DNA of 64,000 nt from Rozella allomycis CSF55 (taxonomy: Eukaryota). A program made the position numbers and the translations under genes. Under the pieces are notes generated by a model that had not been told where the DNA came from, did not search any database, and saw nothing but the letters and a program-made list of their open reading frames with translations. Positions within the stretch are counted from its first letter, which is position 1. Every line of letters begins with the position of its first letter. Positions 1 through 64,000 of this stretch are shown piece after piece. The stretch spans positions 1-64,000 of the forward strand of contig KE560678.1 in assembly GCA_000442015.1 (NCBI GenBank), written 5' to 3'.

Positions 1-18
1 AAATCAGAATTCTATATA

Positions 19-645
19 GTGCCATGTTTCGAAGACTTCAAATCAACCGTGTACTATCCATTCAAAAGAACGATGCCCATAATGATTTTCAAAGATCTAG
101 TAGCACAAGTGAAACAAGATTGCCGCAACTGCGATGCACAAGTAGCTGAAACGCTATCTCTTGTTTATCCCCACCGCTGTTTCAATCAGGAACCAGACAA
201 GCTTGGTGAATTGTTTTCTCTGGCGCTCATCTATGAAAAACCAAAAATTTTGAAACGACTGTTGCCATTAATGGACATTACTACGCATTTCAAGTATTTT
301 GACAGTTCTAGTTGCAGGTTGATTAATTTGGCGATAAGGCAAACTGATGTGGAGTTGCTGGATTTGGCAGTGCGTGCATTGGGCGTTTGCTTTGCGGATA
401 CGATATTGCTTCAAATTGAGGGACATAAAATGGCTATTGAGTGGGCATTGGAGAGGGGTGATTTAGAGTTTTTCATATATGCAATGGAAAGGTATGATTT
501 TCCGCTGCATGCTTTGGATTTGAATGTGGATTTGGTTTTGGCGTTGAAGAGGAGTGAAAGAGGGAGGTACTTGCTGGACCTAATTGATGAGCAATATGAT
601 GCTAGCCAGGATGAAATCGAGGCAAATCTCAATCCGCTTGTTTAG
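19..645 (+). CDS. Hypothetical helical protein, possibly degenerate ankyrin-like repeats (true start uncertain, may lie at ATG ~73 or upstream of the window)
   Basis: Open 208-codon frame with LINLAIRQTDVELLDL / AIEWALERGDLEFFIY segments resembling ankyrin helices; AATAAA shortly after stop. Confidence 0.45.
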   Translation: MPCFEDFKSTVYYPFKRTMPIMIFKDLVAQVKQDCRNCDAQVAETLSLVYPHRCFNQEPDKLGELFSLALIYEKPKILKRLLPLMDITTHFKYFDSSSCRLINLAIRQTDVELLDLAVRALGVCFADTILLQIEGHKMAIEWALERGDLEFFIYAMERYDFPLHALDLNVDLVLALKRSERGRYLLDLIDEQYDASQDEIEANLNPLV

Positions 646-845
646 TATTTATGAATAAAATATTTAATTTTTTTAACTTTTATTTCATTGAATCTTCTAT
701 TTAAAGTAGTGAACTTTTTTTGAATCCTCTTATTTTCTCCACATGAATAAAATATTCAAAGTTACAACTATACTTCATTTAATAGTTAATATCACTTGTT
801 TATAATTGTCTTCCTCTAAGAGTAAATTTCCAAAACGAAAAAAAT

Positions 846-3800
846 ATGGATTTGAGTTTATTGTTATCACCCAACAACCAAGAACGAGAGGCGAGTGAAA
901 AGCAGTTGGAGCAATTTATCAAGCAAGACGGCAACGGCGCGATGAAGAGTCTTGTAGAAACGATGGTAGTGTGTGGCGACAGTGCGGTAAATAAAGTTTG
1001 AAAATGTAAAAGATCCGGGGGCTAGCGGCAGTGTTGATAAGAAGATTTATAATCCAGCGCAAGATCAAGTGGAAGGAATTGAGTGAGGAGACGAGGGGTG
1101 GAGTGTTGGAGGGGTTTAACCATTCGCTTGAGAATGAGAGGGTTGGCGATGTGCAAAAGAAGGTGGCTGATAGTGCAGCGGAGGTGTATAGAAGTGTGAA
1201 GAAGAGTGGGGGTAAGTGTAGTTTGAGGGAGTGAGGTAGGTGAGTGGAGTGGGCTTGTTAATTTTCTTGGACAGGCGGCGTCGTCGAATGATGGGGTGAA
1301 GTTGGTGATAACGTTTAGGATGATATACTATGCACCGTCGTTGATTGATGGGACAGCTGTTGAGTTTATTAGTGGGTTGTTTGAGCATGGGATGATGAAT
1401 GCAGAGGCGAATGTGAGATTTGAGGCGTTGAAGAGTTATGTGGAGACGTTTGGGAGTGTGAGTACGAGGATGCGTAAAGGGATGTATGGACCGATGAAGA
1501 TTGTGGGTAGGGTGTTGGGCTCGTTGGTGGAAGAGGAGAGTATGTTGAATGAGAGTATGACGTGTTTGATAGAGTTTATACCAAAGTTTAGCAAGGCGAC
1601 CAAGATGATATATGGAGAGTTGTATAAGTTTGTAGTGAGTTTGTTGGGCAAGGAGGATGTTGATGATGAGGTGAAGCAGAGTGGGATGGAGATGATAGTG
1701 ACTATAGCTGAGAGTATTCCAGAAGTGATTGATAAGGATGAAGAGTTTTTGAGGGTAGTGATACCGAATGTGTTGAAGATGTTTTTGAGTGTGGAGGAGG
1801 GTGAGGAATGGTATAAGAGTGATAGTGATGATGATTTGAATGATGTTGGATCGTTTGCAGAGAGTGGGTTGGATAGATTAGCGTTGAGTTTGGATAGTAA
1901 TAAGATGATGGTAGTGTTGGGAGAGTATTTGAATGGGATGTTTGGTAGTAAAGTGTGGCAAGAGAGATATGGGGGTTTGATGACTATATTTTCTGTAGCC
2001 GAGGGCTGTCATGAGCTGATGGTTGAGAGATTTGAGGATGTGTTGAAGATGGTGTTGGTGTTGATTAATGATGAGAGTGCTAGGGTGAGATATGCAGTTG
2101 GGAGTGTGTTGGGACAATTGTCTAGTGATTTTAGTGAAAAGGCACAAGGGGAGTATTTTGGATTGATAGTTGAAGCGTTGATTCATTTGATGAGTGACAA
2201 GGTTGATAAAGTGAAGGGAAGGGGAGTTGAAGCGATGGTGAATTTGTTGGATGGAGTTGAAAAGAAGCAAGTTGTGAATTATAGTGATAGAATAATGAGT
2301 GTGATATTTGAGTTGATTAAAATAAATGATTATATTAAAACAGCGTGTTTGGATGTGATTGTTTCTATAGCTGAATCATTGAAAGAAGATTTTGTTAAAT
2401 ATTATGAGATTATTCCAATTTTGTATAATTTGTTTGATTCTGTAAAGATTGTTGAATATAAAGATAAAGAAGTTTGTGGCAAAATATTAAATTCAATTTC
2501 ATCAATCTATAACGAATGTGAAGGTGAAGGGGGTAAAAGGGGTATCAATGGGAGTGCAAGTGGAGTCAGTGTAGTATCTACTCAGCTATCTACTCCAACT
2601 CAACTATCTACTACTCCAACTACTACTTCACAGAATTATTTACCGTTGATTGAAAGATTGAAATTGTTGGATTCAGATGATTTGTTTAATTATAAAAGTT
2701 TAATTTGGGCTAAATTGTGTAATTTGATGGGAAAAGAAATAATAAATTATATTCAATTGATTATGAATGAATTGTTTATAAAGATTTCATTACAACCAGA
2801 ATTTGACATTCAAACAGAAGATTCTAATAATGAACTACAGGGGTATGAATACTTTAAACTTGATAAGAAGAAAATTGGAATTAAAACTAGTTTGTTGGAT
2901 GATAAAGAAACTTCAATAGATTTATTAAATTGTATCGCTAATGTTTTAGATTTAGAATTTCTTCCTTTTGTTAATGAATCAATCAAACTAATAATCCCTT
3001 GTTTCTCTTTTATCTACCACGATGGAGTTTTAATTTCTTCAACTAGATTTGTTTCAACGTTAATTAAAATTTTATCAAAATTAAATAATTCAAACTTTGA
3101 TTTAGAAATCTCAAATCTTTTAATTTCTTTAAATAATTCTTTAATAAACTCAATAAACAATGATTTCATTTGTTCTGCTCTAGATTCAATCTCTGAAAGT
3201 TTAGATCATTTACGAAATTTCAATAAATTTGATCTCTTACTTTCTCTATCTGACAATCTCTTCTCTACAAGCATTTCTCTACTAGAAGAATGTTTCGAAC
3301 GACAATGCAAAAATTTAAACTTTCAAAAAGATGAAGACGCTGAAAATATTCTCGATGAAGATTTTGCTACTGATGATGACATTGTCTACTCAATCTCTCG
3401 TCTCTTACATTCTCTATTAAAATTTGGAAATCAATTTGACTTTCATTTTGAATCTCGCATTCTTCCTTTTATTTCTAAATCTTTAAATGTCAATCTTCCA
3501 ATCTACAAACATTTCGCTGTTCTGGTCTTTGATGATATTATTGAATTCTTTGGTATTGACTATTCTACAAAATATCATTCTTTCATTTCTTCTCTCTTTT
3601 CTTTACCTTCTTCTAATGATCAATTACAGGGGGTGGATCCTGATTTGTTACAAGCCACATGCTATGGTATTGGTCTATTGGCTTCTAATCCATTCTACAA
3701 ATCTTTTTGTTCTTCTCTTCTTGCAACTTTATTTTTCATTTCTCAATCTCTATCTTCTTTAAATTCTTCTTCTTTAAACTCTTCTGCTTCTGACTACGAA

Positions 3801-4088
3801 GCTGCTAGAGATAACGCTGTTTCTGCTGCAGGCAAAATCATCAAACACTGCGGAGGTGACTTTATCGCTTGGTCTAGATTTCTTCCTCTAACTGCTGACG
3901 ATGAAGAGTTCTTGGATTGTTATTCTATTCTTTTGGATCTATTGCCTCAATCTCAACTTTTGGTTAACAACAATCTCGATCCTCACATTGCTCATGTGTT
4001 CAAACACATTCTAAACAATAATCCTTCTCAGGAGTTATTCAAAAAGGTGTCTGATTTTATTTCACTTCATTCAATCAATTTAAGCTAG
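846..4088 (+). CDS. Importin beta-3 / karyopherin (IPO5/Pse1/Kap121 family), 3 exons
   Basis: ATG 846; 26- and 28-nt GT-AG introns (~987-1012, ~1212-1239) join the N-terminus (LLSPNNQEREASE...IRGLAAVLIRR) to the 930-aa ORF with HEAT motifs ESGLDRLA, RVRYAVGSVLGQLSSDF, IGIKTSLLDDKE, ARDNAVSA. Confidence 0.9.
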
Positions 4089-4274
4089 ATTCAATAAAGA
4101 AGTATTTTAAATTATTAATGATTTTAAAGTTTTATTTTAAAAGTTTTAAGTTTTATGTAAAATAAGTATTTATTGAGCTATCGAAATAGATATGGTCGGT
4201 ACCTGGACTCTATTGAGGCAACATAGAGCCTATTATCCTTAGGTCACATATTTTCCCAGCCCAGTGATTTACTC

Positions 4275-5458
4275 TTACGAGCCCACTTTTGNAAAACATT
4301 CATCTTTCACTATTGTTTTACGCTTATCATCTTTCACATTCATACCGTGCCTTAATGTGTCTTGTTGTACTTGTACTCTCAAATCATCAGCTATATTCTC
4401 CCTAATCGCTTCTGTTGTCGCATACGCACTCGCGGGCCTCCAATATCGCTCATTCTTTTTCAAAACACTCTTCTTTCCCTTCCACTTGTCTTTAAACTCT
4501 ATATACTCTACTGGCTTCCACCAGCAACCAACCCTACTCTCTACTCTCGTCAATCTCTTTTCATACTCCATCTGCTCTTCTACATCAATTCGGGGCTTAT
4601 ATTGCATTCTTTTCAAAACTGCATCTTTCATTCTACTCTTTCTTGCTTCATTCTCAAGTTTTTGTATTTCAATGTCCTTATTACTTGACTGTTCTCTTTT
4701 GCGATCCTTACACCTTGTCTGCCTTTTGCTCTCCTTTTTAATCCTCTTCTTTTCTTTCTTCAATTCACCCTTCATCTCCAACCCCTTCACACTCTCCTGC
4801 TCAATCAAAAACTCTTCCAAAGTTTCGCCAGGCCTAAACTGGAATAATCTATCAACAGTAAACGCTTTGCCCCTATAAACAGGCTTCGCAACACTCTTCC
4901 TCTTCACAATCCTCTCCTCTACAACATCCTCCTTCTTCTCCCTCTTGTCATTACCTCTCAGTATCTCCATCTCAATGTCTTCAAAGAATTTAGCCGGAAG
5001 ATACTTGGACCGCTTCCTCAGCCATCGCACAACATTCACATTGCGGCCTTGCAATAACCATCCGCGCAAATAATACTCGATATAGTTTACAAATACATCG
5101 GAATTTCCGGCAAACCCTTCTTTGATCTCGCTTGATAGCCCAGTTTCATTGTCGCGCTGGATGTTCAGTGCACTCATGGTTGATGAATACGTCATCTTCT
5201 TTTTATTCTGGATAACCTCTATTAGATCATTGCATCAGTTACCTTTTTCACAATCTTTTTCAAGTCTCCCTTTTCAGCCTTTTCACAACGGTTCGCTTCC
5301 ATCGCAATCGCCTCACTCTCTTTGACTCGCTCGCAATCCTGTCTGTATTTCAAAAGAACCGATTTGTCTATTCTAGTTTGGCCAACCAGGCACACAATTT
5401 GTTTATGTTGCAGCCGTCTTTCATATGCCTCTTGGAGATCATTGGCAGCCGGTGGCAT
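4275..5458 (-). CDS. Hypothetical Lys/Arg/Glu-rich protein, 2 exons; 3' end uncertain because of N at 4292
   Basis: ORF 5222-5458 joined in frame to ORF 4275-5195 by a 26-nt GT-AG intron (gtaactgatgcaatgatctaatagag). Confidence 0.6.
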
Positions 5459-5535
5459 AAAAATTTCCGTATAGAATCAAATATAGTCAACATGAAGTAA
5501 ATTCAGTAAAAAGATGATTAAATGAAATGTCTAGT

Positions 5536-6216
5536 TTATTGCCAGAATAATTCTTCATTGTCGGAATCATTTAGCAAATGCGCATACGGATTGTTGGAAT
5601 ACTTGCTCACTGGTTTATGCACAGATGATTGCTTTGCTCGACGAACAGTAGCTGGTAAAGATTCAGGTGCTGCCTTCTTTGGTTGGCTGGTTTGTTCCTG
5701 CTTTCTTAGGATTTCTTTGATTTCCTTTTCCTTTTCCCTCTTTTTCTGGTTTTGGCGCTGCTTTTTGGTCATGCCGTTGGACTTTGAAGAAGACGATGAT
5801 TTCCCTCTTTTTGTTACCGTTGTCCATTCTTCTTCCTCTTCCTTTGGTAAAATACGCAATACTTTGGACTTTTCGTCAGACTTTGAGTCGGCGACTTTAT
5901 CGGTATCAGTAGAAATTGGAACTTCTTGGTTTGCTTGTTTGGTTGGTTTTTCTTGTTTGACCTTGGAGTCAGATAAGGGTTTGGCTGACTCTTCTGCAGG
6001 CTTTTTCTCACTCTTAACTGATACAGATTTTTCAGTCTTTTTTTCAGTTATAGCTTGGTTGTCAACCTGTCCGTCAACAATTTCTTTTGAAATCGACTTG
6101 ACAGGTTTTGATTGCTTCTCACCCTTGGTTTCTCCAGTTTTGGCTCCTTTGCTAGGACTAGTAAAGTATTTGCACAAAGCTGCCACACCAAACAGTACAA
6201 GCAAAGGGATAATCAT
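5536..6216 (-). CDS. N-terminally membrane-anchored, Lys/Ser/Glu-rich disordered protein
   Basis: 226-aa ORF with hydrophobic N-terminus MIIPLLVLFGVAALC followed by a charged low-complexity tail. Confidence 0.65.
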   Translation of the reverse strand: MIIPLLVLFGVAALCKYFTSPSKGAKTGETKGEKQSKPVKSISKEIVDGQVDNQAITEKKTEKSVSVKSEKKPAEESAKPLSDSKVKQEKPTKQANQEVPISTDTDKVADSKSDEKSKVLRILPKEEEEEWTTVTKRGKSSSSSKSNGMTKKQRQNQKKREKEKEIKEILRKQEQTSQPKKAAPESLPATVRRAKQSSVHKPVSKYSNNPYAHLLNDSDNEELFWQ

Positions 6217-6313
6217 GGTTGGAAAAATCTAAAATGCTAAAAATAGCCGCCACCGTGATCACGTGTTTCATGTTGAATGCTCAGTTCACACTTTCGCCTT
6301 CTCTTTTATTTTA

Positions 6314-7792
6314 ATGATATTTGATTATTTCAAAAAGAAATCAAAACGTTATTCGTATATACCGCTTGTGTCACTTGCTGATAATGACAAAACATATGGA
6401 TCATTGGAAAACCCGGAAAAACAAGACTTGAATAATAAGAGATACAAAACAAGAATAAGCCTAATTTATCAACTTTATCAGAAATCCTATTTAGTGGATG
6501 ATGATGATCCAAACAATAGTCTAGTTAACATTTCCCCCTGCAAAGAAATTAGAACTTTTTCAAGCTGGCTTGCATTGTTGTCGACGAATTCGTTAACGAG
6601 GATGTTCATCCTATACGTAATTCCTACTCTGTTCAGTTTGTGCTGGACAGCCTCATCTTCAATGGGACCATTTGGTTTCCTATTTCTCTATTTTGGTTTG
6701 TACATGGGAATATATTTGGCGTTCGTGACATACCTTTTTCAAATGTATTCACTGAATTGGTGGAAGGATAGCCTTGGAGCTCTCAAATCTAGCGCGTTAA
6801 TTATGTTCGTCACCTTATTCTTTGGATTGATGAGCATTATACTTCTGATCCATGAATACAGACTTGTTTGGATAATACTGGGTGCCTTTTCGATGATTGC
6901 TCCGATTGCTATTTCATGCCATACTGTGTGGATTGATCGCAATGGAAAATATAGAAACTCCATTACATCGGAAGCGGAGCTTGGACATACTTTTGAGTCC
7001 TGGATCCCAACTACCTATACTCAATTTCTTTGGTTCATAATTACATTAGTTATTTCTTATATTGGCTATTTATATTCTCAAGTCATTACTTATCATTATT
7101 TGACAGCTCCACCACAAAATAGTTTTCATCATTTGGCCGTCTCGACTATATTTATGCTTTTGCTTCAAGGACTGAGCGATATATCTGAAAGAATTATCAA
7201 AAACAGAATTGGCTGGAAACCCCTACAGGATATTTTCCAAGTTTACTTCAACACTTTTTATTTCATGTTTTACAGAACTCTTTTTGCCAAAGTTGGGTCA
7301 ATGTCAAGTATTATCTTAGTGCAATCTGCAAACGCAGCGATGTTTTTGGCGCTAAATATTTGGAGAAGCCAGAAATCATTCTATGATATACTTTTTAATT
7401 ATTTTGGATTAGATGTGACATATCAGCAGCATGTTAGGCATGTAGGCAGAAGAATATATCTTCGAATGTTGTCCGAAAACATATCCATTCTCCTGCTTAT
7501 TGGATGGATCGTTCTGTTCAAATTTTCGGATGTGGTTAAAGTTTACCCGTACTTTGACCAAAAAGCAGATAGATTCAATGATATCCTAATTGCAACGTTA
7601 ATCACGTGGCTAATTGAACGGATTTTGGGTTGGATTATTCGTCTTTATTTTCTTAACATGTTTAAGTACGACATGGTGCATGATGTAGTAAAGGACTTTA
7701 ATAGATATCCCGAATTTCTGCCCACAATAGTACTTTTAGTTATCCATATTTCCCAAGACATGCTTATGACGTTGATAAATCCAATAAAATAA
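6314..7792 (+). CDS. Multi-pass membrane protein of unknown function (intronless)
   Basis: Long ORF with about ten hydrophobic segments; first ATG at ~6314 (ORF track starts at GTG 6263). Confidence 0.7.
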   Translation: MIFDYFKKKSKRYSYIPLVSLADNDKTYGSLENPEKQDLNNKRYKTRISLIYQLYQKSYLVDDDDPNNSLVNISPCKEIRTFSSWLALLSTNSLTRMFILYVIPTLFSLCWTASSSMGPFGFLFLYFGLYMGIYLAFVTYLFQMYSLNWWKDSLGALKSSALIMFVTLFFGLMSIILLIHEYRLVWIILGAFSMIAPIAISCHTVWIDRNGKYRNSITSEAELGHTFESWIPTTYTQFLWFIITLVISYIGYLYSQVITYHYLTAPPQNSFHHLAVSTIFMLLLQGLSDISERIIKNRIGWKPLQDIFQVYFNTFYFMFYRTLFAKVGSMSSIILVQSANAAMFLALNIWRSQKSFYDILFNYFGLDVTYQQHVRHVGRRIYLRMLSENISILLLIGWIVLFKFSDVVKVYPYFDQKADRFNDILIATLITWLIERILGWIIRLYFLNMFKYDMVHDVVKDFNRYPEFLPTIVLLVIHISQDMLMTLINPIK

Positions 7793-7830
7793 TTTTGAGA
7801 TCTAATTCTATTTTTAGAACAAGATTAATG

Positions 7831-7925
7831 TTGGCAAACTGACTAGAAACTTCTAACTGGTTCGTAGTGGAATGGATTTGAAGTTGTATAATGATCCAAT
7901 TTATGATCAAGATATGACTGTCACT
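7831..7925 (+). repeat. Degenerate duplicate of the upstream region and first codons of the SAMHD1-like gene
   Basis: cgtagtggaatggatttgaagttgtataatgatccaat (7863-7900) vs cgtagtggaatggaattgaaattgtataatgatccaat (8018-8055); similarity extends on both sides with indels. Confidence 0.8.
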
Positions 7926-8026
7926 GAAGTGGTATCATATAAATTTTGAGAACTCTTTCTATTCTTAGTAATTTCCTGGAACTTGGTAAACCCATTAGAA
8001 TCTTCCGAGTGGCTGGTCGTAGTGGA

Positions 8027-9636
8027 ATGGAATTGAAATTGTATAATGATCCAATCCATGGTCACATTCATTTAGACCCTATGACGGTCAGTATTATGGA
8101 CACTGTGCACTTCCAGAGATTGAGGGATTTGAAGCAACTTGGTAATAATGAAGTTACCTATTTTTTCAGGTGTGTGCTATTATGTTTTCCCGGGTGCGTG
8201 CCACAATCGATTTGAGCATTCTGTTGGTAAATTGTGTTTTATCTATTAGTCTAGGAGTCTCCTACCTGGCAAACAACATGGTGTCGTTTCTGCAACAAAG
8301 TCAGCCCCTTTTAGATTTGACATCGAATGAGATTTCATGTGTGAAACTAGCGGGACTCTGCCATGATTTAGGTAACCGAATTATTTATATCATATAAGGT
8401 CATGGTCCATTCTCACATGCGTATGATAATGAGTTTCTCCCAAGAGCGTCTCCCGGATTGAATTGGAGTCATGAGGATGGAAGCCAAAGTTTATTCAATG
8501 ATTTAATTGACAGATATTATATTGATATTGATCCACAAGACCATAAGCTGATCTTAAAGCTTATTGATGGTAATTCCAAGTCCTCCGATATGGAGCGGGG
8601 TTTCCTTTATGACGTCGTGGCAAATAAAAGAAATTCGGTAGATGTGGACAAATTTGATTATATTACGAGGGATTGTTATTATTCGGGAATTAAGAGTAGC
8701 TACGATTCGAATAGGTAAAGACAAGAGAATTCATCAAACAAGATTATTAAAATGTTCTCGAGTTATTGGAAATGAGATTTGTTTTCACGCTAAAGAAGCA
8801 TATAATGTTTATGAAATGTTTCACACCAGATATTCTCTATTTAAAAGAGTCTATACTCATCGTGTTTCAAAGGTATAATTTAGTAATGTCCGCTAAGCAT
8901 AGGGATTGGAATACATGATCATTGACGCAATGCTTGCCGCAGATCCCGTTATGAGGATATCCAAGGCTATGGAAGACCCAATGGAGTACGTGTATTTAAC
9001 TGATGGCATATTGCGAGAGATTGAGAGATCAAAAAATCCCAAACTCTCCGAGTCGCAGAAAATTCTAAAGAGATTCAGAGAGAGAGACATTTATAAATTT
9101 GTAGACGAATATTTTTATCCAGCAGAGCAAGGGTCCAAAATCAAAAAGTCAATTCAATTGGAAGAAAAGATTGCCCAAGATATTGTATCATTTCAAACTG
9201 ACAACTCAAATATAAATAATAATGATGTCATCGTTGAAATACAAAAGATTAACTATGCGATGAAGGACAAGAATCCAGTCGATAAGATTCATTTCTACTC
9301 AAAGTACGATGAAGACACTCCAATAAGCATTAATAAAGAGCATGTCAGTAGTTTAATTCCAAACAAAATGGAAGAGACTATCTGTAGAGTCTTCACACGA
9401 GATTCAGCAAAGGTCAAGCAAGTCCAAGAAGCGTTTAGACGGTACGTACAAAAGAATACTCATTATTACAAGGAAGAAACAGAAAAAATATATAATGAGT
9501 CAGTAAGAATTTTAAACGCATATGATAGTTAACTATTCCTCACGGTTATGAAGCATCTCCTCGAAAGAAAAACTTGAGTCTTAATTCGTCACCGATCAAT
9601 AAAAAAAGAAAAATTCCGTTTGATATAAATAAATAG
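8027..9636 (+). CDS. SAMHD1: HD-domain dNTP triphosphohydrolase, SAMHD1-like (no SAM domain), 7 exons
   Basis: NDPIHGHI, FQRLRDLKQLG, HNRFEHSVG, LCHDLGHGPFSH, NSVDVDKFDYITRD, YTHRVSK after removing six 26-30 nt GT-AG introns. Confidence 0.92.
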
Positions 9637-9654
9637 ACTTATACATTTATAACA

Positions 9655-10201
9655 CTATTTGCGATTAATATATTCGATTGCTTTTATGGCGATATTTCCA
9701 TATTCTTCCTGTATAGATCTAGTATTATAAATCTAATCAATTAATATAAACTTTTTTACATCTGTAAATAATCTAGAAAGAAATGGGGTGAATGGGAATT
9801 CTGGTAATACAAATTTCCCCTCACTTTGAAGGAAAGATTGCCCTTCCTTTGTTGAAAAGTCCATTAATGGCCTTTCAATATTGACCTTTTCAACGATCTC
9901 AAATTCCAGAGCTGCCGCATTTAAAATTGGCCTAGCATATTTTCTAAACAACCGTCTGTTTCTTCTTTTCTGGTCTGTATCACCGTCTCCAAAGTAAACA
10001 TCGATTGATTCAGATTTCTCGTAGTATTTTATCGGTAACATTGAATAATGTTTAACCTTATCTATCCGTTTTTATTTCAAATAATAGAAATACCTGCCCC
10101 GACTTTATTTTTTCTCTTAGGTAAGAATTATAATATGCGGGTCCTGTTATTCCTGTCACTCCAGCACAAACCAATAGTAAGCTTTTTGAAGGCTTCCACA
10201 T
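9655..10201 (-). CDS. Mitochondrial inner-membrane translocase Tim54/AGK-like small protein, 3 exons
   Basis: N-terminal TM segment (MWKPSKSLLLVCAG) and FRKYARPILNAAALEFEIVE motif typical of Tim54/AGK. Confidence 0.55.
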
Positions 10202-10273
10202 TTTAGAGTTTTCTCAATTTGTACAAAAAGATTAGACTTAAAGCAAAATGGTAACAAAAAATATGAATTTTAT

Positions 10274-11662
10274 TTATTTGTAAAGTCTGGAGTCTATAAT
10301 CTTCAATACAGTTTCTTTTTGACTTAAAATATTCTGGTTTAGTTCTTCTATTTCTCTAAATTTAGAATAAGAATTGATCAAGTCTTCTTCCAGACTATTT
10401 CTATATTTAATCAATTCACTTTGTGTCATTTCATGAACCGCCTTTGGAATATCTGTTTCCGACACACTAAAATTGGGGATTTCCTTTCTAAAGGACAAAA
10501 TACTATTCTTTAATTGTTCAAGTGTAGACTTCACAGAAGAAAGCTCGTCATTATCTAAATTCTTTGTCAAGTCAGTTTCTTTTCTGGAACCAAACGATGA
10601 TTTCATTTCAAGGTCATTATCTTTGTTATTATCAACTGGACGTTTCTTTTGAAAGAACACCTTTTCTTGATTCTTAGCGTTATTTTTGAGATTTTCTATA
10701 TTTATTTCAAGATCCGCCTTTTCCTTCTCTAATCTTTTGACCATTTGATTTAAATCTTTATTTTCTTCTTCTAAGCTTATTAATTTATTTTCCAATGATA
10801 TTTTTTCGTCCTTCAGCTTTTGAACCCTAGTCCGCTCATTATCTAAAGCAATGTCTACTTCGCTAGCTTTGTCTTGCAGTTTTTTCTGCTCTATAGAAAA
10901 CAATTCATGATTTTTTGCTAATCTCTCTTTTAATATTAAATTTTGCTCGGTTAATTCAACAATCTTTTCGTTGTTTTTCGCCAGGTTACTGCTGAATTCT
11001 AATTTAAGCTTTTCAAAATCTCGCAAGGATTTTTTCAAACTGATAATCTCTCTTTGTCGCTGGGCATTCTCTTCTTTCTCGATTTTTACATCGTTTTGCA
11101 ACTTCATACATTCTATTTGGAACGATCGCAAGTTGGTCATTTGGGTTTCAAGTGAGCATGTAAGACTTGAAACGCTCTGATCTTTTGTGACTATAATTCT
11201 TTCAAGTTTTTTAATTCTGGTCTTTAATTCTTCAATTGTCTTTTCAAGAACGCTAGTATTCAGTGGGAATTTCTGATCCACTTCATATGTTGTTTTTTTC
11301 ATATCTCTAGTAAGAGACTCAATCGTATCTGATTGTGCATTGATAGTTGACTGCGCGTTTTTTAATAGTAATTCAAGATTCTTAATTTTCAATTCGTAAT
11401 TCGAATGTACTTTGGTCTCACATTCTAAATCCTTGGTTAATTTGGTTTCTTTTTGCCTTTCATCTGGAAGAGGAATATGTTTTTTTGACAATGATTCATA
11501 ACTGCTGCTCATTATTATTGAGTCCAGATCTGATCTGAGTAAAGTATCGGATGCAAACGTCATTGTACTATTGGGTCTGCTTTTACTTCTCCGAAGTAAT
11601 CTTTCTTCAAGGTATTCCTGTTCTGCGCGTGACAGTTTACCATTGTATGAATTGTTTTGCAT
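10274..11662 (-). CDS. Long coiled-coil protein (intronless)
   Basis: 462-aa ORF with continuous heptad pattern. Confidence 0.7.
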   Translation of the reverse strand: MQNNSYNGKLSRAEQEYLEERLLRRSKSRPNSTMTFASDTLLRSDLDSIIMSSSYESLSKKHIPLPDERQKETKLTKDLECETKVHSNYELKIKNLELLLKNAQSTINAQSDTIESLTRDMKKTTYEVDQKFPLNTSVLEKTIEELKTRIKKLERIIVTKDQSVSSLTCSLETQMTNLRSFQIECMKLQNDVKIEKEENAQRQREIISLKKSLRDFEKLKLEFSSNLAKNNEKIVELTEQNLILKERLAKNHELFSIEQKKLQDKASEVDIALDNERTRVQKLKDEKISLENKLISLEEENKDLNQMVKRLEKEKADLEINIENLKNNAKNQEKVFFQKKRPVDNNKDNDLEMKSSFGSRKETDLTKNLDNDELSSVKSTLEQLKNSILSFRKEIPNFSVSETDIPKAVHEMTQSELIKYRNSLEEDLINSYSKFREIEELNQNILSQKETVLKIIDSRLYK

Positions 11663-11797
11663 TTGATAAATTTCAGTGTTTCAAAGACATTAAATTTAAA
11701 GAAAATGAGTTTCCATTTATTTTAGAATTGGATGAATATTAATCTACATGCTTTCACAATTTGTTTAAGAATTTTGTGAATTGTTTATAACTAATAT

Positions 11798-14088
11798 ATG
11801 CTCAATCCTGTGGCAATAGGCATTCTAAATGCTGCTAAATCACTTAACGTAAAAATTTATATTTGAATTCCTTGGAATGTCGATGATTTCTTTACGATGG
11901 ATTCTTGCCGTACGCTGGTAATCGAATTGGATCAAAATCCATATAAATTTTTCATCAGCACACTAACCGTACTAATTCGCAGTTAAATTGATAAGGCTTT
12001 GGACAGTCTCTCAAAAGATATTGAAAGTAACAGTGAAATACAACACGCTGCTATAAATCTACTGACTCTATTTGAAAAGGCTTATTATTACAATGGTTTA
12101 ATGGTAATCGATGGTATATCATTGAAATGTAGAATAATACCCTTTTTCTTCAAAGACTCCATGTTTTTCAAAAGTTCACCAAAATCTTAACAAGCTGGAA
12201 AGAGGCATCTATGGAACTTCCAGATATTTTTGATGATACAATCAGTTCTATATTTTCAATTCGATCTGTAGGGGACGCGATTTTAACAATGTTTACGGAC
12301 ACAACTGAATTTCTCTTGAGCAATAAAGATAAATTGTTGATTCAATTAACGGCGTTGCAAGTTTTGCAACTACAAGAGGTAAAAAAGTAAGTTTTATTTT
12401 AATAGGATTTGCTTGACAGACCATTTGTTGATCCCTTATACATGGATGAGGCTTATCTTATTGATGAATTAATGAAAAAAGAAGACGATTTCCATATAGA
12501 ACTATTTTCAAGCGTTTACAAGTGTTTAATGTATTGGTCATTGAAAGATTCAAATGCTAAGATTTACGTGCAACAGAAAATTGAATGGCTGTTGAATTTT
12601 GTTCTAAGTATGAGATTGATAATGAAACTTAGAGATAATCTTGGTGAATCAATGCCATCCTTTAGATGCTGTAAATTTGTCATTATAACAATCAATAAAA
12701 TGATAAATATTCTTCGCGACAATGCATTTTCTCTGATGTTTGATCTTTTGGTAAGGATCAAGGATATGATTCAAACATATTTAAGACAACAAAATAAAGT
12801 GGAAGACGTTAATATCGAAGATAATTATGATATTGTAGAGTTAAATAAAAACCTGGTGGAAATTGGTGATGAATGTGACATTGATATGGAGTGCCTTTCT
12901 AGTGTATTAACTTTGAAGGTTGACACTGATAAGACCATACAAAGGGGTTTCGCTTATGCAAACATGGACTACATTTGGCTGGAAGTGGATCATTCTCCTG
13001 ATAGACTCATATTACAATCCACTGATAAAGATAACATGGTATTATTTTAATTCCATTATGAAGAGACAATTGTCAAGAGTGCGTCGAAAGGTACACTTCA
13101 GATGTTTAAAACCGAACTACTCTGGCTTGGTAACGAAATTGTTTCTCACAAAGATGGAAACTCGTCAAGTGCAGTTAGTGACGAAAAGAAGGTTGCATTA
13201 AGATTAGAGTACGAGATTAAAACTAAGAAAATAGGTTTAAAAATATTCAGAATATTTATAGTGGCAAAATTGATGTCTTTAAAGGGAAATATCCATCAGA
13301 GCCATCATTACTCAGCGAAGAATCATTATCCGCTTCTAGCAAGTCAAGCCAAAAAGAAAAATTATATTTCATTGGAATTTATACAAAGAATAAAGTGTTT
13401 AGATTCTATCCATTTTTAGAAGAGGAAGTGGGTAGAATAGGTGCAATTTTCAATCATTTAACAGGAATGTCATTAATGAATGAAGCTGAGATCATTCATT
13501 CTATTTATGTAATGCTTATAGTTAAACATTATAAGACACAAAATATTATCAAATTAAGATACAAAGTGCTTGAAAAATTAATGAAAACACCTTCACCATA
13601 CATTGAAACAATGGTGGAATTACATAAAATTATAACTCAATTGTGTGACGAGTATAATCCCCAAGACATAATGCTGCTGGAAAAATTATTTCATAGTTGC
13701 AAAAGAGAAAATGAGGTCACCAAGGAGGCGTTTGAAGAACTTCGAAAACTTTGGCATGGAGCGAAATCTGAAGATGTTCAAATTAAAATCTTACTGACGA
13801 TTGATCGCTTGCTTACCCCAATTATTCTAAAGAGCAACGATCCTTTGACAATAACCATCTTCAATTGGCTCTGTCATCTGGAAGATACCCTTAGCCCTTA
13901 CAAAAGGTAATAAACATTAATGAGCATTTACAAGTCCAACAGCATTCAAAATGGCGATTGCATTGACCAAGAAAGCAAAAAGCCTCCAATTAGACAGACT
14001 TCCTGCTATTTTCGATCATGAAGTGCCAGTTCATTTCCAAAAGTTCAAGGAATTTTGTCATTATCAACATTCATTGTATAACATTTAA
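11798..14088 (+). CDS. Hypothetical multi-exon protein (helical, possible central PH-like region); start uncertain
   Basis: ORF fragments joined in frame by six 26-29 nt GT-AG introns; the first exon would need a 27-nt GT-GG intron (11849-11875), otherwise start at ATG 11896. Confidence 0.55.
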
Positions 14089-14094
14089 ATAAAT

Positions 14095-15040
14095 TTATTT
14101 TTTGTTAATTTTTAGACTGAAATCTACGCATTTAAAACTCTGAGTGATGGCACCCGTGCTAACCACGTCGACACCTAGTTTCCCATCACTGCTACAAATT
14201 ACTTTCAATCATATATTCCTCAATATTGTTCTCATTAATTCCCCCGCTCACTTCAACTATTACCATTGGATGCTTTTCTTTCAATGACTTTACATCTGCG
14301 ATAGAGCCTGGCTTGACATGATCCAACATGACAATATCCGCGCCAGATTCACAAGCTTCCAAAGCTTCTTCAAAGTTTCTGCATTCAACTTCAATTTTCA
14401 GTGCAAATTTGCATATTTCCTTGACAGCTTTGACAGAGTTTGCAATTGAACCTAATACAATTGAACCTAATAAACAATATACCTTGAGACCAAATATGAT
14501 TATCCTTTAACATGACCAAACTAGAAAGATCCATTCGATGAGGATCACATCCACCTACAATCATTCCATACTTTTCAACAAGTCTGAATCCAGGTGTAGT
14601 CTTTCTTGTACCAGAAATTACTCCATTCCATGCCTTTGCTCTCTTTTTCTGATTTAATTTAAAACATTCACTTGCTATTCCAGAACATCTCGCCAATATA
14701 TTTAAAGCTAATCTCTCTCCAAGCAGAATGTTTCTTGCCGGTCCATCAACCGAAGCAACTGTAACATAATCACCAACAATTTCTGTTCCCTCATCAACAC
14801 ACCATGACACAGAGCAGGATAGAAAGTTAAATATTTCATTTACAAAAGGTTTACCGGCTAATATACCCTAAATTTCATCGCATAGTTCTTTACATGTGAT
14901 TTACAAATTAGGGAGGCGCGCTCAAACTTTTCACCAACTACATAGCCAGCTATGTCAAATGATGGAATGTCTTCTTTCAGCCATTCATGAATTTGATATT
15001 TCCATGAAATCGGTAAAAGATGTTCCAAATTCTTAGCCAT
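14095..15040 (-). CDS. BNA6: Nicotinate-nucleotide pyrophosphorylase (quinolinate phosphoribosyltransferase), 4 exons
   Basis: WLKEDIPSFD, ERLALNILARCSGIA, GTRKTTPGFRLVEKYG, HRMDLSSLVMLKDNH, KIEVEC, DIVMLD motifs; 26, 31 and 28 nt introns. Confidence 0.95.
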
Positions 15041-15227
15041 TCTGAAATTTCAGAACCGATAATTTGATGCCACTGTTGTTTCCTTGGCAGATATAAACTT
15101 AATAAATCAAAATCAATAATTATTTAAAATATAGACTATTTATACCATCTACTGCTGTTTATTTATGCGCACGTTTATTCTGCATTTCATCACTGCGTTG
15201 TGAAATTTCCAGGGTTTTCTTTGCTTA

Positions 15228-15720
15228 ATGCAACCTCCAGTAGCCCAAGAAGAAGTTGGCACTGCTGGTGCAGCGGCTCAAGACAAATATCAGCAGAAAT
15301 ATAAAGACTTGAAAAAGCGTGTGCGTGAAATTGAACAAGTATTCAATTATTTGAGCTATTATAAAAGGAAAATGACGAGCTTTTAATAAAAATGGCTCGC
15401 ATAAGAAGGAATATATATCGATTACGCCTTGAACGAAAGTTTTTGTTTGAAAGGATGGGAAAAGTATGGATTAGCAAACATTTACATAGTCATTTAAGCA
15501 AAAGGATGAAGAAACAGAAAAGGCTGCCCCAGAAACTGTGTCATCTAATCTGCAGACTGTTCAAACACCAGCAATAGATTCTAAAGTAATGAAAATAGTT
15601 GGTTTTAAGCAGACTGAGCAGACTCAAGATGAACGTAGGGGATTTTTACACATGTTATCTTCAGAAGCCATAAAAGATATATCACCTACATTACATGACC
15701 CCACACTCAAAACAGAATAA
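15228..15720 (+). CDS. Small protein with INO80 subunit E / Nhp10-like N-terminal coiled coil
   Basis: KYQQKYKDLKKRVREIEQENDELLIKMARIRRNIYRLRLERKFLFERM after removing a 30-nt intron; two further short introns. Confidence 0.65.
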
Positions 15721-15726
15721 ATGGAT

Positions 15727-16841
15727 TTATTTCTTTGCTCTCATCATTGCAAAGTGAATCAAAGAGTCCATAAAGTCTGAAGGAGAAACTTTTGATAACC
15801 GCAATATCTATTGAAATATACATAATTTCTTACCTCTCCCGCTGAACTTGAAGAGTCAAATGTCATACCACAATTTGCATTTACTTCAAGAACGTATAAT
15901 TTCATTGTCGAATAATCCATACTATCGCTTCTTATGTCTACTCTGCCATAGCCATTTCCTTTCAAAGATAGATAAGCATTCTTAGCCAACTCCTTTAACC
16001 TATCCATTAAAAGTGGCGATGCTGGTTCGTATGTGTATAGCCTTTCTTTCTCATCGGGAGCGTTACCATTAAGATCATAACCTGCCCAATACCTATCAAA
16101 AGCTAAGATGCGTTGGTTTGCTTTCAAGTTCTTGTTGAATACCCTTTCAGCAACATCGTAGACAACAATTCCTTGAGTTGCATCACCAGAAACAAGTGCA
16201 GTAAACTCTCTGCCTTCCAAAAACTTTTCAATAAACACTCCTCCATTTGTCTGTGACAGTACCTGTTCCAGTTGACCTAAAGCTTCACACTGATTTGTCA
16301 CTACAGAATTATCACTGATACAGATGCTTGCATAAGAAATACTAGGTTTAATGAACATAGGATAGCTAATCGTATTTTCTAATTTACTTATTTTCGTCTT
16401 GGCTTCTTCAAGATTGTCGATTTCAACAAACGGCGACGTCGAGACTTTATTTTCCATCAATATCTTCTTCATAATAGGTTTAGAATTCGTTATATCAAAA
16501 AAGTAAGGATTAGCACCAGTATACGGCCATCCTTTCTGTTCCAAGTACGTTACAATTGAGATTCCAGGGTAGCCATCGGTCTCTGTCCCATCACAAAGAT
16601 TTAATACGACAAAATTCGACTGCTGTCCCAATTTTTGGAATATTTGATTGTAATTGTTTAATGTCACGGAATGCATTTGAATAGATGAATATCCCAATGA
16701 ATGCAACACTTTTACAATTTCGCTCACCCCTTCATTTTTTCCGTATTCATTGCTCAAGAGTATTTCATCTTTTGAAGTTTCAAGTAATTCTTCAGTTGGA
16801 CAACCGACTAAAATATGAATGCTGGGCAGCGAGCTAAGCAT
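15727..16841 (-). CDS. ATP-grasp ligase, D-alanine-D-alanine ligase-like, 2 exons
   Basis: VLNLCDG, PYTGA, YPMFIKP, FIEKFLEGREFT, GYGRVDIR, VLEVNANCG; 26-nt intron near the 3' end. Confidence 0.85.
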
Positions 16842-16905
16842 GATATCTAGGCTTAGCCAACACTTATTGATAGATGATCCGAATTTGGTGAAAAAATAAA
16901 TAAAT

Positions 16906-17966
16906 TTATTTGCCATTATAAATCATTTTTACATATTCCCAATAGTTAGAGCGTATTGGGTCAATTTCTGTAGCCAAACATTCAATTCGCTGTAAATAAC
17001 TAATTATTCTATTACTTTAAACAATTCTTCCTTGGACATTAAGTTATGCTGTCTGGAAGTTTCAACGATAAATGTAAGAAGAGGGATGGTCTTTGGAAAA
17101 GTCGCTTCCATTTCCAATGCAGTCTTCAATGCATTCTTGATTATTTCGCTATTTTCGGCAGATTTAAATTTGTCGCATATTCTGTTCAAAAAGCAATTAC
17201 AATTTTACCCTGCCAAATATACGTATGGAGCTTCGTTATTGGGAGCCAAGTTAATCTTCTTCCAAACATAAGCCAATTCATTCTCCCAATTGACACTCTC
17301 ATCCCTTGTCAAAATAAAAAATCTGTGATTCCAAGCAGAATTATTGCGAACGTCTAAATCTATCATTTTTTCCACAAAATCTAATTCTTGATCTGAGCTG
17401 ACATTAAAATTCTTCAATATCCATTGGCGATAAGACCAAGCGTGATAATTCTTGTTATCATCATTGAATGCGTGATCTGCCAAATGATTTAACTCTTCAA
17501 TAACATTTTCAATTTCTTTTTCATTTTCAAGACACCATTGCCTATGATACCTAGAAAATAGAAAAGATGATCAATACCAAATTTGATAATTCTTGGGATT
17601 GCTTTCAGACATTTTTCTTATCCAATCACATTCAATTTGTTTGTCCATTCCTAGTTTCACTAGAATATCCCTTCTGTATTGCCTGATTTCAAACTGTAAG
17701 TAGTTATTACCACACGGTATAGTTGGCAGCATTAAGCTGCAGCAAATAATCTGTTAATTTTAAAGCTCTTTCAGAGTACTCTTTAGCATTCATAATAGCT
17801 CTAAAGTAGTGTATTGCAGAACGGTCTTTGTTTCCAATGTAGATATATTACAGTTTGATGGATAGTTGATGTTTACAACTCTTGTAGTTGAATCAGGTAA
17901 AGGGTTTCGAACTATATCATCAAAAGTGCCTTGTGGAAAAGCATCTTCAAAGTCTTGAATGGTCAT
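16906..17966 (-). CDS. RAM2: Protein farnesyltransferase/geranylgeranyltransferase-I alpha subunit, 6 exons
   Basis: PFTA repeats NAANYTVWQYR, NPKNYQIWYHR, DNKNYHAWSYRQW, DVRNNSAWNHR, APNNEAPYVYL; five 26-28 nt introns. Confidence 0.93.
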
Positions 17967-18198
17967 TAAAGGAGAAATTTCGGAAAAGAAGTTTATTATG
18001 TTTAGCTATTTGAACAACAAAATAGTAACTTTAGCCAAAGTAAAGTATTGAGAGAAGATATGATAAGTTCTTCTTGTCTTCCACGTCATGTAATTGTATT
18101 CCTTCCTATAATATGAGAATCAGTTTCAATTGAATTTCTATATTGTTGCTAAATCTGTGACAAAGTTGATAAAAAATTGACGGCAAAATTTCCGAACA

Positions 18199-19067
18199 AT
18201 GGAACGAGATGGATGCGTGGCCAAGATATGGGCCTTACCTTTCCAACAGACAAAAACATTTAATGTATCGTATATTAAAGATGCCAATGTTGAAACTGAA
18301 ACAATTGAGAAAAAAGAAGTGTTTGAAATAGATCTTGGCCATAAGAATATAAGCCAGTTGAATATAACGAGGCCGACACTACCTTTATTGAAGAATTTAG
18401 TACTTCTTCATTTGCAGGGAAACAGATTCGAGTATATTCCCGAAGAAATTTTGGAATTGACGTTTTTGCAGGAACTGAATCTTGGATTTAACAAGTTGAA
18501 AAGATTGTCTAGTAAAATTTATAGATTGAAAGAATTGCGATCACTTTATTTGAATCACAATTTCATTTCAGGTAATAATCTGGAGAGGTTGGTATAGAGA
18601 TTCCCCAATCAATTGGTGAATGTAATTCTCTTTGTATTCTTGATATTTCTTTTAATAATTTGGAATGCTTGCCAGTGGAAATTCTAGTTTGTTCAAAGTT
18701 GAGATCATTGTGGCTAGAAGGAAATAATTTAACTAGATACAGTTCATTTAATGAGAGTGTTGTGGATTTGAAGGATATTTGTATGGATAACTTATGGAAA
18801 TCAAAGATGCGCACTGTTGAGTTGCCTTTGGAGTCGAATGAAAAGAAGACCAATTTTGTCAAACAAATTTCAGATGATATTGAATGTATTCCAGTTGTTT
18901 CGTTTTATCATGCAGAGAAACCAATTGGATTTTGTAGTATTTGCGGTGGACAAGTCTTTCAAAAGGCATTTCGTGTGATAAAATTTGTTGAAAAATTTGA
19001 AAAGACATTTCCAGTTTCTTTTGTTCCATGTTCAAGGGAATGTTTCAACACTTTAACTCAGAAATAA
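18199..19067 (+). CDS. Leucine-rich-repeat protein with C-terminal Cys motif (CSIC...CSREC), 2 exons
   Basis: LxxLxLxxN repeats across ORFs 18199-18597 and 18660-19067, joined by a 26-nt intron. Confidence 0.85.
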
Positions 19068-19173
19068 ATTAAAATTTAAAATTGACCTTAATCATTGAAT
19101 AAACAATTTAATTAACTTTAATTAAATAAATAATTTATTTTAATGTTGCCATTTTAAGTCTGAATTGTGTTGT

Positions 19174-22100
19174 TTAACTTGTTTCATCTCTTGGTTCTAT
19201 TTTCAAAGATTGATTGTAAATTTCATCTTCAGATAAATGATTTGCTTCACGAATGAGAGATTGAATTGAATAGACGGGATAAAATTGATAAGAGATTCTT
19301 TGGAAAGAGATCAACTCGTCAATAATCTTTGCAACTCTTTGATGTTTATCAAAATTGATTAAATCATTTTCAATAAAATCTCTATTTCCAATTTCAATAA
19401 AGACCAAATTTGTTAAATACATTCCTATAATCGAATAAACGCAATAATTACCTAGAAATGGAATGCAGGGAGGTTCACAAGATGAAAGAGTTTGACGATA
19501 ATTTTTATAAGACTTTTCTTCCGACATTAAATTGCATAAATCTTTTAATAAATTTTTCAATTTGTTTGAAACAAACTTTGTGAAATTTCAGAAATACAAT
19601 TTACTTCCCAAGTCTTTTTTAATCTTTGAATAGAAGAAGAATTTAGAGCGGCTAAAATCATCTTTAAAGAATTAAAGTTGTTTAATTGACGACATTGATC
19701 TGCCGTCAGAATGAAGAGTTTTATTAAATTCGCGCGTTGCTTTGGATTATCCAAGCCAACAATTTCAGATCCAATCCAATAAACAAACTAGAGTAAAAGA
19801 GAAATGACTTGACTACTGAATTTGAATAATCAATCATGCTCATAATGTTTGGAGAATTTATTTTAGCAGTTTCAGGTTTCGTCCATTTTTGTTGTAAAAA
19901 TTCTTTCGCTTTAACAGAAGAGAAATTTTCCCAATCTATTAAAGTAATTTGCCTAGCTAATTCTAATGGATCAAGATCTGAAATTTTGAAATTTTCAAAC
20001 TTTGGTAAAATTGAAGGGGGTGGATCAGGAATGTGGTATTGTTTAAAAGTAATATTAGATGAAATAAATCTACTTTGGCGTTTCTATAAAATTTAAAATA
20101 GATTGAGAAATTTACTAGTTTAGCTAAAAGACAAACAAAATCTTCAGTTCCTTTTTTAAAATCATCTTTCATTAAATTTACAAGCTCATGTAAAATTGCT
20201 GCCAATTCATGAGATCTTTATTAAGAGGATTGAATTATTTTACTCTAATTCTTCAAAGTTCATTTTCACCCACATTTTCAAAACATTTAAAACTCTTAGC
20301 TTGACAGGAATTATTCCCTTTTTAATAAACGCCAATTTCATCAATTGATCTTTATTGAATTCAATTGGAATTGAAATTTTATATCTTTCCAATAAAAAGT
20401 TTAAAAATTGTTTAGAAGAAATAAAACAAGAATAAGTTAAAAGGAAACTGTGAACAAAATCTCCATCTGGTTGATGCGTGTTTGTTAAATATCGAGTCAA
20501 TCCAGGTAATGTTCCACCCTTTATTTGAATCTTGTCAGTTTCATCTTTGAAAATGATTTCTCCAGATTTAAAAAAATTTGACTCTTCTTCAGATAAATAC
20601 TTTTCTACTGCCATCATGGCCAATTGCTGTGCTGAACATTCGGGACTTTTCTCACTATACTTTAAATTGGAAATTTCGTAAATTATATCTTTAAGAGATT
20701 CGCATCTCATTTCTATAATTGACGTTTGACATTCATAATAATTTTCATATCCACCAGAAATCACAGTCCTAATCACATTACAAAATGCTCCAATCTCTAA
20801 AAATAATTCACTCTTGTGTTCCTGAAGCTTATCAATCAATGAAGCTTCTATAAATTCCGTCTCTAAACTTTGACTCTCTTCATCCAACTGTTGGCTCTGA
20901 TGAAGAATACACGCTACTGTATCCGTCAACGTTTCTACATCCATCGATAAACATTGTTTCCTTCCATTCCTTTCAAAGAATTCATTCATCTCTTTAATTC
21001 TCTCTCTCAAATAATCCAAAATTTCAGTCAATGATCTACAAATTATTTTATTAACAGCAACTTCATTCTTTGAACTTTGCTCAAAAAATTTCATAACGGA
21101 TGGAGATTGCTGCACACGGTCAACTGTTAACGTAGAAGCAAAAGATAATGAAAAATTTTCAATTTCTTGTGAATAAATAGATCTTCTGCCACTATTGGAA
21201 TTCGTCCTCTTTACACCCTCCCGTTCATTCAATTGTGATCTATGCTTGTATGATAAAACACTCTTCAGCAATGCAGACGCGATTTTATTCCTCTCTGGAG
21301 AATTTTGAAACAAAGCATGAATCCCCATCAATAAATCAATCACCTGAATTGTAATCAAAAATGATTCATTAGAAAAATCAACTTGCTCTTGAAGTGACAA
21401 CATCCTCCTTTCATCAATCTTGGATATTATTTCAACATATCCTGCAACAGTATTCTCCGTATTTTCCAAATGTGTAATCACAGAATTCTTCGTCTTTTCA
21501 TCCTCAAAGCAACTTTCATTTAACAATAATCTAATATCTGCCAACAATGTATCAATCTTGGCTATAAAATCATTCAGGAAATTCTGAACTTCAAAATTCG
21601 AATTTTCCAAAATATCTGTACAGTCCATTGACAAAATATAACATATTCGATCAAAAGGCTTCAAATTATTGGAATATTGTCGCGGTATAGATTCATTAGG
21701 GGCTATATCAGGATTCTCTTGGCTCTTAATCATCGCTCGTATCTTTTCATCAGCCATTCTCAAAAAATCATCCAAGATTAGTATATTCCGTACAGATATT
21801 CTAAAATTTTCAATACAATGACCCAAATCCGATGTTTTCTTCAACACTTCCTTGATAATTCTAATCACCTCGTCTTCTGGGCAAATAATACCATTTTTGG
21901 ATTGCAAGAAAAATCCCTGCAAAAGTGATAATGATGAAACTGCCAACTCCTTTGAAAAATCAGTCAACAGTATCATTTGATCTCTCACTGAATTGCTAAA
22001 ACTGGGATTGTAAAAGGGAACTAGCATTTTATCCTCTATATTTTCAGCAAATTGCTTTAATAATGGAATATACGTAACAAGATACTCCAAAACTTTTGGA

Positions 22101-23000
22101 ACAAGAACAGTTCCTTTGACAAAACACTCCAAGACATTTGAAAAATTCTTCGTTTGGAATTCCATTTGTTGAAATAACTTAATTGTTGATTTGGATCTCT
22201 CTCTAAAACAATGGAGAAATTCTTCATCCATTTCAGTTACTTGATTTTCAGATTCAATCACAGGATTATTAACAAAAATCTTTGTCAGTACCGAACTTTT
22301 TCTCCGAGCTTTATTCAATATGTCTGAAGTCATCATTTCTATTACAACTTCAGCATTATTGCTTGTGTATCCAATCTTTGGCTGATTAGGAATTTCTTTC
22401 ACTTCAATGTCGTCTGTATTGCTACAAGAAGAAATGTTTTTATTGATAATATCAACCCATTCACTCACATCTTTGGAATTTTCTACTATAAATGTAAAGG
22501 TTTTCCTATTATGACTTTTTCCTGACTCCAAATTGCAAGAATACGTAAATTGTATTTCAAAACAAAATTCCTTGCCTTGACTTTGAGTGCCTATAATTTT
22601 TGTCTTTTCGTCAATGAAAGCACATGTTAAAGGGTTTTCATCCTAGTAATCTTTAACAAAATCTTCGTACCATTTTGTCCCTGAATATGAACATATTTCC
22701 CTTTATCAAAATGCACCATCGCTTTTGGTGCTTTTTGTAAACACTTCCAATCCCTTTGTTATCAAAATGAATTCTGTACCAGCTGCCTTTAGGTACAAAT
22801 GTCCACACTTCAAGTAATTGGTTCTGTAAATTGGCGACCATAATGAATGAGAGTAGTGCAAAAGTTTCAATTCATGCTCATCATTAATTGAAAGGTTAAT
22901 ACTTGACGCAGTTTTAGTAGAATGAAGTGGGACCACCCTATTCATCAGTGGCTTGTCTTGCGTAGATGAAAATGGGATTTGAAAGAAACGCTTCTGACAT
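19174..23000 (-). CDS. Ras guanine-nucleotide exchange factor (PH + REM + CDC25 domain), 8 exons
   Basis: PH-like KKHQKRWCILIKG...WVDII; REM IKGGTL...FLLTY...RVLNVLKMWV; CDC25 LNNFNSL...ALNSSSIQRLKKTW, PPCIPFLGMYLTNLVFIE. Confidence 0.9.
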
Positions 23001-23152
23001 AGGCTGTCAAGAATGTATATGATTTTTTTGTATATTTAATAACTTTAAATACAGTACCATGTAAAAGTTAGAGTTAAAGTCTATGCCCATCAGACATCCC
23101 CCATTTATTCATTAGTGCACTTTGATAAATAAAGATAATTTTACTAAGTCAA

Positions 23153-23225
23153 GCCCGGCTAGCTCAATCGGCAGAGCGTGAGACTCTTAATCTCAAGGTT
23201 GCGAGTTCGACCCTCGCGTTGGGTG
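23153..23225 (+). tRNA. tRNA-Lys, anticodon CTT
   Basis: Cloverleaf: acceptor GCCCGGC/GTTGGGT, D arm AGCTCAATCGGCAGAGC, anticodon arm TGAGA-CTCTTAA-TCTCA, T arm GCGAG-TTCGACC-CTCGC; T-run terminator follows. Confidence 0.96.
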
Positions 23226-23234
23226 CTTTTTAAG

Positions 23235-23315
23235 AGATTCGTGTCTTACCTCATACGTGGATAATCGAACCTTCCACAATACTGGTGAAACAAGACACTG
23301 TCAGAGGCCCTTTTT
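23235..23315. ncRNA. Candidate structured ncRNA or 3'-UTR hairpin; minus-strand 5' end resembles U11 snRNA
   Basis: Nested inverted repeats gtgtctt/aagacac, acc/ggt, gtgga/tccac; GC-richer than local spacers; minus strand begins AAAAAGGGCCTCTG. Confidence 0.35.
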
Positions 23316-23347
23316 GACTAAAGTTTTTTACAAATGATCCACAATGT

Positions 23348-24606
23348 TTATTTTACAAATTCCCAATGTTCGCAATCTTTACAATCAGTTTCGTACTCAC
23401 AAGGAGGAAGTTCAAGAGGTTTAAGGAAATCTTTTATCAGCCAAGATAATTGATGATAGAGGATATCTCGTATTCCTTTCTTTGGATAGGCACATACCTT
23501 TCCAGTGTGACATTTACTCTCCATTGCATATCCTCCAATGTAACACGATGATGTTATTCCNCACTTTTCCAGTATGGCATTTACTCTCCATTGCATATCC
23601 TCCAATGTAACACGATGATGTTATTCCTCTACACTTTCCTGTAAATATTGGATCACTTTCTGTTCCGTAATGATAAATTTGAATGTTTGGATTTTGACCT
23701 AGTCCAAGACGTTCCGCGAATAGTCTTTCGCCGGGAGAATTAAATGTAATAGCTGGGATATCAAAAGTAAGAGATAAAAGTGCTGATAGACTCCCGCCTA
23801 AACTATGTCCTGTCAATGCCAAGTTCTTGTGTTTGATAATGTACTTTTGGACAAATTGGACAATTTTCTAACATATTATTTAAAAAGATATTACTTTTCC
23901 ATATTCGTAGTAGGATTTGTTAGATTGAAGTCTTGTTTCATCTTCGATGCAGGTGGAATTGCACATTTTTGTATTACCGTGATAGCAATTACAAACAGGG
24001 CGCCAAGTTCTATCCACTTTTGCACAGCAGCAAGAAAAAATAAAATTATCCTTTAATTTTCATCAATACTATGTACTGTATATTTATCATTTTTGGCAGT
24101 GTCACCGCCAAAAAACGGGAGAGAAGTGCCTTTAATAGCTATTATAGCCTCAGTTCGTTCTTTATTTTCAAAAAGATAACCTCTCACACTAGTTTCATTC
24201 CATCCAAACCCGATTCCCTATGCACATCAAATGTACTTCTTACCGTTGTTGGTGGCGGCGTCCATTCTGTTAAACTTTCGTCAAAAAAACTCAAAGAATT
24301 CTTAATATTTTTGTTTCTGGAAACCATATAAGGATCATTAGTTAGGATACGCAGGCTATCATTAACTGGTGGATGATATGCTATCATCGACATTCCAGCA
24401 GCCGCCAAAACGAATTCTTTATTCAAGGGATCAAAGAAACTAATGTTTTTCTTCAACATTACATTATCTCCAAATGTAAACTGAATTCTACTGCCGTGTT
24501 TCTCAGGAGAGTATTGCACAATATTTGTTAAGTAGAAGGTTTTAGAGGATGCAACTGAAATAAATATAATAAGGCCTATCAACAGAATAAGATACCGGTA
24601 AAGCAT
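23348..24606 (-). CDS. ATG15: Atg15-type vacuolar lipase (assembly duplication around N at 23561)
   Basis: N-terminal TM, FGWNETSVRGYLF, AIIAIKGTS, DNFIFSCCCA, LTGHSLGG, FNSPGE, DPIFTGKC, GGYAMESKCHTG. Confidence 0.9.
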
Positions 24607-24692
24607 GCTGGTAAGCTTTTCACTTGGTGGCGGTGTAATTGCATTAATTTAAATTACTCAAAATTAACGTCAAAACACACAAAATCAAAATT

Positions 24693-25853
24693 TTATGAAT
24701 TATTATTTTGCGAGGGTTGATTCCAAGACAAGTAAGTGTGATCACCCAGTTTTCTTTGTTTGACGAAAAGAAAAGTATTACCTAGGCGAAATATGTTGAC
24801 GGACAATAAAAATAAAGCCAAGAACTAATGAAACGCAACCTACTGTGATGTAAGCAGTGCCAAGGAATGGATTCTTGCCACCCATCCAAGAAACGGTGGA
24901 CAAAACAAACGATTTCGTACCTCCAAAACTTTCAACATCATAACCTAACTTAAATTTTTTTCTTCGTTACCTGTTTGAATTTTAATTGAATAAGTTCCAC
25001 CAGGAATGTCTTGATCCAACCGCCCGTAGACCTTTCTAAAAGTCGGAAGGCCTGCTGTTCTCATCCAAACTTGAAATCTTTCATTTGATTCCGGAGAGAA
25101 ACCGGTACTTCCATATTTTTTTGCCAAGTTAGGTGGAAGAACATATTGTCCGGGTGCATATTTAGTTGGCAAGTATCGATATTTGTCCGAAGGCCAAGTG
25201 ATTCCTTTATCAGTAAAGGCGAACGAATCTATTCCATTGGATGAGGTCAATGGTCCAAATTCATCTATTTTTGTTACGTTCAAACTCTTACCAGTGAAAA
25301 AGCTATCCGCAATGAGGCCGCAAGGATAGTATACCGGGAATTCGTCATTTCCTGGCTTTATTTTTGGTGCACATGATCCTAGTTCTGAGCCCTTTAAAGC
25401 TTCTCCTTTTAATTGTTTGGGCTCCACTGATCTCACATACCTCCTATGATTTTGGTAAAAATTAGTCAGCCTATAATACATAAACACCGGAGCCTTCATG
25501 TCAGGTATTTTAAATGTTAATGTGCATTCATTCATCTGTGAGTTATAGGACCATGATTCTGCTCCAGGAGGTTTATTTTCGTTGGTCGCCCCAACGCATT
25601 TAGTGTAATCTATGGTCAATTCTACAACCTCTTATAGCTATAAATAAAAATTACCGAATTCGATGCGAGGAGTAATATAATTCCTATTGGTATGAATATT
25701 ACTCCCAACATGAAAAAGGAAGGGATAACTGTTTTCGGTGTTAATATAGGTTGCCACGCCTTTAATCTTTGTTGTCTAAATGCAGTGTCTGTTTCTAATG
25801 TGCATAAAATCTATACTTGGTGGTCTTTTACTTCTGGATTCACCTTGCAACAT
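24693..25853 (-). CDS. CDC50: Cdc50/Lem3 family P4-ATPase beta subunit, 6 exons
   Basis: [76 protein letters not shown]. Confidence 0.95.
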
Positions 25854-26127
25854 GCGGCGCAGCCATGCATCACAAAGTCACTTCATATGAACAGTAAATT
25901 AATCATATAAATTGGTTTTCACAGAAACTATTTATTTCTACTATTGTAAATGCTTGTTTGAACTTGTACATATCTTCACGTAAAAATACTCATGAAACAC
26001 AATTTAAAATTGAATCTTGAATCTTGATTTATTTGAATCCTTCTTATTTAAGTGGACATGGGAATTTGCTAATTATGACTGTCACACTTCCCAGCCACCT
26101 TAGCAAAACCGTTTGGGCGCCTTCAAA

Positions 26128-26685
26128 ATGGCGGTTGTTCCAGACAGGAATCAAACTGGAGAGGTAAAGTTTTTAACTAAATTTAAAAAGTTATCGATCT
26201 TAAATGCCATGTCAATGACCAAACAATCGGCTTTGCTGTCTTCAGAAAAAGGTACTATCGGTGACATACAAAAATCACCAAAATATGTCTATCAATCAAA
26301 TGATTCATGCATATACTCTCTTCCTGGTGAAGAGAAGCACAAGAACGACATTAGCAATAATCAGATGGAGACTCCAAAAAGGTCTCAACAAAATTTGCAT
26401 AGCGACCCAACCAACATAAGTTTTGAAAAAATACCTACTAGTCCGTCAAAAATACAATCTCTTCTCGGTGCTTCAATTCGAAATAGCTGTGAAAACATAT
26501 GCCTTGATCGTAAGGTGGTCTCGAGGAGATTTATCAAGCAGTCACAAAAAGCTGTAGGCGAAAATTTCTTATCCTCTTCTAAAATTGCAATAGAAACAAT
26601 TAAGGACGAGCTATGCAGCAAAAAACTATCTGTTACTGCAGACTGCATGGATATATACCGCGAACACTGTTCTATGGTATGGTGA
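26128..26685 (+). CDS. Hypothetical protein (3' structure uncertain)
   Basis: ATG 26128, in-frame 27-nt intron-like segment, open frame to 26685; no family recognised. Confidence 0.45.
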   Translation: MAVVPDRNQTGEVKFLTKFKKLSILNAMSMTKQSALLSSEKGTIGDIQKSPKYVYQSNDSCIYSLPGEEKHKNDISNNQMETPKRSQQNLHSDPTNISFEKIPTSPSKIQSLLGASIRNSCENICLDRKVVSRRFIKQSQKAVGENFLSSSKIAIETIKDELCSKKLSVTADCMDIYREHCSMVW

Positions 26686-26752
26686 CAATAGAAAATTGTC
26701 GAATAAAATGTATACATTATTCATGATTTTTGCTAAATTTATTACCAGGGCG

Positions 26753-27202
26753 ATGACAAAATTATCACCTGAAGTTTGTGGGTCAATGAAAATATATAAC
26801 TTTGAAGAAAAAGTTATGCTAAATACAGTGTATATACGGGTATGGGTCTTCCCTAACGCGATATCTATATGGTGCGGTACAAATTCTGCATTTAGCAATC
26901 TTTGCGCATCAGTTCCAGTTCGTATGGTAAGAAATAGCAAGTCTTTTAATGTAAGTCCCCTATTCCGCCATCCATACCCCTCCTTTCATGTAGTGATAAA
27001 TGCCAAAGTTTAGCTCAAAGACTAGGTATTTGATTTTGATGAACCTTTATCATTAGCACTGAGATTAAATATCCCTGTATTTGTGAGCTTTGAAAATATG
27101 GATGGCCTTAATGATATCGAACTAATGTCGAAGGCTGAAAAATCAATATTCAATTACGTAAAGGAAATAATGAGGAATGATATTGAAGAGCCGATTCATT
27201 GA
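26753..27202 (+). CDS. PSMG4: Proteasome assembly chaperone 4 (PAC4/PSMG4-like), 3 exons
   Basis: IYNFEEK...ISIWCG...FSNLCASVP, SLAQRLA, IPVFVSF pattern; 29- and 31-nt introns. Confidence 0.7.
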
Positions 27203-27218
27203 ATTTATTTAAATTTTG

Positions 27219-27684
27219 TTACTTAGTTAATGGTCTGGCTCTCATATTGTTCTTTTTTATGTATTCTCGTTCCTCTAAAGAAAACCAATGATCTTCGTTT
27301 TCCTATTTCAATTTTTTCTAGTCTTTACTAAAATGTTGTAATATTCCTCTCTAATCCTGTCAGACTTGTTAAAATATGCGAAATCCACTTGGTATGCAGT
27401 AACGATGGATCCTATAAACAAAGGAGGCTTTATCATGTCTGGAATAAATCCTTTCCTGAAATATGAATTTATCGCAGCGAATCCTATAAGAGAATATGCA
27501 GCAAAAATCCAATTTAATCTTTCTCTGGATGATATTTAGGTTAAAGTGGGTACCTAGTTGCCGCCATACTACTTGCTTGCATTATTCTCATTTGACGATT
27601 CATATTTTCTCGCATGGTTTCTTTTTGCTTTTCCATCATTTCAGCCTGCGCTCTGGTAAAAGATTTTGACAGATAGCCCCCCAT
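27219..27684 (-). CDS. PLGRKT: Plasminogen receptor KT-like (DUF2368) small membrane protein, 3 exons
   Basis: MGGYLSKSF...MEKQKE...MAATRERLNW, TM segments, AYQVDFAY...DRIREE; not in the ORF track because split by 29- and 26-nt introns. Confidence 0.7.
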
Positions 27685-27964
27685 CGTGTATCGTGATAAC
27701 TACCGGAAAATAAACTGCACAAGTTCATAAGCCGAAATTATTCATCAGTTTTACGCATGTCCAAACCTACAGATATTTGCGCGCTCAATTTACAAAATAA
27801 AGGTAAGTCAAGGCCTCAGTTTGAGTAGCCACATGAAGATGGCTAAAATAACATTGCCATTAAGGCTAATATAATAAACTTATTGCTTAAATCAATTTCA
27901 TGCATTTTAAAAATAATATAATTAGTAAAACTTTAATGTTCTCGTATGTTTATTTGTTTGTTTT

Positions 27965-30606
27965 ATGACAGGAGAATCATCCTTGAATGAAGAATCCACG
28001 ATTAGATCTGAAATTAATTCAATTATTTTAGACGTAATTCAGAACTTTATCAAATATAGTACTTGCAAGCAAAAGATTTCTTCAACTCCCTCAAGTCTTT
28101 TAATGAAGAATTACATAATCATAAAGAGCAAATAAGTTTTCCATCTACTTTAAATGACTTACTGAATGAGAAAGATTTAGCAAAGGATGAAGATACCGTT
28201 AAAGTAACATACCGTAGTATGCTTAAAAGGACATAGTTATGGCTTTTGAACATGGGAATGTCAATTCATTTCTAAAACATTGGGGCGACTTAATTAATCG
28301 AAGGGCATCTGAAAGTGACCAATCTCTGAAACTAGAATTTTTTTGCCGCATATATTTTGTTGTGTGCGCAAGAAATGATCAGGAATGTGTAATAATCATT
28401 TATCTTTTACCCAGCATGATTCGATAGAGATTTTAAAACAATATTTGGATATTAAAGGGACACTTTTGAGTAAAAATATCGAGTTTCTTCCGTATTTCGC
28501 GCTACCATACATCCCTAATCCTTCGAAACATCCAAATTTTTCAACTTTTTATTCAGTAGTGTCTTAAAAATTTGCATGTTAGAATGAATGGAAGACCTCG
28601 TTAAAACATGAACTTATGACATACCTCGATAGCATAGTCAGCGGAAAGAAAGAACCTTTGTTGTTTCATTTATACAAGGATTACGTAATATAAATTGAGC
28701 CCCAATTTAAGATATTGAAACGTGAAACCTTGAAAAATTTAAATGCTTGTCATATTATAAACAACGATTCTATAATTGTGAGAAGATTACAAGATGAATT
28801 AAATCATTACGAAGATAAGGACTTAAAATTAGTCCGAGAAATAGAGAATTTGAAGGTTATATTATATTTTTTGTTAGAATCAAGCGAAACTATTCCAATC
28901 TTTTGAAAGTCGCCACAGAACTTGTTGAAGTCCTCATGGATTCAGTTAATGGCCAACGAGTAATTTGAATTCACAAATATTTACAGGTTGATACAGACAA
29001 AATTGAGATAATTTGCCAGAAATTAATTCGCTTTAAAAACGTATCTAATGAAAACATTGAAACAAATGAAAACGTAAAAAATAGCTCGAATATTTAAAAT
29101 CAGATAAAAAGTGGTGTTGATAATACAATATATGCGGAAAAAGCAAACAACTCTTTAGTGTATGAACGACAAGAACATCAAGACTTACCAGATATTCCAA
29201 CGAGACCAATTACAGCTTTATGGGGATCCATACCTATCGATTATGCAAAGTTAAAAATTTCATTAAAATCCTTACATGAAACTAAGTTAGTTTCAAGGAC
29301 TTTGCAAGCCTTGAGATGGGTATGCTTGAACTTACCATGTAATTAGCGTTTAGCAGCGTATGACTCGCGTAGCAACATTAACTATTTACATGATTACATC
29401 AATAACGATGTATTGGGCATATTAGATGTAAGACACTGTCACATTTCTTAATCTTAAAGGCACCACAGGTGGGCCCCACATTGCTTAACCACAATACTGA
29501 TGAAAGCATACAGCTTCAAACAATGCTTCTTATAAATTCTATCGCATCATATCCTCTTGGAAGAACATATTTGCTGCCGACAAAATGTTTGATTTCACAA
29601 TTTTGGCTTCTTGATCGTTGCTTCCTATATATGAGAAGTAAAAACATCATCATGTCAAAAATTTCTATTTCTATTTTGTCCAAACTTAGCATAAGAAGAG
29701 TTATACAGACGCACCTGATCAAACATGGCATCGCATCCATTTTGCTTGATGTTTTACGGGACCCGGATTCAATTATAGGTTCATTTGAAGAAGATCCCTG
29801 GATTACCGAAAGATTATCATCACTTTGCATGAATCTCTCTTTAAGAACTGCAATGAGAAAGGCATGGTCGTTTTGTTCAACAGAGATATTAAAACTGTTG
29901 TCGGATTTGTTGGAAACAGGAAGTAATCAAACCAGAACATACGCTCACGGGGCAATTTACTATTTAATAAGCGAGAGAGTGTATCACGACGCTGCTCAAG
30001 CAATGGGATTAGCCGATATGCTACGTTATTGGATAGAGAACAATATTGACATAAAAGTAAAAATGCAATGCGAAACATTAATTAAAATGCTTGATATGAA
30101 TTGTAAAATTTATGTTTGAGATATGAATAGGCAAAGAGACTAATGATATTGATTTGGTTTCAGAAGATGGCGACGATGCAGACGAAAAGGTAGTTTTACT
30201 TTCAATTAATTTCTAGCTTACACTTGTAGACATAGACAATGTTCCTGTTTCAGAAATATTAGAAGAAACGGCATTTGAGTCTGTCATTGATAACCTCGAT
30301 GATCTTGATGTCGGCGGTGTGAAAGGCGAAGAACTTCTTTGCAACAAATTTGGGATTGTAATTTAATTATCTGTACATTTGAATATAGTACAATCAACCC
30401 GTACAAGTCAAGCATACATTGGTTAGCATCAATGACTATCCCAAAGCCGCAATCAAACGCAACGCTTTGTCCTACATTAGACCCAAAACTCCTTTTGAGA
30501 ACCCGACACAGTTGTTTGGTGACAAGTAATAGCTTTATTTTCATTTAACATTAGGAACTTTGAGGCATTTGCTGCAAAGCCTCGGATTTTGAGAACACCA
30601 ATATGA
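27965..30606 (+). CDS. ARMC9: LisH/armadillo ciliary protein ARMC9-like, about 15 exons
   Basis: LKLEFFCRIYF, EFLPYFALPYIPNPSKHPNF, IDYAKLK, LQALRWRL, INSIASYPLGRTYL, LCMNLSLR, QTRTYAHGAIY; 14 introns of 26-32 nt. Confidence 0.85.
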
Positions 30607-30855
30607 TTAATAAATGAATATTTTTAAAAAAGTGCATAATTTTAAAGAAATTTTAATAAAATTCGCCCTGATTCTTAAATCTGAATGAGATCCACTAAAC
30701 TTGAACCGTCGGAATAAAAATAGAACTTCTAAAATAGACCGTCGTGCATTGGGACTGATAATTGATAATCTAATGGATTTCGGCTTAATATTACAATAAA
30801 TCAATGTATAATTTTTGTTTACACAAATTGAAAACTATTTATTCGAAATTCTGAC

Positions 30856-32194
30856 ATGACATCTGGAACAACGGCTCAAAACAAAAACGTCTTTAATTAT
30901 CTCTCCCAAGTATACTGGCCAACCTCTGTGACTGTCGGTAAAAATGCAGAAGAAAATTTATTGAATTACGGTGGTTTGGAGCCTTTTCCTTCGAAAATTG
31001 CAAAGTCGTATAAGGTTCTCCTGGTAACATAACTATCTGCCTAGAAATAACAAAGAGCAAAGAAATTCATATTCACACTCTTTCTGTTGATCATGCCAAT
31101 GGTGTAGGAGATATTATTCTGGACGACGCATCTACGTTTGTCGATATGAAATCAAATAATGATGATATCATTGTATTATGTCATGGATACGCAACAGGCT
31201 TAGGTTATTATTATAAAAATTTCAAATCTATCTCAGAAAAGACAGGAAGGAGGGTTTTGGCCTTTGATTGGCTAGGCATGGGACGCTCAAGTCGGCCCAA
31301 ATTCCCATTCAATAAATTTAAAACCATTCAAGATACAGAAAAGGTACAAAATCATTGTTTAAATCATTAAAGACCATTGATTATTTTATTGAATCACTAG
31401 AAGAATGGAGAAAATGTCATCGACTTAGGAACAAGATGATTCTAATTGGTCATTCTATGGGTATTGATACGTTTTTGTGTTTAAAGGTGGATACCTATCG
31501 GCGTGGTATGCACTAAAGTATCCAGAAAACGTCAAAAAACTAATCCTTGTCTCACCTGGTAATATTCTTACCTTTAAAATCTGAAAGTTGGTTTACCTGA
31601 TCGTCCAGATGATGTTAAAAAAACTCAGCTTTCTGAAGCTGACGTATCCAATTTGAAAGAGTTCGATCGGCCAAAGCCCCCCTCTTATATGAGGAGGTTT
31701 TTCTATTACTTATGGGACCAAAATTATACTCCGCAGTGGCTAGTGAGAACAACCGGGTAGGCTTACATTACCTACAGAATAGTCCACTCGGTAGAAGACT
31801 GGTAAAATTGTACACTACCCGCAGATTTTCTCTTGATCCCGATGAAGCAAAAAATATCGATGAATATTTTTACCATCTATGCGCTAGCAAAGGCAGTGGT
31901 GAATACGCACTTGGATTGCTACTAGCTCCTGGCGCTTATGCTAGGAAACCATTGTTGCATCATCTTAAAGACATTCAAGTGCCGATCCATTTTATGTGTA
32001 ATATTTTTACCGCAATGATGTTAGATGGTGAAGAGGATTGGATGGATAGTAGTCACGCTGCTGAAGCTCAAAAAACGTTGAAGTATAAAAGCCAGCTAAT
32101 TCATATTTCTGATGCCGGTCATCATTTATACCTTGATAATGCTGAGGAATTTAATGATAAGCTGGTTCAATTAATTCAGCGAATAGATGAATAA
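30856..32194 (+). CDS. Alpha/beta hydrolase of the ABHD4/ABHD5/Cld1 type, 7 exons
   Basis: CHGYATGLG, DWLGMGRSSRP, LIGHSMGGYLS, YALKYPENVKKLILVSP, YGEEDWMD, AGHHLYLDN. Confidence 0.92.
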
Positions 32195-32203
32195 ACCAAA
32201 ATA

Positions 32204-33662
32204 TCAGGCAGATTTATTTGCAAATTTCGATGGAATCTCAATCCATGCTTTATGATAATCATTTTGCAGCTTTTGGCAATCATTAAAAGCCCATTTAGTA
32301 ACTGAGACTATATAGCAACTTTCAAACATGAATGCCATAGTTTCATTGGCGACTTTTACTGGTTTCAAATTTGCTTTCATAGCTTCCTCGGTCGTTTTGG
32401 CATCTGGCCCATGAGGTGTCATACAGCTAAAACGTGATAAATAAGAAGCAATTACTTGTGTAAACTGGCCCCTCCTGGTAAAAATCCATCTTTTTTGGCT
32501 TCATATTCACCTTTGATTAATCCCATGAATTCGCTCATGCAATTTCTATGAAAGTATGGCGGCCTAAAGGTATTTTCTTGAACTGCCCATCTCTTTACCC
32601 GCGAATAATTTAATTTACTGGAGGAAATATAACAAAATCTGCAACTGCTGTTCCCGGGGTATTGCTTTTACAAGTCAATACTGTGAAGAGGGAAGGGTCC
32701 TATAATAAAACATGAAAATGCCGTACCAAATGGTCATATGAAACTGAATTAACCGTATTAAACTTTGAAAGGTCGTATTTATAGGGAGAGTAGTTACCAT
32801 GCCATGCAACAACGTTAAACGGGGAGTGATTCTATTATTCATTACTTGTGAATTCTTACCTGCTCTGCAACAAACATTTGACCAAGAAATTTATTGTAAA
32901 TTTTAAATGCAGTATTCTTTTCTTCAAAAGCGGCTGTGGGATACAAGAAATGCCGTGGATGAGCTAAACCGTTTGCGCCAATAGGACCCAACTCTGGAAG
33001 TTCAAAATGCCCATTAAATACTTCCAACACATATCCTCTTGAAAGTCCTTCAGGTAATGAAATTGAAAATCGGATCCCACGTGGAATAACAGCTATTTCA
33101 TTTGGGGCTACTGTAAGAAAGCCCAGTTCAGATTGAATAACTATGGTTCCCTCTTGAGGTACGAATAAAAAGTCTCCATCGGAATTTTGATATGCGGAAT
33201 CAGTCATACTACAGTTTGCCATGTATACGTGAAATGCAACACCAGATTTTAGAGATGCATCTCCCGCCCCCGCTATAGTATATAATCCGTCTACAAAAGA
33301 GACACTTTCCTGTGTATTTAATTCAAAAGGACTCCATCTTAACTGATTAGGTGTAATAACAGTATTGTCGCTCGTAAATGTTGCCAATATTTTGGACTTG
33401 GTCGAGTAAGGTTGAAAAGGCAGATGGGAAACAGAAGGCCGAATACGATATAGCCATCTATTTTCATTGATGAATGACATTACGTTTTTTGATTTTGGGC
33501 CCTCGGTGCAGTGAATGCTGTTCCACTTAATTGCTCAGCATATAGGTTAAATGGGCAAACTTGCGGAGTGTTTTGATCTTTAGGAAGCGCTCCTACAATT
33601 GCTTCAGAGCAATGCTCATTGCCAAATCCTGAATTGTACTTGAAAGTATCAACAAATGACAT
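32204..33662 (-). CDS. HGD: Homogentisate 1,2-dioxygenase, 6 exons
   Basis: [85 protein letters not shown]. Confidence 0.97.
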
Positions 33663-33716
33663 TTGTAAAAATCATAATGATTAATGGAAACTAAGGTTTT
33701 AATTTATTAAGCTATT

Positions 33717-36700
33717 TTAATAATAAAGTGGAAGCTTTTCAGAAATTTTGTTCCATGTAACTTTTCTTAGGTACCTCCTCTCTTTAGCGTCTAGGTATAA
33801 GCTTCCTGAATTAGAGCCCAGAGAATATACAGCTGAATCTGCTTCTGAATTTGTGTCTTCAATTGTAACATATTCACTTGAAGCTGTAATATAGCTTTTT
33901 GACTTGTTCAACCCTGGTAAATTGCTTTTCTTTTGACCAGATTTTACTTTTTTGATCCTTTTGGGATTAATTCGTGTTTCAGCTTTGAATGGTGAAATAG
34001 CATTTAGGCGACGATAGCTAGCAACCCATGAGTTTAAATTTCCATCTCCCTCTACATCCTTTTCCCTGTGCTTTTCAGCCTTTGTGTGACAAATAGTTTT
34101 ATTACTTGAGAGGGCCTAATTGTTACTGATTTTGTATCTTTCATAACTTTTTGATCTTTCAATTGATGCTGGTCGTTATTGATTCTTATTAATCCCAACT
34201 TTTCAAGACATTTTAACAATGAATCTTTGGTTTCAATGCCGAAATGTGCTAAAGCTGCTTTCGCATTTGTTCTAGCAATAGAAGGTTTGAATTTTATTAC
34301 TTTACAGTATCGATTTTATCGCCTAACCTACCAATTAGACCGATTAGTACTTCATCGTGTGGAATATTGTACTTCATCATGTTGAGGCAAGTCTGAGCTC
34401 TCATTTGCCAAGCATCGTCATTAAATGAATCTATTTGAGGCAATACTAATGATTCTAAAGGATTAGGAAATTCTTCTTTGAATGTCTCATACAGGTACAC
34501 AAGCGATTTTGAAGCCTCTACTTTTTCAGACCAGGTTCCATGAGCAATCAATTTCAATAAAATCTCTACAATATTAACTAAAGTGGATTCTTTCCCCTAA
34601 TTTATAATCTGTGAGAAATTTACGTTTAATCCAGGAAACCAAGTCATATTAACGACGTTTTTGAATTCTGGGGGCATTTCTTCTTCTTTGACGTTATGTG
34701 GGAAGGGGCGTCTTAAAAGATCCCAAGAGATGGCGTTGCCTACAGCCTTTTCAACATTTTCAACTTCTGGGACAATGTACTTGTTGTGTTCAGTTTCTAT
34801 TTGTTTTTTGGTTTCTTTCGAGTAATTAGAGGGAGATTTATTCTTTTTCTTCGAATTTACTTTTTTTTCCTTTTTAACAATTACATCATTTGTTGGTTGG
34901 TCAATAATTACCGGGTTTCCTTGAATTAAATCGCCTACAGATTTCATTTCAAAAGTTTCATTAGAATTTTCGCTGAAGGGAATTTCATTCAATTTTGTTG
35001 ATTCTACAGGAAGTAAAGAAGGCAAATCTGTCAGATTTATGGATTCAATGTTTGAAGTGATCTTTTTATTGACTTCTGTGTGATCGAGTTTTCTATCAAT
35101 TATTTCTTTCTGCTCTTTAGGTTTATCCAAAGTCTCATTTGAGTTTTGTTCTTCGTCATCATCAAAGATGGCCATTCGGGCGGCATTCCAGTCAAAATTG
35201 TCTGTTTTCTGCATCTTCAATTTTCTGTGTTCAGCAGCCTTCCCTATGTCTATTAAACTCTTCAAACTTACCTTTAAATATTTCCATTGTGTTTTTAAGC
35301 AATTGAACATTATTTTGCTGTATGGATTCTACATTCTTTTCAAAATTCGCCGATTTAATAATGACAGAATTTGGGAGGATGATTCCATCAGGCAGAACAA
35401 GTTTTCTCTTTATTGATTTTTTCTTTTGTTGTTTCTTGGCGTATTTTATCAATGACTTTTTATCATCAACTTTTGTTTCTTCATTAGTATTTTGCAAATT
35501 CAGTATTTGTTTAGAAGTTAATCTCAATGTATTTTCAAGGTTTTCAATTAACGGATCCAGATGAGAAAGATCATAATTGACTTCAATTGGTTTTGGCATC
35601 AATGGAAGTTCTTCTGCCTTTTCATGCACTTTTATTTCTTCTTGTTTAAAATTTTCCAGGAAATTTGCAATTGAGCTTTTAAAATTATTTAATTGGATTG
35701 GATTAGGCAGTGAGACATTTTTCCGTTTATTTGAATCTATCATCAACTCATTCCCTAATCTCTCAATTTCAATATCTGGCTTTTCTGAAAAATAAGTATA
35801 TTGAGCCAATTCTGACGGCTCAAGTAGTTTCTTTATGTCTATTTCTTTTTCATTTTCTATTAATCTGGTCAACCAAGAGTCTTCAGTAGAGTTTGAATCG
35901 TTTTGCATTTGAACACTAATTGATTTCCTTCCAGCTACTTTGGGTTTAGCCTTAATCTTCTATTACTAAATATTAAAATCTGCTTTTACCATTCTCATTA
36001 ATGCAACCCTAAATGGATCCATCATTGATTCTCCATCAACATCGCTTTCTTCAATAAGTCTAATCAACCTTTGAACAACATCTTCCTGTATACTTTCATT
36101 TTTAACATTGCCTATATTATCTTCTTCCCAATAATTGAAATCTGGATTAAATGCCTTTGGCTTATCAACAGGAATTGGTAAATCGCCAAACAACTTTGCT
36201 AGCTTTAAAATTGCCTTTAAATATTGATTTGGCAAATATTTAAAGCATCTCACAAGCGCTACACTGTTCTCCAATCCTACCAACAAATCAGCCTTTTCAT
36301 TCGCAAAGCACACGCTGTACACAGGCTCCGAAAACTGAATTTCTCTGATTAAAGTATTATCATTGTCCCAAAGTTTCACCAATCCATCAATGGAACTGGT
36401 AACATACAGTTGCAATATTGAATGACTTGAAATCCGAGTCACCTCCTTGTTGTGATCTTCATCTGCATTATGTGCCTTGATAATGTCTTTAATTTTTTAT
36501 TCTTTTAAGATAATACCTTTATTAAAGTCATATTGATACAATTTGAAAGAAGAATCTGAGAACATTAAACCATAGTTGGCATAATGGAGTTGAGTCACAA
36601 AACTATTTACATTAAATGAATGCGTCAGACTAAAATGATAAACAATCCCAAAACTATTAAATTCATAACTGATTTTCCATATTTTGATATTTTTATCTAA

Positions 36701-38654
36701 TGAATCAAATGCATGCCATGTACCGTTTCCCGCAGTAAATATTCTCATGGTTTCTGCATGACATTCAATTTTTGTTAATTCAGCCGAATGAGCCTTTTAT
36801 ATCACTTAATATTCTAACTTACCTGTTGAACAATATTCCATTTCTTGTTCTTTTTATCCAAAATCAAAATTTGCCCCTCATTGCTGCCTCCAATTACCCA
36901 AAAACCATATTGCTTTATTTCTTCTTCATCTCTATTTTCTAATTCTTTTAAAAAATCACAATTCTTTTTTCCATCTAACCCACAAATCGATGTAGTTCCT
37001 TTGTGTTTTCAACATATTTTATACCTTCTAAATTCGTTATTCCCAAGATTCTGCATGGGCTTACATTGGTGTCATATACTATCATATCTCTATTGGTCAT
37101 AAATGCAAATATTAATTCTATGTAATTTCGTCAATTATTTTACCATTGTCATAGTCGTACAAGGCATCCATTATACTTGAGTTGCGCAATAAAGGCATAG
37201 CGATTACAATTGTTTGTCCATAATATTGGTTGAGTAACCTTACACTACCATCTTCAGTAACTACAACATATCTCGTTGGCTTTTTGAGACTTTTCGCTTC
37301 TTTAAGTGAAATCACTCTCGATCTATTCTTGATACTTTTATTCTTAATACTGAGTCAGTGAAAACGTATTTTGGAACTTGTTCAAATACCACATTGTCAC
37401 AGATTGCCTCGAATAAGTGTAAAAATAGTCTCTGAGGAACAATTTTAAATCTAAAACTTCAAACTGGGTGTCAATTCATATCTTAAACCTATAATATTCT
37501 TACTTGTATATGCATGTGTACTGATCCAAATTATACATCCTTATTGTTCTATCAGAAGAAGCAGACAACAAACATGGACCGTAACGCTTTTCCAGTGGAG
37601 TTATCGCATTGACCGAGCCTCTGTGATCTTGAAATTGATGGACTAAGGTCTTGTTCATGTTCCAGATCTTAATCTTGCCATCTTTCCCTCCGGTTATTAT
37701 ATAATCGAATGGATGGTAAACTGTGCAACAAGATATTGTTGTGTCATGGATTTGCTCAAACATGCCAATTCTATCGAAATTTATGTATGAAAATATCTAA
37801 GTTGTGCTAATCGTTAAATAACTTACCGCCAAAGATTGATCGTAAAGCACAAGAATCCTCTGATTCAGAATATCAAAATGAGTATTTGTTATCCATGCTT
37901 CCTTTTCGATTTCAATTACACGCTTTATCCTTAAATGGAATGTCAATCTTTGTATTTCATAATTTTTTCATACTTTTCATCACTGCAGAATTTGAATAAA
38001 GTTAAACTGCCAATTGAGCCTGTTAATAATTCATCTGTGGCGTCGATGAATTCCATACTTTCATTTTATACAAAGTGGATTACCAAACAACAGGTGAGCT
38101 CAATGGGATGTCTTTGAGAACATTTAAATTGACATCCATGATCTATAATAACAGCATTAAATTAATATAACTTTTAGGTGTACATCATTAGTATATGCTA
38201 CGTATACTCTAAACTTTTCAATGAAATGAATCAGGTTAATTCCAAAATCTTCTGCGATGTGTTTAATTCTATCATTATCTTGCCACATATTAATATAATG
38301 GCTGTCCACTGTTACGAAAATATCATTTATCGAATTATATACAGCTTGCTTCAAAGTCGGTCTGTGTAACACAATATTTCGAACACTCTGAAATCCATGA
38401 GGTATTGTCGTAAAAGAACTCATTGGAATCGTTGCAAATGATGAGTTTGAATTTTGGTGCTCGAATAACAGACTTTCTATCTTACTGACTGTTTCTGACC
38501 AAGAAGGAACGGCTCGGAAAGTCGACGACCTAAGTTGGGCAAAGGACTCTTTGGAAAAATTTCTCCGGAAGTTGCCATCAGTCTCATAGTCTTCACTAAT
38601 TTTTGTTTTTGGAATAATTGGAGCTGTTGGAATTGATTTCGAAAAATCTTTCAT
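33717..38654 (-). CDS. Large WD40-repeat protein with charged middle and C-terminal HEAT-like region (WDR97/WDR87-like; family tentative), about 15 introns
   Basis: ITGGKDGKIKIWN, LLSASSDRTIRMYNL, VTSSIDGLVKLWD...LIREIQFSEPVYSVCFAN; fragments joined in frame by 26-32 nt introns, one of them GT-TG. Confidence 0.75.
37477..37503 (-). other. Non-canonical GT-TG intron (27 nt) in the WD40 gene
   Basis: gtaagaatattataggtttaagatatg; AG alternatives at 15, 22 and 40 nt give immediate stops. Confidence 0.7.
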
Positions 38655-38701
38655 CAAAAGGTAAAATGCGGTGTCAAGGAAACGATGGCGATGAAAAATT
38701 T

Positions 38702-40088
38702 TCAATAGTTTATTGCATATTTTATGGCTTCATAAACTCTGAACTTATCGGGCAAATAGACGTTCTCAAATATTAGAGGAAATGGTGTATCCCAACCGCA
38801 AACTCTTTGTACTGGCGCTTCCAATCTTAAAAAACATTGTTCTTGGATTCTAGCAGCTATTTCTGCCCCAAATCCATTGGTAACTGGGGCTTCATGTGAG
38901 ACAACAAGTCTACCAGTCTTATTGACAGACTAGCCATTAAGATTATGAAACCTTACTTTGACAACTGTTTCTTCATCCCAAGGCAAAATGGAACGTAAAT
39001 CAATAAGTTCACATGAAACACCTAACTTCTCCTCTGCTATTTTCACCGCCTTTTCAAGAACATAAATTTGTGAACCATATCCAACAATAGTGATATCTTT
39101 TCCTTTTGTCAGAAAGATTGAATATTTTTACCTTCCTTCAAAACTTCAGCCTTGCCGATAGGGATCGTGAAGTCATCTTTTGGGACAAATTCAACTGTAA
39201 TAATTAATGCTTTACACTTATTACCCGCCGATCTATATAGCATTTTTGGTTCAAATACTAAAACTGGATTTGGATCACGTATGGCTGACAGTAATAATCC
39301 TTTAGCTTGTATTGGAGAACGCGGCATTACAATTTTCAGTCCCGGTGTGTGTGAAAAGTAAGCTTCGGGGCTTTGAGAATGATAGTGACCACCATGGCCC
39401 ACCCTTGCATTATATGTATATTTTCGTGTTTACGCTGAGCATGGAGCCCTTATTGTTAACCCTCCAACATTAAACATATTTCCTGATCGATAACGATATT
39501 TCGCAGCCTCATTTACGATCATTATTTGTAGTAAATGTTCATTACTTGATCAAATGCAGGGAATATGTAGTCCGCGAATTGAACTTCCGCTATGGCAGTC
39601 GATCCTACAGCAGCCATTCCTATTCCAAAACCCACAAGACCTTGCTCAGTGAGTGGCGAATTAAACACACGGTTCGAACCTATTTTAATTTTTAGCACTT
39701 TTTACCAAATTTATCCTTCAAATTGACAGAGCAACGAAAGACACCGCCAAATGCTACATCTTCTCCAAACACCACTTTTATACTTAACTTCTCGAATTTA
39801 CCTGCTTTTGAGTCTTTCTCAAGTGCTATTATCATTGCTTCATTGATTGCTTGGCACATATTGATTTTAGAAGAATTTCCAATAGTTATAGGCGAATATT
39901 TTTACTGCTTAGATTCTGGGATTTTAAATCAAAGTGTTCCGAAAGATCTACCTCTGATTGACAAAGAAAATTGGTTTGCAAATTATGAAGTTGCGTAGAT
40001 GCATGAAACTTTATATTCAAGAAGTTATTTGAATTACACGTCTCACATTAATGATTGATACCCTTAATCGGTTTAATGCTTTAATCAT
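38702..40088 (-). CDS. BCKDHB: Branched-chain alpha-keto acid dehydrogenase E1 beta subunit, 10 exons
   Basis: Arg-rich presequence, [76 protein letters not shown]. Confidence 0.96.
39520..39545 (-). other. Non-canonical GT-TG intron (26 nt) in BCKDHB
   Basis: PAFDQ|IVNEAAK restored exactly by removing gtaatgaacatttactacaaataatg. Confidence 0.85.
39880..39905 (-). other. Non-canonical GT-TG intron (26 nt) in BCKDHB
   Basis: gtaaaaatattcgcctataactattg; removal links the presequence frame to [12 protein letters not shown]. Confidence 0.65.
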
Positions 40089-40176
40089 AGTACAGATTTG
40101 AGGATCGGTTTTTGTAAAATTCTCATTTGCAATTAAATAATCAGAAAATGACAAAGCGCGGTCCGGACATATTTAT

Positions 40177-40815
40177 TCAAGAAAATTTGACTCCAGTTTC
40201 ATCATCATTTAAGCCGACTATTAACTGACATTTACCTTGTCTTTCCAATATTTTTAAGGCCCTTTTCATTGATTTTGTTGGGACACCGTGAAATTCTAAT
40301 CTAATTATGTTGATGTGTGATAACCTTCAACTTCAGTAAGATTTCCATGGCACAGCTCGTAAACCGTAAACACAGAATTTCTTAAGCCATTGGAATCGAC
40401 CTTCATACGTTAATTTTGTTTCTTTTACCCAATTAAAGATCATCAAGGATAATTCAGAAAGGCTTCTTCTATATAGAATGCATGAATTTTTTTCATCAGT
40501 TTCCCACTCTCCTCTCTCTAACTTAACCTGTTCATTTAATATTTCTCGAAGAAAATCAATTGAGAGTCGTCCTATTTGTCGCACAGAAATTAATATATAC
40601 TCTTTATGTTTCTATTATTGAATAAAGGCGAAGATAATTCTTCTTGAATATTAATAACGAAAGTCGATTTAGCTCGACAATGGGTCAGGATAATTTCATA
40701 CCATTGCGAAATCTGTGCCTTCAAAGTTTCTTGATGAACCTGGGGCCTTCTTCGCTCTTAAAGGAATCACTTACGTATAAAAAGGGGGAAATGAATGAAT
40801 AGCTGGAAATTCCAT
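40177..40815 (-). CDS. VPS25: ESCRT-II subunit Vps25, 5 exons
   Basis: MEFPAIHSFPPFYT, LFNNRNIKRRLS, VFTVYELCHG, EFHG, GVKFS C-terminus. Confidence 0.9.
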
Positions 40816-40869
40816 TTTTTGGGAGGCTGAATTTGAGACCTGAGTAAACTCCTCAAGGATTAAAAATTA

Positions 40870-41628
40870 ATGGATACTTTGATTTGTTCCCTATTTGGGC
40901 TTGCTACGGAAGAAACTATTGACGATTTAAAGAATTGTCTATACTATTTATGTGGTGACCAAACAGTTGTTTACGAAGAAGTTCATGTATTTGAGCCTTC
41001 TAAAGAATATAATGAGACATTTTGTAAGTGGCCTCACTTTCATATTCTTAGTCACCAAAAACGAATCTGGGCGCTTAGATAGGATTCAGTATAGAATAGT
41101 CAAAAATCTCAAAGATTACTCAACTTATTTATTTCACTATGCGAATCCAGAAATATCGTCGTCTAGAAAGGTTCTCGTTCGTCCCGTTATCAAAAGTAAA
41201 GTGGAAAACTTTACCAATGATTTCTTTTTGCATCTAGGGTTCAAGTATATTTTTACGTCCCGTAAATACTAGAAAAGCATTTAATTATCTAAAAACGGGT
41301 ATCAAATTTGAATGGAATAATGTGGCAACAGTTGAAATATTTCAAATTCTTAAAGTAAGGCTGATAAGCATCCGCAAAAAGGATACAATTCATAATGAAA
41401 ATAATCAAATGGTTGATAATGAAATACCTAATGAATATATTGTTGAAATTCACTCGAATTTAGTTACACAAGACACAATACCTTCTGTCGAAGTAGCATT
41501 GCATAGTTTATCGTCAAATTTATCCAAGTAATCAACATCTTAATGATAAAAGTTTCAGAAAGATAAAATTTCATAGGATCGACCCAAGATTAATGACCAT
41601 CAAGCCAATCAACAAAAGTGCGATTTAA
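40870..41628 (+). CDS. MED18: Mediator subunit Med18/Srb5-like, 5 exons
   Basis: CSLFG...LCG...YEEVHVF, RKVLVRPV, FFLHLGFK, VEIFQI pattern; family call from motif recall. Confidence 0.6.
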
Positions 41629-41744
41629 TAAATTTCTTGAAAATGTAAGGTTAAAATTAGTTTTGAGTTAATTTCACATGATTAAGCTGCTCTGAAACAA
41701 GTTTTGATTATCTATACTTGGTGGCCTTGGATACTTTTTTTAAA

Positions 41745-43838
41745 ATGTTACAAACTAAGGAAAAGCAAACAAAGCTAACTGATTCTAGAAGAATTTCATT
41801 GGCAAGGACGACATCAGTTTTGCATCGTCACGAAAATGCGACTCTTGCGGCTTCATTACCGATGATTCCACTAGAATTAAATATTAAACTTGACAAGTTC
41901 GACGAGAAGCACGGGCAATTTGTTGATAAGCTAATAGATCTTTCGCGAGGAATGTACGTTCTTGATATTGAGGCCATTGATCTTGGATCGTTGAGATCAA
42001 TGATTGTAGATGTAGCATTAAAAGAGAAATATATCCATATGAAGAAACACCTTCTTGGTAAATAGTCTATTCTCCGTTTTTAGACTCTTTGCAGTTTTCA
42101 ACAATGTTGCTAAAGCAAATTGCAGACGAACGTGCTGAGAATAAATCTAAATCATGTAAATGGTATCCTTTTTTATGTTTTAGTGTGCATGCTAGATCTA
42201 CAAGATGAAATCGCAAAGTTGAAAAGAGAAATTTTGTGCGGAGATGTTTTGCAAAGTAGAATGTAAAGTGATGAAATTTATTAGGTTTAGAGATAACCTG
42301 GAAATGATGCTACAAGATGAAGTGAGAAAAAAATGCTCTTTAGAAAATGAACTGACAAAGATTAAAGACTCCTTTGACAGGCTTCAACTACGTTACAGAG
42401 AAAGTAGAAAGAAAGCGCAATCTAAGGAGCAAAAACCTGTCAGCCAAGCACCTCCAACTCAAGAAATAAAGACAATTGACTACGAAGCGTTGTTACGCGA
42501 AAAAGATGAATTGATAGACAAAATGGCCGAAAATATCAAGAATATGGAGTGTGAAATAGATGAATGGAAAGTAATTGGAATAAAGGCACAACGAAAATCC
42601 GAGGAAATTGAAAAGAAGAGAGCGTATAATAATACTTTATAATTTACATTTTAGTCAATTACTACAGGAAGTTTCTAATTTGCAAGCAACAGAGCGCATG
42701 ATTACTGATAAGAATGAAAATCTTACAAGAAAGCTAAAGTATATTACAGAATTTCAGTAAACAGGGATACTACAGAGAAGCTCCAACAATTTACCGAGCT
42801 TTACAATGCAAATAAGCAAACAGATCAACAGAGGAAATCTGATATTGATGAGCTGAATGGGAAAATTGAAGGATTACAAAAGCAGTTGGAAACATTGACA
42901 GTATTAATGATTTTCCAGTTTTGATTTTTAGAGGCAAAGAAAACAACTCCAAACAGAATTTTCGGCAACAGTAAAACAAAAACAAGAATTATTTGGAAAA
43001 TGCAGGTCACTGGAAGTAGTCATCAATTCTAAAAATGAAGAAATTGAAAACATCCGTGGAAAATTATCAGATACTATAAAAGACTACGAAACCAAGCTAG
43101 AGAGATGCGAGGAGAGGATTTATAGTCTCACGGAAAAGTTAAATGATGGTAACTGCGTTACAGTAATTGTATATTTAGCGGAAACGAGAAAGATGAAAGA
43201 ACCAGTTTTTGATCCATCGGCCTTGACTGAAATGGAGAACAAATTCAAATGTACATTATTTTTTTTAGAATGTTTTAGCGAAAGAGGCAGAGTATGAGTC
43301 AGAAATAGTCAGATATTCTAAATTGTTAAAGGAAAAAGACCACATAATACTCGGTAACTTGTTATTTATATCTATTAAAGACCTAAATACCAAAAACGAC
43401 GATCTTCGTCAACAGCAATTCGCTCCGAGAATGGAGAAGCTGAAAAATATTGAAAAGGACATTAAAGGAAAAATTGAAGATTATGCAATTGCAGAAGAAT
43501 TATTGGAAGTAATTACAACATGCTTAATCAATTCAGCTACAATTACTATGCCCTCGATGCGTTCAACCACTAAAAACGCCATTTACTTTTGCCCCATGTG
43601 GTCACTCGTATTGTCATGAATGTTTAAATTGGACGATAGAGGAAAATTATGGTAAAAATTTCTGCTCGGTAAATATTGCTGGTCTCTTTAAACATAGGAA
43701 TGCGATGAAAATCAAATCAAGCAAACAGAGGCCTATTGCAATGAAAAGCTTCAAGCTATCGTAGAACAATTTCTTTCTAGGAAACAATCGACAAAAGAAT
43801 TTTTGACGTGGATTGCTAACTTGCAAATGCCTGAATAA
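41745..43838 (+). CDS. Coiled-coil protein with C-terminal RING finger, many micro-introns
   Basis: Coiled-coil exons; CPRC...PCGHSYCHEC...CSEC RING after removing 28- and 29-nt introns. Confidence 0.75.
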
Positions 43839-43910
43839 TATGATGAAATAAATTTTAGAATCCCAATTTTGTCTTTCTTTTTTTTTAAAAAAAGAAACAA
43901 CAAAATTTAA

Positions 43911-44666
<756 letters not shown>

Positions 44667-44682
44667 AGATAATAAAGCCAAT

Positions 44683-45372
44683 TTATTGTCTTAGAACTCT
44701 CCTTCTATAATTTGTCATCCACCAAGATATTTGTTTCCTAGTTAATCCAGTAATAGCGGCTATTCGATCTTTCTCTGCATCATTGGCATAAGGATGCTTG
44801 ACATTTTCTTTCATCCACGCTTTTAAAAGTTGGGTTGCCTCTCTTGGAATTCGAAAGCCAGTTTGACGTTTTCCATAAAACTCTCTTTTCAAATCCTTTT
44901 TAGGTTCAATATTTAAATCCTCGCATGAATAATCAGTGCTTGATACACTATTAGAAGATGGAGGCTCTTTATGGCACTCATCCGAATCAGAACTGAACAG
45001 AGTTCTTGTCAAAAACTCATTTGCTTCGGATTTTGACTCATCATTCTCATCATCTATAGTAAGATATTCATCAAAAATGTATTGTTCTATTTGCTTTGCC
45101 TTTTCATCATTTTTATTCTTGTAACATCTTAGTTCTTTCTGCAAAGCATCCAGGTATTTAGAATATATTTGTCTCTCATTTGGACGCGCGAAATTGACCA
45201 CTGTTTCAGAAAAAAGGGTGATGAAAGCATTTGTAGAGTGGAAAGCTAAATCCTTACAGTCTACAACTAGACCGAAAGATATTTGATGTCTTATTTGTTC
45301 AAGGAAGTGTAACTGGTGTTTGAGAAACCTTGCTCGTTCCAAATGATAGGATGATGTTTCTGTCACTGTCAT
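44683..45372 (-). CDS. TALE-class homeodomain transcription factor
   Basis: LLKAWMKENVKHPYANDAEKDRIAAITGLTRKQISWWMTNYRRR at the C-terminus. Confidence 0.85.
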   Translation of the reverse strand: MTVTETSSYHLERARFLKHQLHFLEQIRHQISFGLVVDCKDLAFHSTNAFITLFSETVVNFARPNERQIYSKYLDALQKELRCYKNKNDEKAKQIEQYIFDEYLTIDDENDESKSEANEFLTRTLFSSDSDECHKEPPSSNSVSSTDYSCEDLNIEPKKDLKREFYGKRQTGFRIPREATQLLKAWMKENVKHPYANDAEKDRIAAITGLTRKQISWWMTNYRRRVLRQ

Positions 45373-45481
45373 TCACTACCCATGCTTAGCATTTTTCTCG
45401 CTTTTATCGTTAGGGTGTCATTTGCGTGTCAATCAAATTTACCAGGGTCGCAACTTTAAGTTATGATGATTAATCTATTCT

Positions 45482-47184
45482 TTATTTATGATTAATTTTT
45501 TTAAAAATATCATCAAGTTTATCAATGTCGTCTTGATCAGAAAAACTTAGTTTTTTAATATCTTCCACCATTGATTGTAAAGAGGAAATATCGCTTATTT
45601 GGCTGGTGGGAGAGAAAAGAGATGAAGGAATAGAAAGACCAGTTAATACTGAAGATGGTATAGACGGAATAGACGATGAGTTTGATTCACCTTTGGAAGG
45701 CGTAATAAATGGGTTTGACGCTAAGCTGATTGAAGATATAGAAGAGAGAAACGAAGGGGTATTTTCATAATTTGGGTTGTTTGAATTATTTGAATTTGAG
45801 TTATTAGAATGATGATCCTCAGGGAGTTCATTCAAAGAAGGCTTGATTTGGTGCGAATCGTCAGAAATGGAATCTGAGATGTTCTGTTCATTAAAATTCT
45901 CTGTAGAGATCATGTTTTCTAAATATTTGGCTTTGGTTTGAAATTCATCATCATTCTTGTGTTGTTTAAATGGCGACTGTTGCTTAGAAGGCACCGGTGG
46001 TTTAAGGGGCTTGGGTTCTTGATCTATATCAATTTTCACTCTATTAGGAATTTTTAAATTGATAATCTTTTCATCTTCATTCAAGTTGGCATCATTTGTG
46101 GCTTTTGAAATTTGAAACTTCCAGGGTTTATTGGATCGTGCATGGGGATCATCTGGGTGTTTAGCTTTTAAGATCTTTTTACGTGTTTACCTGGATAAAC
46201 AAAAGTTTTTTCAAATTCTTCGGACAATTTGGCTTGCTTTTGCTCAGAATTTTGAGCACTTAATGTTTGACCGTCATTGTATTCTATTGCAGGATTCTTT
46301 TGCTTTCTAATAAGGTCTTTGTGCAACAAATTATCTAATCCATTTAATAATTCACCCGTTTCTTTTTCTATTCTACATTTTTCCAAAGCTGCTTCAAATC
46401 TCTTCTTTTCTTTCTTTTCGGATTCTATTTTCATATTCCATTTTTTATTTTTCAAAGCATCTTGTTTAACAGCTAAAACATTCGCATTTTCTATCGCACT
46501 TGGTTGTTTCACGACTGAGGATTGAGAAAAAGTGGCAGCACATCCTCGGTGATAAAAGGTAGAATCATATCTTATGGATTTAAAATCTTTGCTTCTATTA
46601 ATGAAAAGCATCTTATTCAAATTATTTTGTGGTGGAATTGAATCTTGTACAATCAATGAATCGATAGGAAGCGATGGCATGTGATTCTGCCTAACATTCT
46701 CACTGTATTCCTTTATTTTTTCCAATGTTTTCTTTTTCAATTCTTGTTTCAAAAAGATCTCTTCAGATTGTTGTTTTTGCTATTTGAATTATTTTGAATT
46801 TGCTACTAGTTCTAAGGATCTTTCAAATCTTTTCAGTTGAACATTTCTTTCTTGTAACAATTTATTCTTTAATTCTCTTATTTTCTCCTTTTGGCGTTCG
46901 TTCAATCTGGTTGCCCTTCTTTCAGCCTCACCTATTGCCTTTAAAGTCTCGGAATAAATAGAGGAAATATTTTGATATTTTTCTCTCATTTCCGCTTCCC
47001 ATCTTTCCTATATATTAAGGTGTATACATGATCCTACTTTTGCTAGTAAATATGCTCTCTCCCATAATTCTCTCGATTTATGCTGAAATCTATCATTTTT
47101 GTCCCTAGATATTTGCTTTTCTATTGCTCTTATCTAGGTACGTTAAAGATAACATATTACGTGTTTCAATCTCGAGGAATCCAT
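45482..47184 (-). CDS. Coiled-coil protein with Ser-rich tail; N-terminus resembles CEP295/Ana1 (tentative), 5 exons
   Basis: RLKHIRAIEKQI...ERWEAEM...YSETLKAIGEAERRA; 26-30 nt introns link ORFs 46789-46989, 46168-46752 and 45482-46084. Confidence 0.55.
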
Positions 47185-47263
47185 ACAGAATAATAAATTT
47201 CCAAGATATACAAAAACTAAAAATGATATTATGATTATATGATTCTAAATTTATTGTTAAATA

Positions 47264-47567
47264 CTAACCAAGAATCATTAAATAGACTATTACAATTGAG
47301 TTTACAAAAATTAGCGGAACTGTAAATATACAAAAATTATAGTTTACTTCGCAATATTGTACGAGCGGCATATAAAAAATTTACAAGCTGTCGTCTCAGA
47401 GTGCTGTTTTCAGAATAAGTTTGATAAGCATCCATTTGTCGTCCTAAACCCACTAGTCTTTGACAAGAAAACTCGGTACCTCGAATGAGAAACCTTTCTT
47501 CATTTAATACAGCCACAGCATTTAGCAACAACAAACTGAATAAAAGTATGGAGCCTATTCCAAACAT
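47264..47567 (-). CDS. YOS1: Yos1/IER3IP1 ER-Golgi transport protein, 3 exons
   Basis: LLLLNAVAVLNEERFL, RTILRIPLIFVNSIVIVYLMILG. Confidence 0.92.
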
Positions 47568-47705
47568 TTGTGAAATTTCGCTGTCGTACTTTCGCATAAA
47601 ATGCCAAAAATATTAAAGATGTAATAAATTTTGAAATCCACGCATTGTTTTAAATCGGTTTTTTGTTTTCACAATTTTGTTATCACGAAAAAGGAAATTT
47701 GTGAA

Positions 47706-48698
47706 ATGAATGTCCTGTCCAGATATCGAATTGCCCTCTTTTCCCAACATTGTCAATTAAAAAATATAAATAGGAGTTATTCTTGGTGGTCATATTTAAA
47801 AGGAAAAAAGATTACCGAAAACCAGAATCAACAACAAGTTGAAATTGCAGAACCATTGACAGTTGAAATACAAGATAAATCATCTCCACTTAATAATATT
47901 GAGACTAAGGAAGAGAATATTCTTGATGCTAAAGGAAGCGATCAAGAAGTGATTCAAAAATTGGACAGTGGCAATGAAGGGGTCCAAAGCGATTATCGCC
48001 AAGTTCCAGTTTATAATATTAAGAATGTTCCTGAGATATTTCAAAAATATACTTTGTTCATTAAACTGTTGGCAGAACAGCAAGCTAAAGAAATGACACA
48101 GGAATCTATTAGAAAAGTTAGTGTTTGTAGGTAATGAAAATTTCATTCTATAGTTAGGCACGATCCACCCCTTATTTTTCACGAATTGAATCATATGTAT
48201 AATAAGTATGAGAACTTTGAACCAATTGATCCTGTTGACATCATTGTGCCAGAAACTGAAGTAATTACCAAATATTATAAATTCTAGTTTGAAGTCATAT
48301 CTAAAATATTTGATCATAGCTGGAAAAAGACGGCTATATTCAGCAGAGTTCTTTTTGGATTGACTTTAAATGAAGCTGAAATTCAATGTCAATTCCAAAA
48401 GAAAAAAGCCGCGACGCTACTTAAAATACCGATTAGTGTTTGTATTAGAAAATGTATTCAAAAAGGATGGGATCCATCTGTCGCAACAATTAGTCACATT
48501 GTTACGAATAAGAAGCACGTGAAAAAGAGCGTAATAAAGCGCGCAAAAGGACGCTATAACCTCATCAGAGCCAGATTTTGTCAGGTTCGAATTTACGTCA
48601 CAAAACAAAAAGTCCTTAAAATTCGCCATGCGGGCTGGGATGAAGTGGTTCCGAAATTGGACAAACCTATTTACAACAAAAGACTTGAATACTATTAA
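47706..48698 (+). CDS. MRPL22: Mitochondrial ribosomal protein uL22m-like, 2 exons
   Basis: Presequence-like N-terminus; SWKKT...LNEAEIQCQFQKKKAA...KRAKGRYNLIRARFCQVRIYV. Confidence 0.7.
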
Positions 48699-48772
48699 AT
48701 TTATTTTAAACACATTATTCTTTTAATATTTTACCTTAATTCTTCAATCGACATTATAACCCTGGCTCAAAA

Positions 48773-49641
48773 ATGGCAAGAAACAGAGAAAAGGCCAAAT
48801 CAATGTTCTATCGTTTCCATGTTGGGAATTTAGTAGAGCAAGGTTTGGCTGCTGCACCATATCGACCTACTACGACAGAAGGCACATATGTTCCAGATCA
48901 TGCCAAAAAGTATCGACGGGAGATTATAAGAGAAATAGCTGAAAAAATAACCCGAATTCAAGATGGTAAATATTTCTTATGCATTATTATTAGAAAAGCT
49001 TACTGAATTTGAGGTCAGACAGCTAAATGACGAGATTAACAAATTATTCAGAGAGAAAGGTGCGTGGGAGTACAAAATTTTGGAACTTGGAGGAAAATTC
49101 AAAGTATTTCTATATTTCATATAGTATTAGGGTCATAGGCCGGATGAAGTTGAGGCCGCTTACCTTCCTGGAGACAGAACATATCGGTATTTTGGAAGAG
49201 CAAAAGAGCTTCCTGGAGTGAAAGAACTATTCGAAGCTCAGAAGCCCGTTGAATTTAGAAAGACGAGATTTGAAATGATAAAAGCGATAGATCCAGACTA
49301 TTTCGGATACCGAGACGAAGATGATGGCGTTTTGTTACACATTGAAAGCGAATTTGAAAAGAATGGTATTTAATACAACAAATGTTTAACTAGAACTTAT
49401 AGACGCATTTGAATTATGGAAGATGAAAACGGACGATGGATTTAGCGTTAAAAGCCGGGAAATCGAGGAGCAATTTGAAAAAGAGTTGAATGAAAAAATT
49501 AGTGCATGGAATTTCCCGCCATTAAACACCGAAGTATGTTTAACACACGACGTTCCAATACCCACACAAAAAGATGTTGAAGCCTATTTACTGGAACTTA
49601 AGAAACAAGAAATTCTGGAGAAATACACAAGCAAATCTTAA
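48773..49641 (+). CDS. ISY1: Pre-mRNA splicing factor Isy1, 4 exons
   Basis: MARNREKAKSMFYRF, RQLNDEINKLFREK, YRYFGRAKELPGVKELF, DYFGYRDEDDG, IPTQKDVE. Confidence 0.95.
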
Positions 49642-49701
49642 TGTAGAAATAAAACTTTTTTTATCAAGTTAAAAATTTTGATAGGATATTTTCGGTTTTT
49701 T

Positions 49702-51591
49702 ATGCTGATTTTGTATGCCACACAAACAGGGACTGCCCAATATGTCGCAGAGAGAATAGCGAAAGACGCATACAGAAAGGCTGTAGATTTTAGAATAAGG
49801 GGAATGGACGAGATAGATTACGTAAAAAAACCAGATTTGTTATCTTCTAGCTAGATTTACCAAATGAGAAGGTTATAATATTTGTGTGCTCAACTACTGG
49901 AGATGGCGAAGCTCCTGAACAAATGGTTAATCTATGGAAATTCCTGCTCAAACGTTCACTACCTGGAGATTTCTTGGCTGACGTTTCTTGCTCAGTTTTT
50001 GGTCTCGGGGATTCTTCATACGCAAAGTAGACAAATATTTATATTATATCTAGATTCAATTATCCAGCAAAAAAGCTATGGAAAAGGCTTATTCAGCTTG
50101 GCGCCAAAATGATTGGAGATAGAGGTGACGGTGACGACCAGCACCCACTTGGGTAATATTAACTTAATCGAATTAATTATAGGGTAGATGGTGCTTTTTT
50201 ACCTTGGATAAAATCAGTCTGGGAAGGTTTGCGTAACGTGTTACAGTGTGATGTCGACAAGCAAGAAATTACTTCGCTGCCATCAAAGTATAAATTTATT
50301 GAAAAAGAAGAATATAACACAGATATACTAAAGGATAATTCTGCTTTCGTTGTTAAAAATGAAAGAATTACAACTTTCGATCACTTTCAAGATATTCGTT
50401 TGATTACGCTTGACGGGGTATTTGATTACAACCCGGGAGATGTTGCTGCATTAAAGCCCCAGAATTTACCTGAATATGTTGAAAAGTTACTTACAAGACT
50501 TGATTGGCTAAAATATGCTGACACATCTTTTGAATTGACAATTAACAGACCTGACGGATCAAATCATTTTCATAGCAAATGCTGGACGTTAAGAAAACTT
50601 TTGACAGAGGAATTAGATTGTTATTCAATTCCAAGGAAATCGTTTTTTGAAATCTTGGCTCAATTCTCACACGATGAAATGTTTACCGAGAGATTAAATC
50701 ACTTTATATCTCCCGAAGGTTTAGTAAAATATACTAAATATCTTCATTAGGATGATTTCTTAGACTACAATCAAAGAATGAAAAAGACTGTTTTAGAAGT
50801 ACTCGAGGACTTTCCTGGTTTAAAATTCCCTTACGAATATGCTTTTGACGCGTTTCCGTTAATTAAGAGTCGATGTTTCTCCATATCAAGCTGCATTAAA
50901 AATAGAATAGAGTTGGTAGTGGGGATTGTAAATTACAAAACCAAAATGAAAGTCCCCAGAGAAGGATTGTGCACTCGATGGCTTGCAACTCTAACACGTA
51001 AAGGCAGTTAAATAAATTAACAAGAAAATACCAAAGTAAATTTAAGCATCAAGAAAGGGTCATTCACGTTCTCAAACGGAGTTTTACCAACGACTCCAAT
51101 TATACTTTGCTGTGCGGGAACCGGAATAGCCCCGATGAGGTCTTTGATTTACTACCTACTGATTCATCAAGATTTTAAACAAGAAATTTATCTCTTTTTC
51201 GGATGCAGAAATAAGAACAAAGACGACATATTCTATAAAGAATTCAATGAGTTATCAAATTCTTATCCGAATTTTACATACTTTTATGCATATTCAAGAG
51301 ATCAAGTAAATATTGTTCTTGACATTTAATAGCCAAACAAAGTTTACATTCAAAATATCCTGCTTCAGAATCAATCTTTGATTTGGTCTCTAATAAATCA
51401 CAAAAAAGCTTCCGTTTACATTTCTGGGTATAGAAAATGTTTTATTTTTAAATAGAAACACAAGCCTGCCAAAAGAAATTAAGAAATCTTTACTCGAGAT
51501 TTTCACAAACAACTTAAAAAATGATATTATCGCAAATCAACAAATAGAGCAGCTAATAAATGAAAGAAAGATTCAATGGGAAGCTTGGTAG
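49702..51591 (+). CDS. NDOR1: NADPH-dependent diflavin oxidoreductase (Tah18/NDOR1), 8 exons
   Basis: ILYATQTGTA, CSTTGDG, FGLGDSSY, GDGDDQHPLG, DHFQDIR, RCFSISS, CAGTGIAPMRS, FFGCR, YSRDQ, terminal EAW. Confidence 0.95.
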
Positions 51592-51653
51592 AAATAAAAA
51601 TAAAGATATAGGTTTATTAGCTGGCACCTCTGCTAAGCCCCTGTACCCTTGTC

Positions 51654-53087
51654 ATGAAAATTATTCTATTATTCACCACGTGGTTAGGCTTAATCGCTTC
51701 AAATGAGATAAGTTATGATTTTTCTCAAATCCCAAAATGTCACGAAAATGATTTCAAAATAATTGAATCATTTCAGGGTTCACGTCATTATCAGGTACTT
51801 CAGAAAGCTATTCATAATCCTTCCGGCAGCTTAGCCTTGATTAAATATTATTCTTTAAGTAACTCAGAGGCATCAAAGAGACATGTAAAAGAATTTCAAA
51901 GAGAAATACGCGTCCATCACTATGTAAACTCACCCATGATTCAAAAGTTGATTTGCTATAATGAGATGATAACTCCTGGGAGAATGAATATTCTTTACTT
52001 TGCCGTTGAATATTTTGAAGGAGTTCTATTAGAAAAACAATTACAGGCTGGACGTTTTACTATTAGTGAAACAATTGAACTCTTTTACAAAATTTTGGCT
52101 GGTGTTAAAAGCTTACACGCTAGCCTTTTGATCCATGGAAATCTCACACCTTCAAATATTTTGATTAAAGATGGTGTAATTAAGCTGATCAACTTTGAAT
52201 ATTCATCTGCGGAAAATGACTGGGATATAAATGATCACTCTGTATCATCTCCTTACCATATTAAAGATCCTATCTTCACTCTGGCTACGGATCTGTACAG
52301 CATTGGCGTGATCATTTATGAAACCCACTTTTTGTCAACTGCTCCAGAAGCGTATTCTTTAGAAAGGAAAGCGAAAGAGAAGTACCCATCAAAAAGGGTT
52401 GAGAATGATGACAAACCATATTTTATGAATCAAAGAATTTTCAATGCCCTCCTACCATTAATTCAAGTGAACTTGAAAAAGAGAATACTATTCCTTCTAC
52501 CCAAAAATTCTGATGATTTAAACAAAAATTTGTTTAATGAAATTGATTGCAAGGCTATGTCAATGAATGAAGTTTTCAGCTCAAACGCCGTTCTCGATTT
52601 ATTTGTTTCAAAGTATCCATATGAGCAGTTAAAGGAATACTTGGGATCAGTGACTGAAGAGCACATAAATCTAATTGCTACGAAACGGGGGAAAACTTTA
52701 TATCTCGAGAATAGATTGTTGGATCTAAAACAAAAAGAAGAGAAATTGAATTTAAAGTCGCGTGAAGTCGAATCTTCCTCTGAGACTCTTAAGGAAAAGA
52801 TGCAAGCATATGAAACGGCTAAAAAGAACATTTTCAAGCAATTCTATGGACTTGAAGAAATGAAACTTGACGTTGTAAATGAAGCTAGTAGATTAGCCAG
52901 CTTAGTGGAAGAGAGAAATACGTTAGACGATTTTGTAGATAATTTGAAAATAGAAATCGGAAGAGCCAAGGAGGACTATTCAATGTTTATAATGGCTTTT
53001 GAGAAAAAAATGGAGGACCTGGAGGAACTTAAAATGATTGTGGAAAAGGCCGTGGAGAAAACTCATCAAAAATTGATTGATGTTTAA
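51654..53087 (+). CDS. Signal-peptide-bearing protein kinase-fold protein (predicted pseudokinase) with C-terminal coiled coil, intronless
   Basis: MKIILLFTTWLGLIAS; ALIK, FQREI, IHGNLTPSNILI, KLINFE, TDLYSIGVIIYE. Confidence 0.8.
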   Translation: MKIILLFTTWLGLIASNEISYDFSQIPKCHENDFKIIESFQGSRHYQVLQKAIHNPSGSLALIKYYSLSNSEASKRHVKEFQREIRVHHYVNSPMIQKLICYNEMITPGRMNILYFAVEYFEGVLLEKQLQAGRFTISETIELFYKILAGVKSLHASLLIHGNLTPSNILIKDGVIKLINFEYSSAENDWDINDHSVSSPYHIKDPIFTLATDLYSIGVIIYETHFLSTAPEAYSLERKAKEKYPSKRVENDDKPYFMNQRIFNALLPLIQVNLKKRILFLLPKNSDDLNKNLFNEIDCKAMSMNEVFSSNAVLDLFVSKYPYEQLKEYLGSVTEEHINLIATKRGKTLYLENRLLDLKQKEEKLNLKSREVESSSETLKEKMQAYETAKKNIFKQFYGLEEMKLDVVNEASRLASLVEERNTLDDFVDNLKIEIGRAKEDYSMFIMAFEKKMEDLEELKMIVEKAVEKTHQKLIDV

Positions 53088-53287
53088 AATGTAAAGTTAA
53101 TAAAGACCTTTTCAATATGATAAATTTTTAGATCTAAAAGATACGTGAAAATTACTGCATATCAGTTACTTAATGACTATTGAATTGTTGATGTTAAAAG
53201 GTCACAGACGGTGTGATTGAAAATTCAATCAGATCTATTTATAGGAATTTCAAGAATTTAAAAATGAGTACGCGACCACGCCACACG

Positions 53288-53908
53288 ATGAAAATTTCTA
53301 CCACCTTCGTTGCTGCTTTACTCGCATCCTTTGCTGCTGCTGAAAGTACTCTTCTTCCTGAAACCATTTCTTTGAGAATATATGGAGGACCTGACTGTTC
53401 TGGTGTACCTATTGTCATCCTTCACGGCGAAAGTGCTGGTGCTCAGGTTGATTTACCAGACAACGCTTGTGTTGCTCCATCTGCTATTACTGATATCGTT
53501 TCCAAGTCTTTCAGTAACGAGTTTGCTGGTATTTTCGGACAAGAAGATGTTAAAAGCGCCCTTCAAGAGATTTCTAAATTTAGAATTGAAATTGTTCGCC
53601 AGAAACCATTGAAAGAAAGCGTAAGTAAACTTGTGAAATACACCCGTGTGATTTCCAAGGACAAGTCTATTCAAGTCCTTGTTCAAGACAACTTGTGCCT
53701 CTCCATCATGGGAACTTCTATGAAGATGTCTTGCGCTGAAGGCAAAATTACAACTCAACAATTTAACGTTGAAAACTGCAAAGGAAAAGCTGATGTAGTT
53801 GACAAGGATTCCATGAATATGTTGTCAACAATGTTTGGTTTCGATGTGCAATGTGGATTCAACGTACACGGAGTTGCTGGAACCGCTTCTATTGAAGAGC
53901 TACCATAA
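53288..53908 (+). CDS. Secreted Cys-containing protein of unknown function, intronless
   Basis: Signal peptide MKISTTFVAALLASFAAA; codon use rich in gct/ggt/aac/ttc, unlike neighbours. Confidence 0.75.
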   Translation: MKISTTFVAALLASFAAAESTLLPETISLRIYGGPDCSGVPIVILHGESAGAQVDLPDNACVAPSAITDIVSKSFSNEFAGIFGQEDVKSALQEISKFRIEIVRQKPLKESVSKLVKYTRVISKDKSIQVLVQDNLCLSIMGTSMKMSCAEGKITTQQFNVENCKGKADVVDKDSMNMLSTMFGFDVQCGFNVHGVAGTASIEELP

Positions 53909-53946
53909 AAATTTATTTATAATGCTATTTAAGACTTTATTTTACT

Positions 53947-55347
53947 TTATTTGAAAATATTTGAAAACATTTCTTTAGATTTTTTGTATCGTTTGTTTTC
54001 TAGCTCCAACAATTTCTTTCGCTCCCTTGCAATATCCGAAACATAGTCATTTTTCACAACATTTGGACAACTTTCTAATAATTTTTCAAACGCATTTAGG
54101 TCGTCCTTGGCAGAATCCAAGTCTCGCCCTTGAGAAATATACGCTTGAGCTCTTCTAAATAATGCTTTGAGGTTAGACGGATCTTTTTTAAGAATAATAT
54201 CTGCCTGAGAAATCGCTACTTTATAATCGCCCAATTTTAGTGCGCAAAGAATGTAGTTCAATCTGCAAGAGACTTGGAACCCCTCAATCCAATCTTTTGA
54301 AACACAAGAAGTCGGATCAGATTCTACTAAAGGATCAGACACATTATCTTTTCCTCTGGCGATTTCTGAAAACGATGGAAGCATTAGCAGATTTTCAATG
54401 TAGTCTAACACGAGTGCAAATTTAATAGACGCTTCCTTAAATTTACCCGACTTTACTAAAGAAACTCCTTCGTCTTTAAGCTGAGGTATCTTTTTAACTT
54501 TTTCAATAGCCGACAGTGTAAATGGGTGCTCATTCTCTTCAGTTATAAATTCAAGACATTCAATAGTAAACTCCAAAGGCATCCCGTCCAATTGATAAAG
54601 CTCTGAATAAGTGTCCAAATCTTCCATGAATCCGGCAGCGCAAGTTTTCTTTCCACCATTCTTCTTGTCTCTTATCTTCCTTAAAGCGATTTCTAGTTGA
54701 ATATATCCTTTAGACAGAGAATTAGACAATACGAATACAGATTTTTCTCCGACATTCATAGTTTTTACTATTTGTTCTAATGGCGGAAAGGAGAATGATT
54801 TATTCAAAAGGAGCTCGAAAGGTTCACCCGACTCTTTTGTGTCTGTTATTACATTTATCTTATTGCACACTGATAAAAAATCAGTTTGTTGCCCAGTTTT
54901 GCAAGATTCTCCCTCATGTGTTGGCTTGCAGGAGCTAGCATGATGATTACAATTCACATGTGCATGGCAATCTTTAGCATCATGTTTCTTCTCATCATCA
55001 GACTCATGCTCATCATCACCTTCAGTAATTTTCCGTTCCTTATGTTTATTAATGTCCACCCCCATAAATTTACTTAACAACTCTGAAGGGCTATCTTCTG
55101 ATATCCGTTCACATTCATTTTTGACTTTGTTACAAATATTTTCAAAATTTTCTTTATTATCTATGTGAAGGGGTATGGTAGAAACTCGCAGATGCATCTT
55201 CACTTTAGATGCTGACCATTTGGTGTCGCAAATCTTTCCAGGTTTGAAGATTAATTTGTACATGTCGTTGTTTATTTTGGAAAAGTCTGTTAAATCTAAA
55301 GTTGGATGGGATAATTTTGAAATCCAGTCTGTTTGTGTTGAACTCAT
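53947..55347 (-). CDS. AIP: AIP/AIPL1-like FKBP-TPR co-chaperone, intronless
   Basis: KVKMH...ITDTKESGEPFELLLNKSFSFPPLEQIVKTMNVGEKSVF, PLEFTIE, LSAIEKVKKIPQLKDEG, TPR LNY...NLKALFRRAQA. Confidence 0.75.
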   Translation of the reverse strand: MSSTQTDWISKLSHPTLDLTDFSKINNDMYKLIFKPGKICDTKWSASKVKMHLRVSTIPLHIDNKENFENICNKVKNECERISEDSPSELLSKFMGVDINKHKERKITEGDDEHESDDEKKHDAKDCHAHVNCNHHASSCKPTHEGESCKTGQQTDFLSVCNKINVITDTKESGEPFELLLNKSFSFPPLEQIVKTMNVGEKSVFVLSNSLSKGYIQLEIALRKIRDKKNGGKKTCAAGFMEDLDTYSELYQLDGMPLEFTIECLEFITEENEHPFTLSAIEKVKKIPQLKDEGVSLVKSGKFKEASIKFALVLDYIENLLMLPSFSEIARGKDNVSDPLVESDPTSCVSKDWIEGFQVSCRLNYILCALKLGDYKVAISQADIILKKDPSNLKALFRRAQAYISQGRDLDSAKDDLNAFEKLLESCPNVVKNDYVSDIARERKKLLELENKRYKKSKEMFSNIFK

Positions 55348-55368
55348 TTAGAATTTTTCGGAAATCAT

Positions 55369-57779
55369 ATGAATGTGTTTCACGAAGATGTAGTGTGTTT
55401 AAAGGATAAGATTGATGTAAAAGGTGTTGTTTCTGATACTATATTTGAAAATCAATCTATTCCTAAAGATTGTGTTGAAGTGTCATGGCATCAAGAACCT
55501 TATCCCGTGGAAATTATCGATAAGAAAGATTTGATAGTCACTAATAGATATCCTTTTTGTCTTATATTATTTTAAGATTGATTTTCCTTAATTTCAAATC
55601 GTTTTTACCGAGTGACATTGTTATGGATCCAAACGATCCTAGGAAGCTGCAGGGACTTGTAGTAAATACTAGAAGTGTATTGCATGTTCAAAACTGTTTT
55701 GATGATTCAAAGAAAGAATATGTTGTTGGAGATGATATGGTAGATATTGAAAAGGAATTTCTTGTTCAGGAAGGATCGTGGGTCAAATATAATGACTGGA
55801 TAGGAATTGTTATTGAAGTATGATAATGGTAAATCTAATAATTTAGGTGAAAACTGACTTTTATATTGCATTCAGCAATGGTGCAGTTTGCATACCAAAA
55901 GACTCAACAAAGTGTAGGCCGGCAAATGAAATAGACGAAGACTCTTATTGGTATGAAAGACATTTACCAGGACAAGTTATGATTTCAAAAAGATCTAATT
56001 TTGAAAAGGGAAAGTGGATTAAAGGATCATTTAAGAGTGCATCACATCATTGGAAAGGGGTACTAATGAAGACGGCCCATAAGAGTGTTTCGGTGATATG
56101 GAAAACAGTTAATCCAATTTTGCCCAATGATTCTGAAATTCTATCGTCTCCAAAAACTTTGTATGGCAATGAATTGAATAATTTGGAGGTATTTGACACA
56201 TTTTTATTATCTAAAATAAACATTGGATCAGTTGTGAAACTAAAGAAAGAAGCACTTGAAAACTTTAAAGATTTACCGATTGCCTGTAGCGATGAAAATT
56301 TCATGAACTATTGGATGGTTGTCGATCAAAAGACAACCGTAGATGTGCATTGGCAGGATGGGAAAATAGAAAATGAAATTTCTTCAGAGAAAATAATTCC
56401 AATTTTAGAGGCTGGTGAAACTGATTTGAGTGCCACTGAATTTGTTAAAAAGAATGAATCTGATAAATTAGGCATTTTGCAAAGTTTTGATCCTAATGAA
56501 AGAACTTGTACAGTAGGGTGGATCTCGAGTAACAGTGGAATGGTTGAAGGTGAATTGGAAGAATTAAGTATTTACGATGTTAAGGCAGACCCACAAGTTT
56601 CATTTTACATTATGAACATTGTGTTAAAAATAGATTCGATCCAAGACCCGAATAGCTGGGCTGGTGAAATAAGAAATATTTTGCCGAATGGATTAATTGA
56701 AGTTAGATGGACGACGGGGGTTACAGAAAATATTCCTTTCAAACATTTACATTTTGTTTATGATAGTTCTCAAGTTGATGACGAAGATCTTGAAGATATT
56801 TGTTATCCCCATGTAGATGACGATTGGATGACAATTGCAAGTGACGAGAATTCGGAAATAGATCAACAAGAAGAAAAAATATCTTTTGTAGATCTAGATC
56901 TAACTAAAAAGTTTAATATTTTGAGTATTAATGGAGATAACAAAGATTCTTTTAGCATTGATGAAAATGCACCATTAGATCATCTATTTTTACACAAAAC
57001 AATTCAATTTGCATCAAACGCAGCCAATGTGGCCATAAGGAAAGATTTTAAACTTTTAAAGGAATTACCTGAAAACATTTACGTTACAACTTTTGAAGAT
57101 AGAATAGATCTATTTAGGTCTATCATAATTGGATCCAAAGGTACCGTTTATGAATACGCAATGTTTCTATTTGATATTCAGCTTTCATCTAAACATCCAT
57201 TTGAACCTCCATCCGCGTATTACCATTGTTGGACTGATGGGCTAGGAAAATTAAATCCAAATCTCTATGAAAATGGAAATAGTAATTTTCATTTTTATTT
57301 TTTATCTAGTTTGTTTATCTCTACTTGGAACATGGGAAGGATTTGAAAAGGAAACTTGGTCTTCAAATTCTTCCATTTACCAATTATTACTTTCTCTTCA
57401 AGCTCTTGTTCTCGTCAGAGAACCTTACTACAATGAAGCGGGCTACACAAAATATCAGGGAACTGATGAAGGTCAAGTAGCTTCCATTCGATACTTGGAA
57501 AACGCTTTTCTGGGTTCCGTTAAATCAATTTTACATATCTTAAATCATCCACCATCTAATTATGAGGCTCTGGTTAAATTCTACTATATAGATTGCGGAA
57601 ATTTAGAAAAAGTCATTCAAAGGTGCGAAGCATTAGTACATTCCTCACAAGAACACGAAGAAAACATTTGTTCTTGGTATGATTCCACCAATCAAGATCA
57701 ATTCCCTCTTAAAAGAATTTCAAAAGGTGGCGCGAAATTGTTAACCCCCATCATAGAAACCTTGAAATCTTTTATTTAA
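55369..57779 (+). CDS. UBE2O: E2/E3 hybrid ubiquitin-conjugating enzyme UBE2O-like, 4 exons (first intron U12-type)
   Basis: NRSFLPSDIV, TTVDVHWQDG, RTCTVGW, FEDRIDLFRSIIIG, LNPNLYENG-ICLSLLGTW, LVLVREPYYNEAG. Confidence 0.92.
55548..55597 (+). other. Minor-spliceosome (U12-type) intron, 50 nt, AT-AA termini
   Basis: 5' ATATCCTTT; branch TTTTCCTTAAT at 55582-55592; removal fuses ORFs 55369 and 55557 to give VTNR|SFLPSDIV. Confidence 0.8.
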
Positions 57780-57966
57780 TAAAATAACAGTTTCAATTTT
57801 TTTGACAACATAGTTTATAGTACATGCAAATCTAAGCAAACTCTATACACTCAACTCCAACAATTGATAACTTTGAGATTTATTATAGTTAAAGATTTTT
57901 ATTCCAAAAATTGAAGCACTTGTTGACCCTTCCCAGTTGCCAAGCTTTTGAAAAATACAAAACACA

Positions 57967-59154
57967 ATGGCAGCAACAGAGGAAAGGTTAGCATTCATCG
58001 CCGAGTGGTTTGATAAAAGTGCTGATTTAACAAGAGTTTTTCATTTTCTCTATTTTCCAACAGATCAGTCCATTGAACTCGTAAGTATAGTTCCAACAAA
58101 TGTTAGGTGGACGACAAGACAAAGAAAATATTCTTAAAGAGAGCGCCATATCCAAACATCACTATCGATCAGGTATATCTGGGCGCTACAATCACCGTCT
58201 ATTCAAGACCAATGACTTTGGTAAATTTTGGAGACGAACGGACGAGGAAAGTGTTCAAAACAGAATCATTGCAGTATAAAATATCTATATTATTGACAAT
58301 TAGTGAATTCTTGGTGATAGCCGCATCCAAAGATAATAAGAAATGTTTGGATGAAATTTACTCAATATGTCACACTAACAATACCCAAATCATTTCCATA
58401 GATCTAGTCAGCGCGTACATTCTCCCACAAAATTTGAGAGAAAAATTGCCTAGAGGAAATGTCATAGTAGCTAAATTAAAAGGGGATCCAAGAAATGTTT
58501 GTGAGAATGCAAACATAGTACTGCCAGACAGAGAACAATGTGAAAAAGTAATTCCTATTTATCTTATTTAAATGATAATTAATGAACTTGCTTCAGCAAA
58601 TTTTGATCTTCACGAGAATGCAAGTTTGTGCATCATCAAACCGCATTCCATGATTCAAGGTATTCATATACGTTGATTAAAATATGGTCGGTGCCATGAA
58701 ATAATTAAGGAAATCTCCGATGATTTCAATATATTGGCTATAAAAACTGTTCGATTGACTTTAGCAGAGGCCGAAGAATTTATGGAAGTTTATCAAAATG
58801 TTCTTCCTGAATATCATGTAAAAATTATGAAATTGCTTTAGTAGCTTTTAATAAACGAGCTCATCGCTGGAAATTGTGTGGCAATGTAGGTTTCTAGTCT
58901 GCAATTAATATAGTCAAGCACGTCCGTTAAATGGTGCTAATGCAGTGACATCATTACGAGAATATGCTGGTCCTTATGACCCTGAAATCGCCAAGCTAAT
59001 AAAACCAGATTCTCTACGCGCTAGATTTGGAAACGATAAAATTCAAAACGCAATTCATTGTACAGACTTGATTGATGATGCCCCGCTTGAGGTAAGTTGA
59101 TGCGTCGAGTATTTATAGATTCAATATATATTTCAAATAATAAAGGCCCAATAA
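57967..59154 (+). CDS. NME7: Nucleoside diphosphate kinase 7 (DM10 + NDK domains), 7 exons (two GT-TG introns)
   Basis: ERLAFIAEWFD, IFLKR, GATITVYSR, LCIIKPH, AEEFMEVYQNVLPEY, GPYDPEIAK, LRARFG, QNAIHCTDL. Confidence 0.92.
58548..58574 (+). other. Non-canonical GT-TG intron (27 nt) in NME7
   Basis: gtaattcctatttatcttatttaaatg; contains in-frame TAA; the next AG (49 nt) is out of frame. Confidence 0.7.
58660..58686 (+). other. Non-canonical GT-TG intron (27 nt) in NME7
   Basis: gtattcatatacgttgattaaaatatg; gives KPHSMIQG-RCHEIIKEI; the next AG (50 nt) frameshifts to a stop. Confidence 0.8.
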
Positions 59155-59166
59155 TCTGTGTATTTT

Positions 59167-60555
59167 TTATTTAAATAATGATTTTGTTGATCCTGATAGC
59201 TTTCGATTCAATCTATCCCAATGAAACGTGCAATTTTCAAAACTTAATTCTTCTAAACATGAAATGGAAAGTTCAAAAATATCACGATCATCTTGTGAAG
59301 CGAATTTCGCAGATTTTAACAAGTTTCTCTGAATCAGTACTACCTTTTTGAGTCTTTCTTTGTCAACATAATCTTTTTCTTTGTGGATGAAATCATTAAC
59401 ACTTGACTTGACAATGTAAATAACTCAAATTACTTGTATATCGCCGACCGTAGCTTGAATAGTTCCTTTAATTCGGTCACTCCTTTGTTTTAAGTTATTT
59501 TTAATGTTAATCCAGTCCCACACCTGCATGCTTTCGTTTTTCTTCAATTGGATATCCAGTAAACTTGGAATTTGTTCCAAGGGTGTTAGTTGTAATTGCT
59601 TTGAGCGATTGATGAGAGAATATATATCATCGATATCAGGATATTCCATCAAAATCTTTATTCCATCAATCCCTTGTTCCAAAACTATTAGTCAAAAAGC
59701 AATACCTTACGCCTTTCCTTGACGTTAAATAACATCGTTAGACAAATGTACGGAAGAATTTCAAAATTTGATACAAAAATTTCATTCCATAAAGGAATAA
59801 TCTGATCTAATCGAAACTCCCTCGAAAAAAGTAACCTAATCCAACGACAATTGCAATAACAAAACCAATCTTACATGAAGTAAACGCTAGGATCTAATTT
59901 TAGTGTTTCATGAATGTATTCATAATATTCTTCATCTATTTTTCGTAACAGGTGCTCATGCACTTTTTCTGACAACGTTGATAATCCTGCCCCCTTTAAT
60001 CAATTTTGAGAATCAAACATTACAAAATAGAATATCTTGACTTTTTCTATTAATTTCTCATAAATCTTATAAACATTATATGTGGAGGGATAGTTTGTTT
60101 GTTCTGAAAGCCAAAAGACCACCGCAAGTAGTTCATGCATTCCCTGGCGGTATTCAGTTCCCGTTAGTTTGTAATAACAGTAAAGTAATTTGGTCAATGA
60201 TTCAGCAACTCTTCTATCTCTAAAATAGGGATTGTCAGGAAAACTTGTATTATATTGCAGTTTTAAACATACATTCTGTCAACGTCCTTTTCAATTAGTT
60301 TTACAGTTTCTTCTTCCTTAAAATGTAAAGACCACGAACTCTTTGACATAAAATTAATTATTCTACTCCCTTCTTTAATGATAATGGATGATCTTGCTCC
60401 GTGTTTTCTTCTAATTTAATTTGTGAACTGATTTGAGTGAAAAAAACATTTTCTGGATCCTCAATAAGAATGTAATTGAAAATTTTCTGTTATAAAAGTG
60501 AGAACAATATTCTTACTGCCCAACCTTCAAAATAGCCTTGATAAAAAGTGGACAT
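59167..60555 (-). CDS. TBC-domain Rab GTPase-activating protein (TBC1D5/Gyp6-like), multi-exon
   Basis: IEKDVDR-FPDNPYF, EYRQGMHELLA, FIRWIRLLFSREF, LMEYP. Confidence 0.85.
59848..59874 (-). other. Non-canonical GT-TG intron (27 nt) in the TBC gene
   Basis: gtaagattggttttgttattgcaattg; gives YFI-RWIRLLFSREF. Confidence 0.8.
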
Positions 60556-60618
60556 GAAATTTGATAAATAGGAAATTGGAGACTGAATCACCTATGAAAA
60601 AAGAATTGACATTTGTAA

Positions 60619-61912
60619 CTATTTTAATTTATTTGCTAGATTATTTGGAGTCCATGGGCCCAACGAATCTTTGGCATAAAAGTCCATAGGGTAAACTGAC
60701 TGCCATTCTATTTGATCCAAACATACATTCATTTCAAACGGAGTTAATAATGGCTTAGGATACGAATATCCCCAGTCAATCGATAATCTGGGACATGCGA
60801 CTTGAACAAAAGTGTCAATGTCTTTAAATTGGGTGATTTTGCTGGCAAAAATTTCAGACATTAATATTCTGGTATATTTCTTTCCACAATCTTTTAACTT
60901 TTTCTCGATCGTTTCTAGGACCCTCGGATTACCTTGGCGTCCTAAAGTGCCCAAGATCAAACCCACAGACTTTGCCTGCCTCGCCTTAGTTATGGCTTCT
61001 TTTCTTAGTTTATGCATTTCCTCAATTTCATAATATTCTCTTGTCATTGTTTTCCCGTAGGGATCGTATTTGTATGCACACTTGGATGGATTGGCAATCA
61101 TAATTGCCTCAAGATGGAACCTACCATCCCCCAGATATACAATAGCGTCAGTATCTTTGTCTAGCTTTGGTGCTGTGCAACCAAGAATTTCTCCTGGTGA
61201 AAGTGGTTTAATTTGCGGAATAAATATTTTTGGAAAGTCACTTAAAGCATTCTTTGCTGCATGAAGCGAAGTTAAAAACTGCACAGTGGACACAAAACAA
61301 ATCTTTTGATCTGGATGAAAAAATGTCCTAATATGTTCGACAAAATGTGAAATGTCAAACTTAATATCTACGAAAACGTACATAGTTTTTATCTTTGTAA
61401 CATCAATAGGAACTATTTAAATTTTAATGTAAAGAAATACCTAAACATGAGTGCCCATAATGAACCATAAAGTCACATCCTAAAGCAGTTGCTGTAAAAT
61501 CATCAATGCAACAAGCACCATATGTGACATCACCCATAATAACAGTTTCCACTTGAGCAAATCTTAATCATTGTTTCATTGAATATGTACTTTTCCAATA
61601 TATCAGATATTATGCAGGCATACATTAATAATCCTTCAGGAAACTGAAGTGCCACTCTTTTAGACTGATTCTTTTTGCACATCCATATAGTTTTATGAAT
61701 TTCAAAATTATAGTTTTTTGGCATCTATATTTTATTAAAGAATCTCAATCTCTTACCTGGGCGATCCAGTCATTCAGCTCTTTGTTTTCCAGAATGTCAT
61801 CTGGAATCTGATTGAGTTTTCTAAAAGTTTTAACATTTCCTAATATTTAGATAATAATAAGAATACTTTTTGGATCATTCTTTTTCTGAACCAGAGCTGT
61901 TTCCTCCAACAT
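60619..61912 (-). CDS. DPH1: Diphthamide biosynthesis protein 1, 5 exons
   Basis: [75 protein letters not shown]. Confidence 0.96.
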
Positions 61913-62047
61913 TTGTCAACTTAGCCACTAAAACTTTTCGAATTCAATTTGATGGCAATGATATATTTATATGAGAATGAAAATAATTAATAAAATTCGT
62001 ATATGCATTACTTGTGAAAAGCGAATCCTGAAATTTACAATTTTTCA

Positions 62048-62740
62048 ATGAATGCTACCCTGCTTCAACAAGCGTGGTTCTTTTGCCACTCCACGTTCAT
62101 CTCACTATATGTTGTCTCCTTAATATCCCCTGTTTTTGGATTAAGTAGCCAGTCTATGCAACTATTTGCTACTCTTTTTGCAACATTAGGATATATGATA
62201 GTACTGTACCAAACACATATGGTAACACCTTTTAACAAGACAACAATAATGAAGAATGAAAACACACTATATTTTATCCTTCTTTTGAATATGTTAATGA
62301 CAAGAACTAATTTCGGTAGCATAGTTTTTCCATTAATGGTTTATTCAATATTTCACATTGCAGGATATCTTATTAGCGGTCCATACGCTATCAGTATGAA
62401 TATGAAATCTCGCCTTCAAAATTTGGTCAGTATCCAGAGCCCAATAATAATAATGGCTGCAAAACTAGAGGTCGTTTCAATTGCCTCCTTACTTGTGACA
62501 TATCTTAGTGGCAAGACTCCATTGTATTTTTTCATCTTTTACGTGTGGTTTATCATTAACAGATACTTTTCGTCTGCAATAATGAAGACTGCATTCTCAG
62601 AGTTTCGAGTGGGTGCCAATCAAATAGCTTGCAGTTCGAAATGCCCAAAAATATTATCGAATCTAATACAATCTGGAATCAACGCTTTATCTCGATTTGG
62701 AACAACTTTGACGCATGTATCTGCAAACAAAAGTCAATGA
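62048..62740 (+). CDS. TMEM33/Pom33/Per33 family ER-nuclear pore membrane protein
   Basis: AWFFCH, ENTLYFILLL, PLMVYSIFHIA, RYFSS...AFSEFR, CPKIL. Confidence 0.75.
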   Translation: MNATLLQQAWFFCHSTFISLYVVSLISPVFGLSSQSMQLFATLFATLGYMIVLYQTHMVTPFNKTTIMKNENTLYFILLLNMLMTRTNFGSIVFPLMVYSIFHIAGYLISGPYAISMNMKSRLQNLVSIQSPIIIMAAKLEVVSIASLLVTYLSGKTPLYFFIFYVWFIINRYFSSAIMKTAFSEFRVGANQIACSSKCPKILSNLIQSGINALSRFGTTLTHVSANKSQ

Positions 62741-62844
62741 ACAATAATAAATAAGTATAACTTTCAACTTGTCACACTTTCATTTTTATATTGCTTTATG
62801 ACAGATCCATAAGAAGAAATTACCCAAAAGAAATTTCCAGAATA

Positions 62845-64000
62845 ATGAAACTCGACGCTTGTTTGGCTGCATTAACTGTTTTATCTTCGATCAATGTAAT
62901 TGTATATGTTTAAATAAGAAAGGCTGAGGCGTTATTTGTTGAAAAGTTTGAATCAAAAAGCTTGTTGGGAGACAAATGGGTACCATCAGAAGCAAAGAAA
63001 GATTCCGGTGATGTTTTGGCGTATGATGGTCAATGGGAAATAGAGGAGGCTTCTGTGTTGAAAGCATTTGACGATGATTTTGGGCTTGTTGTAAAATCTC
63101 CAGCCAGACTTCATGGTATAACAAGAAAGTTTGACAAAGCTATCCAAATTGAAGATGAAAAGCCTTTCGTTGTTCAATATGAAGTGAAATTACAAAAAAG
63201 TCTTGAATGTGGAGGGGCTTATTTGAAACTGTTGACTGCAGGAGAAGAAGAATTCAATCCTACTCAGTTCCATGACAAAACACCTTATACAATAATGTTT
63301 GGACCTGACAAGTGCGGTTCTTCTAATAAAGTAATGAGACTAAAAAGAATTGAAAGGTTCATTTTATTTTTCGTCACAAGAACCCTGTGACTGGCCAAAT
63401 TGAAGAAAAGGCTCTAAATAATCCACCGACTGCTAAAATCACAGAAAAATCTGTTCTTTATACTTTAATTGTTAAACCTGACAATAAATTTGAAATTCGC
63501 ATTGACAGTGAAAAAGTTAGGGAAGGGTCTCTCCTTGAAGACTTTACACCATCAGTGATACCACCTAAAGAGATTGAAGACCCTAATGACACAAAGCCAG
63601 AAGATTGGGATGAAAGAGAAAAGTAAGTTTGACAGCAAGTCTATTTTTAGAATTCCAGATGAAAGTGCAGTGAAACCAGAAGACTGGGATGAAGAAGCAC
63701 CAAAGGAAATTGAAGATATTAATGATACAAAGCCTTCAGATTGGCTTGACGATGAACCTTTATTGATTCCTGATGTCGATGCAGCAAAGCCCGATGATTG
63801 GAATGAAGAAGAAGATGGAAAATGGGAGGCTCCATTAGTTGAAAATCCTAAATGTAATTCTGGAAAATGTGGCGTTTGGCAACGAAGAAAAATCTCAAAC
63901 CCTAATTACAGGGGTAAATGGAAAAGACCCTTGATAAGCAATCCAAATTACAAAGGAAAATGGTCACCAAAGAAAATACCAAATCCTGAATATTTTGAAG
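62845..64000 (+). CDS. CNE1: Calnexin (3'-partial, runs off the window)
   Basis: Signal peptide, [45 protein letters not shown]-domain repeats [14 protein letters not shown] and NPNYKGKW. Confidence 0.96.

What the first reader, a model, noticed from the sequence alone, without database searches (positions are those of the whole stretch)
39520..39545. Cleanest GT-TG case: 26-nt insert splitting the invariant FPAFDQ-IVNEAAK motif of BCKDHB
Seen: minus strand reads ...ttt gat caa|gtaatgaacatttactacaaataatg|atc gta aat gag gct gcg aaa. The insert has no AG and is not a multiple of three. The next AG, 12 nt further on, would delete IVNE from a motif conserved across 2-oxoacid dehydrogenase E1-beta subunits (established). 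The rest of the gene is intact, and it has a second TG-ending intron at 39880-39905. This is the best single test locus.
Basis: partly seen in the sequence, partly recalled or inferred. Interest (0 to 1): 0.8.

Follow-up and report, generated by a model that had tools for sequence, protein, structure and literature searches.

The report
Tiny intron ending in TG
A conserved metabolic gene of the fungus-like parasite Rozella holds a 26-base intron that ends in TG instead of the near-universal AG, at the spot where the human gene has an ordinary intron, which suggests a natural splicing machine that can do without the AG, though RNA proof is still missing.

Summary
Observation confirmed. The window encodes an intact 378-aa BCKDHB of Rozella allomycis (named from its top homologue) with nine 26-30-nt introns; 39545-39520 is GT..TG, has no AG, and sits exactly at the human intron position FDQ|IVNE. 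TG use gives a gap-free match to the human structure. The AG 12 nt on (used by both public models) removes IVNE, kept as [IL]VNE in 104 of 107 homologues that show the motif. A self-trained gene model on 664 kb finds about 2-4% of introns ending TG/CG/GG, far above control acceptors (p 8e-8), most with no in-frame AG nearby. Introns have a hard 26-nt floor and a branch-like A at +23. Prp8, U2, U5, U6 and U2AF35 are canonical, but the Prp18 loop that checks the 3' site has lost its near-invariant His. Best reading: ordinary U2 splicing falling back on a BG acceptor when no AG is in reach (0.65). No RNA or read-level evidence was obtained; use of the downstream AG is not excluded.

The parts
38702..40088 (-). 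BCKDHB (2-oxoisovalerate dehydrogenase E1 beta) gene, 10 exons, 378 aa when both TG acceptors are used
39520..39545 (-). 26-nt phase-0 intron GT..TG between FDQ and IVNE (the finding)
   Evidence: human intron at c.477/478 = mature Q109|I110
39523..39523 (-). A at intron position +23, the inferred branch adenosine, 3 nt before the end of the intron
   Evidence: A23 in 684 of 959 canonical introns against a background of 33%; branching here is inferred
39508..39519 (-). I-V-N-E codons; their last two bases are the rival AG acceptor (38-nt intron) used by the public models P0001 and P0121
39880..39905 (-). second 26-nt GT..TG intron (A at +23), joining presequence-like exons to the core
   Evidence: not anchored by homology
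40009..40037 (-). 29-nt GT-AG intron in the presequence region
   Evidence: gene model only
39775..39801 (-). 27-nt GT-AG intron (read through in frame in P0001 and P0121)
39680..39705 (-). 26-nt GT-AG intron
39404..39433 (-). 30-nt GT-AG intron; it skips a TG at position 26 for the AG at 30
39195..39224 (-). 30-nt GT-AG intron
39103..39131 (-). 29-nt GT-AG intron
38930..38956 (-). 27-nt GT-AG intron
44188..44214 (+). 27-nt GT..TG intron in TGS1; a 9-residue insert with a stop against human TGS1; the in-frame AG at 39 nt would delete VIAI
58548..58574 (+). 27-nt GT..TG intron in NDK7, in-frame stop, next in-frame AG at 69 nt
   Evidence: outside the stretch aligned
58660..58686 (+). 27-nt GT..TG intron in NDK7, in-frame stop, no in-frame AG up to 74 nt
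   Evidence: (gap of about 8 residues, edges not exact)
37477..37503 (-). 27-nt GT..TG candidate intron in a WD40 gene, in-frame stop, next in-frame AG at 72 nt
   Evidence: gene model only
59845..59874 (-). GT..CG (30 nt) or GT..TG (27 nt) candidate intron in a gene that looks like a TBC-domain gene (label by eye)
   Evidence: gene model only

Best explanation
39545-39520 is an ancient U2-type intron, removed by the major spliceosome at its terminal UG, which gives ...FDQ-IVNEAAK.... Rozella introns are measured from the 5' end: GUA(A) is read, an A about 23 nt in serves as the branch point, and the first AG from position 26 to about 32 is used. When no AG lies in that reach, a BG (mostly UG) is docked instead. 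The last G can still pair with the first intron G; the -2 A is not strictly checked. Inferred reasons: the branch A lies only 3-9 nt from the end, too close for the usual branch-A:A(-2) contact in the shortest introns, and the Prp18 loop that checks the 3' site has diverged. Shown: sequence, intron position, class enrichment, A23, canonical core, altered Prp18 loop. Inferred: that the UG is cut, that A23 branches, and that Prp18 is the cause. Some use of the downstream AG beside the UG is likely.
For: The exon ends at human mature Q109 and the next begins at I110 with [13 protein letters not shown] identical. Human BCKDHB has a splice donor at c.477+1, and I160 starts at c.478 (passages). A metagenome contig (L104) has a 37-nt GT-AG intron at the same junction. 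[IL]VNE follows in 104 of 107 homologues with the motif (119 examined, 12 without it). 1020 of 1106 AG-only introns are 26-32 nt and 2 are 38 nt. With equal penalties, among 880 well-flanked introns 20 end BG and 8 end AA/AT/AC, where base frequencies predict a BG share of 23% (p 8e-8). 36 of 905 end BG, 28 of these have no in-frame AG at 26-45 nt, and 28 have A23. Long AG calls that hide an in-frame BG all have A23 (11 of 11, against 9 of 24; post hoc, p 4e-4). A GT..CG insert in MTG1 is a 9-10-residue gap against human, mouse-like and Bacillus structures and is read through identically in two separately deposited proteins. Prp18 loop: His at the ninth or tenth place after WP in 146 of 148 homologues; Rozella has Asn and a one-residue insertion. 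In yeast, loss of Prp18 or of this loop activates BG sites (PMC10711555). In the human structure H289 contacts the 3' site backbone (10.64898/2026.08.05.741260); that H289 is this His is inferred from the H-x-R spacing.
Against: No RNA or raw-read evidence. AG wins when it is near: AG is depleted upstream of the used AG from position 26 on (3 of 345 against 104 of 2351, p 5e-4), BG is not (25 of 345 against 159 of 2351), and intron 39433-39404 of this gene skips a TG at 26 for an AG at 30. A TAA at positions 31-33 could serve as the branch for the 38-nt form. Most of the 36 BG calls rest on my gene model alone; four are anchored by homology, one of them loosely. G000 has at least one local discrepancy with another public record. 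Yeast Prp8-Q1594A did not rescue a UUG reporter, and the Rozella Gln is intact. In 26-nt introns A23 is also the -4 base, which has its own purine preference. The Prp18 link is a correlation in one species.
Confidence: 0.65

Rival explanations
1. The AG 12 nt downstream is the main acceptor. The AG was lost recently, the 38-nt form is spliced, and the protein lacks IVNE, about one turn of a long helix.
For: The frame is kept; both public models use it; a TAA lies at positions 31-33; TG is skipped for a nearby AG elsewhere in this gene, and BG is not depleted before used AGs. In humans TG acceptors always have an AG partner (PMC2374985, discussion).
Against: V, N and E are invariant in the 76 other full-length homologues aligned plus the first (77 of 119 chosen), and the four codons are still exact (p 1.7e-5). 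38 nt is a rare length (2 of 1106). The public models look ab initio: they also read through intron 39801-39775 and lack a presequence. It cannot explain the 28 of 36 BG candidates with no in-frame AG nearby.
Confidence: 0.15
2. Assembly error or allele collapse: the true DNA, or the other allele, has AG at this place.
For: No reads were seen. G000 differs from another public record by a 5-nt hairpin inversion in Prp18, and P0121 differs from P0001 at one residue of BCKDHB, so local differences exist.
Against: Errors should hit the four invariant bases alike, but the -2 class leads at every penalty. No hairpin inversion restores AG here (it could at 1 of 7 window candidates). The CG end in MTG1 is in two separately deposited proteins. 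P0121, from a different contig, still skips IVNE, which is weak support because the model may have been copied.
Confidence: 0.1
3. The BG introns are mildly harmful recent mutations in a small parasite population, spliced poorly by an ordinary spliceosome; the genes live on leaky splicing and no special mechanism exists.
For: BG behaves as a fallback. Very short introns of microsporidia are spliced inefficiently (about 25%, as cited in PMC13644364).
Against: About 2-4% of introns in conserved genes, two in this gene and two in NDK7, almost all changed at -2 only, fit tolerated use better than random decay. The Prp18 loop is changed.
Confidence: 0.08
4. The intron is removed by the minor (U12) spliceosome, which tolerates odd ends.
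For: Sub-threshold but full-length U12-like and U6atac-like genes are in G000, and a U12-like intron lies in this window.
Against: The intron has neither the RTATCCTT donor nor the CCTTRAY branch site, and it shares donor, length and A23 with the U2 class.
Confidence: 0.02

Closest known systems
Human TG 3' splice sites in U2-type introns (Szafranski 2007, PMC2374985; outline and discussion read)
   Same: GT..TG ends in U2-type introns; G kept at -1.
   Different: The human sites are alternative, about 0.02% of 3' sites, and depend on a neighbouring AG; the paper found no constitutive ones. Here about 2-4% of introns, most with no in-frame AG in reach.
BG 3' sites of S. cerevisiae lacking Prp18 or its conserved loop (PMC10711555; passages and one section read)
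   Same: The same BG class, UG prominent, close to the branch point, and tied to the Prp18 loop.
   Different: There it is a mutant error on top of a normal AG. Here it appears to be the wild-type, needed junction, and Prp18 is present with a remodelled loop.
Prp8 alpha-finger Q1594A (PMC12707134; abstract and one section read)
   Same: Relaxed -2 position.
   Different: It helps UCG and GAG but not UUG; Rozella keeps the Gln and the Phe 13 residues before it.
Ultra-short introns of myxobolids and Dicyema (PMC13644364; main text read, supplement not seen) and of Stentor (PMC9505925; passages)
   Same: Length under 30 nt, donor reduced to GTA, a branch-like A at a near-fixed place (further from the AG in longer introns in myxobolids and Dicyema), canonical U2. 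Stentor has no detected Prp18 or Slu7.
   Different: The parts read report AG ends only. In Stentor the branch A is sixth from the end; here it would be fourth from the end in 26-nt introns.

Membership tests
U2-type spliceosomal intron | 5' GT donor like the other introns of the genome | tested here: met
   GTAA; GTA is the rule
U2-type spliceosomal intron | Branch adenosine in a U2-pairing context | tested here: inconclusive
   A at +23 as in 684 of 959 canonical introns; the consensus is weak and no lariat was seen
U2-type spliceosomal intron | Terminal AG | tested here: not met
   Ends TG at 26 nt; first AG at 38 nt
U2-type spliceosomal intron | Removed from the mRNA at these ends | not testable with these tools
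U2-type spliceosomal intron | Major spliceosome present | tested here: met
   U2, U5, U6, Prp8, Prp18, Slu7, Fyv6, SDE2 and U2AF35 found; U1 and U4 not searched
U12-type intron | RTATCCTT donor and CCTTRAY branch site | tested here: not met
   Absent from this intron; the scan for them (126 donor-like matches in 664 kb) does not list it
Human-type TG-AG tandem acceptor | TG is an alternative beside a working AG | tested here: inconclusive
   This locus has an in-frame AG 12 nt on, so it could be one; 28 of 36 BG candidates have none at 26-45 nt
Prp18-deficient BG splicing | Prp18 absent or its conserved loop damaged | tested here: inconclusive
   Gene present; loop diverged at the near-invariant His; function not tested
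BCKDHB (E1 beta) | Transket_pyr and transketolase C domains and identity to the human chain across the junction | tested here: met

The most novel reading that the evidence does not exclude
Rozella has a wild-type major spliceosome that removes several hundred introns constitutively without the AG. The branch point is set by a 23-nt ruler from the donor, the acceptor can be as little as 3 nt after the branch A, and a remodelled Prp18 loop lets any BG dock. This would be a natural system in which the A(-2) is not part of the 3' splice signal.
Probability: 0.4. Interest if true: 0.85.

Novelty: new variant of a known kind. Interest (0 to 1): 0.65.

Why it matters
The terminal AG is among the firmest rules of splicing. 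Known TG acceptors are rare alternatives that need an AG partner, or errors of mutant yeast. A species that needs non-AG acceptors in a few percent of its introns would show which contacts of the second step are dispensable. It also gives a direct test: put the Rozella Prp18 loop into yeast and score BG use. In practice, public Rozella gene models, this BCKDHB included, are probably wrong at such sites, which affects comparative work on the sister group of fungi.

Tried and rejected
Sequencing runs: 15 listed, no RNA holder listed; no reads or contigs were laid on the locus, so the read-level check stays open. AlphaFold2 of the public IVNE-less model against a homologue with IVNE: the junction lies in a long helix (120-140 in the control), and local pLDDT was 66 against 71-76 for monomers with 77-78 sequences; inconclusive. 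Raw counts of AG or TG by distance from GTAA-type donors, without a gene model: an AG peak near 26-28 nt, no TG peak; too noisy. First hand-set gene model: over-predicts on the antisense strand, used only to list candidates; its output was cut. Stronger donors and purine flanks at BG introns: not used, because the model selects for them. In-frame against out-of-frame BG inside 35 long introns: 14 of 70 against 15 of 140, p 0.09, not significant. AG within 26-32 nt: 4 of 36 BG against 60 of 869 AG introns, p 0.31, no difference. Metagenome scan: 80 loci, best-segment identity at most 73%, no close Rozella relative; 70 had a DQ match, 2 had GT right after a true FDQ, and only L104 gave a full intron. 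Word-based search with the Prp18 exon found only Rozella itself. FAM32A not found, which the tool marks as uninformative. A U11 search gave no answer. Hairpin inversion as the source of the TG: rejected for this locus. Literature searches for a description in Rozella listed none; a fungal splice-site survey has no mention of Rozella or GT-TG in its main text (10.1101/616565, passages). Most subscription papers and preprint supplements are not covered.

Full report
What the locus is. The window is contig C330 of G000, 11.86 Mb in 1059 contigs. The best homologue of a piece of the gene is named Rozella allomycis BCKDHB (P0001), so I use that species name. On the minus strand the gene runs 40088-38702 with nine introns of 26-30 nt and gives 378 aa, starting with a basic, acid-free stretch (5 K/R and no D/E in 22 residues) that looks like a mitochondrial presequence (the label is my inference). 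Seven introns are GT-AG. Two, 39545-39520 and 39905-39880, are 26 nt and end in TG.

The observation. The insert has no AG; retention meets two stops; the first AG makes a 38-nt in-frame intron that removes IVNE. The upstream exon aligns to the human chain up to mature Q109, and the exon after the TG starts at I110 with 13 identical residues. Human BCKDHB has a splice variant c.477+1G>A and I160 begins at c.478 (passages of PMC11905697 and PMC8460745); with a 50-residue offset, which fits R168, R170, S171 and F175, the human intron is at this same junction. One metagenome contig, L104, has a 37-nt GT-AG intron there. Of 119 homologues examined (the best 120 of 5014 hits, less P0001), 104 continue with [IL]VNE, 3 differ and 12 lack the motif. 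Both public Rozella models use the downstream AG, start at the Met after the second TG intron, and read through intron 39801-39775, so they look like AG-bound predictions and not like evidence.

Is the class real? I trained a gene model on the window and 60 stretches of contig C861 (664 kb, 20,672 N). With AG only, 1020 of 1106 introns are 26-32 nt, 14 are shorter and 2 are 38 nt. I then gave the same penalty to six wrong acceptors and five wrong donors. GT-TG was the commonest non-canonical class at all four penalties. At penalty -6, 880 introns of 26-32 nt with both exons of 60 nt or more were 840 GT-AG, 7 GC-AG, 20 GT-BG (16 TG, 3 CG, 1 GG), 8 GT-AA/AT and 5 with a changed donor. Local base frequencies predict a BG share of 23% among BG plus AH; 20 of 28 gives p 8e-8. 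Two of the AA/AT calls have an in-frame TG 3 nt earlier and were called TG. That run missed the target intron itself (it chose the 38-nt AG form), so it under-calls such cases. Allowing only BG at penalty -4 gives 36 of 905 (28 TG, 4 CG, 4 GG), of which 28 have no in-frame AG at 26-45 nt. The rate is therefore about 2-4%, and most calls rest on the model alone. Anchored by homology are BCKDHB, TGS1 (9-residue insert with a stop), the second NDK7 intron (about 8 residues, edges loose) and MTG1 on C861 (GT..CG, 9-10-residue gap). The MTG1 insert has no stop and is read through, with Pro at the acceptor codon, in two proteins deposited on contigs of different length. This shows a non-AG end in more than one record, though not that it is spliced.

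Geometry. Counted from the donor, position 23 is A in 83, 70, 63, 72 and 73% of 26-, 27-, 28-, 29- and 30-nt introns, against 33% background (684 of 959; 304 of 459 for 28-32 nt, p 8e-47), in a Y-T-R-A-Y-like setting. The acceptor matrix of my model is anchored at the 3' end and cannot make this peak. The 26-nt floor equals A23 plus three bases. All seven window candidates tested and 28 of 36 BG calls have A23. From position 26 on, AG is depleted before the used AG (3 of 345 against 104 of 2351), which fits a first-AG rule; BG is not depleted (25 of 345 against 159 of 2351). So BG is a fallback, and this counts against a purely length-ruled, AG-blind model. Among 35 longer AG calls, the 11 with an in-frame BG at 26-31 all have A23, against 9 of the other 24 (post hoc, p 4e-4, or 7e-4 with one paralogue dropped). 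That suggests true long introns move their branch point instead of reaching far. The target has a TAA at 31-33, so the 38-nt form remains possible.

Machinery. U2 has its branch-pairing box, U6 its ACAGAGA box and U5 its loop I (motif names recalled). The Prp8 alpha-finger is nearly identical to human, with the F1509 and Q1522 (yeast Q1594) equivalents kept. U2AF35, Slu7, Fyv6 and SDE2 are present; U2AF35 was recognised by eye. Prp18 is present, but where yeast has VTS-VGIHAR Rozella has VMGPINLNER. Among the 149 best other hits of 1344, 148 showed the WP anchor; 117 keep the strict G[VI]TxVGIHxR and 146 keep the His, the two exceptions looking mis-predicted. These hits are the ones most like the Rozella protein, so the contrast is conservative. 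Both public Rozella Prp18 records have the altered loop. In yeast, removing Prp18 or this loop activates BG and branch-proximal sites, and Prp18 is described as a ruler for the minimum branch-to-3' distance (PMC10711555, passages and one section). In the human structure H289 bridges to the backbone of the docked 3' site (10.64898/2026.08.05.741260, passages; supplements closed).

Mechanism and odds. Most likely the major spliceosome branches near +23, takes the first AG within a few bases, and docks the UG when there is none, with the last G pairing to the first G (established chemistry, recalled) and the -2 base loosely checked. I give 0.65 to UG as the main acceptor here, 0.15 to the downstream AG, 0.10 to error or allele, 0.08 to leaky decay and 0.02 to the minor spliceosome. 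The Prp18 link is a one-species correlation.

Compared with what is known. Human TG acceptors are about 0.02% of sites and always have an AG partner (PMC2374985, discussion). Ultra-short introns with a shifting branch-like A are described in myxobolids and Dicyema (PMC13644364, main text; supplement S9 not seen and may bear on this), and Stentor introns have a near-fixed branch A (PMC9505925, passages); the parts read report AG ends. Searches listed no description of non-AG acceptors in Rozella; PMC8476143 mentions only its intron density and an RPL7 paralogue (passages), and PMC13685798 had no passage on non-canonical ends. Earlier notes of this scan reported the TG class and the +23 A on other contigs; I saw A23 before reading those notes, and they pointed me to three papers. 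A word search for the Prp18 loop found no note, but one report touching this window is withheld. Verdict: a new variant of U2-type splicing, well supported by sequence, unproven without RNA; interest 0.65.

Noticed in passing
window 55548-55597 (+), UBE2O: A probable 50-nt U12-type intron with ATATCCTT donor, CCTTAAT branch site and an AA end; removing it joins VTNR to SFLPSD in frame (length and frame worked out by hand).
   Followed up: partly
L166:1501-1607 and L167:1501-1633: Full-length but sub-threshold U6atac-like and U12-like genes with the key boxes kept; with several U12-like introns on C861 (L045, L063, L079, L080) this suggests a divergent minor spliceosome in Rozella.
   Followed up: partly
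L002, Prp18 second exon: G000 reads SF where P0122 reads ND; this equals a 5-nt inversion inside a 4-bp hairpin, so G000 may hold local artefacts.
   Followed up: partly
L008 about 3270-3540 and 6500-6560, Prp8: The Prp8 locus holds short duplicated pieces around N gaps that look like assembly stutter.
   Followed up: no
window 10066-10093 (-) and 11849-11875 (+): Two GT..GG candidates from the first gene model, in a Tim54-like gene and an unnamed gene; not confirmed by the stricter model.
   Followed up: no
window 15759-16922 (-): An ATP-grasp protein matching the D-Ala-D-Ala ligase C-terminal family, unexpected in a eukaryote.
   Followed up: no
window about 1200-4090 (+): The importin-5 gene swings from strong positive to negative GC skew along its length, with G-rich then C-rich coding sequence.
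   Followed up: no
L038:1222-1247, L039:425-453, L041:4313-4341: A few GT-AA calls lie one or two bases from an AG or in long A/T runs and may be small indel errors in the assembly.
   Followed up: no

Follow-up and report, generated by a model that had tools for sequence, protein, structure and literature searches.

Minor (U12-type) spliceosomal introns carry a donor of consensus RTATCCTTT and a branch site of consensus TTCCTTRAY, with AC and AG as their commoner acceptors, and in animals the branch A usually lies about 10–15 nt from the 3' splice site. Among non-canonical minor introns, AT-AA is the commonest class in animals and plants, and minor introns as a whole are biased away from phase 0, according to the main text of one survey (Larue and Roy 2023; PMC10639083). 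That text also documents lengths of about 40–50 nt for minor introns elsewhere, including those of Blastocystis, which have a mean just under 42 bp and a median of 39 bp, and it records minor introns together with snRNAs in the fungi Rhizophagus, Basidiobolus, Spizellomyces, Piromyces and Neocallimastix (PMC10639083). The survey is annotation-based and dropped introns shorter than 30 bp (PMC10639083). Minor snRNAs have likewise been reported in basal fungi by Olthof et al. (2024; PMC11347168), whose main text states that minor introns have a defined constraint on the distance from branch to 3' end and gives it no numeric limit. Neither paper mentions Rozella by name in its main text, although survey supplements may list it, and a full-text literature search covering main articles found no discussion of Rozella or Cryptomycota in connection with U12 or minor splicing.

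Here we describe an interval at 55548–55597 (+) in a 64-kb stretch of Rozella allomycis CSF55 DNA (the window; GC 32–37%). It is probably a genuine U12-type (minor) spliceosomal intron with AT-AA ends, in phase 2, in a gene of the UBE2O family, and its motifs suggest that Rozella, a relative of microsporidia, still has minor splicing.

The host gene and its first exon

The 499-codon ORF at 55847–57346 is 100% identical to the R. allomycis CSF55 hypothetical protein P0001 (699 aa; public model ROZALSC1DRAFT_28547). The host protein matches PF23046 (3.7e-10), PF23043 (1.7e-7) and PF00179 (3.3e-9), all above the Pfam cut-offs, and PF23044 at 20.9 bits, slightly below the cut-off of 21. The layout, consisting of tSH3-B, SH3-B and SH3-C of UBE2O and then a UBC core, is the combination of tandem SH3-like domains and UBC found in the UBE2O family. 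By its tSH3-B, SH3-B and UBC matches the gene is assigned to the UBE2O-family E2/E3 enzymes, in keeping with a preliminary description of this DNA that had named it UBE2O. P0001, used as a full HMMER query, retrieves 5842 homologues (E ≤ 0.001); those checked for their source come from chytrids, Piromyces, Podila, Calcarisporiella, Paraphysoderma and Sorochytrium, together with a Thecamoeba transcript. The gene is read as follows:

Exon 1, 55369–55547 (+): 59 codons with the ATG, plus the opening 2 nt of an Arg codon; unannotated; profile match.
Candidate U12-type intron, 55548–55597 (+): 50 nt, AT-AA, phase 2; top-ranked junction, carrying the donor and branch motif pair.
Exon 2, 55598–55817 (+): contains the annotated start Met at 55623; profile positions 73–143.
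U2-type GT-AG intron, 55818–55846 (+): 29 nt; implied by P0001.
Exon 3, 55847–57281 (+): tSH3-B, SH3-B, SH3-C and the start of the UBC domain (Pfam PF23046, PF23043, PF23044, PF00179).
U2-type GT-AG intron, 57282–57309 (+): 28 nt; excision yields ...LYENGNICLSLLGTW, matching P0001.
Exon 4, 57310–57779 (+): remainder of the UBC domain, C-terminus and stop codon.

P0001 begins MDPNDPRK, at Met 55623, eight codons into exon 2. The public model is 68 residues too short at the N-terminus, equivalent to half of the first SH3-like domain. The exon-1 peptide is absent from public proteins of 32–2000 aa in a collection of 5.8 billion sequences, so both the exon and the intron are unannotated there. AT-AA introns lie outside what gene predictors model, which is probably why the public model begins at an internal Met. 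The exon-1 ATG (55369, +) stands only 21 nt from the start codon of a divergent AIP/FKBP-TPR-like gene (55347, -), so that promoters and 5' UTRs have to extend into the neighbour's coding sequence; that there is hardly any room for them before this ATG counts against a start in exon 1. The stretch upstream, at 55202–55300 (+), on the strand opposite to the coding strand of this minus-strand neighbour, also holds a match to the C/D snoRNA snoZ247 (28.4 bits versus a gathering score of 38; E 0.21), which is probably due to chance.

Evidence for the first exon comes from a profile of the N-terminal domain, built from 28 homologues with Rozella left out and run, with no splice sites assumed, on the 1030 stop-to-stop ORF segments of at least 30 aa in the six frames of the window. 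Only two of these segments match: the ORF at 55342–55572 covers profile positions 2–73 (25.7 bits, E 4.4e-7) and ends at Arg, while the ORF at 55548–55820, beginning ..KS, covers positions 73–143 (35.6 bits, E 4e-10), such that the two matches adjoin at profile position 73. Exon 1 by itself scores 24.0 bits. With phmmer, a query made of the spliced product's N-terminal 150 residues aligns to the extreme N-termini of many homologues, and the alignments run without gaps across the junction (e.g. DLVVADRSFSHGDVV, IKVLDRAFLTGDIVIDPRDPKS and DLLLLDRSLLPGHVVLNPDD) in chytrids, Podila, Piromyces, Paraphysoderma and the Thecamoeba transcript (e.g. ..vvaDRSFshGDVV).

All combinations of donor and acceptor near the break that keep the frame and leave no stop were then scored against this domain, giving 2566 pairs and 1446 distinct products. 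The AT-AA junction 55548/55597 ranks first of the 2566, with 70.6 bits, and this in-frame scan found no usable GT-AG intron at the ORF break. Other ways of joining or starting the reading frame score lower:

Second-best junction: 67.8 bits.
AT-AG, 29 nt: 59.1 bits.
Best one-base frameshift repair: 54.5 bits.
GT-AG options: at most 53.2 bits; the top-scoring GT-AG intron is only 11 nt.
AT-AG, 65 nt: 45.1 bits.
Annotated start at Met 55623: 20.4 bits.

Homology strongly supports both the predicted intron and its exact junction, which is the one that the preliminary description had placed from the reading frames.

Two alternatives to an active intron bear on these scores. Translation could begin at Met 55623, with exon 1 and the U12 motifs forming a recent remnant that has been unspliceable since the lineage lost minor splicing. 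This would agree with the public annotation, which starts at 55623, would leave an intergenic spacer of 275 nt instead of 21 nt, and would suit a reduced parasite whose sister group, Microsporidia, is to our knowledge without minor splicing. It is nevertheless unlikely: exon 1 retains its ATG and 59 open codons, for which composition at 34% GC gives an estimated chance of about 1%, it still reaches 24 bits against the family profile with both 9–11-nt splicing motifs intact, and the truncated protein would begin partway through a conserved domain (20.4 versus 70.6 bits). Alternatively, a base missing from the assembly might break what is one continuous ORF, given that a one-base insertion anywhere in 55548–55572 joins both frames without a stop. 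The fused product, however, has a 17-residue insert in the conserved DR-Sf..GDvV strand and attains at most 54.5 bits against 70.6 for the spliced form, and two U12 motifs would be left to chance with 0.04 expected per window; we regard an assembly error as the least probable account of the break. On the opposite strand at about 23517–23613 (-), copies of a direct repeat of about 40 nt (GGAATAACATC...GGAGAG twice) stand on either side of a single N, an arrangement that resembles an assembly gap or duplication artefact.

Splice-site motifs and intron geometry

The interval opens with ATATCCTTTTTG and closes with ...TTTCAA. Its 5' splice site, ATATCCTTT at 55548–55556 (+), equals the U12 donor consensus at all nine positions and sits exactly at the homology-placed end of exon 1. 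The branch sequence TTTTCCTTAAT at 55582–55592 (+) fits the U12 branch consensus and is followed by TTCAA; the putative branch A is 55590 or 55591, 6–7 nt before the 3' end at AA, and there is no polypyrimidine tract. The frame from ATG 55369 (...DLIVTNR) meets TAA at 55573–55575, and the exon-2 frame is closed on its 5' side by TAG at 55545–55547; deletion of the 50 nt corrects the shift in phase 2 (AG/A = Arg) and gives ...DLIVTNR-SFLPSDIV... Since the intron and exon 2 both begin with AT, an identical mRNA would result from cuts at 55548/55597 (AT-AA), 55549/55598 (TA-AA) or 55550/55599 (AT-AT), of which only the first places ATATCCTT in the U12 donor register. The phase agrees with the preference of minor introns for phases other than 0, and the AT-AA ends are a documented non-canonical pair.

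Chance provides a poor account of these motifs. The pattern ATATCCTT, 15–45 nt and TCCTTAA occurs once on both strands of the window against 0.04 expected, at least once in 4 of 100 shuffled windows, and once in 784 kb of unrelated metagenome loci from eukaryotes, read on the plus strand. RTATCCTT is found at six sites in the window, two of them with TCCTTRA within 120 nt; at one of the two (-12767) the TCCTTRA lies at offset 3 and overlaps the donor motif itself, leaving a properly placed branch motif at 55548 only. A relaxed scan returned 10 donor/branch pairs, and only that at 55548 falls at a break between ORFs. Because the motifs coincide with the single position where homology demands a junction, the probability that they arose there by chance is negligible. 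Candidates elsewhere were rejected for being inside a continuous 519-codon ORF (7581), within an ordinary 28-nt GTAAAT..TAG intron (42163) or antisense to a coding strand (41386(-) and 18778(-)). The ordinary intron in question, GTAAAT..TTTTAG at 42156–42183 (+), contains GTATCCTT internally and could be mistaken for a U12 donor. The candidate at 55548–55597 remains the only such intron in 64 kb, which we count against the U12 reading.

Local U2-type introns provide a contrast. Among the GTA..AG frame-changing candidates between long ORFs, 23/66 are 25–31 nt, the only length peak, and the two other introns of the UBE2O-like gene (29 and 28 nt) are both in the public model. What distinguishes the 50-nt interval from these introns is its length, an AT rather than GTA donor and a strong branch motif. 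Excision of the interval by the major (U2-type) spliceosome or another non-canonical route draws some plausibility from the fact that the Rozella major spliceosome already handles extreme introns of 25–31 nt. It is very unlikely, though, for a donor without GT or GC, unlike the local GTA donors, in an interval that exactly matches the U12 donor and branch consensus.

A genuine minor intron might also end elsewhere. Three acceptors come into consideration: AG 55575–55576 (29 nt, AT-AG), AG 55611–55612 (65 nt, AT-AG, removing RSFLP) and AC 55607–55608 (61 nt, out of frame, giving a non-productive isoform). Removal of 29 or 65 nt keeps the frame, and AC and AG are commoner in U12 introns and would here lie 17–22 nt from the branch A, nearer to the usual spacing; the AC in particular, 11 nt past the AA end, is at 17–18 nt, a more usual distance. 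Even so, we consider a different 3' end decidedly unlikely: the 29-nt and 65-nt products score 59.1 and 45.1 bits against 70.6 for AA, the 29-nt version leaves the branch motif in the exon, and the AC version joined to the donor at 55548 runs directly into TGA.

With the AA end retained, the spacing of 6–7 nt from branch to acceptor is below the 10–15 nt or so usual in animals and counts against the U12 reading. Very short spacings are also forced in the local 25–31-nt U2 introns, and the extreme compaction of all local introns may make the short distance plausible. In these respects the preliminary description largely holds. The 50-nt AT-AA interval with its U12 donor and branch can be read directly in the sequence, the spliced product has exactly the residues that were predicted, the AC 11 nt downstream is indeed out of frame (a 61-nt intron from 55548 breaks the frame), and the length is about twice that of local U2 introns (50 nt versus the 25–31-nt peak). 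The short branch-to-acceptor distance, described there as unusual, is the sole trait of the candidate that remains so. Two of its remarks went too far: no non-canonical class of minor introns is commoner than AT-AA in animals and plants, which tempers the idea of relaxed acceptor identity, and the intron is hardly very short for its type given that those of Blastocystis average 42 bp (main text of PMC10639083).

Homologues and minor-spliceosome components

The preliminary description had proposed checking whether UBE2O orthologues carry a minor intron at this position. P0001 as query found no close relatives in a metagenome scan, and an alignment of 25 family members was used for a scan that yielded 80 loci, 46 of them with N-domain matches; no U12-type intron occurs at the site in these 80 loci. 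Continuity through the site without an intron is seen in 43/46 N-domain loci (40 distinct sequences), and 2/46 do not cover it. One locus (L068; 68% GC) has a 96-nt GT-AG intron at 2746–2841 that interrupts the corresponding Arg codon, with a phase identical to that in Rozella (CG/../C; ..DLSVIDR-VFPYSEIV), and another (L020) has a GT-AG intron five codons upstream of the Rozella site. The absence of an intron in 43/44 homologues that cover the site is counted against the reading. The shared position in L068 counts in favour of the reading and fits an old intron, still U12-type in Rozella and U2-type in L068, though it may instead reflect parallel gain.

Rfam searches of the window found no U11, U12, U4atac or U6atac at the gathering score or at E ≤ 1, as expected for 64 kb. 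Rfam content amounts to one tRNA and the one sub-threshold snoRNA-like match; the tRNA gene, at 23153–23225 (+) and 59.9 bits, is the only match above its gathering score. The ORF at 44208–44663 (+) encodes a Tgs1-like protein with an RNA cap guanine-N2 methyltransferase domain (PF09445, 3.3e-28), an snRNA cap hypermethylase that is not specific to the minor spliceosome.

Among indexed sequencing runs, no RNA run matched 55300–57800, and the contigs of the single run labelled with the species gave no match to the stretch, an outcome that is neutral as to expression. Perfect motifs support a U12 type for the interval, and from them we infer its dependence on the minor spliceosome. During splicing, ATATCCTTT would be paired first with U11 and afterwards with U6atac, and U12, on pairing with TTTTCCTTAAT, would bulge out A 55590 or 55591 as the branch nucleotide. 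The 3' splice site would be the first usable dinucleotide downstream, the AA 6–7 nt away. Removal of exactly 50 nt from the transcript by the minor spliceosome is predicted to create the junction ..ACTAATAG/ATCGTTT.. within an Arg codon of the conserved '..vDR/Sf..GDvV' strand of the first SH3-like domain, and would splice the unannotated 5' exon (ATG 55369) to the annotated body to yield a protein of 767 residues.

A wider proposal, on which we find the balance even, is that Rozella, the closest intron-rich relative of Microsporidia, has a working minor spliceosome that is miniaturised like its major one. Its substrates would be introns some 50 nt long whose branch A stands 6–7 nt from an acceptor other than AC or AG, closer than is considered necessary in animals. 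Annotation would miss introns of this kind systematically, and minor splicing would have been lost after the split of Rozella and Microsporidia. If this is true, annotation-based surveys undercount or miss minor splicing in the Rozella lineage, and the loss of the minor spliceosome falls in the microsporidian lineage. More generally, minor introns whose exons were never modelled can escape annotation-dependent catalogues. The proposed correction would give the public gene model 68 more residues at its N-terminus, amounting to half of a conserved domain, and the candidate intron offers a concrete, testable marker for minor splicing retained in Cryptomycota. Confirmation of the junction would also probe how tight the geometry of U12-type splicing can be, with 50 nt of intron and 6–7 nt from branch to acceptor.

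Comparison with known systems

The Rozella protein has in common with the UBE2O family the tSH3-B, SH3-B and SH3-C domains and the UBC core, and the N-terminal domain of the family is regained once the new exon is added. It differs in being short (767 aa), and its identity to aligned UBE2O-family homologues is 27–33%.

The candidate intron shares with the AT-AA U12 introns of animals and plants the ATATCCTT donor, the TTCCTTAA branch motif near the 3' end, the lack of a polypyrimidine tract, the AA acceptor and a non-zero phase. In contrast to them, it is much reduced in length (50 nt) and has its putative branch A 6–7 nt from the 3' end, and its host is a cryptomycotan fungus in which its splicing is predicted. 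As in Blastocystis, a minor intron would occur in a compact genome at a length near the sum of its motifs (main text of PMC10639083). The minor introns of Blastocystis are mostly AT-AC, with half of them in phase 0, and its four minor snRNAs have all been found, whereas Rozella offers one candidate intron, seen at the level of the DNA. A further comparison is with Rhizophagus, Basidiobolus, Spizellomyces, Piromyces, Neocallimastix, Rhizopus and Phycomyces, non-Dikarya fungi that, according to the main texts of the two surveys, keep both minor introns and snRNAs (PMC10639083, PMC11347168).
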